The notes beneath the pieces were generated by a model that was not told the origin of the DNA, did no database searches, and saw nothing but the letters and a program-made list of their open reading frames with translations. A stretch of DNA of 63,988 nucleotides, counting the filler, from Reticulomyxa filosa (taxonomy: Eukaryota; Protista; Foraminifera), in the NCBI GenBank assembly GCA_000512085.1. It is 22 parts of 22 records of this genome, joined end to end, with 100 filler letters (N's around TTAATTAATTAA, not from the genome) between each part and the next. Parts side by side here need not be neighbours in the genome. Positions count along the whole stretch, not along the records: positions 5,136 to 8,583 come from ASPP01032929.1; 21 more parts are not named here. One strand, 5' to 3'. Within the stretch, counting starts at the first letter, position 1. Every line of letters starts with the position of its first letter. Below are positions 1 through 63,988 of this stretch, in pieces. The position numbers and the translations under genes are program-made.

Positions 1-3000
1 TTTCTCGGCATTACTTTATTTGGCTGCACAAAAAGCAATGCAAATAGATGATATTAAAGATGATGAAAAAAAGGGACAAATGCAAATATTAAGTAAGAAT
101 TTAAATGACATTGAGTTTGGCAAAGATGAATTGAAATCGAAATTACCTGATTTATTTCGTCCATTGTGTCAACCAGAGGAAATTGTGAAAACACAGCGTA
201 ATGAAGACATACGATCTTATTCATTGGTTAAGTAAAATAATTTTTTTTGGAAAAACAATTTTTTTCTTCTTTTTTTTTAAAATGGTTGATGTTTGTTGAC
301 ACAAATACAAAAAAAAAAGGGAACAACTGTGGAGACTAAGAAAAAGAACTCCAAAGATCAAATGGCAATGATAATAACGAATGACACGGAGCGCAACATC
401 CCAATAGAGTGGATCCACTGTACAAAAGAAATATCATCATTCAAAAAAGTTGACAAATTTGAAAAAACAGTCAAAGAATTTTTCGATAATGAGGTCTCTG
501 AAGATGTTTTAATCTTGCAATGTCGTTACGCACCCAAATGTAAATATAAATTGGAACAAATCATACATATTCTTCAACTCGAACATTATCTATTTTATAA
601 TGATCCAGCAAATAGTGAAAAACATAAATTGATTATTTTGCTGATCCATACCAACAAAAAATCACCATTTCCTTTGATATTTCGACAGTTAACAAAAAAT
701 AATCTTTTTTGCTAAAACAAAAGTGGAGTCCCTCTTTTTTAAAAAAATAGGAAATGGAATATCATTTACGTTGATTATTTATTATCAACGGATACGATAT
801 TATCGCAAAAAGATTTGAAAGAACAAGTAGCAAACGCGATTGATAGACAACTCAAACAAGTTAAAAAATACTTTTTCCTATTCTTTCGAATAGATGATGG
901 ACATTGTCTGTCTATTGCTTTATAGGACTTATCCGGATATGCACTCAGGGCTTTCGGAAAGTTGCATTTTCCACATTCCGTTGATTCTTTGAAGGAAAGA
1001 AAATCTGTATCGTCATTGTTTAAGGATAAAGGATGTGTAGCCATCCTTGTGAAAAGATTAACAACTCTCTTGTCCAAAATTGCGGCCTACAATTCAATTG
1101 AATATATTTTGTATAATTTAGAGAAAAGTGGAAAGAAAAGGATGAAAGGATCTTTTTTCGAAAGATATCAAGATATCATTGATACTTTGTTAACTTTGAC
1201 TTTTGTCAATGTGTTAATTGCTGTTTATCAAAATGGTGGTTTTGCAGTTTCGTTACATTTTTCATTTATTTTTATTTTTGTTTGTGTCACCATTTATAAC
1301 ATATGCAAATACACAAACGATAATTTAAAGAAATATATCGAAAGCAAAAAAAGGAGAGGGGAAAAGAAAAACAAAAAGTATCAACAATTATTTGAAAGAG
1401 CATTGCAAAATGAAGAATTAGTCAAAATGAGACCAGTTAATATTGATGATAGTCACTTGTTGTTGGCTGCAATTAATCCTCAATTATATTCAATTCGAAC
1501 TTGTTTGCAATGTTCTTTTCCATTTAGTTATTCAATTCATTCATGGTGTCAACAACAACTCTCGAAATATTCCAAATCACCAAACAATGACCTAAGTTCA
1601 CATGCAACAATGTTGGAACAAATGCCAATTGGAAATGACAAGTTAACAAATTGGGAAGTGGATTATTCTCTAAAAATAACTCATGAATATGCAATGGATT
1701 TGGTTCGATTTGAATTTTCATCACGTTTACATACTCCAAATCAACAAATCATTCTACGAAATGTTATTGTGTCTATGGCATTGTTATTATGTGGCAAATT
1801 AACTATTGCCACGATTGAAGTGACCATACATCATCATCGTTACATCATTTCCCGTTATGCATATTTGATCTCTATCTGTTCCAAAATTGCATATGTGGAA
1901 GAACATGTTCCTAAAGATCAACCTGGGCAATGGTTGGTACAAATAACTCTATCTCTTTGGAAGTTGATTCTATTCAGGGAAAATCGCACTATGAGTGAAG
2001 GTCTACTATTTTTTCCTACTTCGATTTCAATCCTTTTTAACTTCTTACTTAAACACCTGCAAAATGACAATACGGATCTTGTGAATAAGTTATTGACAAG
2101 CGCTCGTAAAATTGAAATTCAACGTCTTGGGATCATGTATTTAGGAACAAGTAAATTTATGGATGAAGAAAAATATTTGATTGAGCATGGTTTTTTGGGA
2201 AATGAAACGTCAATTAATCATATCCTTCAAGGTTATTCCCAACAAAAATATTCTGATTTCATTCAAGATTTACTCATCACAATCAAATGTGTGGAAAGAA
2301 TTGAGAAAAATGCAGATAAACGTAAGATATATATTTCAATTTTGCCAAAGTTGTATTCCAAAATTGGGAATAAACTCATTCCCAAAATGCAAATTTTGAA
2401 AGAAATGGTGTTACATGGACATTTGAATAATAATCTCGCTTTGTACTCGGATGAAGCAATACGGTTGAATCGTTGCTTGGAATTAATGCTTTTGAAGAAA
2501 AAAGTAAATGAGGATAGCAAAGATTGGAAGAAGTTATGTGGTAAAGATGATACCTCTAATCTTGGCTGTGTTGTAAAAATTTCAAAAGTGAAAGTGGATG
2601 TTACCAAACTTATTTCTTTTATGGTTGATGGAGATATTGATCTTACACAACTCGAGGAAAACCAGAGTATATTTAATTTACTGGAAGAAATGAGTAAATT
2701 ATTGTTGAATTTCAGTAGTTGTTATAAACAGTATGAACGTACTTTGTATGTGTGGTTTTTGAAACAACTTTATGTGTGGAAAGGGATTCATTGGATTGAG
2801 ATCATATTCACGCAACTGGATATTGGCATGAAATATCCTCTTTTTGGAAAATTAAAGACAAACAATATATTTCGTTTATTGCGTGCAAGGACGTTTCACG
2901 ATAATCCTTTCAATCCTTTCATTGGAGTGTATGGAGATAATACTTACATGAACGATACACAGTACATCATGCATCACAAATCTTCCGTCCCTCTTAATAA

Positions 3001-3609
3001 TTGCTCTCGCAATATTTATCACGAAATAATTGCACAGTTGTTTCCTTTAATCAATTCAAGTGAACGCCACTTGAATGATCAATCCCAAAGTTAATTTTTA
3101 TTATTGTTGTTTCTTTTGAATATTTTTTTTTTACAATTTTGTTGGGTGTGCAAAGTTCAAAGATCGAATTGTATCGTTATAGATTTTTTCCTATCTGCTG
3201 AAGTGAAGAATGAGTATAAACAGATTTTACAAACTATTACTAATTGGTTTTCTTCGAAGGACAGCCAAACGCTTTCTATGAGAGATACACTTGACGTGAT
3301 TGTGACAAGATTAGGTTTCCATTTTGTATCTATTCTGCCATTTATGAAACAGAATCCATTTCAATTGCTATTGGTTGATTCCGAATTATTTTTGCCTACA
3401 TCAACTGAATGTGAAACAGTATCAAATGAGCCTTTAAAAGTGCATTACTGTTCAAACAATCATGTATTATTGATTGATGGATCAGAAGACCTTTTGAAAC
3501 AAGTGAAATGCCAAATAAATGGCTGTGGGGGTATTATCATTAAGACAATTTCCAAAAAGTCAAATCAACGAAAGAATACAATAGATACGAAAGATGATTG
3601 GTTTGTATT
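1..3609 (+). CDS. RNF213/mysterin-like giant E3 ligase, internal fragment with degenerate RZ finger (multi-exon, both ends truncated)
   Basis: ORFs 20-235, 293-715, 962-3094 and 3104-3609 can be joined by short GT-AG introns (e.g. 3090-3182). Motifs occur in RNF213 order: VLILQC, LIILLIH, WNIIYVDYL, FPFS, FLPT, then YCSNNH-x15-C-x4-C (RZ-finger spacing). Confidence 0.65.
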
Positions 3610-3709
3610 NNNNNNNNNNNNNNNNNNNNNNNNNNNNNNNNNNNNNNNNNNNNTTAATTAATTAANNNNNNNNNNNNNNNNNNNNNNNNNNNNNNNNNNN
3701 NNNNNNNNN
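3610..3709. other. Artificial contig linker N44-TTAATTAATTAA-N44 (first of 21)
   Basis: The same 100-nt spacer also starts at about 5036, 8584, 10014, 12169, 13300, 15883, 17773, 28694, 31179, 33517, 35589, 37224, 38324, 45678, 48925, 50923, 52362, 53548, 60992 and 62888. Confidence 0.99.
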
Positions 3710-4955
3710 TATTCAGCTGTAAGGTGTTATTGTTGTCGTCTGTGTATGAGTGATCATGACTATAATGGCATGGTCGATTGCACTGCGACAAGTCATCTCC
3801 ACTTGCTTTGGTCACTTGCACTTTGCCTTGAACAGGCCAATTGGCATTACTAACAAGGAAATCAAACTGCACACATTCCAATGGGTTTGCATCCACAAAC
3901 GCATGTAAGCCACAACTTTGCAATAAGGAATAGACAGTACTAATCAAGTGAACGTACTGCGAGTTTTGGGGGTCCACTTTCTGGCCATTCACACATTGTT
4001 GCAACAAGATGGACACGGTGTCTATAATGCCTTGCACGTGATCGATTCTTGCATTTTCATACTTACTGAGTTGTGACGAATACAATTGCAACGCATTGGT
4101 CAATGCATCAATGATCATTTGCACCTTGGTCACATCCAACGTCGAGCTGTCTGGTTCACCTTGTAAAGAAATATAACCTTGCCATATTCGCCAATGCTTC
4201 AATGTAATCGGCAATGTCGTCGATCCTCTTCATCTCCGCATGTTCATACCAAAATATCATTTCATTCATCCAATTCACATACCAACTCGCATCTGCATCA
4301 AACGAGCTTGCGTCGGCAGCTCGGACATGTTGAACACTTGTTCAAATCCATTGGCATTGTTAAATAGCGAATACATCACCGCTGTCATTGCACTCATGTA
4401 TTCGTTGATTTGTCTCTGCGCGAAATAGTGATATCTCATCTGCGACGCGCTTACATACAAGTGATCCGCACTGGATGGCAGTGTCACTAAAATCACATTC
4501 GACAATAGAGACACGGAAATCGCATGCGTGTATACGTCTCGGATTTGCGCATACACGTAGTATCTCCCGACGCCCAGCACAAAGGAAAGGGAATTGTTGT
4601 ACGTCCAGCCTGCCACTTTAAATGCGCGGCACGTGGACAACAGCGCTTCACTCGAGAGGGTCGCGTTTTGTGAGAAAGTGGCTTGCGACAATACACAGTT
4701 GCGAGATGTCTCTGCCGAAACGATCCACACCGAATACTCCAAAGACGGACCAGACGCTAAGCTTTCATACCAATGTCGAGCCTCGTTCACATAGGCTACA
4801 TTCCAGTTATCACAAGACACTACAAACAATGAAGCAAAGGCTTTCGCCGACGATGTTGTGGACATACTGCACGTACCTCCCAATGGAGGGATATTTGTCA
4901 ACACACTCACAGCCGTTTCTACCACAAAACAACAAACAAAATTATATATGTACAT
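3710..4955 (-). CDS. REJ/polycystin-like extracellular protein, internal fragment
   Basis: ORFs 4275-4955 and 3710-4214 join through a probable short intron at about 4227-4281. PPLGGTCSM, FVVSCDNW, LEYSV and LGVGRYYVYAQIRDVY resemble the REJ module. Confidence 0.5.
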
Positions 4956-5269
4956 ATATGTATATATATATATATATAAATTTGTTAAAAAAAATAACCT
5001 ATGACATAAGGATAATATGTATCTTCTCGAATTCGNNNNNNNNNNNNNNNNNNNNNNNNNNNNNNNNNNNNNNNNNNNNTTAATTAATTAANNNNNNNNN
5101 NNNNNNNNNNNNNNNNNNNNNNNNNNNNNNNNNNNAAAAAAAAAAAAAAGGACAAAAGTTGTGCTTTTCAAACCCCTTTTTTTTTCCGCGTATTTTCGCG
5201 CGCAAAATAGCTTTTAAAAGCAATTGCGAAGAAAAGTAAAACAAAAAAAAAGTTTTTTATGTTGAACAG

Positions 5270-8200
5270 GCAGCAGCGGTTGGGGCGGTTCTTCAAGTAC
5301 AAATAGTACCAATAACTCTGGTGGCAGCTGGGGTTGGGGATCAAACGGCAATAACAATAGTAGTAACCCGAATAATAATGCGAACAAGAATCCCAATAGC
5401 AATAACACAGCTCGATTGGGCACAAAAGGCTTTGTTTTCAAACCGCATTTGGACACGAGTCAAGCCGGTGGCAAGCGTTGTTACTTTCAAAGCCTGTGTT
5501 ATTTAAAGGACTTTTGCAACAAATCTCCGGAAGAGCTGCGCTTTGAAGATATGTTTGGAAAATCGGCAGTGCCGACTGGCAACGACAGTAATTGGAATTG
5601 GGGAGGCAATACAGGAAATACAAGCAATACAGGTAATAATACAGGAAATACAGGAAATACAGGCAACACAGGCAATACAAGCAATACAAGCAATACATGG
5701 GGATCCAACAATACAGGCAACAGTTCTAACAATAGTACATGGGGAAGCTCTTCCAATGACTCATGGGGAGGCTCCAGTAGTGGTAGTAGTGATTCCTCAT
5801 GGGGAGGCTCCAGTAGCGGCAGCAGCAGTAGTAATAACAGTTCCAGCGGTTTGTTATTCAAAAAAAACAACGTACACACATACTTTGCAATGTCCACACT
5901 TACAAATTGGAGTTTTTTAAAAAATGCAAACTTTTTTTTTTTTTTTTAAAACAAAATAAAAAAAAGGCTGGGGATGGGGTGATGGCCCAAGCAATAATTC
6001 AAGCAATAATTCAAGCAATAATCCAAGCAATAACCCAAGCAGCAGCAATAGCAGCAGCAGTGGCTCTTCTTGGGACTGGAACGGCGGAAATTCCTCAAAT
6101 AGTACCAGCGGATGGGGAGGCAGCTCCTCGAACAACAGTGGATGGGGAGGCAATAGTGGTAATAGTAGCAATAGTGGTAATAGTGGTAATAGTGGTAATA
6201 GTGGCAATAGTGGCAACAATAATGGCTGGGGAAGCAGTAGCGGCTGGGGTAGCCAACCCTCATCCAACACGTCAAACTCAAGTTCGTCATCGTGGGGTAG
6301 CGATTGGGGCTGGGACAAGAACAAGCCCAACAACAATGGCAGTGGTTCATCCTCTTCAGGATCAGGTTCCTCCAATTGGGGATGGGGCAACAATGGCAGT
6401 GACTGGAATAGTGGATCCAGTTCCAGTGGCACCAGCAGCGGCAATAGTGGCTCGTGGGATTGGGGGGGTTCGTCGTCCTCCTCTTCCTCGTCATCCTCTT
6501 CTTCTTCCTCTTCTTCCTCTTCTTCCAACAATTCCAAAGGCAATGGTTGGGATTGGGGAGGAAGCAGCTCTTCCGGCTCCGGCAGCTCGAACTCGTGGGA
6601 CTGGGGGGGCTCCAGCAACAAAGGTGATAACAACCAAAATAAAAGTTCCAATGGATGGGACTGGGGAACATCCAAATCCTCCAATGGAGGTAGCGGTGGC
6701 AACTCGAGCGGATGGGATTGGGGCACCGGCAACTCGTCTAATTCGAGTAACACCAGCTCCGGCAACGGATGGGACTGGGGCACCAGTAGTTCCGGCAGCA
6801 GTTCCAATTCGGGATGGAACTTCAACAATAGTTCATCTTCCAGTAATGGTAGTGGATGGGATTGGGGGACGAGCAAATCAAGTTATTATCATATATCTGT
6901 ATGACAAGAGAACAGCTTTTTTTTTTTTTTACAAATAAAACGTTTAAAAAAAAAAATGGTAGACGGCACAAACCAACAATCAAGTGGAGGCTGGGACTGG
7001 GGAAGTGGAGATAAAAACAAAGACTCGTGGAATTTTAGTTCTTCAAACAACAACAACAATAATAACAACAATAACAACAACAAACAGAATAACAACAGCA
7101 ACAACGCAAACTCTTCCATGTTTGCTTCACATGCCCAAAACCCATACCAAATTGACTTGTCCAAAGGTCTGAAATTGTTACACGAACCAAAGAAAGTGCA
7201 GAAATATGTCGAGGAGAAATGTGACCACGGATTAACTGGCAATCGGGATCCTGCCTTTTGGAGTCAACAAGCACAATCCGTCAGCAGCAGCGTACCCATG
7301 GAATTCAAAAAAAAGGATTTGGCATTACCTATCGCATTGGCTTCGACTAAAAATGTTTCGTCCATTCGTGCAGAAGAGCGAGAAAAACTGATGACCAAAA
7401 AAACGCTGACCAACTCCAAGACAAGTTTGAGTGTGGCGACATTGGACAGCAATAAGCCAAGAGTTTCAAAGACTCAAACTCAACCGCAGCAAGATGTCAC
7501 ATCGATTTCGTCATTGCTTCAAGATGAGGACACGATTCAACCTCATTTAAATTTTTCCAGCATTGTCAAAGAGACATCACCGCCTCCAGATCGACAATCG
7601 ACACCTCCACTATCTACTCTTGACATAAGCGATCTGAGACCGCCCACTGATAGCGATTTGCCAAAGTTAACCAAACCCGGCTATTATTGCATTCCGAGTC
7701 TCAGCGATATGAGACAGATGGCAATAAACCAATTAAAACGTGTTCGAGATTTCACTGTCGGACGTGAAAATTATGGAAAAGTTACTTTCCCTGGAGAAAC
7801 AGACGTTCGAGGTATCGATTTAGACGCAATTGTTGTAATTGAATGGAGAGCTATCCAAGTCTATGATAATCATGATCCCAAAAAACCACCCATCGTTTCG
7901 CTTTTTATTTTCTATTTTACATTATTTCTTGTTCTTTTAGTTTTTACAATTTTATGTGTGTGTGTAACCAGGGACAAGGCCTGAACAAACCTGCAGAAAT
8001 TGAACTTTATCGAGTCGGTCCTCATCCACCACCGGATGCCGACAAAGATTGGAAACCTACACGTACTGAAATGCAAGAATTGTCGTTGAAATTGCAAAAT
8101 ATATGTGCCAGTGATGAAGCCACCACCTTTGATAGTTTCGATTTGACTCATGGTACTTGGAAATTTCGTGTACAACACTGGACTATTTATGGCGTTTCTG

Positions 8201-8274
8201 AAGACACTGAATGTATTTTATTGACCAAATTACCATCACTGCAGTTCCCCGTGCATATTAGATCCAATCGTTAA
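5270..8274 (+). CDS. NUP98: Nup98-like nucleoporin with GLEBS motif, WG/WDWG repeats and C-terminal autopeptidase (S59) domain; 5' truncated
   Basis: Exons 5270-5848, 5967-6881, 6963-7894 and 7972-8274 splice in frame. GLEBS-like FQSLCYLKDFCNKSPEELRFEDM. Autopeptidase motifs PKLTKPGYYCIPS, DFTVGRENYGKVTFPGETDVRGIDLD, KPPIGQGLNKPA and GTWKFRVQHWTIYG. Confidence 0.9.
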
Positions 8275-8953
8275 GAATGAATCATTCCAAGTTTTCATAC
8301 TATCAATTTGTTTGTTATTACTTCTTACTCATTTTTTAAAAAATTGCGATACTTCCTTTTCACTAAAAGAATATTTGACTCATATCTAAACTGTTTGCTG
8401 CACTCAAACTCAACCATTCAAGTTTTTTTATATAAATATAGAATAAAATAATGTTTTGTGGGTACTCTACGCTATGAAATGTCCTTAAAAAATCAATGTT
8501 ATAAATTTGAACAATTTCCTATCTACATTTTTTTAATGATGACGCCAGTGGATTCTGTAAACAGTTTTTTCAATTAAAATATCNNNNNNNNNNNNNNNNN
8601 NNNNNNNNNNNNNNNNNNNNNNNNNNNTTAATTAATTAANNNNNNNNNNNNNNNNNNNNNNNNNNNNNNNNNNNNNNNNNNNNCGTTTTCTTTTAATAAT
8701 ATTCTTACATTGTTGATGTTCCATCTATAATGATTCACTATTGATTTGAATAAAGTTTTATAAAGTCACAAAATATAATGCGCAGTTTTCATTTATTATG
8801 CTTTTCAATTCTTTAAAAAACATTAAGCATAAAATAAACACATTTTTCAATTTGTACTCAATCAAATCAAACAAGTTTAATATTAACTTACTTTTCTTTT
8901 AATCAAACTTTTCAAGCAAAAACACTTTCATTTCTTGTTCAACAAAAAATAAA

Positions 8954-10013
8954 CTATCCCTAAATACGAATGGTACCTTTGAGTGAACCATAACACATAT
9001 TCAAACCATACGTAATATTCTTTGTCTTATCTTTCTTTTTCAATCTAATAAATTTAAGACAAAATATTACACCATCTTCTTCATCATTTCCTTCAATAAC
9101 ATATAATTGATTCTTATTTGATCGAATATCCCAAAAACGAATTGTATTATCCAATGATCCAGAACATATCACATTTGAATTACAATACTATTCTTTATTA
9201 CAAATGGTGAATATTCAACAGCAACTACATAATCTGTATGCCCATTGAACACTTGAATTTGTTTACCAGATCGAATATCCCACAAACGAACGCTTTCATC
9301 AAGTGATCCAGATAATATTGTATTTAATAATTCATTTGATCCATATTTTACACTCCTCACAATATTTGTATGTCCTTTAAATGCATTGAGTTGTTTGGTT
9401 GTTTCAATATCCCATATTCGAATGGTTTTGTCCCATGATCCAGAACAAATTGTATATCCATTTCCACCAATCACACCAATATTATTCATTTTATTATTAT
9501 TGTCATTGTTATTATTGATTTGTAATGGTGAAATATCAACACAATAAACAGTATTTTCATGCCCATTAAAAACATGTAATGATTTTGATGTTTCAACATC
9601 CCATAAACGAATTGTTTTATCACCAGATCCAGAACACAAATATCTACCACCATTAAATGGCGAAAATTCAATTTCACTAACATAATTAGTATGTCCATTG
9701 CATATTTGTAATTGCTTATTATTTTTGAAATCCCAAAAACGAATTGTTTTGTCTTCTGATGAAGAACAAATGACATTTTGACGATGATTATGATAATAAT
9801 ATGATGAAAATTTCACACAATATACTTCATCTGAATGTCCATTAAATGATTGAATTTGTCTGTTGTTATCAACATCCCATACACGAACTGTTCTATCAGA
9901 TGATCCAGAACAAATCAATTGACAATCATCAAATGTTGAGTAATCAATAGTATACACCGATTTAGTATCTCCAGTGAATGTATTGATTAATTTGGATGAT
10001 GAACGAAATGTGT
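8954..10013 (-). pseudogene. WD40-repeat protein of an expanded paralog family, frameshifted
   Basis: Repeated GH...ICSGSxDxTIRxWD units. Frameshift at about 9180 between ORFs 9169-9957 and 8960-9172. The terminal RIWG* reads RI*G* (TGG to TAG). Confidence 0.8.
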
Positions 10014-10113
10014 NNNNNNNNNNNNNNNNNNNNNNNNNNNNNNNNNNNNNNNNNNNNTTAATTAATTAANNNNNNNNNNNNNNNNNNNNNNNNNNNNNNN
10101 NNNNNNNNNNNNN

Positions 10114-10447
10114 TTCTTCCTCTTCTTCTTCTTCTTCTTCTTCTTCTTCTTCTTGATTATCGCTTTGGACGCCAGCATATTGTTTGGAAATATTGTGCTG
10201 AGCTTTTGCAAGCGTGTCTTGCGCCGTGGTAGCATACTTGTGATCGTGTGCGTGTAGCGATTGGGACAAAGGCTGGCGGAGAATGCGATCCAACTGAGTG
10301 GTGGATCGTTCATTGACATGGAGGTAGTTGTTAATTGTAAGACTGTCCGTGGGCAAAGGCAACAAATCGGCGATATGTTGGCTTTCATTATTATTCGAAG
10401 GTGTAATAGCAGCATCGGTGATATAAGGTAGTTCATTATATCTACTC

Positions 10448-10478
<31 letters not shown>

Positions 10479-11970
10479 GTTCATCGTCATTACCATCGTC
10501 TTGTTTAGGCTGACGTACAATATATTGATGCTTGCTAGTTTTTTTAGACATGGGATCATTGGCTGCTCTCTGTTGATAATGAGTGACGCTATAGCGATTG
10601 AGCTTGTGATTGCGGTCATTGCGCACATCGACGGTCATACTGCTGCTCTCACTCGTAGTTGTCGTCGTAGTCGTACTCTGTCGACTGCTACTGTTGTTGC
10701 TATCTCTTCTCCTTTCCGCCGTTTGTCTGTATTTGTGTTTGCTCTCTTTTTTTTTCAGCTGCATGTTTTTGTTTTTATTTTTATTCCTACTTCTACTATT
10801 CGCATTGTCATTATCATTGCCATTGGCATTCATATTTGTGTTGATATTCATGTTCCCATGTCCACTCTCCTCCACCTGTTGCGACCTACGTTTGTCGGTG
10901 GTATTGATCAACATCGATCGCTTCGAATGATACTGTGGAGACGTCAGCGATCGACTTGAACCAAACGATTGATTAGTCGCAATTTGTCCAGATCTCTTTT
11001 TATCTCTGGATGTTTTGTGTTTCGCATCTCTCGTCTGGGATTTGTCTGTCTTGCCTTTTTTATTCTGTTTGTTACTTGTTTTGTTTTTATGCTTGTCTTG
11101 ATCGTTTTTGCTTGTATGTTTGCTTTTACTTGTGTCTAAATGTTTTGTCTTTTTTTTTTCTTTTTACTATTATTATTATTAGTATGCATGTTTGCGTTGG
11201 AATCACTTTCGCTTCCATTCCTTCGATTCATCGTGGCCGCCAATTGACGATCTGGTCCACTTTGTGCGTTGTCATGCAGACGCAACCGATTGACGCCCAC
11301 TTGGTTCTCGTGCTTTGCCCACATGCTTTGCTCGCCCTGAGACTTCAACAGATATCTCGGCGTCACTTTCAAAGACATTGACTTTTGCAATGGTAAATTC
11401 GAATCCGATGTCTCATTACCATTCGCCGCGCTCTTCATCATCAGCACTGCGCCGTTGCCATTATTGCTTCTGCTTTCTTCGATTCGAGCCGAGCTGACCG
11501 GCACTGATATGGCTTTCTCCATTAATTTCACATTATATTCTTTTTTTTTTTTTTTTTTTAAAGTGAAGCAAAAAAAAAAATAAAAATAAAAAATCCACAT
11601 ACTGCATGCATCTGCAAACACAGCGCAAGCAAAAAAAAAAATTATGTTTATGAACTGAGGAAGCATGTTGGGATGAACGGCATCCATTTCACGCTCCATT
11701 TTATTACTTTGATGCAATTTCTTTTTGTTTGTGTCCATTTTCGGTCCAATTGATATTTTCTCTCTCTTTTCTTCTTCTTCTTCTTGTCTTTTTTTGTCAG
11801 CTTCATCATCATCGTCATCATCATTATCATTATCATTATCATTATCATTATCATTATCTTCTTCATCATCATCTTCTTCTTCATCATCATCTTCTTCATC
11901 ATCATCTTTTTCATCATCATCTTCCTCATCTTCTTTTTCATCACCATTTTCTTTATCACCTTCTTTTTCT

Positions 11971-12005
<35 letters not shown>

Positions 12006-12110
12006 TTCGACATCTTCTTCCTCTTCACTTTCGTTGTCATTTCCATCCTCTTCCTCTTTTTGCTTTGACTCATCTTTCTCCTCGTCTGTGGTTCATTTCG
12101 CATACATATA
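10114..12110 (-). CDS. Low-complexity acidic/Asn/Ser-rich hypothetical protein, multi-exon fragment
   Basis: GAA/GAT/AAT triplet tracts give poly-E/D/N on the minus strand. Open stretches flank a poly-A/T intron at about 11540-11655. No recognisable domain. Confidence 0.4.
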
Positions 12111-12131
12111 GTAATAACAAGGGCAACCATT

Positions 12132-12168
<37 letters not shown>

Positions 12169-12268
12169 NNNNNNNNNNNNNNNNNNNNNNNNNNNNNNNN
12201 NNNNNNNNNNNNTTAATTAATTAANNNNNNNNNNNNNNNNNNNNNNNNNNNNNNNNNNNNNNNNNNNN

Positions 12269-12414
12269 TGATCAAAGGAGATGAGAAAGAAGATGATGGA
12301 ATAATTTGTCTTAAATTTATTGAATCGAAAAAGAAAGATAAGACAAAGAATGTTAAATATGATTTTACTTTGTGTTATGGTTCAGACAAAGGTCCTATTC
12401 GTATTTGGGGATAA
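12269..12414 (+). CDS. 3' end of another WD40-family paralog
   Basis: IKGDEKEDDGIICLKF...LCYGSDKGPIRIWG* matches the C-termini at 8954-9110 and 35120-35277. Confidence 0.8.
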
Positions 12415-13954
12415 TTTACTTTTTTTGTTAAATAAGAAATGAAAGTTTTTTTGCTTGAAAAGTTCGATTTAAAAAAAAATATATTAACATGTTTGATTTG
12501 ATTGAATACAACTATTGAAAGTTTGTTTTATCTTATTTTGTTGTTTAAAAAAATGAAAACGCAGCATTCAATGTTTGAAAGCAAAACAAATGAAAGTTGT
12601 GTTCAATTGCATGGTTTAAGAAAGGGAAAAGATATCTTAAATTTAAAAGGCAGGCAGCAAAATAATATATTTTTTTGATCAATGAATGTAATTTGAAATG
12701 AATTATATTGATCCTTTATAAAAATTTCACCCGGAACATCGACAATATAAAAATATTAAAAGAGGATAAATTTATGACTTTGATAAAATATGCTAGGCTA
12801 TTTAATATTCAACTTAGTCTAAAGCATTTGAAGAAACGAAAATTCTATCATTACATGATGAAAGAATGTATTTTGGTCATAACAACAGAGTTGATAAGTT
12901 TTCATTTGATATTTCATGAACATATTATCATATCAAATAATTATTCAAAAATTGAACTCAAAGATTGATATTCAATTTTGACATAATAAAGTATAAAACA
13001 TTCAATTCTTTTGTATCACATTAACAAAAATATTTAAAATATTCATTAAATTATTAAAAAGTGTTTTTTTACATAAACATAAATCTTTGCTGTGCTGACA
13101 TTTAATGAAGAAATAGGAAATTATTTTGTAAATATCATTTAAATTTATGATTTATTTTTTGGACAATAAATAACAGTTTAGATCGCTGATCAATCATTTG
13201 ACTACATCAAAAAAAAAAATAATGTCGCCAATCTCATTGCATTGTTAATCGAAGTGCTGAAGAAATGTCAAGAGTATTTGAAACAGCTGACAGCCAATCN
13301 NNNNNNNNNNNNNNNNNNNNNNNNNNNNNNNNNNNNNNNNNNNTTAATTAATTAANNNNNNNNNNNNNNNNNNNNNNNNNNNNNNNNNNNNNNNNNNNNT
13401 GTCTTTGTTGATCAACGAGGCTTTCAGGTCCTGCAAACGAGAGGACGAGCAAGATACCCAATATCTCGACGAATATACACACTATTTTCACACAGTTTGA
13501 TAGCTAGCTTGAGAGTGCAAGCATTTTGTCAATGCTTTTGGAAGTAATCGGCTCGTGTAAATATCATCATTTTTTTGTGAAGGGCATACTACAACTCACT
13601 TGAAAACACTTTTTGTTATTTCTTTGTTTAATCTTGTAATCAATTTATTTTCACTTATTGAAATTTACAGAATTCTTGTGGATAATACAGTTGTCAATAA
13701 AATTGAATTTGACTTAAATGTCGCAAAGTGCAATTTTTTTAATTTTTTGCCAAAAACAATTATCATTTTGATTGGTCTGTAATGTGAAGCTACAAGAGAT
13801 TCTTAACAAAGACAAAATATTGCTCGGTTCATCCGACTTTATTGTAACAGGTTATTGTTTTGCTTTTTTGGTTGGTAATGCATAACTACTATCGCTTGCT
13901 CTACTCAATCTTCTTTTTTTTCCTGGTTTTCTCCCATTTTTACGATTATTTTTT

Positions 13955-15680
13955 ATAGTAGATATTTTGGGTTTTACCAATACCAAGCATGTACTAACGT
14001 ACTGATTATTTAAGTCATAAGTGCCACGGCTGTCATCTCATAACGTTTGATCTTTGTTTACATATGCTAAATAGACTGGATAGTCATCAGGGTTCATGTC
14101 AGTCCACCTAAGCCACTTTGGAATTGTACAACGATTTTCTAATGCAACATTATTTAGATAGATGAGAGGTAGAATACAAAGTTTAAGTATACATTAGAAA
14201 CAAAGAAAATGTTTGTAGCAAACTGTGTCCCAAAATAATATCTGTTTCGGTCCATTCTTCGATAGCAATGCCTAGTCAATCCAAACATATATCAATCCAT
14301 TGACATAAGCACAAGGGAACAACTTCAGCCAATAAAAAAAACAAACAAACAAAAAAGTACATTTAATATCGTTATTATCGTGATCAGACTCAAATTCATC
14401 AATCTCTAAGTTAATTTTGCAACATGTTACAAAAGAATGGAACACTTGGCTCAGTATTTTGTAAATAGCGATATCGCGTCCTTTTAAATTTGCGCGATTA
14501 AATTCACATTTTTCCATCTTGTGTCCAGTGTAGGAATGAGAGAACACTACGCATACTGCTCTGTTCCCTATAGTTTTTTGACGACTATACACATTTACGG
14601 ACAACAGTTTTTTAATTTCATCAATGACTCGATAGTCATTTGCCATTGTAATGATTAAATCTACAATTTCTTGATAGAGATCTAGTTTAAACAGCACGTA
14701 TACGCATTGTAATAATGTTTCAGCCACCTTGTTCAATTCAGTGAGCGCTGTCAATTTATTTTTAACTTTACAAAGTAAAAAAAAAAAATCCATCAAAACT
14801 CGTTTGTCGTTCAAAGATATCGATGATGTTTCAATTTTTGATGAAGCTTTAAAGTATTTGAGGTCATCTTGGAACTTTGTCGGAACAATCAAATTGAAGT
14901 CAATCATAACTCGTCGTCCTTTGGTGGCAGGTTTAATTTCGTAAGAAATGTCAGTGTAAAACGCCAGCCAATCCATTTGCAGCGCTCCGTCACTTTTTTC
15001 TTCTTGTGATGGATTCCACTCAACATTTTTGCCTTCAAACGATAATACCAAACTTCCGCCTTCCAATCCTTCTTCGGTTGGTAAGGACAGCAACAATGTA
15101 CCAAAATGTCCCTTTTGATACTTTGTGTTCACATGATGATTAAAAAAATCGCCTTCACATCAAACACAATTTTTTAAAATAACAATTATTAAAAAAAAAT
15201 GTAAAGCACCCAACTTGCTTCATATACTAAAAACTTATAAGGCACTGCTGTAATGAATTCAATGTGCATAGCTAACTCAAGTTGGATTTTCCTTAAGATC
15301 GGGTTATTGAGTGAGCTAAGCCAAAACATTTTCAGACCAAACTGTCCACTGTTCAGCTCGACTACCTTGCGCACCTCTTTGCCAATCTTAGTTTCTGTTC
15401 CATGCCCGTAAGGACTCTCCGTGCTTATTTCTATAATCTTGGATAGAACTTTGTCTTTTATGGGAAATGTCAATGGGTTCGCAAAGTCTCCAAGAGAGGG
15501 AATGTTCACAATTGGGAACTCTATATTTTCATCATTCGTATATTCTTTTAATCTAACGTTTGTTATTTCTCGAGACTTTCTTTAACTCTCTTTGCCTCGG
15601 CAATGAAACGTGTCTGAAAAACCACACACGAAGCTATCAAAAGTGTTAATAAATTCCGCATCTTTGAGTATATCTGCCAT
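13955..15680 (-). pseudogene. 2OG-Fe(II) oxygenase-like gene with lost metal ligands and an in-frame stop
   Basis: Motifs SPYGHGTETKI, PYKFLVYE, DFFNHHVNT, HFGTLLLSLP, EGGSLVL and AFYTDISYEIKPATKGRR. In-frame TAA at 15582-15584 downstream of the ATG at 15680. The 3' end is approximate. Confidence 0.7.
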
Positions 15681-16699
15681 ATTCTTCTAATTTCTTTTTT
15701 GTGAAAGAAGCGTTATATTGCTTTTTTTTTTTTTTTTGGTTAGGATGATTCTTTTCTTAGTTCCCTTTCGTTCAGAGCAACTTCTGGGCATGTGGCCGAG
15801 CTATATCACTTTTGTTTTCCCGTTTGGTAATATGTAACCAAAAGATTTTTACTGAAATCTTTTAAAAAAAGTTATAGAATAANNNNNNNNNNNNNNNNNN
15901 NNNNNNNNNNNNNNNNNNNNNNNNNNTTAATTAATTAANNNNNNNNNNNNNNNNNNNNNNNNNNNNNNNNNNNNNNNNNNNNTGGAATTGGTTCAAGTCG
16001 TTTTTATTGATGCATTCAAAAATCTTTTTATGTTGAAAAAAAAAGATTTTTCTAGTGAAAAAGAAAATTGGAAAATATAATTAACAAAAATTATTGGATA
16101 TTATAAAAATTATGTGTATGATATTCCTATATTTGTATTTACATTGTATATGAATCAATTTCATATCAAATATATTTTAAATTTTGCAATCCACATTTAA
16201 CAAGGCAGTTTGCTTAATCACCAGTGTTGAATGTTTCTTGTGTGGATGTGAAATTGATGTGAGTATTGGCTAATAAATTGAAATATATTTTAAATCAAAT
16301 ATACTAATATCTACAAATTCTCACATAAGAATTTGCCATAAAATAACAAAAAGAGAGTTTTTTGTGGAAATTGATATAATTTAAAGAATTTAGTATTTTC
16401 CATTGTGATTTCTAAAATGTCTGCTTTCTATTAAGTGAATAGATTATTTTTTTTTAAGGAACGAGGAAGAGCAACGATGGAATAGAAATATGAATTGTGT
16501 GGAAAAAAAAATGTAAAATTATAAAAAGTCCAATCTTTCTACAAGCAATAATCATTAGTACAATGAGGAAAAGACAAAAAATTAAAAGAAAGAGAAACTG
16601 TAGGTGTTTTTAAAGATGTTCAATAAAGAGTGGGGAAATCAACTTAATCACCTTATTTGTTAATTTGCAATAAGCTATTTATAAATATGGTAATTTTTT

Positions 16700-17772
16700 A
16701 AATCTGTTCAATGCTTCATCAACCAATAACAATATGAAACAAATTAATCACTCGCTCCAATGTTCAAAAGGTAACATTTCTGGCCCATTAAACAGTACAA
16801 TGAAGATTGCAAAATATCTTGTTTTTCGTAAATTCTATTGACTGAAGTAATAGCCCGAAATAATAAACATTCAATTTCTTCTTCCATTGTATTTTCTTTG
16901 CATACCAAAATATATTCAAATCAAGGAGACTCCAATATTTTTGAATAACCAAAACATTAAGCATTATATATGTATCTTGAATTATTAAATTGGGTTTGCT
17001 ATATTCAAGTCCACATAAAGATACAAGGACATTTCAAATTGGCCCAAATATCTAAAAACAAGGTGCAAATTTCCATTTTTTCAACAAAAGGCAAAGCATC
17101 AGAAATATTGGAATCAATATGTTGCAAAAATGGAAAGATAAATTTATAGCAAAGTATTACTCGATATTTTTGGCTACAGTCTACAATATCATTTAATTTT
17201 TTGGAAAGATAAATGTAAAGTAATTTAATATTGGATATTCGTTCTCAATTTTATATATTACTTTTACCATTCTCTTCGACTAGAAAAGAGATATGATCTA
17301 GGTCCTTGTCGCAGCACTTTTTGAATTTGACAGTGAAATCATTATCACGTTTGTAAATTGCTAAAATCATTATTGCAACTTAACTTGCCTCTTTTAAATT
17401 GGCATCCCAAATATACCCGCGGATATTTTCGTTGACTTGCACGCAGTGCACTTACCAATTGCTGGAATCGGATTTCCTTGCAATTGTTCAATGTCTCCAT
17501 AGTGTTTACAAAATACTCTTTATTTGTAAAATGTTCGTTAGTTGCCAATTGTTTGATCAATTTTTCTTCATATTTTACAATTAAATCACACTTCAAAATC
17601 ACATTTCCAAAGCAGCTTACACATTCATCATAATATTGAGACAAGAGTTGAATTAAAGGCTTTTGCTTTCCAAGTTTTTTGAAAATGTTCTCCAATGACT
17701 GAATGGAGAAATTCCAATTAATGTCATCTTTCATTATATTGTTTGATTTGTGATATTTTTTTAAAGCTTCGG
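16700..17772 (-). pseudogene. Decayed fragment of a large hypothetical protein
   Basis: ORF 17345-17734 is followed by coding-like sequence broken by stops and frameshifts. Family not identified; left boundary approximate. Confidence 0.35.
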
Positions 17773-17949
17773 NNNNNNNNNNNNNNNNNNNNNNNNNNNN
17801 NNNNNNNNNNNNNNNNTTAATTAATTAANNNNNNNNNNNNNNNNNNNNNNNNNNNNNNNNNNNNNNNNNNNNAAATAACAAAACTAACGAACTTAACTTT
17901 TTTAAAAAAAAAAAAAAATAGTCAAAAAAAAAAAAAAAAAAAAGAACTT

Positions 17950-18302
17950 TCATATTCGAAGCTGTCTGGCATGACAACGTTGGCAATACTCTTTGCCTTT
18001 GGTACACTATTATTTGTCGATGGTGATGATGGTGATGATGAAAGTGAGGATAAGGGTGGGGTAGCTGACGCACTATTGTCGCACGTTGCGATCGAATAGT
18101 GGGATTGTTGCCAATGTGACAACGCTCCTAGTCCTAAACCCGCAATTGCGGCACCTAACATCGACCAGTTGTTGAAGTGCCATTCGCTCGGTGAAGACGC
18201 GAACAACGAACATGCTGATGATGACCATAATGCTGCCACGCTCTTCTCGTTCAATTCCAACGCAATTGAACTAGTTGGTCTTGTCAACAATTGTCCTTCC
18301 AT
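17950..18302 (-). CDS. 5' exon of a hypothetical protein with an N-terminal hydrophobic segment, divergent from MIOX
   Basis: MEGQLL...WSMLGAAIAGLGLGAL, then a Ser/Pro linker running into a poly-T intron and the contig end. Confidence 0.4.
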
Positions 18303-18941
18303 CTTCTTCTTTCTGTGCCATCGCTTCGTTTTTGTTATGCTTCGGGTACATCTTTTGTGTTGTTTTTTTTTCCCCTTTCGCATCCATGTTTTTTTTACTG
18401 TTTAAAAAAAATTAAAATTGCCAACACAACATTGTTAAACCTATTCAGGAACATTTGTGTATGATTGAAAGAAGTTTAATATAATTGCAAATGCAAGGGT
18501 CTTCGTTGAAAAAAAACTGTTCACGACCGGTAAAAACCAAAAGAAAAAAAAACTGAAACTACTGCAACTATTTGCAAAGTGTATACTCTTCACTGATGTT
18601 GTAATTGGAAAAATAGTTATGTCAATATTCGAATTTGATGGGACTATTGGTATTATAATAGTGTACTTAACACTGCAAATCATTTCTTAAGGAAATGTAC
18701 ATCACATATACAAACTCTTTAAAGAGGTTTAATTTATTCACTTGAATAATAAATTGATTCGATAAAAAAGCAAGTTACGAATTAAAATGGCATTACTTTT
18801 GATTACACTGTCCACGTCTCTTTCGTATAAGCGACTTTCGTTTGTGTTCGGTTAACGTACAGTACGTAGGTCAAAGAATTTTTTTTAAAAAAGAAAGCAA
18901 GGGGAAAAAAAGGTTTTTGCTTTGAAGGAAGAAAAAACGAG

Positions 18942-20278
18942 ATGACGACCCACGGAAGTTGTAAGAAACGTTCTCTTTGTGAACTAGATTCTTGCAGTGC
19001 TCAAAATGAGCCAGCAACGAAAAAAGCCAAAGTGCAAACTTGTTCAGGCGAAACAAAGGAAGAGCCAAAGGCGACAGACCATCATGGCCATGCAAACGGA
19101 ACCAAGGGAACAAACGGAACAAACGGAACAGAGTCCTGGGCAATAGACCCGAATAAGAAAGAATCGGAATTCCGAAACTACGCAACGGGAAAAAGACAAG
19201 AAACAGTGCAAAACTTTTACAAAGAGCAACACACAAAGATGACCTATGAAGTGGCTTTGAAAAAGCGGGAAGAGCATTTGAAATTTAACAAATGTGTCAT
19301 GACTGTGTTACGTACAATTTTTTTAAAAACATCCTCAAAAAAACTTTTTTAAAGTTCAACTTTTTTTTGTTGAAAAAAGTTGGGATATGATACACTATTT
19401 GGATCAAGTAGTTGATGACAGTGACCCAGACACGAACTTGACACAAGTTTGTCTTTTTTTTTTGTTTTATTTTTTTTATGTACATACAATTGTTGAAAAT
19501 GATTTCAAATTGATATACTTGCAACTTTGTTCTCTTTTTGACTTCTTCAATACAGATTGAACATGCAATCCAAACTGGAGAAGCAGCGCGCAAAGTGTAT
19601 CCAGGATCAGAGTACGATTGGTTCCACGTGACGGCACTGATCCACGATTTGGGGAAAATATTGGCGGTGAAGGATGACTCGAAAAACTTGAAAAAAGAAC
19701 CGCAATGGTGTGTTGTAGGAGATACATTTCCAGTTGGATGCCAATTCAGTGAAACCAACATCTTTTACGATGACTTTGCCGACAATCCTGACAACCGTGA
19801 CAAACGATACAACACGTTTTACGGAGTTTATTCGCCCAAATGTGGCTTGAATGAGGTTGTCATGTCGTGGGGACATGATGAGTACATGTATCATGTTATG
19901 TACACTTTTTTTTTTTAACACCATATTCAAAAGTTTGTACATTTATCCAATGTTTTTTTGAAGTGTTGTGATGATGCCTTTTTTAAAACAAGTGTGTACG
20001 TTGTTGGAATTCTCCTCCTATAGGTTGCAAAAACTCAAAGCACTCTCCCTGAGCAAGCGTTGTACATTCTTCGCTTTCACTCGTTTTATCCTTGGCATAA
20101 CAAACACGGTTATATGCACTTGTGCAATGACAAAGACTTGGAAAATTTGAAATGGGTCAAAGCATTTCAAAAATGTGATTTGTATTCCAAATCTCAAGTT
20201 TGTCCAAAGCTTGAAGATATTGTTAGCTATTACAAGCCCCTTCTTGAAAAATATTTCCCCAAACCTGTTCGCTGGTAA
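18942..20278 (+). CDS. MIOX: myo-inositol oxygenase (complete, 4 exons)
   Basis: Exons 18942-19306, 19380-19446, 19556-19894 and 20024-20278 splice in frame. Motifs FRNY, FYKEQH, VDDSDPD, IEHAIQTGE, LIHDLGK, QWCVVGDTFPVGC, SWGHDEYMY, RFHSFYPWH and DLYSK. Confidence 0.96.
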
Positions 20279-23005
20279 CTTTATAAACGGATTACATACA
20301 AATGTTGCTGTTTAATTGGTATTCCACTCAAAAATAAATAAATACGCCTTAAATAAGTAACAGGTTTTTTTTCTAAAAAAAATTTTCCCATGTTTGTGAA
20401 ATCATTTTTGTGGGGATGGAAATATTTTGTTTTTGAGGATGACTAAGGATAATGGAATCTTTTAATTTGGTAACACACGGAAAAAAATTGTTCATTTATT
20501 TTTATTTTCCTCCGGTGATATTCTGTCTGTATCCTGGATTGGACAAACGTTTTTTTTTAATGTCATTATATTTTTAATCTACATAAAATCGTAATTTTAA
20601 ACTCAAATCTTTTTATCAAAAAAGGATATGTTATCAAACATATATATAAAAAGATAATTTGTAGCTAAAAACAGATAAGGCTGTATAAAAACGTATTAAT
20701 TGTTTAATGTTGGCATTGAATAACAACAAATAAATAATCTTTGTATACATTTTTGATACAAAGAAACTCTTTAAATAACATTAGTTTTAAAATGGTTTTA
20801 TTAAGAAAATAAGTTTTTTCCTCTGCTCACTTTGACCTTTTGTTAGAACTTTACATCAAATATATCAAAATTAAAAAGATTTTTTTTTATCAAAGCAAAA
20901 ACATAAAAATACAGAACTTTCGCAAGGGGTCACGAGCACAAAACTTTTTCAACTTTTCTGTAAGACAAACTTTTTTAGATAAAACAACGAAATGTGTTTT
21001 CTTCAGACAGTAAGTAAAGATTTCTTCTTTGTTGGTTTTTCTATGACGCTTACACTTCGAGACACGACAAAAAACACGCTGCCACTTTTTTACTTAATTT
21101 TTTTGGAAAAAAATACACAATAAAATGTGACATTGAATATGTAAAGATTTATATATTTAAATAAATAAAGAAAAATCAGTTTCGCGTTTTTGCGCGTTAA
21201 AAAAAAGTGCAAGTAAATTAAACTAAAATTAGAGTACTGAAAAAAGAATGTTATTTGTTATATGTAGTTTTTTTTGTTTGGAAGATTACAGTCTAAATAA
21301 ACTTTAAACATGTTAGATTGATTTACATTTTGCCTTGGCAAGGCAAATCTTAATAGCAAGAATGCCAAAGTGAACTAAAAATTTTTATAGTGATTATTAG
21401 TTTTAAGACTTTTTTGTTGCTGAGTTAAAATTATGAATACATTTTCGCAATATAACTAATTTTTGATTTTTTTTGAAATAAACAATATATAATAAACCGA
21501 AATAATGCCAATAACACACAAAATTTCATTTACTTTATTATTGATGAATAAAAAAATTACAAACAACTGTTTACCTTTTATTTTTCAAAAAGGTGAAAGA
21601 AAAAAGCAATGCATGAATTTCTTTATTAATCAACTGTTTTTTTCTTTTATTGTAATTATAAACAATAACTTTTTCCCTATTTAAAAACTTAGTATGATAT
21701 TTTTTTCAAAGCTTCTTTATAAACGTTGAAATCTTTTCGAAATTGATTTGGAGTTTTTGTAATATAAGAGAAAAAAATTTACGTCATGATTGATCAAATA
21801 ATCTATTTACCATAAACTTCACAAAATTGATAGTCAACTTAACATACTTAACTGAACAAACACAAAATGTCTCATAATGTAATTCATAACTAATCAGCAA
21901 CAAAAAACCAGACAAACTTTTTCTTCAAAGATTGAGTTATGTAACATTAAGTTTATATTTATTATTCTAATGTTTATCAAGATTGAAATAGCTCAAAAGT
22001 AGCTTTATTCGAAACATTTTTCCTTTTACAGTATAAATTATTTAAAATCATAACTTCGCATGTCGCGTCGAATTCACTTTTAATTGTTAGGATCAACGTG
22101 GATTTGTTTGTGTCTTGGCAACAGTACAATCTTTACTTAGTGTATCGTGCATTAAAATCTATAACAATAAATGGGTTTGAGTTCTATATGTTGCAAAGCG
22201 TCCAGGTGCCACTAGCAAAGACAAGAGAGCACTCCACACAAATTTTTTTTTTGAAGGAAAGAGCTACTTGAAGGGGGCTATGAAAGAATAAAATATTTGC
22301 GAGGACAAAAATTTAGAATTTTTTGAAATGCTGGCCATTTATGACATTATTTAACAATTTGATTTTGCAAGGAAAAAATGTTAATATTCGAGGATGTGAT
22401 TTCAAAAGTGTTTTTTTACAGTCGATTGTACATGAAGTTTTTTTTTTTTTGTGTCGGAGTGAGACGTATATGTTTTGTTTATTTCTGGGTTTGTTGTTTT
22501 TGATTGAATGATTGTTTTCAACATCTTCGTTCTTATTGTAATACTGGATTGAGAGAACCAAGAAAGGTACCACGTGATGAAAAAGAAATAATTTACATTG
22601 GCAAGACAGTGGACAAAGTAAATTCGAAGTGCACTACGACATTGCTTTTCTCCTCCAAACATTTCGTCAACCAGTGTGCCATTGCAAAAGTGTGTGCAAC
22701 ACACGGGAGAAAAAAAACAAATAAATAAATGGATATTGTCCTTGTGGGGGGTATTTTTTATGAAGAGTAGAAAAAAAGAGAAAGAAGGGACGATACCAAA
22801 TAGAAATTTCAACTGGACAATAGCAAATTAGGACGGAATCCGAGAACTAGATTCAAAAATTAGGTTCATGTATATTTTAATTTTTGGCGACAAAATTGCA
22901 AACAAAAAAATGGTATTTCAAACATTAAATTGGAAGAAAATGTTTGGACGACATTGATGTGAATTTAGGTTTGATTGTCATGAGTTTGGTGTGTATGTGT
23001 GTCGT

Positions 23006-25268
23006 TTATTGATGTTCATCTTTTTCGAGATGATGGAAACTTCGTTTTCGGCTTGCTGTCAAAGGCTTATTTCCATTGCCGGCATTTGAGGAATGAGACT
23101 GATGACTGTGAGCAGTGAACTTTGCATTTTCAATTTGAATGATTCCAGACGCACCAAAGTGTTTTTTGGGATGCGAATGGTTTTGGCGAACGGGGTTTGG
23201 AAGAGAGCCGAAGGAAGAGCTGTGGTGATGATGATGACGATGACGATCCTGTCTGTGTTCGTGTTTGGGATAGTCGTACTCATAGGTATAATTGTATCCA
23301 TATCCACATTGATACGCCCAAAGTGGTGCGAGAGCAACGTAATTATCGTGAGTTTGCAGACCAGACAAATAAGGAGAAAAATACAAGTGTTGAGAATGTC
23401 CGCTGAGATGCATAAAGCGATATCCGCACTCCTCTTTGGAAAGCACCTGCACATCCTCATTGAGTCCGACACACACATGGCGAAGCCACGATTGATTGTT
23501 GGCCAACAATAGTCTCGCTCGCAGACACTCTCCAAAAATGTGCTTTGCAGTCGAAAAGCGAACATTTTTGGCCACGTTGTTGTCACCACGAATGGGATCC
23601 TTGATGCACACAGTCATTTGTTCGGGTCGTGTCAAGCTGTCAAGATAGTCACGACAATTTTTTGTATTAAATCCAACACACCCAATGTCAATCTCATATA
23701 TCTCATATGGAAATGAGCTCCACAATTCAAAGAATCCATACAACCACTCTCCCAAACTTTGTTTATTCTTAGTCTCTGGATGACCCGACGTCGATCCATT
23801 TTCCTCGTTTTTATTTTTATTTTTATCGTTATCATTATCTTTGGTCTTGTTATTGTTATTGTCATTGCGTGTTTGCGCATAGCCGGCAAACGGACACAAA
23901 GGATGGATGGACGTTTGAATGCGATATGACCCGGCCTTGTGTTTGTCGTCAGTCGAAGGCACAGCCTTGACTTGTAGTACGGGGAGAACGGGGTCGGTGA
24001 GAGATTGCAAGTATTTTATTCCTGAGATAGATACATGCATGTGTATGTGTATGTGTATGTGTGTGTGTGAATAAAATGCAATGATAGGACAGAACAGAGA
24101 GAGAGAGAGAGAGAGAGAGAGAACAAACAACACTTAACCCATTTAACCGTAACCAAACGAGTTCATTTTTCCATTGAGGGCATCATTGATGTGACGGACC
24201 TTGCTCCAATGCTTGACAGCGCATAGAAAGGCATAGACCTGTTGGGCGGCGTTGGTGGACGAGTTCCACTTCAAATACGTCTGCAACAACTCCACAATCA
24301 GAGCTTGCTTTCGATAGATGGACACATCCATTTCGAGCTGCACATTTGTGTCTTTGACTTGAATGATCGGCACGCTCGCCGTGGAGATCATGTTGACTAA
24401 CAGACTCACATTCGCCGCCGCCTGCTTGCGCTGTTCGACGAAATGGATCAGCTCTTCGTACACTTGTTGCAACAGAAACAACTCGTCGTGCTTTGCCAAT
24501 GGCTCCGCGTTCACACTCACATTGTCATTGCCAATAGCAATGTCCACGTCCGACTCGTTCGTGTCCAATTCCAACTCGTAACTGCCAAAGGCGTGCACTA
24601 ACACTGGCATTAGATTGCCAATGTCCTTTCGTCCTTTGTTATTTGTGTCTGCTGTTGTCGCATCCTCCTTTGCTTCGTTGGCTCTCCAATCCATTCCCAA
24701 CAGTTGCAGAAATCGTCGCGACAATGCCTTGTCTTTGCTGCTATATGCTCGCTCCACACATTGTCGGACCATCGTTTGGATCAACTCTATCAGATATCTC
24801 TTCTGTCGACGATTGTTTTCCGTTGGTCTCGTCGCTTCGTAATGTGTCCATACTTCTTCCGTTACCTTTGTTCGTATCCAATCACAACTATTGGTTTTTT
24901 TTTTGTTTTCGAAAAATATTCACACTTTTCCTCTCCCCCCCCCCCCTTTCATACACACATGACACCAGTCGCAAACTTTTTAAAAAAAAAAAAAAATTGG
25001 CAAGTCGACAAAACTTTGTCGATTGCAATGACGACTGATTCTCCTGCTCAACAAACAATCCTTGTGACAATCTCGAAGAATTTTCTGTAGAATGATTTTC
25101 ATTTGCTTTAGCTTCCGTCTGAATTGGTTCTGTCTCTTTTGCTTCATTCATTTTTGTCATATCAGATTTACTGATATTAAATACCACGGACTGCTCATTT
25201 ATCCTACGTTTTTTCACTGCTGGCGCAAAAACTACTCGATGTGATGGATCTGTCATCACAGTTTGCAT
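23006..25268 (-). CDS. Non-canonical poly(A) polymerase / terminal nucleotidyltransferase (Cid1/Trf4/GLD-2 superfamily)
   Basis: FGSY...SDVDI (GS plus DxD), ASVPII, MDVS, VKHWSKVRHINDALNGKMNSFG, LGEWLYGFF and IKDPIRGDNNVAKNV. Introns at about 24030-24145 and 24890-25010. The start codon is uncertain. Confidence 0.85.
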
Positions 25269-28200
25269 TCCAAACAAACCAAGGAAAAGAGATTTATTCA
25301 AAAATACGATAAAATAAAATATCAAGCAAGTTATCACCGAGATTGTAGTGATAGGCTCCAAAAAAAGCAGGGGGCGAGAGGAAAACTTAGAACAAAACTG
25401 TAACACTAAACACTTGGCTAAAAAAAATTTATGAGTGACGCAGTCGACGTGAATGTAAAAAGTATTCTTACTAACAACGGAATGAGTTCATTAATAGACT
25501 GTTCGTTTGCTACTCAAAAAGAATAATATCTGAAATAAATGAAAATACAAAACATGAACGTTAAAAAAATCAAAAGTTTTATTTTATTATTTATGGATTG
25601 AATAATTTTGTTCACATGCTTTGAAAATCGCAACTCCTATTGAATCTTTGAAGTCTTAAAAAATTGAGATTTTTCACATTTTCTGCTTTAATGCGTTACA
25701 TTCTGATTGGTTTAGAATTTTCTTCGAGCCTTCAAATTGATCTTTGAATATTTTTACCAGCTTAGTACTGTTGGCATACATGTAGTCTTGCCAAAAATAG
25801 TTCATTGATATTTGAATAGTCTTTATTGTTTATTTCACGCTTTCTTCAGTCTGTTTAGTAAATGAGTTCAGTTTTGATGCAGGAATAGATATATTGCATT
25901 GTTGCTTAACCTTTTTTAGTTAATTGTTGTTCTTGATCAGTTTAATTTTGAACTTGATTATCAATACGTGACTAAATCCAATAATCAACAATTTTATTTA
26001 TTTCTTAAGTGGCTTTTTCAGCTCACATAATAAATATTCATTGATCTATAATATTCTTTGATATCGTGAACATCATTTGTTAATTCTACTTCAATATATC
26101 CAATGTTTTCGATTGAACTAACTCCACTTACAACTTATATTCTGGATCAGCAACAAAGCATCAGGTGTCTTTCACCTAATAATAATTGATCAAACTATCG
26201 TTAATACAATTTTGCAAAAAAGTTGAATTTTGAAGGTAATTGAAGACAAAACAACTAGATGCTGTAACACCTAGCAATATATAAAAGAATTTTGAGCAAA
26301 ATCTTCAATGATTTACAACAATCTTTGTCACAACAACATTTGTGGTGAAGCAGCAACAAAGACAATCGCAATTCAATTTTAAAATAATTTTTCTTAAATG
26401 ACGATAAATGTTTAAATTTATTTTTTGTTTGATTTGTTTTGATTTGTTAAAAGAAGTGAATTTAATCTCAATATTTTCTAATCTTCAACAATTCAAAAAC
26501 AATATAAAATAACAAGAAGAGATAAAGCTGCATCATAAGTGTATTCGATGGAGTAAGAAGTTCACAAATCACAGTTTAGCAATTGCATGTCAATTATGGA
26601 GAAACAATCACATATTGAAGCGATGTAAAATAAATTGGATATGAAATTATCCACAATGTCAGTGCATGAAAAAAAATAATTTCAACCTATTTATCATTGA
26701 TATTAACTTTTGTCAAAAAATTTGTGTTTTGAAGGAGAAAACGTTTGAAGTTGTAAGATCATTCGTAATCTAAGTGGTTTGAAAAAAATTTTGAAATTAA
26801 GATTTCGGTCGTCAAGAGAATTAGCGACATCGAGAAAATTCAAGAAAATGCAAGAAAGATTTAAAAAAAAAACTTTTACTACTTGAAAAAATTTTTTTTT
26901 AGAGTGATATAAAGTTTTTTATAGTAGTTAGATTTTATAATATTGTTAGTGGAGTGTGATTTCTTCACTTTATTACTGTTTTTTGCAACATTTTTTGTTG
27001 CAATTCATTTTCGGGGGGTGTCGTCGGTTCAGCATCTAGTGTGGTGCGACTGTGAAAGGTGAAAGTGCTTGTTTGAACTTCATGACTATATTGGCATCAG
27101 TTGCTTTAAGAGTAATAATGTGAAAACTCCTGGAAATTGTGATAGTGGCCCTTTTACTGGAAACGAAAGGCATTGCTTGCATCAAGAGTGTTAGATAAAT
27201 TTGAAAAATTGGCAATATCGAGGCAAATAATCTGGTTTTTCCTGTTTGGCAGAACTACGACAAATGATTTTGCGTTCATTAAATGTCAATGAATGAAATG
27301 CAATTTTCTCAAATACTTGTGCTTCAATCACATTAGATAGGAAATATAGTGACATTGTATGTCTTGAAATATTAATACTATCGCAAATCCAATGTTTGCT
27401 CCATTGCTATGTAAAGAAGTGATTCAATCCATGATTATTCAGGAACGCTGCTGATATGTTGTTGAATTAAGAATAGTCACTCTTCCACAATGGAATCTGT
27501 AATGATTATCACATATTCTAATGCAACTATTATTGCTTCGGTATATGATCTCAGATGATAAGTCCTTCAACTCCAATTCCAGAATTTGGGAATGTACTTC
27601 TATCACAAAATACAATGCAATCAAACAAAATTTCATCTGATGTTGAAGATCGCAAATGATTTATTTGATTGTGACATTATTGCAATTTGCATCGGTAGAA
27701 CATTTGGGATTAGATGTGAATCTGGTTCAACTCCAAAGAAAAAATACTTCAACCTTTTATTGACTTTTGTTCTGTTTTAAGCTGTAGCAGTTTTGTTGTT
27801 TGCGGTGGTAATTAGAATTGTGGATTGGGTTTCTTGTAAGTTGAATGATATTTACTCTTCTTGCATCTGACATCACTATATGCTGTTTCGAAGAGTCTGA
27901 GCGAGGTCCCAAAGGATCATTGGACACCTAAAACCCACAGAGGTGAGACAAAGGTCATCAACCGAGTGATGATTAGAATAAATTGAAACTTTTTTACAAT
28001 GAGATAATGATACAACTTTGATCTCTATTCAAACAATTTTAAATAGCTGCAAAGCTGAAGCTGGAATGTTGTTTATTGGTATTCAAGTGTGAGTAAGGTG
28101 CTTGTTTTGCAATATTTTCTTTCTGTGAATTCAACAGTCAATTGAATCTTTGGGAATTTCATCTTATTCTGATGTCGAATGTGATGCCAAAAAAAAATAA

Positions 28201-28299
28201 AAAAATAAAATCAAAGCCCACTATCCAATCGTCAAAGACCAATTCAAATAAGTGGTCAAGTGAGATTTTGTGATTATAATTTCTAGTATCTTTATGTTC

Positions 28300-28693
28300 A
28301 TCACTGGAGTGAGACATGAAGATCTGGAGTGTTATGTCGAAGAGATTTGCATTCGTTATTACGATCATTCAATAACATGACTGATACATCCAATGTATTT
28401 GGTTATAAATCGTGTTGGGTGGAAATCTCATATCTTGATCAAAAGAAACCATTATTATTCTGCAGTTTCTATCGAAATATGCAGTGTAATCACTTCAATA
28501 TTCAAGCATTTGAACAAGAATTACAATCTGCTATGAAAATGACTATTGGAGGAGATTGGAATGCTCATCACTATGCATGGCTGGACCATAACATCGATGA
28601 TGTGGGTGAATATGTTCTTAATTTCATTGTATCCAATGGATTACATTGACATTTGACTGTACATTCATGAAAGACAATGCGACATCAAGTATT
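28300..28693 (+). mobile_element. Non-LTR retrotransposon (LINE) APE-endonuclease remnant
   Basis: SCWVEI...LFCSFYR...IGGDWNAHHxxW...GEYVLNFIVSNGL, then TFMKDNATSSI. Contains stops and frameshifts. Confidence 0.75.
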
Positions 28694-28793
28694 NNNNNNN
28701 NNNNNNNNNNNNNNNNNNNNNNNNNNNNNNNNNNNNNTTAATTAATTAANNNNNNNNNNNNNNNNNNNNNNNNNNNNNNNNNNNNNNNNNNNN

Positions 28794-28803
28794 TAATAAT
28801 AAC

Positions 28804-28838
<35 letters not shown>

Positions 28839-29358
28839 TGATAATAACAATAATAATAACAATAATAATGATAAAAATAGTAACAAGACCCGTATACTAG
28901 TCGCTGCATCTATCGATATTACGGTTCCACCTTCTGAGAATCGTTCAAAAAATGCTTCGACGACAACTGCGGAATATATTCAAAAACAAAAATTGAAGGA
29001 ATTCCGAAAGATGTCGCAATATTATAAACTGTCGATTAAGGTCACTGTGCTCACCTTTGTTATGGTTTTTTCGACGTGCATTGCCTTAGGCTTGTATTCC
29101 CTTTTCGTTTGGACAATCGGCTTGGTGATTGATATCGTCATCAACGCCTTTTGTCTCTTGCTGACGTTCAAAAATTATAATTTTTTGTATCACTATTTTT
29201 GCAAATGCTTTGATGTATGCTTTGGGGTATGTACGGATATTTGGATTAGTACACGCGTCGCCCACTCCAATGATCAAATTCAAATGGTCGCAACGATCAA
29301 TGAAGAACAGCACGAATACACAATGGACGATATTACTTCTGCAGAACCTGACGCTTAA
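28794..29358 (+). CDS. C-terminal part of a multi-pass (7TM/GPCR-like) membrane protein
   Basis: Poly-Asn loop, two hydrophobic helices (VTVLTFVMVFSTCIALGLY; IGLVIDIVINAFCLLLTF), then a Cys-rich juxtamembrane tail and a stop. Confidence 0.5.
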
Positions 29359-29910
29359 TTTTTTGTTGTTGCTATTGTTTTCATTTGCTTGCTTCAATTT
29401 GATGTGTAGATTTAAGAATTTTCTTGTTTTCGTCTTTTTTTTTTTAAAAAAAAATAAAATATGTTGTTTGGTGTCCATTTTTTTTTTCATAACAGCTAAC
29501 CTTCTAAGTAATAATTTGATTAAAGAGAAGAAGGAGAAAAATAAATAATACTCCTTCTTTTTCTTTGAAGAATGACCGCTTGTCTTCTGTTCAGAATTTA
29601 TTGTGTCTGGATTGTTTTTTTTTTAGCTTTCTTTGCTTTTGATTTGGCATTTTTTTAATAATATTCTTGCCATTATTTGACATTTTTTTGTTGCGTCTGT
29701 TGGAATGTTCTTCGTGAATATTGTAGGATTGGCAAGTATGCACACACCATCCGGTTTTTAATATGCAAAAATAAAATAATGGCGGCAAAGTAAAACATGT
29801 AATTACTTTGTCAGCAATAAACTTGAAACACAGATAATTTGTTGTTCCGTACGATTAAGAGAACGTGCCAAGGCTCCCGTATGCTTTGAAAAAAAAAACT
29901 AGACATTATC

Positions 29911-31040
29911 ATGTCGACACAATGCAAAGATCTCGAAGAGACAACAATCTGTCGTGAGTTATTTAATGGTTGGATGTTTTTCAAAACAGACAAAGAAGGC
30001 TATGGATGGCAAGGTGTGATATTGTCGGCAGTGTCAGCAACAATATGCGGAGGGCTCTACATGTGGTTGCGCAAACGGAAAGTTCTAATGACAACAGGAA
30101 ATGTTGATCAAGCAAACGAAATGTTTCTGCACATATATGGAAAAGTGATTCGAGTCTATCTAATCCTCGTCTTAGTCAGTGGTCTAGTCTACACATTATT
30201 TGCACTTTGCTTGGCATTACAATCGGTCCGACTGCCTTTATCATTCCTAGGGGGTTTACTATTCACCATTCCATCCACACAAATGGTTTTTATTTTGTCA
30301 TTATTTACGAAAAATACGATTTCGGACCGAGGTCTTTGCAAAACAGAGAGAAAAAGAGACCCCCTTTTTTTTTTTTTTGTATTTCCCCCTCTTTAAAAAT
30401 ATACATGTGTATGTATATAGTTAAACATGTACAGACCGAAGATTGTGAAACACACATACACACATACATAGCATTTTGGCGTGCGACCCGTTATACAAGT
30501 GCATATGCACTCCTGTCCTATCCAGGACATGTGGTCGCAAACATGTGCACGTCGAAGGTACTATCGTCGGCTCTACAATTGACTTTGGATGGGATTGTAC
30601 TTATATTCGCTTGCTATCTGTGGTGTCGACAATGGGGCTACTTTTGGTCGCGAAAAGACATTATCATGAGATATCTGTCCATGGTTTTTATTATCCAATC
30701 CTTCCAATTCGTTGATGGTTAGACTAATGCAACGAGAGGAAGGGAGAATAATTTTGTTTCTTTGTTTGGCTTTTGAAAAAAACAACTCCGTTTTTTTTTT
30801 TTTTTTGTCATTTGTTTGCCTTGCTTTTTTGAAAAGACGCATATTTGGCAATAAACATGGACGCATCGTGTATGGGCATGATGGGACGATATCTATGGTT
30901 TATCGTTTATCCATTTGTATTTTTTTGGACGGTCAAAGCAGACAGTGATTACTGGTGGTTCGGTGCAACTGAGCCCATTTTGAGTTCCACACAAGCGACA
31001 TTAGCTAAAATGCCTTTGTTCAAATTACCTGGATTCGGTT
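29911..31040 (+). CDS. Multi-pass (about 7TM) membrane protein, 3' truncated
   Basis: Exons within ORFs 29911-30396, 30207-30722 and 30845-31066 carry successive hydrophobic helices ending in YPFVFFWTVKADSDYW. This resembles the sensor part of protist 7TM kinases, but no kinase domain is visible. Confidence 0.5.
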
Positions 31041-31278
31041 ACTTTTTTTTTTTTTTTTCCAAATAAAGAGCAATTTTGTAATATACACAAACAATCTCTG
31101 TTCTTCTTTTGCTGTTTGTAAAAATTACAATATCCATGCACATATATACATATATACATATATACATATATACATATANNNNNNNNNNNNNNNNNNNNNN
31201 NNNNNNNNNNNNNNNNNNNNNNTTAATTAATTAANNNNNNNNNNNNNNNNNNNNNNNNNNNNNNNNNNNNNNNNNNNN

Positions 31279-32181
31279 ACTTCTCCATGAGGATGTGCTC
31301 CAAATACAAAGACCACCGGGGAATTGTGTTTAATCTTTGGCATATTGGGCAAAGTTTTGGGGTTGGAAGTTTCACCTTCGTGGGTTGCTTTTTTATCGGC
31401 TTTGGAGTACGAACACAAGCCGTCGACAAATTGATAAATGTCTACCAAGTCTCCTTTGACTGAAGTGCCAAACACTGGCGCTCCTGGTGGCAAGTGCTTT
31501 TCAATGGGATGTTTCACACATTTTAACAACTTTGTGTTGTGGTTCAATGCTCGGATCCTCTTTTGAAACAACAGCTGCACCATCAATCCCGCAAATCGAT
31601 TGTACGTACGAGGAATTCGTAGTTTTGGGTTCACGTCAATCAATACATTGTTTTGAGTATGAATCATCACTTTTAGTAATCCCGCTTTATTCAATGGGCT
31701 ATCTAATAATGTCATCAATGCCTTATTTATTTTAATTTTTTTATTTATTTATTTTATCATTTCAGTTTATCCTCTATCCGAAAAATCGCAATGCTTTTTT
31801 TTTTTTACAAAAAAAAAAAAGGGTCATAAAATAAAAAAAAAAAAAAAAGGAACAATAAAATTACTTGGTGAAGAATATCAGGTCGATACATAGACGCATC
31901 TTTGTTGTGCTTTAACAACAATGCAGAGTGCTCTTCTGCATTTAACAGCTGATATCCACGCTTCGTTTTTGCTGTTTCCAATGACGCCAATTCCAACACT
32001 ACAAACAAACGTCGACCTTTGAACCATTCCTAACAAAACACCAAACTGAGAAATATTTGCGGAAAATTATATATATAACCACGTATGAAAATGATACCTC
32101 TTTGGTCTCTGGAATTCGTGGTCCAATTGGCTTTTTAGAAGGAGGTCGTTGTGAACCTGCACTGATCACATGTTCGGCCAT
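31279..32181 (-). CDS. EMG1: 18S rRNA pseudouridine N1-methyltransferase NEP1/EMG1 (3' truncated)
   Basis: VVLELASLE, YQLLN, RPDILHQ, LLDSPLNKAGLL, RIPRTYNRFAGLMVQLL and VFVFGAHPHG across three exons. Confidence 0.95.
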
Positions 32182-32664
32182 GATGAAAGGATCTTTTTTT
32201 TTTTTTTCCTATCAAGGGACACAGAACGAGTGCTAAAATTAAAAGTATGTAAAGGTAATCAACCCGGTTTTATTGAACAATTTTTTTGTAAAATGTAATA
32301 GACAATGTATTTTTTAAACCTGAAATCTGTCTCTTTGTGCATATGTGCAATACTGTGATAGACAATCCGACTAATTAAAAGAATTATGAATTGTCAAGTA
32401 CTGAAGATGCAAATGTATTAAAAAAAGTGCTAGCGATTTATCGGCACATGAAAGAGGGGAGGAGTGCGTTGTTTTGGTTTGTAGCAGATTGTAGAAAGAG
32501 CATAATTTGTTTGTAAGTGAGCTTTTTTTAAAAAGAGAAAAGGGGAATGATAGCTTAAAAAATTAAAAATAAAAGTGGACTGAAACGTCCATGCTATTGT
32601 CGTTTGTTGTATGTATTGTTTTCAGCGTTGTCAAAAAAAAAAAAAAAAAAACCTCAAACGAGTT

Positions 32665-33111
32665 TTAGTTAGACTTATTATTTTCGTTTTCGTCAGCAGT
32701 TGTGCCAAAGGAAGGATGTTTGCGTCGAAAGTCATGAACAGGATCAAAGTAGGAATGTTTCATAGCCTCTCGAGGCGACAATCGTTCTTGATGGTCATAT
32801 CGCAACAAACGATCCGTCAAGTCTAAGGCTTCACTTGAAATGTACTTTTTGTTATCTTCATTTACAAACTTGGTGAATTCTTGTTTGGGGTATCTATTTT
32901 ATTTATTTATTTATTTGTTTGTTTGTTTGTTTATTTATTTTTAAAATTAAATTAGCAAAAGAGTAAATGTGTATATAGATAGTATTTTAGTTTAACAATT
33001 GAATCATTCTCGCCAAATTTTTTTCCAACGTAATCTCATATTTTCTAATCCAAAAAAAAAAAAAAAAAAAGTGTATTTTGTTATATGAAGATACAAAATA
33101 AAAAGGGGGGG

Positions 33112-33153
<42 letters not shown>

Positions 33154-33462
33154 GATAAGCGTGGAATTCTTTAGTCCCCAAAACTTGGCAAATTTTGACC
33201 ATTTGATGATCGTTATCTCTCCCTTTGAAGAAAGGCTCTTTTTTGAAAATGATTGACGCAAACATGCAACCCAGCGACCACATATCGAGTGAGTAGTCAT
33301 ACAAACGAAAGTTGACAAGAAGCTCCGGGCCTTTGAAGTATCTTGATGCTACGCGGACATTGTATTCTTTGGCGGGATGATAAAACTCGGCCAATCCCCA
33401 ATCAATCAATCGCAATTTCCGGTTTACGTGGTCAATCATTATATTATGTGGTTTCACATCTC
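32665..33462 (-). CDS. CSNK2A: Casein kinase II catalytic subunit alpha, C-terminal half
   Basis: [42 protein letters not shown] and [12 protein letters not shown]. The last exon reads [21 protein letters not shown], with the stop at 32665-32667. Confidence 0.96.
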
Positions 33463-33639
33463 TATATAATAAAACATTTTTTTTTTTTTAATGCCCCCTT
33501 TTTTTTTTTTTCTCCCNNNNNNNNNNNNNNNNNNNNNNNNNNNNNNNNNNNNNNNNNNNNTTAATTAATTAANNNNNNNNNNNNNNNNNNNNNNNNNNNN
33601 NNNNNNNNNNNNNNNNTTTTTTTTTAAATCAATTGAATA

Positions 33640-34204
33640 CTGAATTAACTTTTGGAATTTTCTTGGTCTTTCAAATCGTCTTGTTGTAACATGCTTAAAA
33701 GTCCACTCTTTGCAAAAAGGGATTAAAAAAAAATTACTTGGTTTCTAATAAATAAAAAAAAAAAGGGGGGGAGGGTGAGTTGCAAAAAGGAAAAAAAAGT
33801 GAACTTGTTGAGATTCCTTTCGAAGATCTCTCTGCAATACTATGGAACTTCTTTCAAATTCGTCAACGACTCTCTTCACGACGTTGGCCAACAACACTGG
33901 TCCTTGTGTCCAATTCACGCCGATTTTTTCGTATCGTACCTCGACTGTTTGTGGATTAACCAATGGGTGATTGTTGAATTCATCGGGGTTAACTGACATC
34001 TTTGGTGGTTCTTCTGGGAAGCTCGCTGGCAGCTCACTATTGTTTTTTTTTTGGATTGTAACAGCATCATCAATCCAATCCTTTTTATTACAACATACAA
34101 AGTCTCCCTTCTCATTTTTAAATAAAAAAACACAATACATTTTCAGTTGTGATTTGCCACCACCGTTTTCCATGTCCACTTTGAATTGGGATGCATCTTT
34201 TCCA
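33640..34204 (-). CDS. VPS37A/ESCRT-I-like UEV-domain gene fragment, 5' part replaced by WD40 sequence
   Basis: Splicing at aaaat|gtattg...caatag|tgag gives SQFKVDMENGGGKSQLKIELPASFPEEPPKMSVNP...HPLVN...LANVVKRVVDEF, which resembles the VPS37A UEV-like domain. Confidence 0.55.
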
Positions 34205-35277
34205 ACTTTTCGTTCATCATCTAAATTGCTTAGTACATTCACTGGGCATACTAGTATTGTGAGGAGTATTGATCATCTCACATTTGAATGTGCTAGATTC
34301 ATTTGTTCCCGATCAAATGATATGACAGTTCGTGTATGGGATATTGAGAATAACAAACAAACTCACTCTTTCAAAGGAAATGAAGCGTATGTGTTTTGTG
34401 TAAAATTTTTGCCATATCATTATTATAATCATCACCGTAACATCATTTGTTTTTCATCATATCACAAAACAATTCGTTTTTGGGATTTCAAAGAGAGTCA
34501 ACAATTAAATGTGTTCATTGAACATAAAAGTACTATTTATGACATTGAATTCTCACCATTTAATAGTGGTCGATATTTGTGTTTTGGATCATATGATAAC
34601 ACAATACGTTTGCGGGATGTTGAAACATCCGAAGTTTTACATGCTTTTAATGGGGAACACAGTATTTGTTGTATAGAATTTTCACCATTGCAAGGTAATA
34701 ACAATAAAAGCAATAGCATTGGTGTGATTGGTGGTAATGGTTATACTATTTGTTCTGGATCAAATGATTATACTATTAATATATGGGATATTGAAACGAC
34801 TAAACAATTAATTGTATTTAAAGGACATAAAGATGCAGTAAAGGGTGTAAAATATGGATCAAACGAATTAGGAATTAATGGTGGTGAAAATACGATATTA
34901 TCTGGATCATGGGATGAAACTGTTCGTCTGTGGGATACTCGATCTGATCAACAAATTCAAGTATTCAATGGACATTTACAAGTTATGTAAATGCTGTTGA
35001 ATATTCACCATTTGCAATAAATAATATCGAAATTGGTGGTAATTCAAATGTGACGTGTTCTGGATCATCGGATAATACAATTCGTTTTTGGGATATTCGA
35101 TCAAATAAAACTGAATTACATATTCTTAAAGGAGATAATAAAGATCGTGGAATATATTGTCTTAAATTCCTACACTTAAAAAAGAAAGAAGAGAAAAACA
35201 AAAACAATAGTGGCAGTGATTATAATGTCAATCTGTGCTATGGCACGTGAAAAGGTTATATTCACATTTGGAGAGAG
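34205..35277 (+). pseudogene. WD40-family paralog, frameshifted and 5'-truncated
   Basis: TFRSSSKLLSTFTGHT followed by WD repeats. A 2-nt insertion at about 34976 disrupts GHTSYVNAVEYSP, and there is a premature TGA at about 35248. Confidence 0.8.
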
Positions 35278-36129
35278 TATTGTTTTTTAACATAAAAAAA
35301 TTTGTTGAATGCTGATTCTTTTTGATTGAGGTAAGTTTTTCCACAACAAATCAACCAATGCAATCTACTCTAATCTCTCCCATGATTGAATTTAGTTTAA
35401 CTATTTCAATCCAAAAAAAAAAATCGAAACATAATAGCTTGTGGTTTAAGAGTGGCCACCATAAGGAGTGGAATTCATCCAAACCACCAGCAACAAAAAA
35501 TGTACCTTTTCGAACACAAGTAACAATTCTTGTCATGCGGTTGAGTATAATACATTTTGCTTTTTTTTATAAATTAAAAATTAACAAANNNNNNNNNNNN
35601 NNNNNNNNNNNNNNNNNNNNNNNNNNNNNNNNTTAATTAATTAANNNNNNNNNNNNNNNNNNNNNNNNNNNNNNNNNNNNNNNNNNNNAAAAAACAACAT
35701 TTAATCAAAATTTTTTAAAAATATCTACGAATTGTGTAGTTTTTAAATATCATTTTGGTTTTTTATTAAGTCTTTACAATTTTTTCAAAAATTTTAATCT
35801 TTCATTTGATTTGGTAAAATTTCTTAAAAAAAGTTGACAATCGTGTTTTTCTCGTAGTCATGAAATTTGCCAATCTTTTTTTTAACAATTTTTAAGATTT
35901 TCGATCAGCTGTCTTCCTTTTTTTTAGATAATGATTGTTTAATTGTGCAGAAGATGAATACAAATAGACCATGCAAAGAAAATCATCTGCAAAAAAACGA
36001 TATTCGTTATTCTTTCAAATCAAAAGAAGCTTTGTCCATTGTGCAAATATTCGCTGATGTCCGAACACTTTATTTCAAAAAAGCAACGATACCAAATAAC
36101 AAATAAAGTTTTTGAGGAGATGACTTATA

Positions 36130-36292
36130 CAGTAGATTGCAAAAAAAACTGCCATACCTAAATGGCACTATATGAAGAGAATTGATTTTCTCCATGAAAA
36201 ATAAACATTTAGACCTAATTATTTTTCATGGAGAAAATCAATTATCATCATAAGATATCATTTTAGGGTTCAGTTTTCTTTGCAACCTACTG
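36130..36292. mobile_element. Tc1/mariner-type MITE (163 bp) with TA target-site duplication
   Basis: TA|CAGTAGATTGCAAA...AATTGATTTTCTCCATGAAAAATAA and TTATTTTTCATGGAGAAAATCAATT...TTGCAACCTACTG|TA form long imperfect terminal inverted repeats. Confidence 0.85.
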
Positions 36293-36409
36293 TACATTTA
36301 AATTTATTAAATTCAATTCTTTACCAACTTATAATTATGTCGAATATAATTGCTTTGTATCAAAGTCAGAAAATGTGCAAGGACAAGAAATGATGAAAAC
36401 AAATAAACG

Positions 36410-36720
36410 AAATAATGAAATGATGTTGTTTTTTTAAAAATACAGGATTAGCAATTGGATATGATGAAGATAATAACACTTTTCAATTTCATCAATTACC
36501 TATTTGTGATGATATTGCATCATTATTTAAATATGCATATGTGCGTGTCAATGATGCCATTTTGTTCTTTGGTGGATGTAATTCTAATAATTATGATGAT
36601 TCAAAATCAGTACACATATATTTAATTCGAGAAAACAAATAGATAACATTTCAAAAAGCTTTGCCCAGTCCATTGTTTGATTGTATTGCAATACTGAGAT
36701 TATGGGATATACATTCTGGA
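36410..36720 (+). pseudogene. Kelch-like family fragment
   Basis: EMMLFFKNTGLAIGYDEDNNTFQFHQLPICDDIASLFKYAYVRVNDAILFFGG, then decay with stops. Confidence 0.6.
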
Positions 36721-36769
36721 ATAGAAATGAATCAATTATTAGGGCATTCACAGATTTATTTTGATAGAA

Positions 36770-37223
36770 GTGAAATTGGACGGACAACAATTAGATGATG
36801 TTGAATTTTTCATGGATGGACTTGATGGCAAATATGAAAATATCGATGAAATATGTGCATTATCAATTGCAAAAATAGCATTGAACTTGAATAAGAGACA
36901 ATTGAATAAAGTGTTTGAATTTTTGATGACATTTGAATGAAGCTTTTAACCATTCAATGAATATATTCAATCATGGAAATAATAACAAAAATTTACGTAA
37001 AGAATGTGCAAAATTACTGGGACAATTGCAGTGAATCTAAATGGAAAACATTTCGATGAACTTTTAAATGTTTGATTGATGGATTTCAAAATATAAATGG
37101 ATATTATTGTGATACATCCATAGATTTACTTGAAGAAATTACAATGAAATTAAATGAAGCGCAAATCGATTCTCTTTTTACATATTTGACCAATAGACTC
37201 AAAGGTAACGATGAATGGGATAT
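36770..37223 (+). pseudogene. HEAT/PBS-lyase-like repeat fragment
   Basis: FFMDGLDGKY...ICALSIAKIALNLNKRQLNKVFEFL is homologous to 51089-51517. Interrupted by stops. Confidence 0.6.
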
Positions 37224-37852
37224 NNNNNNNNNNNNNNNNNNNNNNNNNNNNNNNNNNNNNNNNNNNNTTAATTAATTAANNNNNNNNNNNNNNNNNNNNN
37301 NNNNNNNNNNNNNNNNNNNNNNNAGATATTAATAAAAAATATTCTAATTGTAAATTTTTTTGTGTTTTTCCAAGTGTTTCTAAACACTATTTTCTAAGTA
37401 CATTCTAAAAAGTTTTTATCTTTCAACTTGTGGACTTTTGTTGTATATTGAAAAAACTAAGTAATACTTCTTAAAAAATTTCTGTATAATATTAAAAACT
37501 GTTTCCCAAAAAGTATGCTTATAACTAAAAAATTTTGGAGTAAAAAATTGTAGTAAAAAAAAGCTATATAAAAACGCTTCTAGGAAAAGAAAAAGAAAAT
37601 TCTTTATTGGGAAATTTCTTTAGTACTTTCTGAATTCTTAATTTTTAATAAGTTTTAATATTTTTCAATTAAATTTGTTTTAATTCATCAAAATAGATAT
37701 AATTTCACATTATCTGTATGATTTCTGTAACCTCAAGAATTTTCAGTCTTTTCAAAAAATAAAATAATATCTTTTTGAAAAATTTTTTAGTTCAATTCGT
37801 GTTTCATTACTTTTGCTTGTATTGTTGCAACTTCTTTTATTTGCCTGTGAGA

Positions 37853-38010
37853 ATGTCTTCTGTAAAGAAAGAAAATGCTTGTACTTGTAGTGTCTGTCTT
37901 GAGGACTTGGCAGAAGACAATATTGCTATGACTCCAGTGGGCATTTTTATCACACTTAATGTTTGCGAGTATCAGTATAACTACTGCTGCGAGATCTGTG
38001 ATGAATTCTG
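37853..38010 (+). pseudogene. RING-H2 finger gene remnant
   Basis: CSVCLEDL...TP, a 1-nt frameshift, then GHFYHT*CL. Confidence 0.6.
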
Positions 38011-38423
38011 AGCTTTTTTCCAGCGCAGCTGAATCAACTTTCAAAACTGTGAATTTGTTTAATGAATAGAAGAGAATTGAAGAAAATATTAAATTTGTTG
38101 TTTCTACTGTTAGTAAGACTTATGTTGATCCTAAACTAGAAGTAATTTTATTAAATCATAAACAGAATTAATGCAAAAAAAAATTTTTGAAAAGTTTTTT
38201 AGAACGTATAATGAAAAGGAAGATAAAAATAAAGAAAGCAAACTTAATTTGGGTAATCATGTTGCTGCATATCATACTGTGTATGAATATAAAAGAAATA
38301 TAAAAAGAAAAAGAGAACTGTAANNNNNNNNNNNNNNNNNNNNNNNNNNNNNNNNNNNNNNNNNNNNTTAATTAATTAANNNNNNNNNNNNNNNNNNNNN
38401 NNNNNNNNNNNNNNNNNNNNNNN

Positions 38424-39702
38424 ATCGATACCATTGAACCTCTGTGCAGCAACGACAAGATGAAAGGCGAGGGATTGGTTATTATGCTGACTTTGCTATG
38501 GACTGCTAGGCAGGTATCATTTCAGAAAATAATAAAAAGTTGTTTTTTTTTTTTTTTTGCATGTCCAAATTAACCAACTAAAGGTGTAATGCTTGCATTG
38601 TCGATTTAAAAAAAAAAAAAAAAGGAAATAGAGGTCAATACAGATCAAAATAAAATCAAAACACTTGACAACATTGATTTTGAAAGCGCTGTTAAAAAAT
38701 CGAGTCAATCGTGTGCATTGGATCGAGCTCTTAGAAAAGCCCAGCAAAATAACGAGCGACTCCACATTTAACAAGTTTCTGGAGAAGTCGTTCAAAGACT
38801 GGCTGGGAAGCGAGGAAAAGAATTCACCGTATGAACATAACAATACCTTTCCGTCCAAAGTGATCGAACTGCTCTGTTCTTCCGTCTTTCTCGAGGCCAA
38901 GTTGTATCATGCACAGTGGATAGAAATCGTGGACCGCCGATCTTGCGAATTGCAATTGGACAACAGCAAATGGACGAGTGATGATATCGACGACATTCGC
39001 AAGTACGCAAAAGCAGATATGCAGTTATGGGAAAAGGCATTTCGTCATATGGACAACATCCCTTCAGAGGTGGAGTTGGATGCGAAGCAAATGGAGACAA
39101 CTAGCGATGAGTTTAGTCGCATTTTCGAGTATTGTCTCCGATGCGGTCTATGGTTCCGACATGAAAGCCCAATGCAACCACGACTGCTTTCATTGCTTGG
39201 TCACACGTGCACTACATTGTCCAAACACAAACAGTTGTTCTCCATCAAGCTTTGCAAGTTTCTTAGCAACAACTTGCAAAGCATTCATGACCTCGTGTCG
39301 TCCTCGTCCTCGACCGAGTTGAAACAGTCCGTTGCGTCACTCGACAATGTGATCCAAGAATATAAGCAGTTTTCCGAGTCGCTCAAAAGGCTCTGTCAGA
39401 TGCAACGCTATCTGACTGACCAGGATTTGCCCGCAACGTTGAAGGTGCTCGTTGAGGATAGCAGCAAATGGGAGCATCAGAGTTTTGTGCAAGTCAAGAA
39501 GCAATACGAAAATGATCTAAGTATCTTTGCAAAGTACAAGTCCAGTATGGACTTGATTTTGCGTTTGCAGCAAAGCGTTGCTTTCAATATTTGGAAGAAT
39601 TCCAATGACAAATGTAAGACCCTCAATCTTCCAGAAATACCATTTTCAATTTTCGAAAGAGTGTTTGAAGAGAGCAAGCGTTAGTAGGACAAATACAGAG
39701 AT
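38424..39702 (+). pseudogene. Large helical hypothetical protein fragment ending in tandem in-frame stops
   Basis: The 339-aa ORF 38665-39684 has coding-like composition. It continues as KR**DKYRD before a GT donor and lies just upstream of the Tc1 remnant. Confidence 0.45.
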
Positions 39703-39809
39703 GTTAGTTCAAAACAAAAGATATACATTTTAAATTTTCAGTATACTTATAATTTTTTTTGATGAAGTAAAATTTGTAATCTTTTAAATTGTTAATCATA
39801 TTGATTTTT

Positions 39810-40999
39810 TTAGAAAGGTGTTGCTGTTGGAATTCTTATTAATGGTTCGATCTTTGATCTATTGCTATAAAATTTAGTGATAGTCCAGCATCAGTAAGGA
39901 GATGGGAGAATATGTATAAGAATAATGGTAATGCTTTCAGAAGGCTATGATCTGGAAGATTCGAAAAGATTAAATCACGCATACAACGTAAAATTATTAT
40001 GTGGTTGGTCTCTAGCAAGTGCGAAACAGCTAATGAAGTGAAAAAGATATTTTATGAAAATAGTGATATTCATGTTTCATACGAAACTGTTACAAGGACG
40101 ATTAAGAAGAACGGTTTAATTGCTGTAACAAAAAATAAAAAACCAAAACTAGAAGAAAATATATTGTACAAATGCTTGAATTTGCAAACAGATACAATCA
40201 TTGGTCAGTGTATGATTTGAAAATATTAGTTTATAAGATGAAACAAAGATTAATTTATGTGGAAGGTTATATCAAATATACTTGCAAGTTAATATTTGGG
40301 TATATATGCATAATTAAAAAGTCAAAATTTAGTGGTGTTAACATTATGGTTTGCTTGCTTTGGTGCAAAATGTGTTTGACATGAACGCAAGATTGAAGGT
40401 GGAGTTAATTCTGAAATATATAAAGAAATATTAAGTGATGAAATTCTAAACATAGTACAGTATTGTTTAGAAGATGGTTACAACAATATAATAATCTACC
40501 ACAAAAATCAAAATATTATGTAATAGCTTGAAGAAAATTATGTAAAGTTAATAAAATTTACAGTAAATTTCACTGATTTAAATACAATTGAAAACTTGTG
40601 GTTGATATTGAAATTAAACTTTATAAATAGTTGAAATTTCGCACAAAACAATTATAGGAAAAATTCGAAACAGTTTGAGAAAAAACAGAAAAAAAGCTTT
40701 GCAACGACTTAACTGCCTACATGACAAGAAGGATCTTAGCATTAATTGATGCTAAAGGAAAACCAACAAAATGGTAACAAATAAAACTTTTAAATATTTT
40801 GCTAAAATTTACAAAAATCATATGAAAATGACTTTTTTATATACTTCAAAAAAAATTATTTAAAAAAAATTCAACATTTAAAAATACAACATTGGTAGAT
40901 ATTTTAAAAATTTGTATTAAATGTATGTTTTTCATGGAGAAAATTAATTATCTTATTAAAGTGACATTTTAGGTGTTCAGTTTTTTATTCAATCTACTG
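39810..40999 (+). mobile_element. Decayed Tc1/mariner DD(34)E transposase with right TIR
   Basis: VSYETVTRTIKKNGL...KKP, LEFANRYNHWS, DETK (about 40237), KIEGGVNSEIYKEIL, DLNTIENLW (about 40575) and LIDAKGKPTKW* (ends 40777). TIR TTTTTCATGGAGAAAA...CTACTG at about 40927-40999. Many stops and frameshifts; no left TIR seen. Confidence 0.88.
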
Positions 41000-41032
41000 G
41001 TTTATTTTAATAAAAAAGGACAATTAAAAAAA

Positions 41033-41360
41033 AAGCAAGAAACTGTAATTATTTGTAGACATGGAGAAAATGGAGATATGTTAGTGGCAAGCGATGGAAA
41101 ACAGATATCAATTGATAAAATATAAACCTTGTTTAATTGTAACGAAATGGACTCATTTAAAGATTTACCTAAAATTTTTATAATTGATGTTTGTGGCAAA
41201 AATAATCCAAAATCATATAAACTTACAATGAGAGTGAGAATATTTACACGGCCAATATGACGATGGATTTTTGCTCATTTGATCAACAACAAAAGTACAT
41301 AAAGTAGCTGACTTGTCATTGTTGAGTCTATATATGAAAAAGGTTGCTACATGATATTAG
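41033..41360 (+). pseudogene. Caspase-fold (clan CD, C14-like) protease remnant
   Basis: VIICRHGENGDMLVASDG...I*TLFNC...KDLPKIFIIDVCG shows the His-Gly and Cys dyad motifs, with in-frame stops. Confidence 0.7.
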
Positions 41361-42799
41361 GACAGAAATTCGCAAACATAAAAGTGGTGAATGGTAGTTT
41401 GTGCGAAGTGAAGACGCCATTGATTATGATATCATTTTTTAACAAAGAAAACGTGTCTAGCATTGCTTCTATCAATCTTCCACTATCTTTCTTCAAAACG
41501 AAGAATGATTTACAAAACCAAATCAACTTCAAAAGTATGCTACATGCCACATTTGAAAATAGTGATACAATAGAGTCTCATAGAGAAACAGCATGTGCAA
41601 GTATTTCCTTGAAAAAAAGAAAAAAAGGAATAACTACGCAAAAAAAAAAAAATTTTATAGTTTTACAATCTATATATTCAACGATTATTACCACTACTTT
41701 TTTTGCAATATTCACATGTCTTCACATTCCAAAACCGTGAAAAGAACATAGGCAAATAACTATAACGTTTTGGCTAAATGTACTTTTCCACAAACTCAAG
41801 CCAAAAAATCATTTTTTTTTGTTTTTTTGTTCCACATTGCCATGGTTTTTTTTAATTGATCGAAATCGTTTGTAATTCAAACTTTTCATTTTTTCCTTTT
41901 AAGGAAGCAGAATTGCATGAGTTGTCGTTGTTAAAAAAGTTATATCTGAATAATATCTGTTCACATGTTACTAAGCACGAAAACTCTAAAATTTCTTTTA
42001 CCTTTATTTCTTTGTAAAAGAAATTTGCGAATTGACATTATGAATGAATTAAATAAAAAAGTTTACTTAGTGGGTTTCTGTATAAGCCAAAAATTGTATA
42101 TATAACAACATAAACAATTATATAAACAAAAAGCAAAACTAATCTCTGACGGCAATCACAATTCAAAAAGCAAAATTAAATATTAAAAAAAATAAAAAAT
42201 TGCAAAAAAAAATGAAAAAGCGAACAAAATATTTCTTTTTGGTTTTTTATTTTTTTTTGCAATTTTTTATTTTTTCCACTTTGCAAAAAAAAATTTTTGG
42301 TTGCTGCTTTGTATTTTCACATTAGAACGAGAATGCTTGTCACATGTCAAAATATACCAAAAATGACCACTAATTTCAAAGATGAAAAATAAAAAATAAA
42401 ATTGAAGTGTCCAAATAATGTCAGGGCGTTAGAACAAACTATTTTGAATCGATTGGTGAAATTTCGGTGAAATAACTTTGATTTTTGACAAAGTTAGACT
42501 ACGATTACTTTTTTTGTTTATATTTGCATAACGCTTCGTGTCAGTTTTTTTTTTGATGAAGTTGAAATTGGATTTGAGTTGTTTGCAGCTGGTGGTGCTT
42601 AAGTGGATGGGTTTTTTTATATTGCATTATGCAATTGCAAGTAAGTTTTTTTATTTTTTTTATTTTTCACTTTTTGTGTTTGAGTTTTAATATATTTTGT
42701 GCAGTGATATTTGAAATATTTAGTTATTGAAATGATTATTTTTTTGTTGTTTGAATTATTATAATGTGTTTTTTATGTTGTTTTTTTATGTTGTATATT

Positions 42800-42869
42800 A
42801 TTTTTTCATGAAAAAAATTGATTATTTTAATAAAGTGAAATTGTAGTTACCTTTTTTTTGCATATACTG
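42800..42869. repeat. Degenerate right TIR of the same Tc1/MITE family
   Basis: TTTTTCATGAAAAAAATTGATTA...TTGCATATACTG|TA. Confidence 0.6.
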
Positions 42870-45821
42870 TATAATATAACATTTGAATATGTATTATACG
42901 AAATTTCAAATATGCAAAAATTTTATTATAAAGTATTCTTAAATTTTTTTTTTCATATCAATTAATTACAATTATTACTTGTAGTAATAAGAATTTGTAT
43001 ATTATAGTCACCTTGAGAAAATAAAATTCAGGATACAGGTATTCTATTATTTGTTGAATCCTTAAAATCAACGTTATTTATATATATAAAATTTTTTCTT
43101 TATTATTTGCATAAAACAAAATTTAAATATTAAGTAATAATTTTTGAAATGCTTAAATTTTAATTATTATAATTAGAAAAAAGTGAGATTATACATAAAG
43201 TTAAGCAGAAATGAAAAACTTTTATTATGTTTAAATTTTTGTAAATCATATTGGTATTGCAATCATTTGAATTTGTAAAATTTAATAGTAGTGGTATCAT
43301 TATGAAAAGCATTTGCTACAATTAATGCACTTTGCGTTTTCTTTATGTAAATAATTAAATCTTTGCATTGCAGCTTGATATTAAGAACTTTTTTTATTTA
43401 GTTTTATTAAACTTTAATTTCACTTTCATATAATCTATAAATTATGTAGGAAAAATAATTTCATTTTTTACAATTATACTATAGCAATATAACTATTTTT
43501 CTAAATAGTTATGAATCCTGAGTTTTTCCGACAGAAAAGTGTTTTTAAGGATCTATATACAAATTCTTATGATAACTTATGATTTTTACAATTAAAATTA
43601 TCAAATGATATATATTTTAATATAGCAATAAACTAATATTGTGCATAAAAAAAAAATCACAATTCTTTTTTAAAAAATTAAATTATGATATGTAGAAGAA
43701 TACTAAAAAAAATGAAATAGTGAAAAAAAGTAAAACTTTAAATCAGTAGGCAATTTGTGAATCATGACATATAGTTTTATTTTTATTTTTTTTGTTTTTT
43801 TCATTGGTTCATTTTTTAAAATTTTTTGTAAGTTTATTTGATTATTTTGAAGTATTGTTTGTGCTTGATTTTTGTATTGTGCACAATATATATGATTTAA
43901 CTTTATTATTATTAAACTAGAACAGTTTTACCCAAAGATTTGCTATTTTAAGTTATACTTTTATAACGCACATGAAGTATTTTTACATTGTAAGTTCATT
44001 TATGTTATGACTCAAAAAAAGGTCAATTTATATTTGTGGATAAATCATATATATTATCTTTTTAATTAATTTGTAGCATTTGATTGTATTGAGAATAAAA
44101 GTAATCAATAAATGCATTATAAGTATGAAAAAGATGACAAATTTAATTAAGTAATTTTTTTCCATATACAAAGTAATTTCGAACTGTTTTAAATTTATAA
44201 CAAAATTAAAATAACAAATTTACAATTAAAAATTTAAAAGCTTAGGTAGTGCTGGAGCTTCGAATAAAAAGAGAAATAGCAGCGATATCAGCGATAGCGG
44301 GGATACACTTACAAGTATGTCAAGTAAAAAATGTCGAACCACCAGTCCCGATAAATTGCAGCATTTCGATGATGTCATGAATATCTTTCTCAATCAACGG
44401 CCAGTATTCGAGATCATTAATGGCCTAGTAGAAAAGCTGAAGACGAGACAAAAATCTAACTTTGAAAAAAAATATTATATCAATAAACATTCATCTTTCA
44501 CAAAATATTAATGTTGAATATAGTATTTGAATGAATCAAAATCAATTAAAAATTGTTTATATAAATCTAATTTTTTAAATTTGTTCATTTATTTAAAACT
44601 AACTCCAAAAAAAAGTGTTTTGACTCTTTTATAACAAGATGTATTGGCATTGTTTTGTAATTTCATCAACAAAATATATTTGTCTTATGTATCAGTATAA
44701 TTACTAATTTCTGTTTTAGTATATTGCATTTTGAGTTATTTGGTAATTATTTTAAAGCGACAATGGAGCAATCACAAACATCTAGACTGGTTTTTTGTTT
44801 ACTACTTTATATTAAGCATGTTATTTGTAGTAACGTATCTAATATCTCCATTACAATGTTAACAAAAGTATTTCGTGCTTGCGTTTTATTACAAATTCTA
44901 TTTTTAAGAAATGTAAAATATTGTACACGACAAAGTATAATGATATACATTATGTAAGATTTTGGATCGCTGTCTTTGTCGTTGCTATTTCGAATGCCCT
45001 ATGCATATTCTTGATACATTTGCATTTTTGAATATTTGAATTCGATAAAAATACAAAAATTTTTGACAAAGCACTATTAATAAAAAAAAAAGTGTTATAA
45101 TAATTAAATTATGTTTTTTTTATTATAATCATTGCTCATTGACTGGTTTTTTGCAAATCTTTCATATCTATCAAAAGGACAATATATGTACACTTTTTCA
45201 ATTGTTCTTTTTTATTATTAACACATCAGATAAAGCACCAAATAGCGTTACCTTTTCTTGTAAGAGCTTATTTTTATATTCAAATATTCTAATTTGCTGA
45301 GCAAAATGTTCTTTCTCGTCCAGACATTTTTGAATTTTTTGCTCGAATAGTTGCAGCGATTGCATTGACCGCTGACTTTGTTGTACTAATTCTTAGTTTT
45401 TCTTAATCAAAATTTCAATTTTTTCATTTTGTTGAACCGACATTTGATGTTGCTTATCAAATTCATTAGTTGATTTTGTTGAGACATGTTGTTAAAAATT
45501 TCTGACACTATTGTATTACTTTATGTACTGGCTTGTTCAAATCGTTATATATTTCATTATTTTTACTTTCATTAAACGATAGCTCGTGCTTTCTCTTTTT
45601 TCGTCATATTATAATTTTTTCGAAGTTGTTTTATAGTATATACAATATATTTTATTTTCATTTTTTTATATAATATTNNNNNNNNNNNNNNNNNNNNNNN
45701 NNNNNNNNNNNNNNNNNNNNNTTAATTAATTAANNNNNNNNNNNNNNNNNNNNNNNNNNNNNNNNNNNNNNNNNNNNATATTTAAAAACTACAAGACTTG
45801 TAGATATTTTTTTAAAAGAAA

Positions 45822-45909
45822 TTAGGTCTAAATGTTGATTTTTCATGGAGAAAATCAATTATCATTATAAGATATGTTTTAGGCGTTCAGTTTTCTTTGC
45901 AACATACTG
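45822..45909. repeat. Right end of the same Tc1/MITE family
   Basis: TAGGTCTAAATGTTGATTTTTCATGGAGAAAATCAATTATCA...CAGTTTTCTTTGCAACATACTG|TA. The TIR part closely matches 36222-36294. Confidence 0.85.
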
Positions 45910-47535
45910 TATATGTGCATATATAGACTGTGTATGATCCATCCACAATAATAATTCAACAATAACAAGAATTGAATATCCTTTTGATAGTATTGATAAT
46001 TATCTTTTGCTTTTTTTTTGAATGCGAATGCTTTTGATTGATTCTCCATATTCAATAAAACATTATCGAAATCAACATATTTTAACTGACATTTATGTTG
46101 TAAATTGTTACGTAAGCCAGTGATACTGATTCGGCAATATTTAATTTTTTGGGATAATGTAAGATTTGTATGTAATACATGCAAATACATGTTTATCAAT
46201 ATTTCAAATTCACAATCTAGTATAATCATATATGATAAAACAATAATAACACTTATCACACAAATGAATATATATATTTTTTTATATGGTCTTAATTAAC
46301 TTATTCTCGTCAATGTCTTCATTGCAGTACTTCCATGCAGGAAGCAATTTTCTTTTTAATATTGGTAAAAGACTGTTGAAGTTGTTTCATCTGTTTTGTC
46401 ATTATTAATTTTTTAAAATATACTTTTGCTCAAAAAATTGGATTACTTTGTCTTAAAGCTCCTTTGTTGACTCGATTTCAATCCCTTGATTTTTAACACG
46501 TAAATTTAAAAAATGAATCATACAAATTGACAATCTCAACATTAATGATTGAATTTTGTCTTTTTTTTGTGGATTGCAAATTTTCTATAGGCATGTACAA
46601 ATTTTTTCCCAAGTTCAAGTATCTGTTGTGAACAACAAGACAATAATCAAAATGCTTGTTGTATATTAAAAAAAGAAGAAGTTGCTCATAATAACAATCG
46701 TCATTCAAAATAATTATTTGTGATTGATTTCATTAAGAAAATAAATAAAATACATAGTGAAGTATAAAAATTAGCATACCAGAAATTATTTGTTAAATAC
46801 CTAAATAATGATCAAAAATTTTGGGTAATGCGTTTGCCGTTTCTCTTGCCTTGTTGTTTGCAAAAGGAAAGTTTTATAATCATGTGCTATGTATATAATG
46901 TGGCCATGTTTTTCAAAAAGAGTAAACAAAATAAATGAACATGCTTTTTGCAATGAGATAATGTCATAACAAACATATAATGGATGCATGTGTGATGATA
47001 CTCAACTCCGGTACAATAAAAGAAAAAAGGACATTTTTTTTCTCCATTTTCTCTTTCAATATGAATACGATAAGGAACGACTACCAAAAAGTACATTAAT
47101 AGAAAAATATTGTAACTTCAAAAGTGGATAATAGCAGCCGAAGGTGTTTTATTTTTGTTTGTTTTATTTCAATACTTCAATATTTCAAATCAACAAAAAA
47201 ACTATATGGTGGCAAAAGTAATTACTATGGAAGTGAACAAACAAGCTTTTGAGTCGTCGACATTTGATTTAATAAAACAAAATAATTTAAATGAAAAAAT
47301 AAATTTATATAATGGGTATAATAACGAGTTAGCATATATACTATACCGTTAAGACAGTATCTATTTGATTGTTGTCAGTTCATTAGCTTTCTTTCAAGAA
47401 ATTCAATTAGGTAAAAAAATTCTTTTTCCTTTACGGATATAAAGCTAGTTTCATTTATTTTAAACCACAAAAAGGAAAATAATCTGAAATTTATACCCAT
47501 TAATAAATTTAAAACAATAATATTATGAACGAAAA

Positions 47536-47754
47536 ATGGGTAATCGAAACTCGACTTCCTTTCAAAGTTTGAATGAGTTGTTCATTCCACTTCATCAATC
47601 TAAATGCGTGCTATACAAACACGAACTCCTCATTTGTGAAGTTTGGGATAAAAAAAACTTTCTTATCATACGTTCAAATAAATACAAGTTTATATTTGAG
47701 TATCCAAACAGTGTTTATAACAACAAAATAATGCAATTTGCCAACTTTGTTTGA
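47536..47754 (+). pseudogene. Kelch-like family 5' fragment
   Basis: MGN...FQSLNELFIPLHQSKCVLYKHELLIC...NKYKFIFEYP, short and internally deleted. Confidence 0.5.
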
Positions 47755-48709
47755 TGAATTTATTCAACTAATTTTGTTCATTTACACTACAAAATCATGT
47801 TGTCTTTAAAAAAATTGGTCAAAACATTTAGTGTGAAATATTCTCTGAAAATACTTTGAGTTAGTTTGAAGTGTGTCTTGGCTGTGTGCTTTCAAATGTC
47901 ATTTTCTTATCTTAACAGTGATTTTGCCATAAAAAAACAAGAATGGAATATCTAAAAATTTATTTTACTCGGGAGCATACAGTTATCATTATAAAATTAT
48001 ACATTTTCTAAAAACTGGGTATATTCTTTGGGTTTAGTAGCACGATTTAAGGGTTTCTTTCATAAGTCGGGTTTGCTTGATCAGATATTAGAAAGATGTA
48101 ACTTGCATGATGCAGCTCCATATAGCTTCGAAGTGCCATAAGAAATTAATCGAGGCGGAAAAAATAAAAAGCAAAAAAATTCATTTTATTCAAGCGTAAC
48201 ACACGCTCCACCCAAACCTTTCATATGACTAGACTCATCACTAATCAAAAGACCACTCCTTGTGTCACTTCTTTGGCCTCACTAAATCTGTTCATTGACA
48301 TGTGCATAATCTTCATTTTTCTTCATTCAAAAAGATTTCCACAAATCGGTTCGAGTGGGGGGGTCCAGTGCACAAAACATTCAATCAAATGTTTTGACGA
48401 ACGTGGACAACTGGCAACTCACGGGCTATTGTAACTGGACGTCACAAAAGACGCCGTATTAATGATCAAAGAGAAGAAACACTTCGTGTGATTATAACTA
48501 TCTTAATCATTGCCAAAATAAAAAAAACATGTATGATTCAATAAAATATAAGCATTGTTTGAATTATTGATTTAATTTGAATATTTCCATGGATTAGAAC
48601 AAGCACGGCTACAAAAAGTGTTGTGTTTGAAATTTTTAAGAGCTCTGGGAGGGTACCTCTTTATCCTTTGTCATTAAAACAGTCTTTAAAAAAAAGATTA
48701 AGTGGACTT

Positions 48710-48868
48710 ATGTCTGAAAAGGAAAGATTTTTCAGTAATGAAGAGATAGAAGCAGGTCCCAAACTGAAATTTACTTCACAGAGCGGCAGCAAAGGACCAA
48801 GCAAGTCGCGTAAAGAGAAAGAAATCCTCCAATCAAAAATCCCAACTCAAATTGCGGATGGAAAATAC
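48710..48868 (+). CDS. First exon of an unidentified gene (truncated by contig end)
   Basis: MSEKERFF...IPTQIADGKY followed by a GTAAAT donor and a poly-T intron. Confidence 0.4.
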
Positions 48869-48885
48869 GTAAATATTTTCCTGTG

Positions 48886-48924
<39 letters not shown>

Positions 48925-49059
48925 NNNNNNNNNNNNNNNNNNNNNNNNNNNNNNNNNNNNNNNNNNNNTTAATTAATTAANNNNNNNNNNNNNNNNNNNN
49001 NNNNNNNNNNNNNNNNNNNNNNNNAAATATAAAATATAAAATATAAAATATAAAATATA

Positions 49060-49730
49060 AACATGATAAATGGATATAATCATCAGGTGACGTGAGTGTT
49101 CGATTTGAAACCAACCATTTAGCCGGGGTTTTTTTGACGATGGGCATAATACTCCCGGCGTACTTCATCGCGGAGCTATATTGGATACTGGTGAAGAATG
49201 GGGAAGATGGTAATCTGTATATTACCCATTCACAATACATTGTGATCTTTGTGTTGTTCGTGGTCGTTCGGTTGCTTTGTTGCTATTGGAGTATCCTGTG
49301 CATCTTGAACTTTGGCAAGGGCCTCAAAAAAGAAAAAGTGTTTCTCAAAGGATGGAGTCGGCTTTTTATGCCGACCAATCTGCTCGACCAAGTTGTCGGC
49401 GCGGTTGGAGCCATGGAGCAAACTGAAAAACAAAATCAAGGGCTCATTGGCAAAGCCGTCGGGGCCATTACTCGCATTGGGGTGGAGTCGGAAGAAGAGA
49501 GGGCCAAAGACATCGACGCACTACCTGAAATGGATGACTTTGATGACGAAGACGAAGATAAACAAGACAAAGACAAACATAAAAAAGAAGATCAAGAACC
49601 GAATCAAGACAATGACCACAACCACGATCAAAAGAACAACAAACACAATGACAATCAACAGCCTCGAAGTCAGGTCGACAATACTCTGAAAGACTCTGAG
49701 TTTGGCAGTTTGCTTGACAGCTTTCAATGA
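49060..49730 (+). CDS. Membrane protein C-terminal part, UPF0658-like, with acidic tail
   Basis: VRFETN, two TM helices, then CILNFGKGLK, the motif I associate with the UPF0658 Golgi membrane family. Confidence 0.5.
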
Positions 49731-50167
49731 TTACTTTTCATATTGTTTATCCAATCTTTATTATAATTTTTGCAAAAAATCTTGATTGTAGTTTAGAAAA
49801 AAGTTACATGTTTCACATTTTTGTTTTGTTTTGTTTTGTTTTTTCTCAACAACTGAAGGCACTGTGCCTGCTTTTGGCAATTTGCTTTGTTCTAAAACTA
49901 GAATTCAGTTTTTGAATATTGCTGCTAACTGGTATATATGCCGTCTTTTTTTTGTTTCACGTCTCCTCTGGGAGTGTACATTGATACAGTTGCAATGTAC
50001 ACTTTCAATCGTATTTTTCAATACGCGCGCAATAGTAATTTGAATAACACTTTGAGCATTTTCTTTGTTTTTGCTGCTTCTGACGAGTGCCCGACGAAAC
50101 CAAACTTTTTTTATATGAAAGACCCCCTTTTTTTGGGATGGTGATAAAGAATGGATATTGATTTGAC

Positions 50168-50590
50168 GTGTGTCCTATCTCTACTTCACGCTTGAATAAG
50201 GGGAAAAGAAAGACTGTTGGTATGGACGTAAGTGATTCGAGTGACAATCAAACAACGGAAGATCAAGAGAACGACAGAAAAAGTTCGGAAAAGAAGGACG
50301 TAGCAATGTTAGGAAAAGAGTGGAGCAACGTGGCGTTGACGGACGAGCAGATCGACAGATACATAGTGCAGGTGTTCGACCTTTCGAACGAGGACAGTAG
50401 CACAAACGACAAGGAATGGTCATGGTATACCTTGCAAGATGTAGAGACGATAGTGATCGATCAGATGTTTCGAAATTCGAATCAATTTGGTTGGCTGTTT
50501 GAGGTTGCGGAGACAATATTATTTCAAAAGGATTTGTATTATTTGAAAATGGATAACGACACCACAATGAGAAGAAAAAGAAAAAAGTAA
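50168..50590 (+). CDS. Hypothetical protein fragment
   Basis: 140-aa ORF with coding-like composition; no family recognised. Confidence 0.3.
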   Translation: MCPISTSRLNKGKRKTVGMDVSDSSDNQTTEDQENDRKSSEKKDVAMLGKEWSNVALTDEQIDRYIVQVFDLSNEDSSTNDKEWSWYTLQDVETIVIDQMFRNSNQFGWLFEVAETILFQKDLYYLKMDNDTTMRRKRKK

Positions 50591-51022
50591 TTGAAAAAGG
50601 AAATAATAATAATAATAATAATGATAACAAGAGCGAACAAGACCATACAAATCAAACAACAATGACAACATCACAAGTGCAAAATCACATTCTGTCAATT
50701 GTGTGGAGATACATGTTCTTTTGTATCGTGAGACCACAAATCATGACCACAAACGTTCTGTTGTTTATAAAGCCCTTTTCCAGTTCGGCCAAGTTGAGTG
50801 AGAAGGGAAGCGAAAGGGGAGGAGAGGAGGGGAACATAGCTTTTTTTTTTTTTTTTTTATAAAAAAAAAGGGGGACGAAAGAAAGGAAAAGGGAAAGGTG
50901 GAGCACTGCAAAAAAAAAAAAANNNNNNNNNNNNNNNNNNNNNNNNNNNNNNNNNNNNNNNNNNNNTTAATTAATTAANNNNNNNNNNNNNNNNNNNNNN
51001 NNNNNNNNNNNNNNNNNNNNNN

Positions 51023-52340
51023 TCAAAAGTATGATTAAATTGTCTTTCATCCAACTTCACTGCAACATTAAAGAAATAAAAGTATTATTCAATTACATTT
51101 TATTGAAAGTTTTCCGAGGAATTCTGCACATCCTCCACGAATATTTTCAAGTGCACTTTTATTACGTAATCTGACAATCGAGAATTTGAAAGGATCATCT
51201 GTTGCTTCTTTCAATTTCATTATGAATTGAATTGCATCCATATAATAAAAATATCTATAAGACCTGTTCGTTAAATATTGGAAGGTATTATCCAATTGTT
51301 TTTCATCTAATTGGGATGAAGTAATTGCAAGTATGTGTGCACATTCATTACACATTTTTATATTTTCATTCTCAAAACCGTTCATTAAAAATTGGAAAAC
51401 TCTATTCAATTGTTTGTGATTCAAGTCCAATGCTATTTCTGCAAGAGATTTTGCACAGATTTGATGGGTATTTTTATTGCCAATTCCATCCATGAAAAAT
51501 TCTAAAACCTTATCCAATTACTTTTCATTCAATTTCGCTGCTATTTTATAAAATAATTCTGCGCACTGTTGGGAATATTTTCTAAAACATTGTATAATAA
51601 TATCGAAAGTTTCTGTAGAAATACACAAATACTCCAACATTTGTAATCTATTTAATAGTAATTGATTATTATCAATTTTTCTCAATTTGATCGATGATAC
51701 ATAAATGAATATCAGAATGATGAAGGAGATATTGAAAATTAGGTCAAATACAATTTCATCACATTATCCAATGATCTATTCAGGGTCTGTTTGAGTAATG
51801 CATTGTAAACATCGCATTTACCTTTATCAATTTTGATCCAATCAATAAATAATGACTTGAACGAATGAATAAACGCTGTATGACATGTTTGAAGTAAACG
51901 TGGAAGAAATGAACTGTTTATGTCAGCTTTACATGCATCCAAACAATGCATATGCAACATCACTTGATGAATTGGAACAGCTTGAGGTGGCGATGAATGC
52001 AACAATTTCCAAAAATATAATAAACCTGATCCCGATGGATCTTTTTTATTTTCAGTATTACCATATAATATTTCAGCCATAAATGGTATCATTTCAGAAT
52101 ATTTTGGAGTGAGTTAATTGATTAAAATCGAGCATACTTGTTCATGTTTTTTTGATTTATCTAACCAATATTTTATTGATCCATCATTATTATTACCATT
52201 ATATTCTTCTTTATTTGTACTGTGTCTACGATTCCATATCAACATTGAACAGGTATACAAATCTATTAATTTGTTTCCAACAACAGGTACATAACGATAA
52301 TAAAATCGATTACGCCAAAATAAAAATAATGCTAATTATA
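51023..52340 (-). pseudogene. HEAT/PBS-lyase repeat protein (NACHT-associated type) remnant
   Basis: KYSEMIPFMAEILY...GSGLLYFWKLLHSSPPQ...HCLDACKAD followed by LNHKQLNRVF / LDEKQLDNTF repeats. Frame breaks between ORFs. Confidence 0.6.
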
Positions 52341-52478
52341 ATAAACAAATAAATATATGTANNNNNNNNNNNNNNNNNNNNNNNNNNNNNNNNNNNNNNN
52401 NNNNNTTAATTAATTAANNNNNNNNNNNNNNNNNNNNNNNNNNNNNNNNNNNNNNNNNNNNAAGCAGAGATTGAAGAT

Positions 52479-53435
52479 ATGGACAGCACGCTCGACGCGA
52501 TATTGTCGGATTTGATCGATAAAAAAGTACCCGAGATGGAGGTTCCGTTTCAAGGGGACCATCTATACAAATTTTACTCGCCCGGTAGACGCTCGTTCTT
52601 CAAAGAACCAACAATACGATATACTGTAAAGAGCGGACTCAATGACCCATTTGAACTATCGCCGAGATGGAAATCGCTAATATCTGATGATACTATGCTT
52701 AAAGTTGCAAATTATATGGAAGTTTATACGACAAAGAGACTCGAAGATGCCGATTATCTGATTGGCAGAATGATTGATAGTGGTAAGGTTCCTGCGGATA
52801 TGACCATAAGGAATTTCAAGAGAACTATGAAAACTCGAATGCGGGGAGTTGAGGGAGCGGAAATTAGGCGTAGAATTGTCGATGAATTTTCCGCAACTAT
52901 CCCAAGCCAGCTTCTATTGATGCGGGAAGGTTGGTCGAGTGCGTTAAATGAATTCATATCAAGTACTGGGATATTCTCTGTAACAGAAGATCCGTTGAGC
53001 GATCAGCTTTGGGCGCTTTATGCGGATTGTGGAAGAGGATTTGTAGTTGAACTAAACTGTAGGCATAAATTTTTTATGAATGCCAGTAGAAACATCAGCG
53101 TATTTAAGAAAGTTGTTTACTCTGATCTGAAGTCAGATGAATTTTTTAAGAATCCATACTATCTGTTTCTTGTAAAGAATGCGAAATGGTCATTCGAGAA
53201 TGAATGGCGAGCCATCAAGAATGTGGCTGAGTGTGATTTTAAGAGTGGAGAAGATGTCCATATCTGGAAATTACCTACAGGGGCAATTTCTTCTGTCATT
53301 TTTGGATATAATTATCCAGAATCGACAGTTTCGGAGGATATTTCTAGCATGCTTGATTTTGATAAGAACATAAACGTTAGGCGAGCTTTTGTTGATGAGA
53401 GTTTATCTCGAATCAGCATAGTCGACGTCAGTTGA
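52479..53435 (+). CDS. Bacterial-type DUF2971-like protein
   Basis: Intronless 318 aa with LYKF, LNDPFE, GIFSVTE...LWALYAD..RGFVVE, VVYS, K..WSFENEWR and ISSVIFG. No poly-A/T tracts, and the 3' flank is GC-rich. The frame is open to the contig start, so it may be 5' truncated. Confidence 0.8.
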   Translation: MDSTLDAILSDLIDKKVPEMEVPFQGDHLYKFYSPGRRSFFKEPTIRYTVKSGLNDPFELSPRWKSLISDDTMLKVANYMEVYTTKRLEDADYLIGRMIDSGKVPADMTIRNFKRTMKTRMRGVEGAEIRRRIVDEFSATIPSQLLLMREGWSSALNEFISSTGIFSVTEDPLSDQLWALYADCGRGFVVELNCRHKFFMNASRNISVFKKVVYSDLKSDEFFKNPYYLFLVKNAKWSFENEWRAIKNVAECDFKSGEDVHIWKLPTGAISSVIFGYNYPESTVSEDISSMLDFDKNINVRRAFVDESLSRISIVDVS

Positions 53436-53647
53436 GGTGGGCGTCGAGCGACCACTGCGCCGATGGTGGGGCGGCGGCAATATGGGATGCATACTTGTGC
53501 CCAACAGTGGGGTCATAAACTCGCGCTCCCACCCGCGCTGCATCAAGNNNNNNNNNNNNNNNNNNNNNNNNNNNNNNNNNNNNNNNNNNNNTTAATTAAT
53601 TAANNNNNNNNNNNNNNNNNNNNNNNNNNNNNNNNNNNNNNNNNNNN

Positions 53648-53686
53648 GTGGCATTTTAGGTGTCAACTTTCTTTTTTATCTTACTG
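53648..53686. repeat. Terminal part of the Tc1/MITE right TIR
   Basis: GTGGCATTTTAGGTGTCAACTTT...TTACTG|TA at the contig start. Confidence 0.6.
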
Positions 53687-55639
53687 TATGATGTCTGAGA
53701 TCATTCAAAAGCCAGTTTTTACTTTTGTTTCTTTTCTTTTTCTCCGACGTTTTGGGGGAAGGAGTTGAGTATGGACTTGGAATTTGAAATTATTTCAAAA
53801 TCAGTGTACAAGATTCAATAATAGATAACAAATGGATGATATTTTAAAACATTTTATCGGTCAATTGTATGTAAACAATATTATTAAAGATGATAAGTTT
53901 GATCATTATCTGGCTTGCGATTTGTTATTGCTATTTTTTTTTCTAGAGATTTGCACTTTTTACTAATTATTATTATTTTTTTTTGTATAACAACATTAGT
54001 TTGTTGTATCTTTTTCCAAACAAATCGATTATCAGCAAAGTACGTGATAATTATTTACTTACAATGTGATATTTTTAAAACTCCCTATAAAAAAAGTAAA
54101 CAATCAAATTCAAAAGAACGCTTTATCATTATTTGATTTTTTCAAAAAAATTAGTACAAACAATTTATTTTAATTTCATGATTATGGTACATAAGCACAT
54201 GATATGTAAATAATTTAAAAAAAAGAAATTTGATTAATTGTAGTTGTAATATTTGCAATACTTTCTAAATATATATTCCAATTTTATATTTTCAAGTAAC
54301 ATATAGGAACATTGAGACGACTAAGTGTAATACGAAAAGAACTTAGTTCCAAAAAAGCAAATTCAGTAAAAGGAAATTAAATTAATAAAAATAATCTCAA
54401 CACAATAAAGGAAAACACAAAAGTGAGTTGTATTCGCTAATTTGAAATCCATTCACTTTTGCTCAGATTCGTATTTGTATTCATACAAGAAAAAATGATA
54501 TTGTCGTCAATATTACTATTTCTTTTTTTAATAAACATCTTTCTCACTCCTATCCTCTAGTTTGACGCAAAAAAAAAATCTGCTAATTGTCGTCTTTTCT
54601 TCAAATAATTTAACAAAATAATATCTTTTTCTGCTCTAAATAAAAATTTTTATAAAAATAAAAAAGTCTTCATTAGCCAAAATATACTTTATTCTGGATT
54701 TTTGAGTAATGAAAGAAAAATATCACCAACTTGTAATAGAACAATGTTTTATTAAGTTCATTTTCGATATCAAACATTATAATCTATTTACCAATGTGCT
54801 GTTCACCAAAATATTGCAAAATACCACAAAAGATAATCCAATTTACTCAAAATCAAATATTTAATATGCAAATGTTAAACATATACTTCATTTCCTATCC
54901 CATATGTATGGCTAAGACCTTTGTGTACAAATACACAGAGAATTGGAGCGTAGATATCAACAAAATTGTTAAATATTCATTAATTTGATAGCAAACTTAT
55001 CAATATATTATAAACTTGTGTATTCCCTTTTCTTTAAGAAAATATTTGTGCAAGATCATTTATATATATATACATATATTAATTTTCTTGCAAAAATATT
55101 ACATTTATATTTATGTTTTCAGTTTGAAGAAAGAAAGTGGATATTGATTGAACGTTAGATATTTATATAAGTAACAACATTTTTATCATTTAATATTACT
55201 GTTTTTTAAAAATAATAATAAAAAAAAAGTCAACAATCAAATTCTCGATGATCATGCAAGTGATCTCAATTAATTTTAAAAAATTATTTCACAAAAGAAT
55301 ATGATTGATTCAAATATATTTACAATGTAAGATATTTGAACGTGTGTCTTTCTATACCCTTTTTAATAATCTAATAAAAAAAAACATTATAAAGTTATAT
55401 TTTTTCCCCTTACTTTGGATAAAGAAAAAGATCTGAATAAAAAATGTCAAAGGTTTGTTATGTAAACTTTTTAAAAAAAATGAAGTTTGTTTTTATTTTT
55501 GAAAACACGCAAATTGGAATTAGTTTTAAATATAAACTGGAGTTTCTCCTAAAATAAAATAAAAAAAATAGATAAAAATTAGACATATGAAAACGAAGAA
55601 TTAGATTTTAAAATAAAAAAATTAAAAGGTGATAAAACT

Positions 55640-57376
55640 ATGTCAAGCAAGGATAAAGATACAATATGAGATGATTTGTTAGAGTTTATCAAAGAAGAAT
55701 TAAATTTGTCTGAAACATCTCGTTTTATATTGGTGAATGAGGACAACGAAAATGATCAAATTGAAGATGCAGATGAATTGTGTGAACATTGGAACGAATT
55801 TGCGAATAGACACATGAAAAATTGCGTTGTTAGCATGGTCTGTGTTGTTTTTGTTTTTGATTATTTTTGTTGCAGTATTTTTTATTTATTTAAAAAAATG
55901 AAAATAGATTTGTTTGGTAATCAAAGGAAAAAAAAGAGTATTGACATGGTATCCAAAAGGAGCAAATAGTACTGACTTTCAAAACAATATAAAAAAAGAA
56001 AATTGGATAAACATTTGGAAGATTTGATAAAAATGATAAAAATATTGGATGGAGAAAATATTGAAAAGTGGAAATGATCTAAAAAAAATATGGAGTGACC
56101 GATATGGTGATGGGCAATCATGTTCGTTTGTGTTGAATGTGGTTGAAAAAAAAAAGAGACAGAAGGAGGAGAGAGTGATAACGAAGAGAGTATGAAGGAG
56201 ACAGCCCAAAGAAACACTGAAGAAGATAATAAACGCGAAGACAATAGTAAAAAAGATAACAAAAGCAAAAGCAAAAAATCTGAAAGTGGAAATAGAGTGA
56301 CGGAAGACGACAACAACGATGATAGAAAGAATGAGGCAGCAAAAAAGTGTCTAAAAATGAAAGTGTTAGTGAACATGAAAGTAGAAATAAGAATAAGAAT
56401 AAAAAAAAAATGAAAGTGATAATAATAATAATAAAAGAATAGAACTGGAAAAAAAGTGTCTAAAAATGAAAGTGAAGGTGAAAGTGAAAATGAAAGTGGA
56501 AATAAGAAGAAAGACAAGACTGGAAAGAAAAAGAAAAACTCTGATGATGCTAATAATAATAGTGATGATTATAAACATAATAACAAACGTAAGGCTGGAA
56601 AGAAAAAGAAAAACTCTGATAATGATAGTGATGATGATAAACATAATAACAAGCACAAAACCAAAAAAATTAAAAATGAAGATAATAGCTCTGCTGGCGA
56701 AAAAGTTAGTAAAAGAAAAAAAAGAAAACAAAGATAATGATAACAGTAATAATATGAACAAAAAAAACCGGAGCCAGTCGATCCAGAGTGGGATAGAATA
56801 TTCCCAATATACAAAACAAAAGATCCAGAGCCACTGGCATTAACTAACGGCAATGAAGTTGAACAAATCTCCATAAAGGGTAATCTGAAAATAAAAAAAG
56901 CTATCGAATGCATTCAATTCCATAGTCGATTGGCGGTGTTTAAAGATGATTTCAAATATAAAGATCAAGTGAATTCTGAAATCAAAATATATTGTCTGAA
57001 TATTCAACAAGCAGCAGTTGAAATATTCAAAACGTATGGCACAATGGGAACTAATTTCTTAATGGCACAGACGATTGTTCAATGGAAACCACAAAAAGTA
57101 GAGTCAGTCGAAGCAAAAGTGTTTTGGGACGGTGTCATATGCGCTTGCAGCGAAGTGGTCACTCAGTTAATGAGCACCATTCGATTGGGGGCAGAATTTC
57201 AACAAGCATTAGCCGTAGTGCGATCAGACATAGTTAATTTTATAGATAGCTGTTCGTATGGTGAAAATATTTCATTTGCAATCCAAGGATTAAATATCCA
57301 ACTGGACAAATTTAAAGAGTATCAAAATAAGGTTGGTCTGTTCGTGGAAAAGACTGAAAAAGAAGTTGACAAGTAA
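55640..57376 (+). pseudogene. Decayed hypothetical gene with charged low-complexity middle and internal duplications
   Basis: ORFs 55676-55969, 56192-56413, 56456-56737 and 56930-57376 lie in shifting frames. AAAAAAGTGTCTAAAAATGAAAGTG and CTGGAAAGAAAAAGAAAAACTCTGAT each occur twice. Confidence 0.4.
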
Positions 57377-57959
57377 CTATTTCATTCATTGCTTAAAAGA
57401 GGAAAGTGAATGAATTTGTGTGTCATATTCAAAACCACTTGGAATAATTGCAACAAAATTAAATGTGAGACAAATGAATGAGGTTTTTAATGATTGACAA
57501 ATAGTCTAAACGATGAAAATTTTTATGTGATTTTATGCGCAGAATCACTTGACATACTTTCAACAAAATTAAATGAAAAAGAATTGGAAAAGATATTTTA
57601 TACTTTGATAAAGAAGAGATAGTTGTAGAAATGAAATCAGGAATCAATTTACAAGATTATTACAAAAAAGTTTCTGAGTGGATAAGATGTGGCATTTACT
57701 TTGGACCAAATGTCCTATTATTGATAATCGCATTGATTATAAAAGTAATTTGGATTGGAATAAGATATGCATATATTACAAGTATTTATCAAAGCTGGGT
57801 AAGGTGTAAACAAAGTTAATGTTTAAAAGATTATTCCAATAACGATTCAAAAAAAAATTTGCTCAACGTATTTCAATAATATTTGATTAAAAAAGTTCAA
57901 AGTAGGAGACCTCAAAATATACATTATAAATGTTTAGTTAGGTGATCTTTTCAGTGGTA

Positions 57960-59003
57960 TTGCATAATTGGCTTGCTCCAGTAGCGGGCTATAATAACGG
58001 ACAAGCCCAATTGCCAGCTTTGGAGTGGAATACGTGGTGCAGTACTTTTTTCTGCGGGTCCGACCTTTGCAGCGAGACCCAAGTTTGATAAAAAGAGAAA
58101 TTTTGTGAACATATCAAAGAGAAAAAAAAGCAAACTTTGCAGGTTGTGGAAACAGCGCAGGCAATGTTAAAGAATGGGATGTACGGCTTGGGATACAAGC
58201 ACATCAACTTAGATGACTGTTGTACAGGCGTGCATGTGAGTTGCGCCATTGCGTAAAAAAAATAAATTATTTTGTATGATGTGCAAAAAAAAAAAAGCGG
58301 AAACACGTGATGCAAATGAAAATTTGCAAGCAGACAAGCAACGTTTTCCGCCAGGGATAAGGAACGACTTGTACAACACACAGGAACAGCACACCGAGTT
58401 TGGCGAGGCGTTGAACAACACCGGACGAAGCATGTGGCTGGAGCTGTGTCGTGGTTATGGCTATCCCCCTCCTCCTTACGTAGCCCAAGTGACCAACAGC
58501 TGGAGAGTGACTGGCGACTATCATGGTCATTGGAGATCCATTTTGGTTGCCATTGAATCCGTAGCTGGACAAACCCACTCTGAGTATCGCTCTGAGTTTG
58601 CCATTTGGGGTATCACTGCTTCCCATTTAATCGTCGCCACTGATGTGCGCAATATAATCGATATCATGAATCAAGTGCTGCTCAATCAGGAAATATTCAC
58701 TATTAATCAACAGAATGAAACCTCTGATGGAGTTCGCTTGGACATCAACTTCCGCGCTCAGAATCAAACGAATACAAGTTGTCAGGTGTGGACCAGGGCG
58801 CTGTTCGATGGCATGGTCACCGTTTGCTGTTTAACACTACCGATCAACAGTCCATTCGCGTTCTGTTGAATCAGGTCAACCATTCGTGGAATAATCAAAC
58901 CACGGACGCAGTCAGAGACTTGTGGCACACCAAGATCTTGCAACGTTCACTGGACAGCTCCAAGCTAATGTCGATCGGCATGACAATGCCTTTGTCGTTA
59001 TGA
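57960..59003 (+). pseudogene. GH27 alpha-galactosidase remnant with internal deletions
   Basis: WNTW, ETAQAMLKNGM..LGYKHINLDDC, RDANENLQADKQRFP, EALNNTGRSM, NSWRVTGD, EYRSEFAIW, EIFTINQ and VRDLW. The KFGLY...WGVDYLKxD block is absent. Confidence 0.8.
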
Positions 59004-59694
59004 AAGCCAATAAATGTCAATAGATTATTGTTATTGTTTTTTTTCATCAGATAAAATGTAAAAATAAAAAATTTTGTTTCAACATTAAGATATCAGCAAA
59101 TAAATATGTTTTTAAATTAGCAAAAAATATTTTGAAAGAAAAATGAAAAAAACATCGTTAAAACGTCTAACAATTACTTTTTTAATTAAAAAAAATAATT
59201 CTATTTACGAGATTACACAGATCGGCCACAAGGGCTTTACGAGCAACCAATGTGAGAGTGCTGAGGCAGTTAGTGCATGTCGCAAACAGAAATTTTTTTA
59301 TAAGTCCTTTTTGAGGTAGTTACAAACCTCATTATGGTCCTGGTCCCTTACCTTTTACAATATTTCATGCATCATACTTTTTTTTTTGCCACAAAATTGT
59401 TTAGAAATTTAAACTTAGTGTTTTGATTCGACTATCTTTATTCAAATAATTTTGAAATTTCTTATCATTGTGATATTCGCATCTTCAAAAGGAAAAAATT
59501 GCATTGTTTCAAATATTTATTTGAGATGAACAAAAAAATGCAGGCAAAAAGTCTGCTTTACAAACAACTGAGCATTTTGTGTTTTGTTCAAATTGTGAAA
59601 TAAAACATGATCTAAAAAAAGGGTGCTGATTGCTTAAAAAAAAAAACAAAATTAAAAACACTTTCGTAAAATATTATTTTCTTTACTTTCAGAA

Positions 59695-59975
59695 ACTTCC
59701 ATTTTATCAATTCAAAGTTCACGAAAGACAGGTAAAGAAGAAAGTATACTGCCTCCAATCAATACACTATATTTTCTATCATTCGGAGCCTCTACATATA
59801 CGAGATCTTGATTAAATGGAACAAGATTTTTAAGTTCTATTTAATACGTTCTTTCATATTTGGAAACAAAGTGTTTCCTCCAGATAGCACAATATTACCA
59901 TATAATTCTTTTTTTAAATGAAGACAATGTTATTAACTCACATTAACTCTGGATTAAACATGACTTCTGGATAAG
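59695..59975 (-). pseudogene. Actin/actin-related protein C-terminal remnant (not in ORF track)
   Basis: YPEVMFNPE...KELYGNIVLSGGNTLFPNMKERI[frameshift]ELKNLVP...EAPNDRKYSVLIGGSILSSLPVFREL*IDKME. Confidence 0.85.
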
Positions 59976-60182
59976 CAGATTATTATATTCTCTTTTTTTT
60001 TTTAAAAAAAGGATCCATTAAAACATTGTTTTGTTTTTGTACATCAATCATATTTTAAATTTGTAAATCCTTGTGTTCCTCTTGCAAGTTGTCGTTATTT
60101 CTGTTGTTTGTAATGTGTTCACAATATTATTACCACAACATTGACGAGATAATGGATGAAAATATAAAAAATAAAATTATCA

Positions 60183-60345
60183 GATGCTTGACGATTTCCA
60201 ACAAGTCGTCTCCAAGGAAATAGAAGCGAAGAAATTTTTCGCGCTTTTCCTCCAAAAATTCAGTCAATGCTTTTTGACATCTTTCCAATTGATCGAACAT
60301 GGCAGGCAAGGAGCAAAGAACACTTACATTTGTGATGGAATTGTT
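60183..60345 (-). pseudogene. Dynein heavy chain linker fragment, most like cytoplasmic dynein-2 (not in ORF track)
   Basis: [34 protein letters not shown], against the dynein-2 pattern DQLxRCQKxLNEFLEEKRxxFPRFYFIGDDDLLEILG recalled from memory. Confidence 0.8.
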
Positions 60346-61091
60346 TGAATGTAATCCAACGCGAATATAATAACGATATTTAATTTCATCCCCTTCTTGG
60401 ATTTTCCATTTTGTGCCGTTTAGATTGTTCTTTGCTTGCGTATTGTTCTATTGCAATCACACACGCTTTTTTTTATCATATATAGTAAGGATGCCTTTAA
60501 TGTACTAAGTGTTATCAGTTTGGAAATCATACATGAAGAATAAAAAGGATTATCTTTTTTTTGAAACAAGCCAATCCTTTATCGAAAAAAAATTTTTTCC
60601 CCATGCAAAAAAGGGCAAAGTGTTAACTTTTCAAAATAAAAAGACTTTGCAACATTATATATAAAATGACCTTGATTAAAAAAACGCCAAAATCAAACAA
60701 ACGAGCAAACTTTTGTCATCCTTTGTGCATTGCATTGTGTTGAAATTATAATAAAAATATTTCAGTTAAATTTATTTTGTAATAAAGATAAAAGCGAGTG
60801 TATACAATATCTTTCGACAATACTTTGCACTTAGAATTGTTTTTGTATGTTGGAAAGTGATAAGATTAAGCATTCATTTTATCCAATACAAAGAACAATG
60901 ACAAAAAAACAATTTTTGAAAATAAGGATTATTATGTAAATATGTTGCTTGATTTATGTTCATTATATTTTGTTGGACCACGGGTTACTTCNNNNNNNNN
61001 NNNNNNNNNNNNNNNNNNNNNNNNNNNNNNNNNNNTTAATTAATTAANNNNNNNNNNNNNNNNNNNNNNNNNNNNNNNNNNNNNNNNNNNN

Positions 61092-61127
<36 letters not shown>

Positions 61128-62887
61128 GTAACAATTTTACAATAGAGGCAATAACAGACAACCCTGCAGTGTCAACGGCATTGCTAAATACCAAAGACGG
61201 ACTGCCTCCTCAGGCCATTCGCTTTGATGTGAAAATCCCATCCAATGCCAAGATCAAACAGATAATCGATCGGACTGCCGTGTATGTGTCGCAGTTTGGT
61301 TTGGACTTTGAAGAAATGATCGCGGAGAAGGAAAAAGACAACGACTGCTTTTCGTTTTTGCAAGCCAAGTCGGTCGATCACATTTTCTATCGCTGGCGCG
61401 TCTATTCGCTTTGCATGGGGATTCCTTACACCAATGGCGCATCATGCCGTTTCAAATCATCCAAAACGGCCCGTTCTGGGTCCCTCCCAGCATTCCTCTT
61501 GAGCCGGATCTGTCCTTTGAGGATTTGCTCGAAAAGGAAAAGGCTAGCAGTCAAAAGCGAGAAATATATCGAGAGTGCATTTTCAGTGAAAGCGATCATG
61601 ACGGCGATCGTGATCGTGACCGTGGTCGAGATAGAGATAGAGATAGAGATCGTGATCGTGATCGTGATGACCGTGATCGCGATCGAGACCGAGATCGAGA
61701 TCGAGATCGAGATCGAGGAATCAGTCATGGTTATGGATATGGTCAACATACACATAGTCGTAATCATAGTCAAAGTCAAAGTCCAAGTCCAAGTCTGAGT
61801 CAAAGTCAAAGTCAAAGTCAAAACCAAAACCAAAACCAAGGCCGTGTTCGTGGACATACTCGCAGTCACAGTCAAAGCAGGAGCACGAGCAGAAGTAGAA
61901 GCAGAAGCAGAAGCAAAAGCAAAAGTCAAAGTCAAAGTCAAAGTCGTGCTCGAAACAGAAATGCCAATCGCAATTGGAGTCATAGTCGCAGTCGTAGTCG
62001 TAGTCGTAGTCGCAGTCCGAGTGATAGTCACAGTCACAGTCACAGTCGAAGTCGCAGTCGAAGCGATAATCGACTCCGGGATGCTCGAGACAAACGCAGA
62101 AAAGACACTGCCAATTTTAACGCTGCTAACAATAATAACGCAGGCAGAGAGAAAGATCTAAAATCCCGTATGCCACTAGACAAATTGTCCGATAACACGG
62201 ACGGATTGGATCGTGATGATAGTCGATTGAGAGGATTTGAGGTACATATATACATATACATATACATATATATGTACATATATACATATACATATACATA
62301 TATATGTACATATATACATATACATATATGTATATACATATGCATATATACTTATGTGTATGCATATACATATATATAATTTGAATAGAACAACAGAAAA
62401 AGACTACCTTCACGACCATTGTCCGACAAAGACAGAGACAAATTCATGAGTTTGTTGCAACTCTTGACTCCATACCGTTACAAGATCAAAGAGGCAATGA
62501 TATTCTGTTTGGACCACAGCAATCAGGCCGCTGAAATTGTTGAAATCTTGACCGAGGCTTTGACCATACCAGAGACAGCCATGAAAAGAAAGTCGGCCGC
62601 TTGTTCTTGGTTTCCGATATCTTGTGCAACTGTAACACCGGCGTTGTCAAAAACGCAGCTGCCTTTCGCACTGAGTTTGGGATAATTGAGCCCCTTTTTT
62701 TTTTTTTTTTTTTTTATTAAAAAAAACAATAGGTAAATAATAAACACATAAATAAAATGCACAAATGAATACAATCGGAAAAAAAAAAAAGGTTTCGCAA
62801 GAATTTGAGAGAGATATTTGCCAGTCTGTATCACTGCTACCGAAACTTGGATTCGAAAATGAAACAGCAAGACATGATGGTTACTTT
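61092..62887 (+). CDS. U2SURP: U2 snRNP-associated SURP/CID protein (SR140), internal fragment with two apparent frameshifts
   Basis: SURP domain IIDRTAVYVSQFGLDFE...YRWRVYSL.GD...GPFWVPP. CID domain LTPYRYKIKEAMIFCLDH...LFLVSDILCN...KNAAAFRTEF. Frame slips at about 61418 and 62592. Confidence 0.88.
62245..62378. repeat. (TA/TACA)n microsatellite inside an intron
   Basis: Directly visible. Similar tracts at about 4942-4978 and 31140-31178. Confidence 0.9.
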
Positions 62888-63988
62888 NNNNNNNNNNNNN
62901 NNNNNNNNNNNNNNNNNNNNNNNNNNNNNNNTTAATTAATTAANNNNNNNNNNNNNNNNNNNNNNNNNNNNNNNNNNNNNNNNNNNNAAAAAAAAAAAAA
63001 AAGAACAAAGATGATAAATGAAAGAAAATTTAGATTTGAAATAATTAATTATTTTTTAATATTTAAAAGTGGGTATATCCCGCGCGGGATAACAATATAA
63101 AATTAAGTAAGTTTTTCTCTTTGTGTGTGTTTGTTTGTTTAAAAAATGTTTGTGTTGTTGAATGTCATAGAACCCGAAGGTTAACAACGAAAAAAAGTAT
63201 TTGGAATTACTCAAAATAACGAATTGGGCATGGTCATTGTATTAGTGAATTTTAAAACAATCAATGGAGCAGTTACTCGATTTGACGTTGTTGAAAAGTT
63301 CGTTTCAAATTGTCGTGAAATATTAGTTGTAGCTATTCATAGTGCGGATTCTATTACTGTAGACGATTACTTGCCTCCAGTTAGCAATTTATTCATCTCT
63401 TGACTTTTGGATTGAGCAAATCCTATCAAAAAAATACATGTTTCAAATATAAACACATAATTCATAATAATTAAAGTGGAGCCTGATCACTTGCTATCAC
63501 AATTACAAACAGCAAAGATCGTTAGTAAAAAAAAAAATATCAAGGTAAATATTTTATTGATACGAGTGTGGCGATGAATGCTGTTCATAACTTTACGTAT
63601 TCCATTTTTGGACAAATAACTACGTCTGAGCCATCTACTAATGCTTCTGGCACCGAGAAAAAGCAAGCAACAGAACACATGAAAGTTAGAATCAAGAAAA
63701 TGGTCAATCAAGTAATGAAAATAAAAAGCACTAATCCGGAGAAAGAACATCATTGCGAGAAAATTGTCAATGCCTGTGATGGAAACAAATCAAGCAACAA
63801 TGCACACTCTTCCAGCAAACTTCATCACAGCCACATTGCGAGAATTGTCCAATGTTAGATTGGTTCAATTTGGTGGAGAAGTTGTGCGAAGCAAGAAGAT
63901 GGATATGACAAAGATGAAAAGAAGAAGAAGAATATCGAAAGAATATCGTATTTGATCTGGTTTAAAAAAAAAAAGAAAAAAAATTTGT

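Follow-up and report, generated by a model that had tools for sequence, protein, structure and literature searches.

Tryptophan repeats replace FG repeats in a Nup98-family gene of the foraminiferan Reticulomyxa filosa

A Nup98-family gene of Reticulomyxa filosa was found to carry tryptophan (W) repeats where the family carries FG repeats. This replacement, proposed in the original prediction, was borne out and was strengthened by a graded F-to-W series in relatives. The gene was located in a 63,988-nucleotide stretch of joined genome parts, hereafter the window, on the part derived from ASPP01032929.1 (5136-8583). This part contained the 3' portion of one plus-strand gene with four exons (Table 1); about 908 codons fell within it and the 5' end lay past its edge. 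As judged from its sequence, this is a spliced, conserved Nup98-family gene with a GLEBS, a repeat domain, a linker and an S59 domain. The gene continues beyond the span first assigned, 5270-7040, to a stop codon at 8272-8274; contigs from relatives ended near 8341-8347. Since the stop is 30 residues past the cleavage motif, there is no Nup96 in this protein. A sequence that is likely its ortholog (P0002) stops with an equally short tail and no Nup96. Three ORFs of the window had no exact entry in the protein collection that was searched.

Table 1. Features of the Nup98-family gene on ASPP01032929.1, in window coordinates. X1 to X4 are the four runs that supplied contigs from relatives.
Feature	Position	Strand	Remarks
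Exon A (internal; acceptor AG 5268-5269)	5270..5848	+	W repeats flank GLEBS on both sides; relatives' contigs cover 5544-5851
GLEBS (Gle2/Rae1-binding sequence)	5401..5550	+	Pfam PF21240 E 0.013 (below cut-off); custom profile 35.3 bits
Intron 1	5849..5966	+	GT-AG, 118 nt, phase 1, GC 0.22; missing in X2 and X4 contigs, in-frame join
Exon B, main W-repeat domain	5967..6881	+	29 W, 17 WG, 7 WDWG, 1 F; S/G/N spacers; X1, X3 and X4 contigs
Intron 2	6882..6962	+	GT-AG, 81 nt, phase 1; 81-nt skip in X3; X4 contig joins exon B end to 6965
Exon C	6963..7894	+	Final W motifs, poly-Asn, linker, first half of S59
Short conserved linker motif F..H..NP(Y/F/H)QI.L..GL	7121..7174	+	Closes repeat domain; common to W-type, mixed and F-type relatives
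S59 autopeptidase / pore-targeting domain, first half	7676..7891	+	PF04096 E 1.3e-19; PDB Nup98 E 3e-14
Intron 3	7895..7971	+	GT-AG, 77 nt, phase 0; skipped in X1 and X3 contigs; same position in both named R. filosa genes (L001, L005)
Exon D	7972..8274	+	Second half of S59, 30-residue tail, stop; no Nup96; PF04096 E 7e-13
HWT at autocleavage-motif position (HF↓S)	8176..8184	+	Family reads HFS

An exon-by-exon count gave 26 WG, 8 WDWG and 12 WxWG motifs, 1 FG, and no GLFG or FxFG, in agreement with the earlier hand count of about 25 WG, 8 WDWG and 1 FG. The lone FG (MFGK) was located at the end of the GLEBS, and outside the GLEBS the repeat region contained 41 tryptophans compared to 2 phenylalanines. 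The repeat domain, of which about 470 residues fell within the part, was long, disordered and of low complexity, with regular aromatic-Gly motifs and without leucine. Exon B (304 residues, 29 W, 1 F) contained 17 WG and 7 WDWG motifs, compared to means of 6.0 (maximum 16) and 0.02 (maximum 2), respectively, in 10,000 shuffles. Its aromatic fraction was 9.9%, against a median of 11.7% and a range of 6.6-14.7% in 47 FG domains, and its hydrophobicity (0.325) was at the low end of the FG-domain range (0.307-0.456). Aromatic clusters were spaced at 17 residues per cluster, compared to an FG-domain median of 10, and both the acidic residues (D/E, 4.3%) and tryptophan (9.5%) exceeded the maxima of the compared FG domains (1.4% and 0.7%, respectively). 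Every tandem repeat within the exons had a period divisible by three. At 5987-6041 a 12-nt repeat encoding SSNN was shorter in the X2 and X4 relatives, an in-frame variation in spacer length that kept the motifs. A homolog search with the WDWG portion of exon B, which is of low complexity, scored nothing, and exons A and B had no match as queries in the Protein Atlas.

The exon structure was compared with contigs from relatives obtained in four runs from four studies, mostly about 85-98% alike; the run types were guessed (X4 as 'DNA?') and none was the window's own sample. All three introns, which are short, AT-rich and GT-AG, were missing from these contigs and the joins were in frame. This result confirmed the introns originally predicted: intron 1 was missing in two runs, intron 2 was skipped in one and its flanking exons joined in another, and intron 3 was skipped in two. 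In X4, overlapping contigs extended from the end of the GLEBS through exon B and another contig joined the end of exon B to exon C, while X3 contigs carried on through exons C and D. Contigs that lack the three introns and link GLEBS, repeats and S59 are a strong argument against a chimera or a wrong frame. Both had been named at the outset as ways in which the prediction might fail, and the in-frame joins, chained from GLEBS through the repeats to S59 across overlapping contigs of four studies, spoke against them. One contig had a loose end before 5279 which, read by hand, translated in frame into another Trp motif; the missing upstream exon is therefore probably also W-type.

It is highly improbable that the W repeats stem from an artefact, be it a wrong frame, a chimera in the assembly or reassignment of TGG to Phe. 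An artefact would fit with the shortness of the contig, the guessed run types, and the fact that no run matched with full identity and no single contig crossed the whole gene. It is opposed by overlapping contigs of four studies whose spliced joins are in frame, by the mostly synonymous differences to the relatives, and by the same architecture in another R. filosa gene, ETO19622. Among 40 of the 173 differences, those listed, 26 of the 38 coding differences were synonymous and none was at a Trp codon. Codon reassignment was rejected: in exon D the column where the family conserves Trp is encoded by TGG, and the one where it conserves Phe by TTT.

The S59 domain of Nup98 anchors the protein to Nup82/88 or Nup96, and its GLEBS binds Rae1/Gle2. 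Searches for these domains were run exon by exon; for folding, the whole S59 domain was represented by that of the natural ortholog P0002. Intron 3 cut Pfam PF04096 cleanly in two: exon C covered model positions 2-76 (E 1e-19) and exon D positions 78-148 (E 7e-13), and the two halves matched the Nup98, Nup145 and Nup116 domains in the PDB. Furthermore, the predicted structure of P0002 (pLDDT 90) matched the autoproteolytic domain of human Nup98 (E 3e-12). The GLEBS was below the cut-off with PF21240 (E 0.013), and it scored 35.3 bits with a profile built from the Nup98s gathered in this analysis, compared to a maximum of 6.3 in 500 shuffles; its predicted position, embedded between W repeats, was thereby upheld. 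A PDB search with the GLEBS gave no match. At the cleavage position the protein reads HWT where the family reads HFS (64 HFS and 8 HFT among the hits with a readable motif). HWT keeps the histidine and a hydroxyl nucleophile, and Trp replaces the Phe of HF↓S(T); a Thr nucleophile is found in Chaetomium Nup145 (PDB 5hb6). In an unrelated branch of the tree, P0149 and its cluster have HWS at the cleavage site, so the F-to-W change there arose elsewhere too.

The nearest named proteins were encoded by two R. filosa genes, ETO19622.1 ('nucleoporin, partial') and ETO19917.1 (RFI_17303). In the S59 tree these formed a clade with the ASPP01032929.1 Nup98 and with P0002 (support 99), a metagenome-collection sequence with 60% identity, HWT and the same short tail. 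Identity of the S59 domain to the two named R. filosa genes was 43-58%, and they are therefore paralogs or distant orthologs. ETO19622.1 has WNWG, WDWG and WDFG repeats upstream of S59, the same intron, and HW at the cleavage site. In the public model of this gene (L005:1-1130) the intron at approximately 837-905 is translated and the true end is missing; HWN in this frame is followed by a stop within four codons, and with Asn at the nucleophile position cleavage is unlikely. RFI_17303 shares HWT and the intron position, but has no repeat domain. In this gene (L001:2455-3194) a Met lies just ahead of S59, no repeats were found upstream, and the contig ends within a C-terminal extension. No published description of the R. 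filosa W repeats was found in the literature search.

Nup98 proteins of the W type also occur, on sequence evidence, beyond this gene, in R. filosa ETO19622, Kipferlia bialata and a metagenome eukaryote. In 75 S59 proteins that had 300 or more residues upstream, 1944 FG and 59 WG dipeptides were counted. The exceptions among those 75 were K. bialata KIPB_006057, the ENA metagenome eukaryote sequence P0012 (9 WG, 8 FG, HWT, Nup96 downstream) and one Logan protein (8 WG, 41 FG). No FG-type Nup98 from the foraminiferan clade was present among the 150 best hits. Of two metagenome DNA scans, the first gave no match and the second only an ordinary FG-type Nup98-96. Locus L002 (2537-9051) contained a spliced Nup98 with mixed FG/WG repeats, a GLEBS and HWT, followed by Nup96. 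In the Logan sequence P0115 the WG units were segregated by position, clustering before and just after the GLEBS with FG units elsewhere.

Evidence on the origin of the W motifs came from the sequences next to the foraminiferan clade in the S59 tree, namely P0051, P0009 (locus L009), P0012 and P0044 (group support 93/92); the branch uniting the F-type and W-type relatives was below strong support. The ratio W/(W+F) in the repeats rose from 0.07 in P0051 (FNFG) to 0.29 in L009 (FNWN, WNFG, WDFG, FSW), 0.62 in P0012, 0.82 in R. filosa ETO19622 (WDFG, WDWG) and 0.97 in the ASPP01032929.1 Nup98 (WDWG). GLEBS features were common to P0051, L002 and the ASPP01032929.1 Nup98, and the linker motif at the end of the repeat domain was present in P0051, L009 and P0012. 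The W motifs occupy the places of FG motifs: they flank the GLEBS on either side and stop at the linker motif that F-type relatives also have. Because the series is graded within one aromatic-x-aromatic-G scaffold, the W motifs would be FG motifs converted to Trp, and the simplest reading is that, within FxFG motifs, Trp took the place of Phe step by step. The direction is taken to be Phe to Trp because FG is the state of almost all outgroups. In L009 (1-900) a frameshift, probably an assembly error, separates the upstream mixed F/W-repeat ORF from the S59 ORF.

The repeat domain of K. bialata KIPB_006057 (GIQ84545.1; L003:2650-8357) contained 23 WG compared to 3 FG, with AFGA and AWGA units within one array. 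Like the ASPP01032929.1 Nup98, this is an S59 protein of the Nup98 family in which WG far outnumbers FG. It differs in its uncharged A/T/P spacers, simple xWG units, retained HFS and long C-terminal part (Nup98-96); no GLEBS was detected in it, and it belongs to a different supergroup. In the free S59 tree Kipferlia was placed apart from the foraminiferans; an AU test did not reject a joint clade (p = 0.27). Given the taxonomy, the motif context and the intervening F-type relatives, the Kipferlia W repeats are probably convergent with the foraminiferan ones.

The order of repeats with GLEBS, linker and S59 is that of Nup98/Nup98-96 (human Nup98, yeast Nup116/Nup100/Nup145N; PF04096), and S/G/N/T spacers, aromatic density and the S59 fold (P0002 model) are likewise similar. 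The differences are Trp for Phe, the absence of GLFG and Leu, acidic WDWG, wider spacing, HWT for HFS, and a 30-residue tail in place of Nup96. On balance we favour, as fairly probable, a predicted function of the W domain as a Trp-based equivalent of the FG barrier that also docks transport receptors. The protein would be anchored to the pore by S59 and bind Rae1/Gle2 through the GLEBS, and the disordered repeat domain would play the part of an FG domain in which Trp serves as sticker. The WG and WxWG motifs, reached stepwise from FG and FxFG, would cohere into a permeability barrier and dock transport receptors. The aromatic density, which at 9.9% compared to a median of 11.7% is inside the FG range, speaks for such a barrier; the more acidic composition, wider spacing and low hydrophobicity of exon B relative to FG domains speak against it. 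A stronger Trp sticker may offset the wider spacing, the absent Leu and the acidic Asp of WDWG. In vitro, YG phases that lack Phe remain selective barriers (Ng et al., 10.1101/2022.10.14.512266). The same study reported that a GLYG phase excludes native receptors, that phase separation is lost at moderate negative charge, and that there is strong selection against Trp and acidic residues in Nup98 repeats (10.1101/2022.10.14.512266). Since native receptors are shut out by the GLYG phase, and Trp and acidic residues are selected against, a W barrier predicts co-adapted receptors. A wider proposal, which we regard as doubtful, is that the foraminiferan pore barrier as a whole went from Phe to Trp with co-evolved receptor pockets, that other protists may have switched independently, and that the W domain may also serve as a platform for Argonaute.

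The original prediction had offered either a Trp-based pore barrier or a nucleoporin that tethers Argonaute. The graded F-to-W series in one scaffold favoured the barrier, and the tether was neither supported nor excluded by the WG/GW dos score, which did not discriminate. The W repeats might be Argonaute/Piwi hooks that hold small-RNA machinery, together with Rae1, at the pore, alone or beside a barrier role; we consider this unlikely. WG/GW hook domains (GW182/TNRC6, NRPE1, SPT5-like, Tas3, Wag1p/CnjBp) likewise have WG/GW in G/S/N/D-rich disorder and a 'strong' score. The composition of the W domain, rich in G, S, W, N and D, fits such domains (PMC2910046). With the matrix of that study, in which 'strong' is above 150 half-bits, exon B scored 436 half-bits; its 1.43 per residue lies close to the upper limit for converted FG domains (0.34-1.48). 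However, FG domains converted F-to-W in silico were also 'strong' (median 168), and hook and barrier are thus inseparable by composition. AGO binding in vitro is disrupted when W is changed to F (PMC2910046); a change in the opposite direction could therefore create it, and the existing paralogs could free the ASPP01032929.1 copy for such a role. Against this, the W domain lies at the FG position of a nucleoporin, where its motifs, apparently derived from FxFG, replace all FG motifs and are no added module; the intermediates mix F and W within single motifs, and F-to-W also occurred at the cleavage site, on a residue that is buried and cannot act as a hook.

At least two further S59 genes are present in R. 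filosa, and the ASPP01032929.1 Nup98 may therefore be a specialised paralog. We consider it quite unlikely that such a copy leaves the general barrier to other FG nucleoporins and instead nucleates a pore-attached or nucleoplasmic condensate, either as a platform for mRNA export or, as in ciliates, for a pore specific to one type of nucleus. The R. filosa S59 genes of the clade (at least two, one repeat-less and one ending in HWN), the missing Nup96, and acidic, widely spaced repeats that depart from barrier rules are in its favour. Nevertheless, no FG-type Nup98 of the clade that might carry the barrier was among the 150 best hits, and the W-type genes of Kipferlia and L002 are of the Nup98-Nup96 type and probably essential copies.

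Tetrahymena has repeat-variant Nup98 paralogs, MacNup98A (GLFG) and MicNup98A (NIFN). Like the ASPP01032929.1 Nup98 they are lineage-specific repeat variants among paralogs, but the ciliate variants keep Phe and alter its flanks, whereas here the aromatic residue itself is altered. MacNup98A was included in a survey of 666 Nup98 domains, in which Phe was the least variable residue, the median was 43 FG/GLFG motifs, and Rhizaria were outside the experimental coverage (PMC4283134). No description of a W-type Nup98 was found in the literature searched, most subscription journals being outside that search, and this type is apparently undescribed so far; the wide earlier reporting that would have weakened the original prediction was likewise not encountered in the searchable literature. 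Ng et al. ask why the barrier uses FG (10.1101/2022.10.14.512266). The FG motif has been regarded as invariant in nuclear pores, and a natural, conserved WDWG Nup98 breaks the rules of Phe invariance and of Trp and acidic-residue avoidance; as a natural experiment, Trp in place of Phe bears on why phenylalanine is the normal choice for the pore filter. The natural intermediates (FNFG, WDFG, WDWG) and the probably convergent Kipferlia repeats are ready substrates for phase and receptor-partition assays, which would probe receptor-motif co-evolution and the interconvertibility of FG barriers and GW Argonaute hooks. Nucleoporin searches based on FG would miss W-type proteins.

Several other Nup98 hits were unusual. 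P0110, P0144, P0133, P0106 and P0020 were Phe-rich and nearly without FG, and the cluster of P0144 included the ciliate Fabrea salina. P0101 appears to join a polyketide-synthase-like region to S59, probably through an error in the gene model, and P0003 had two S59 domains in tandem.
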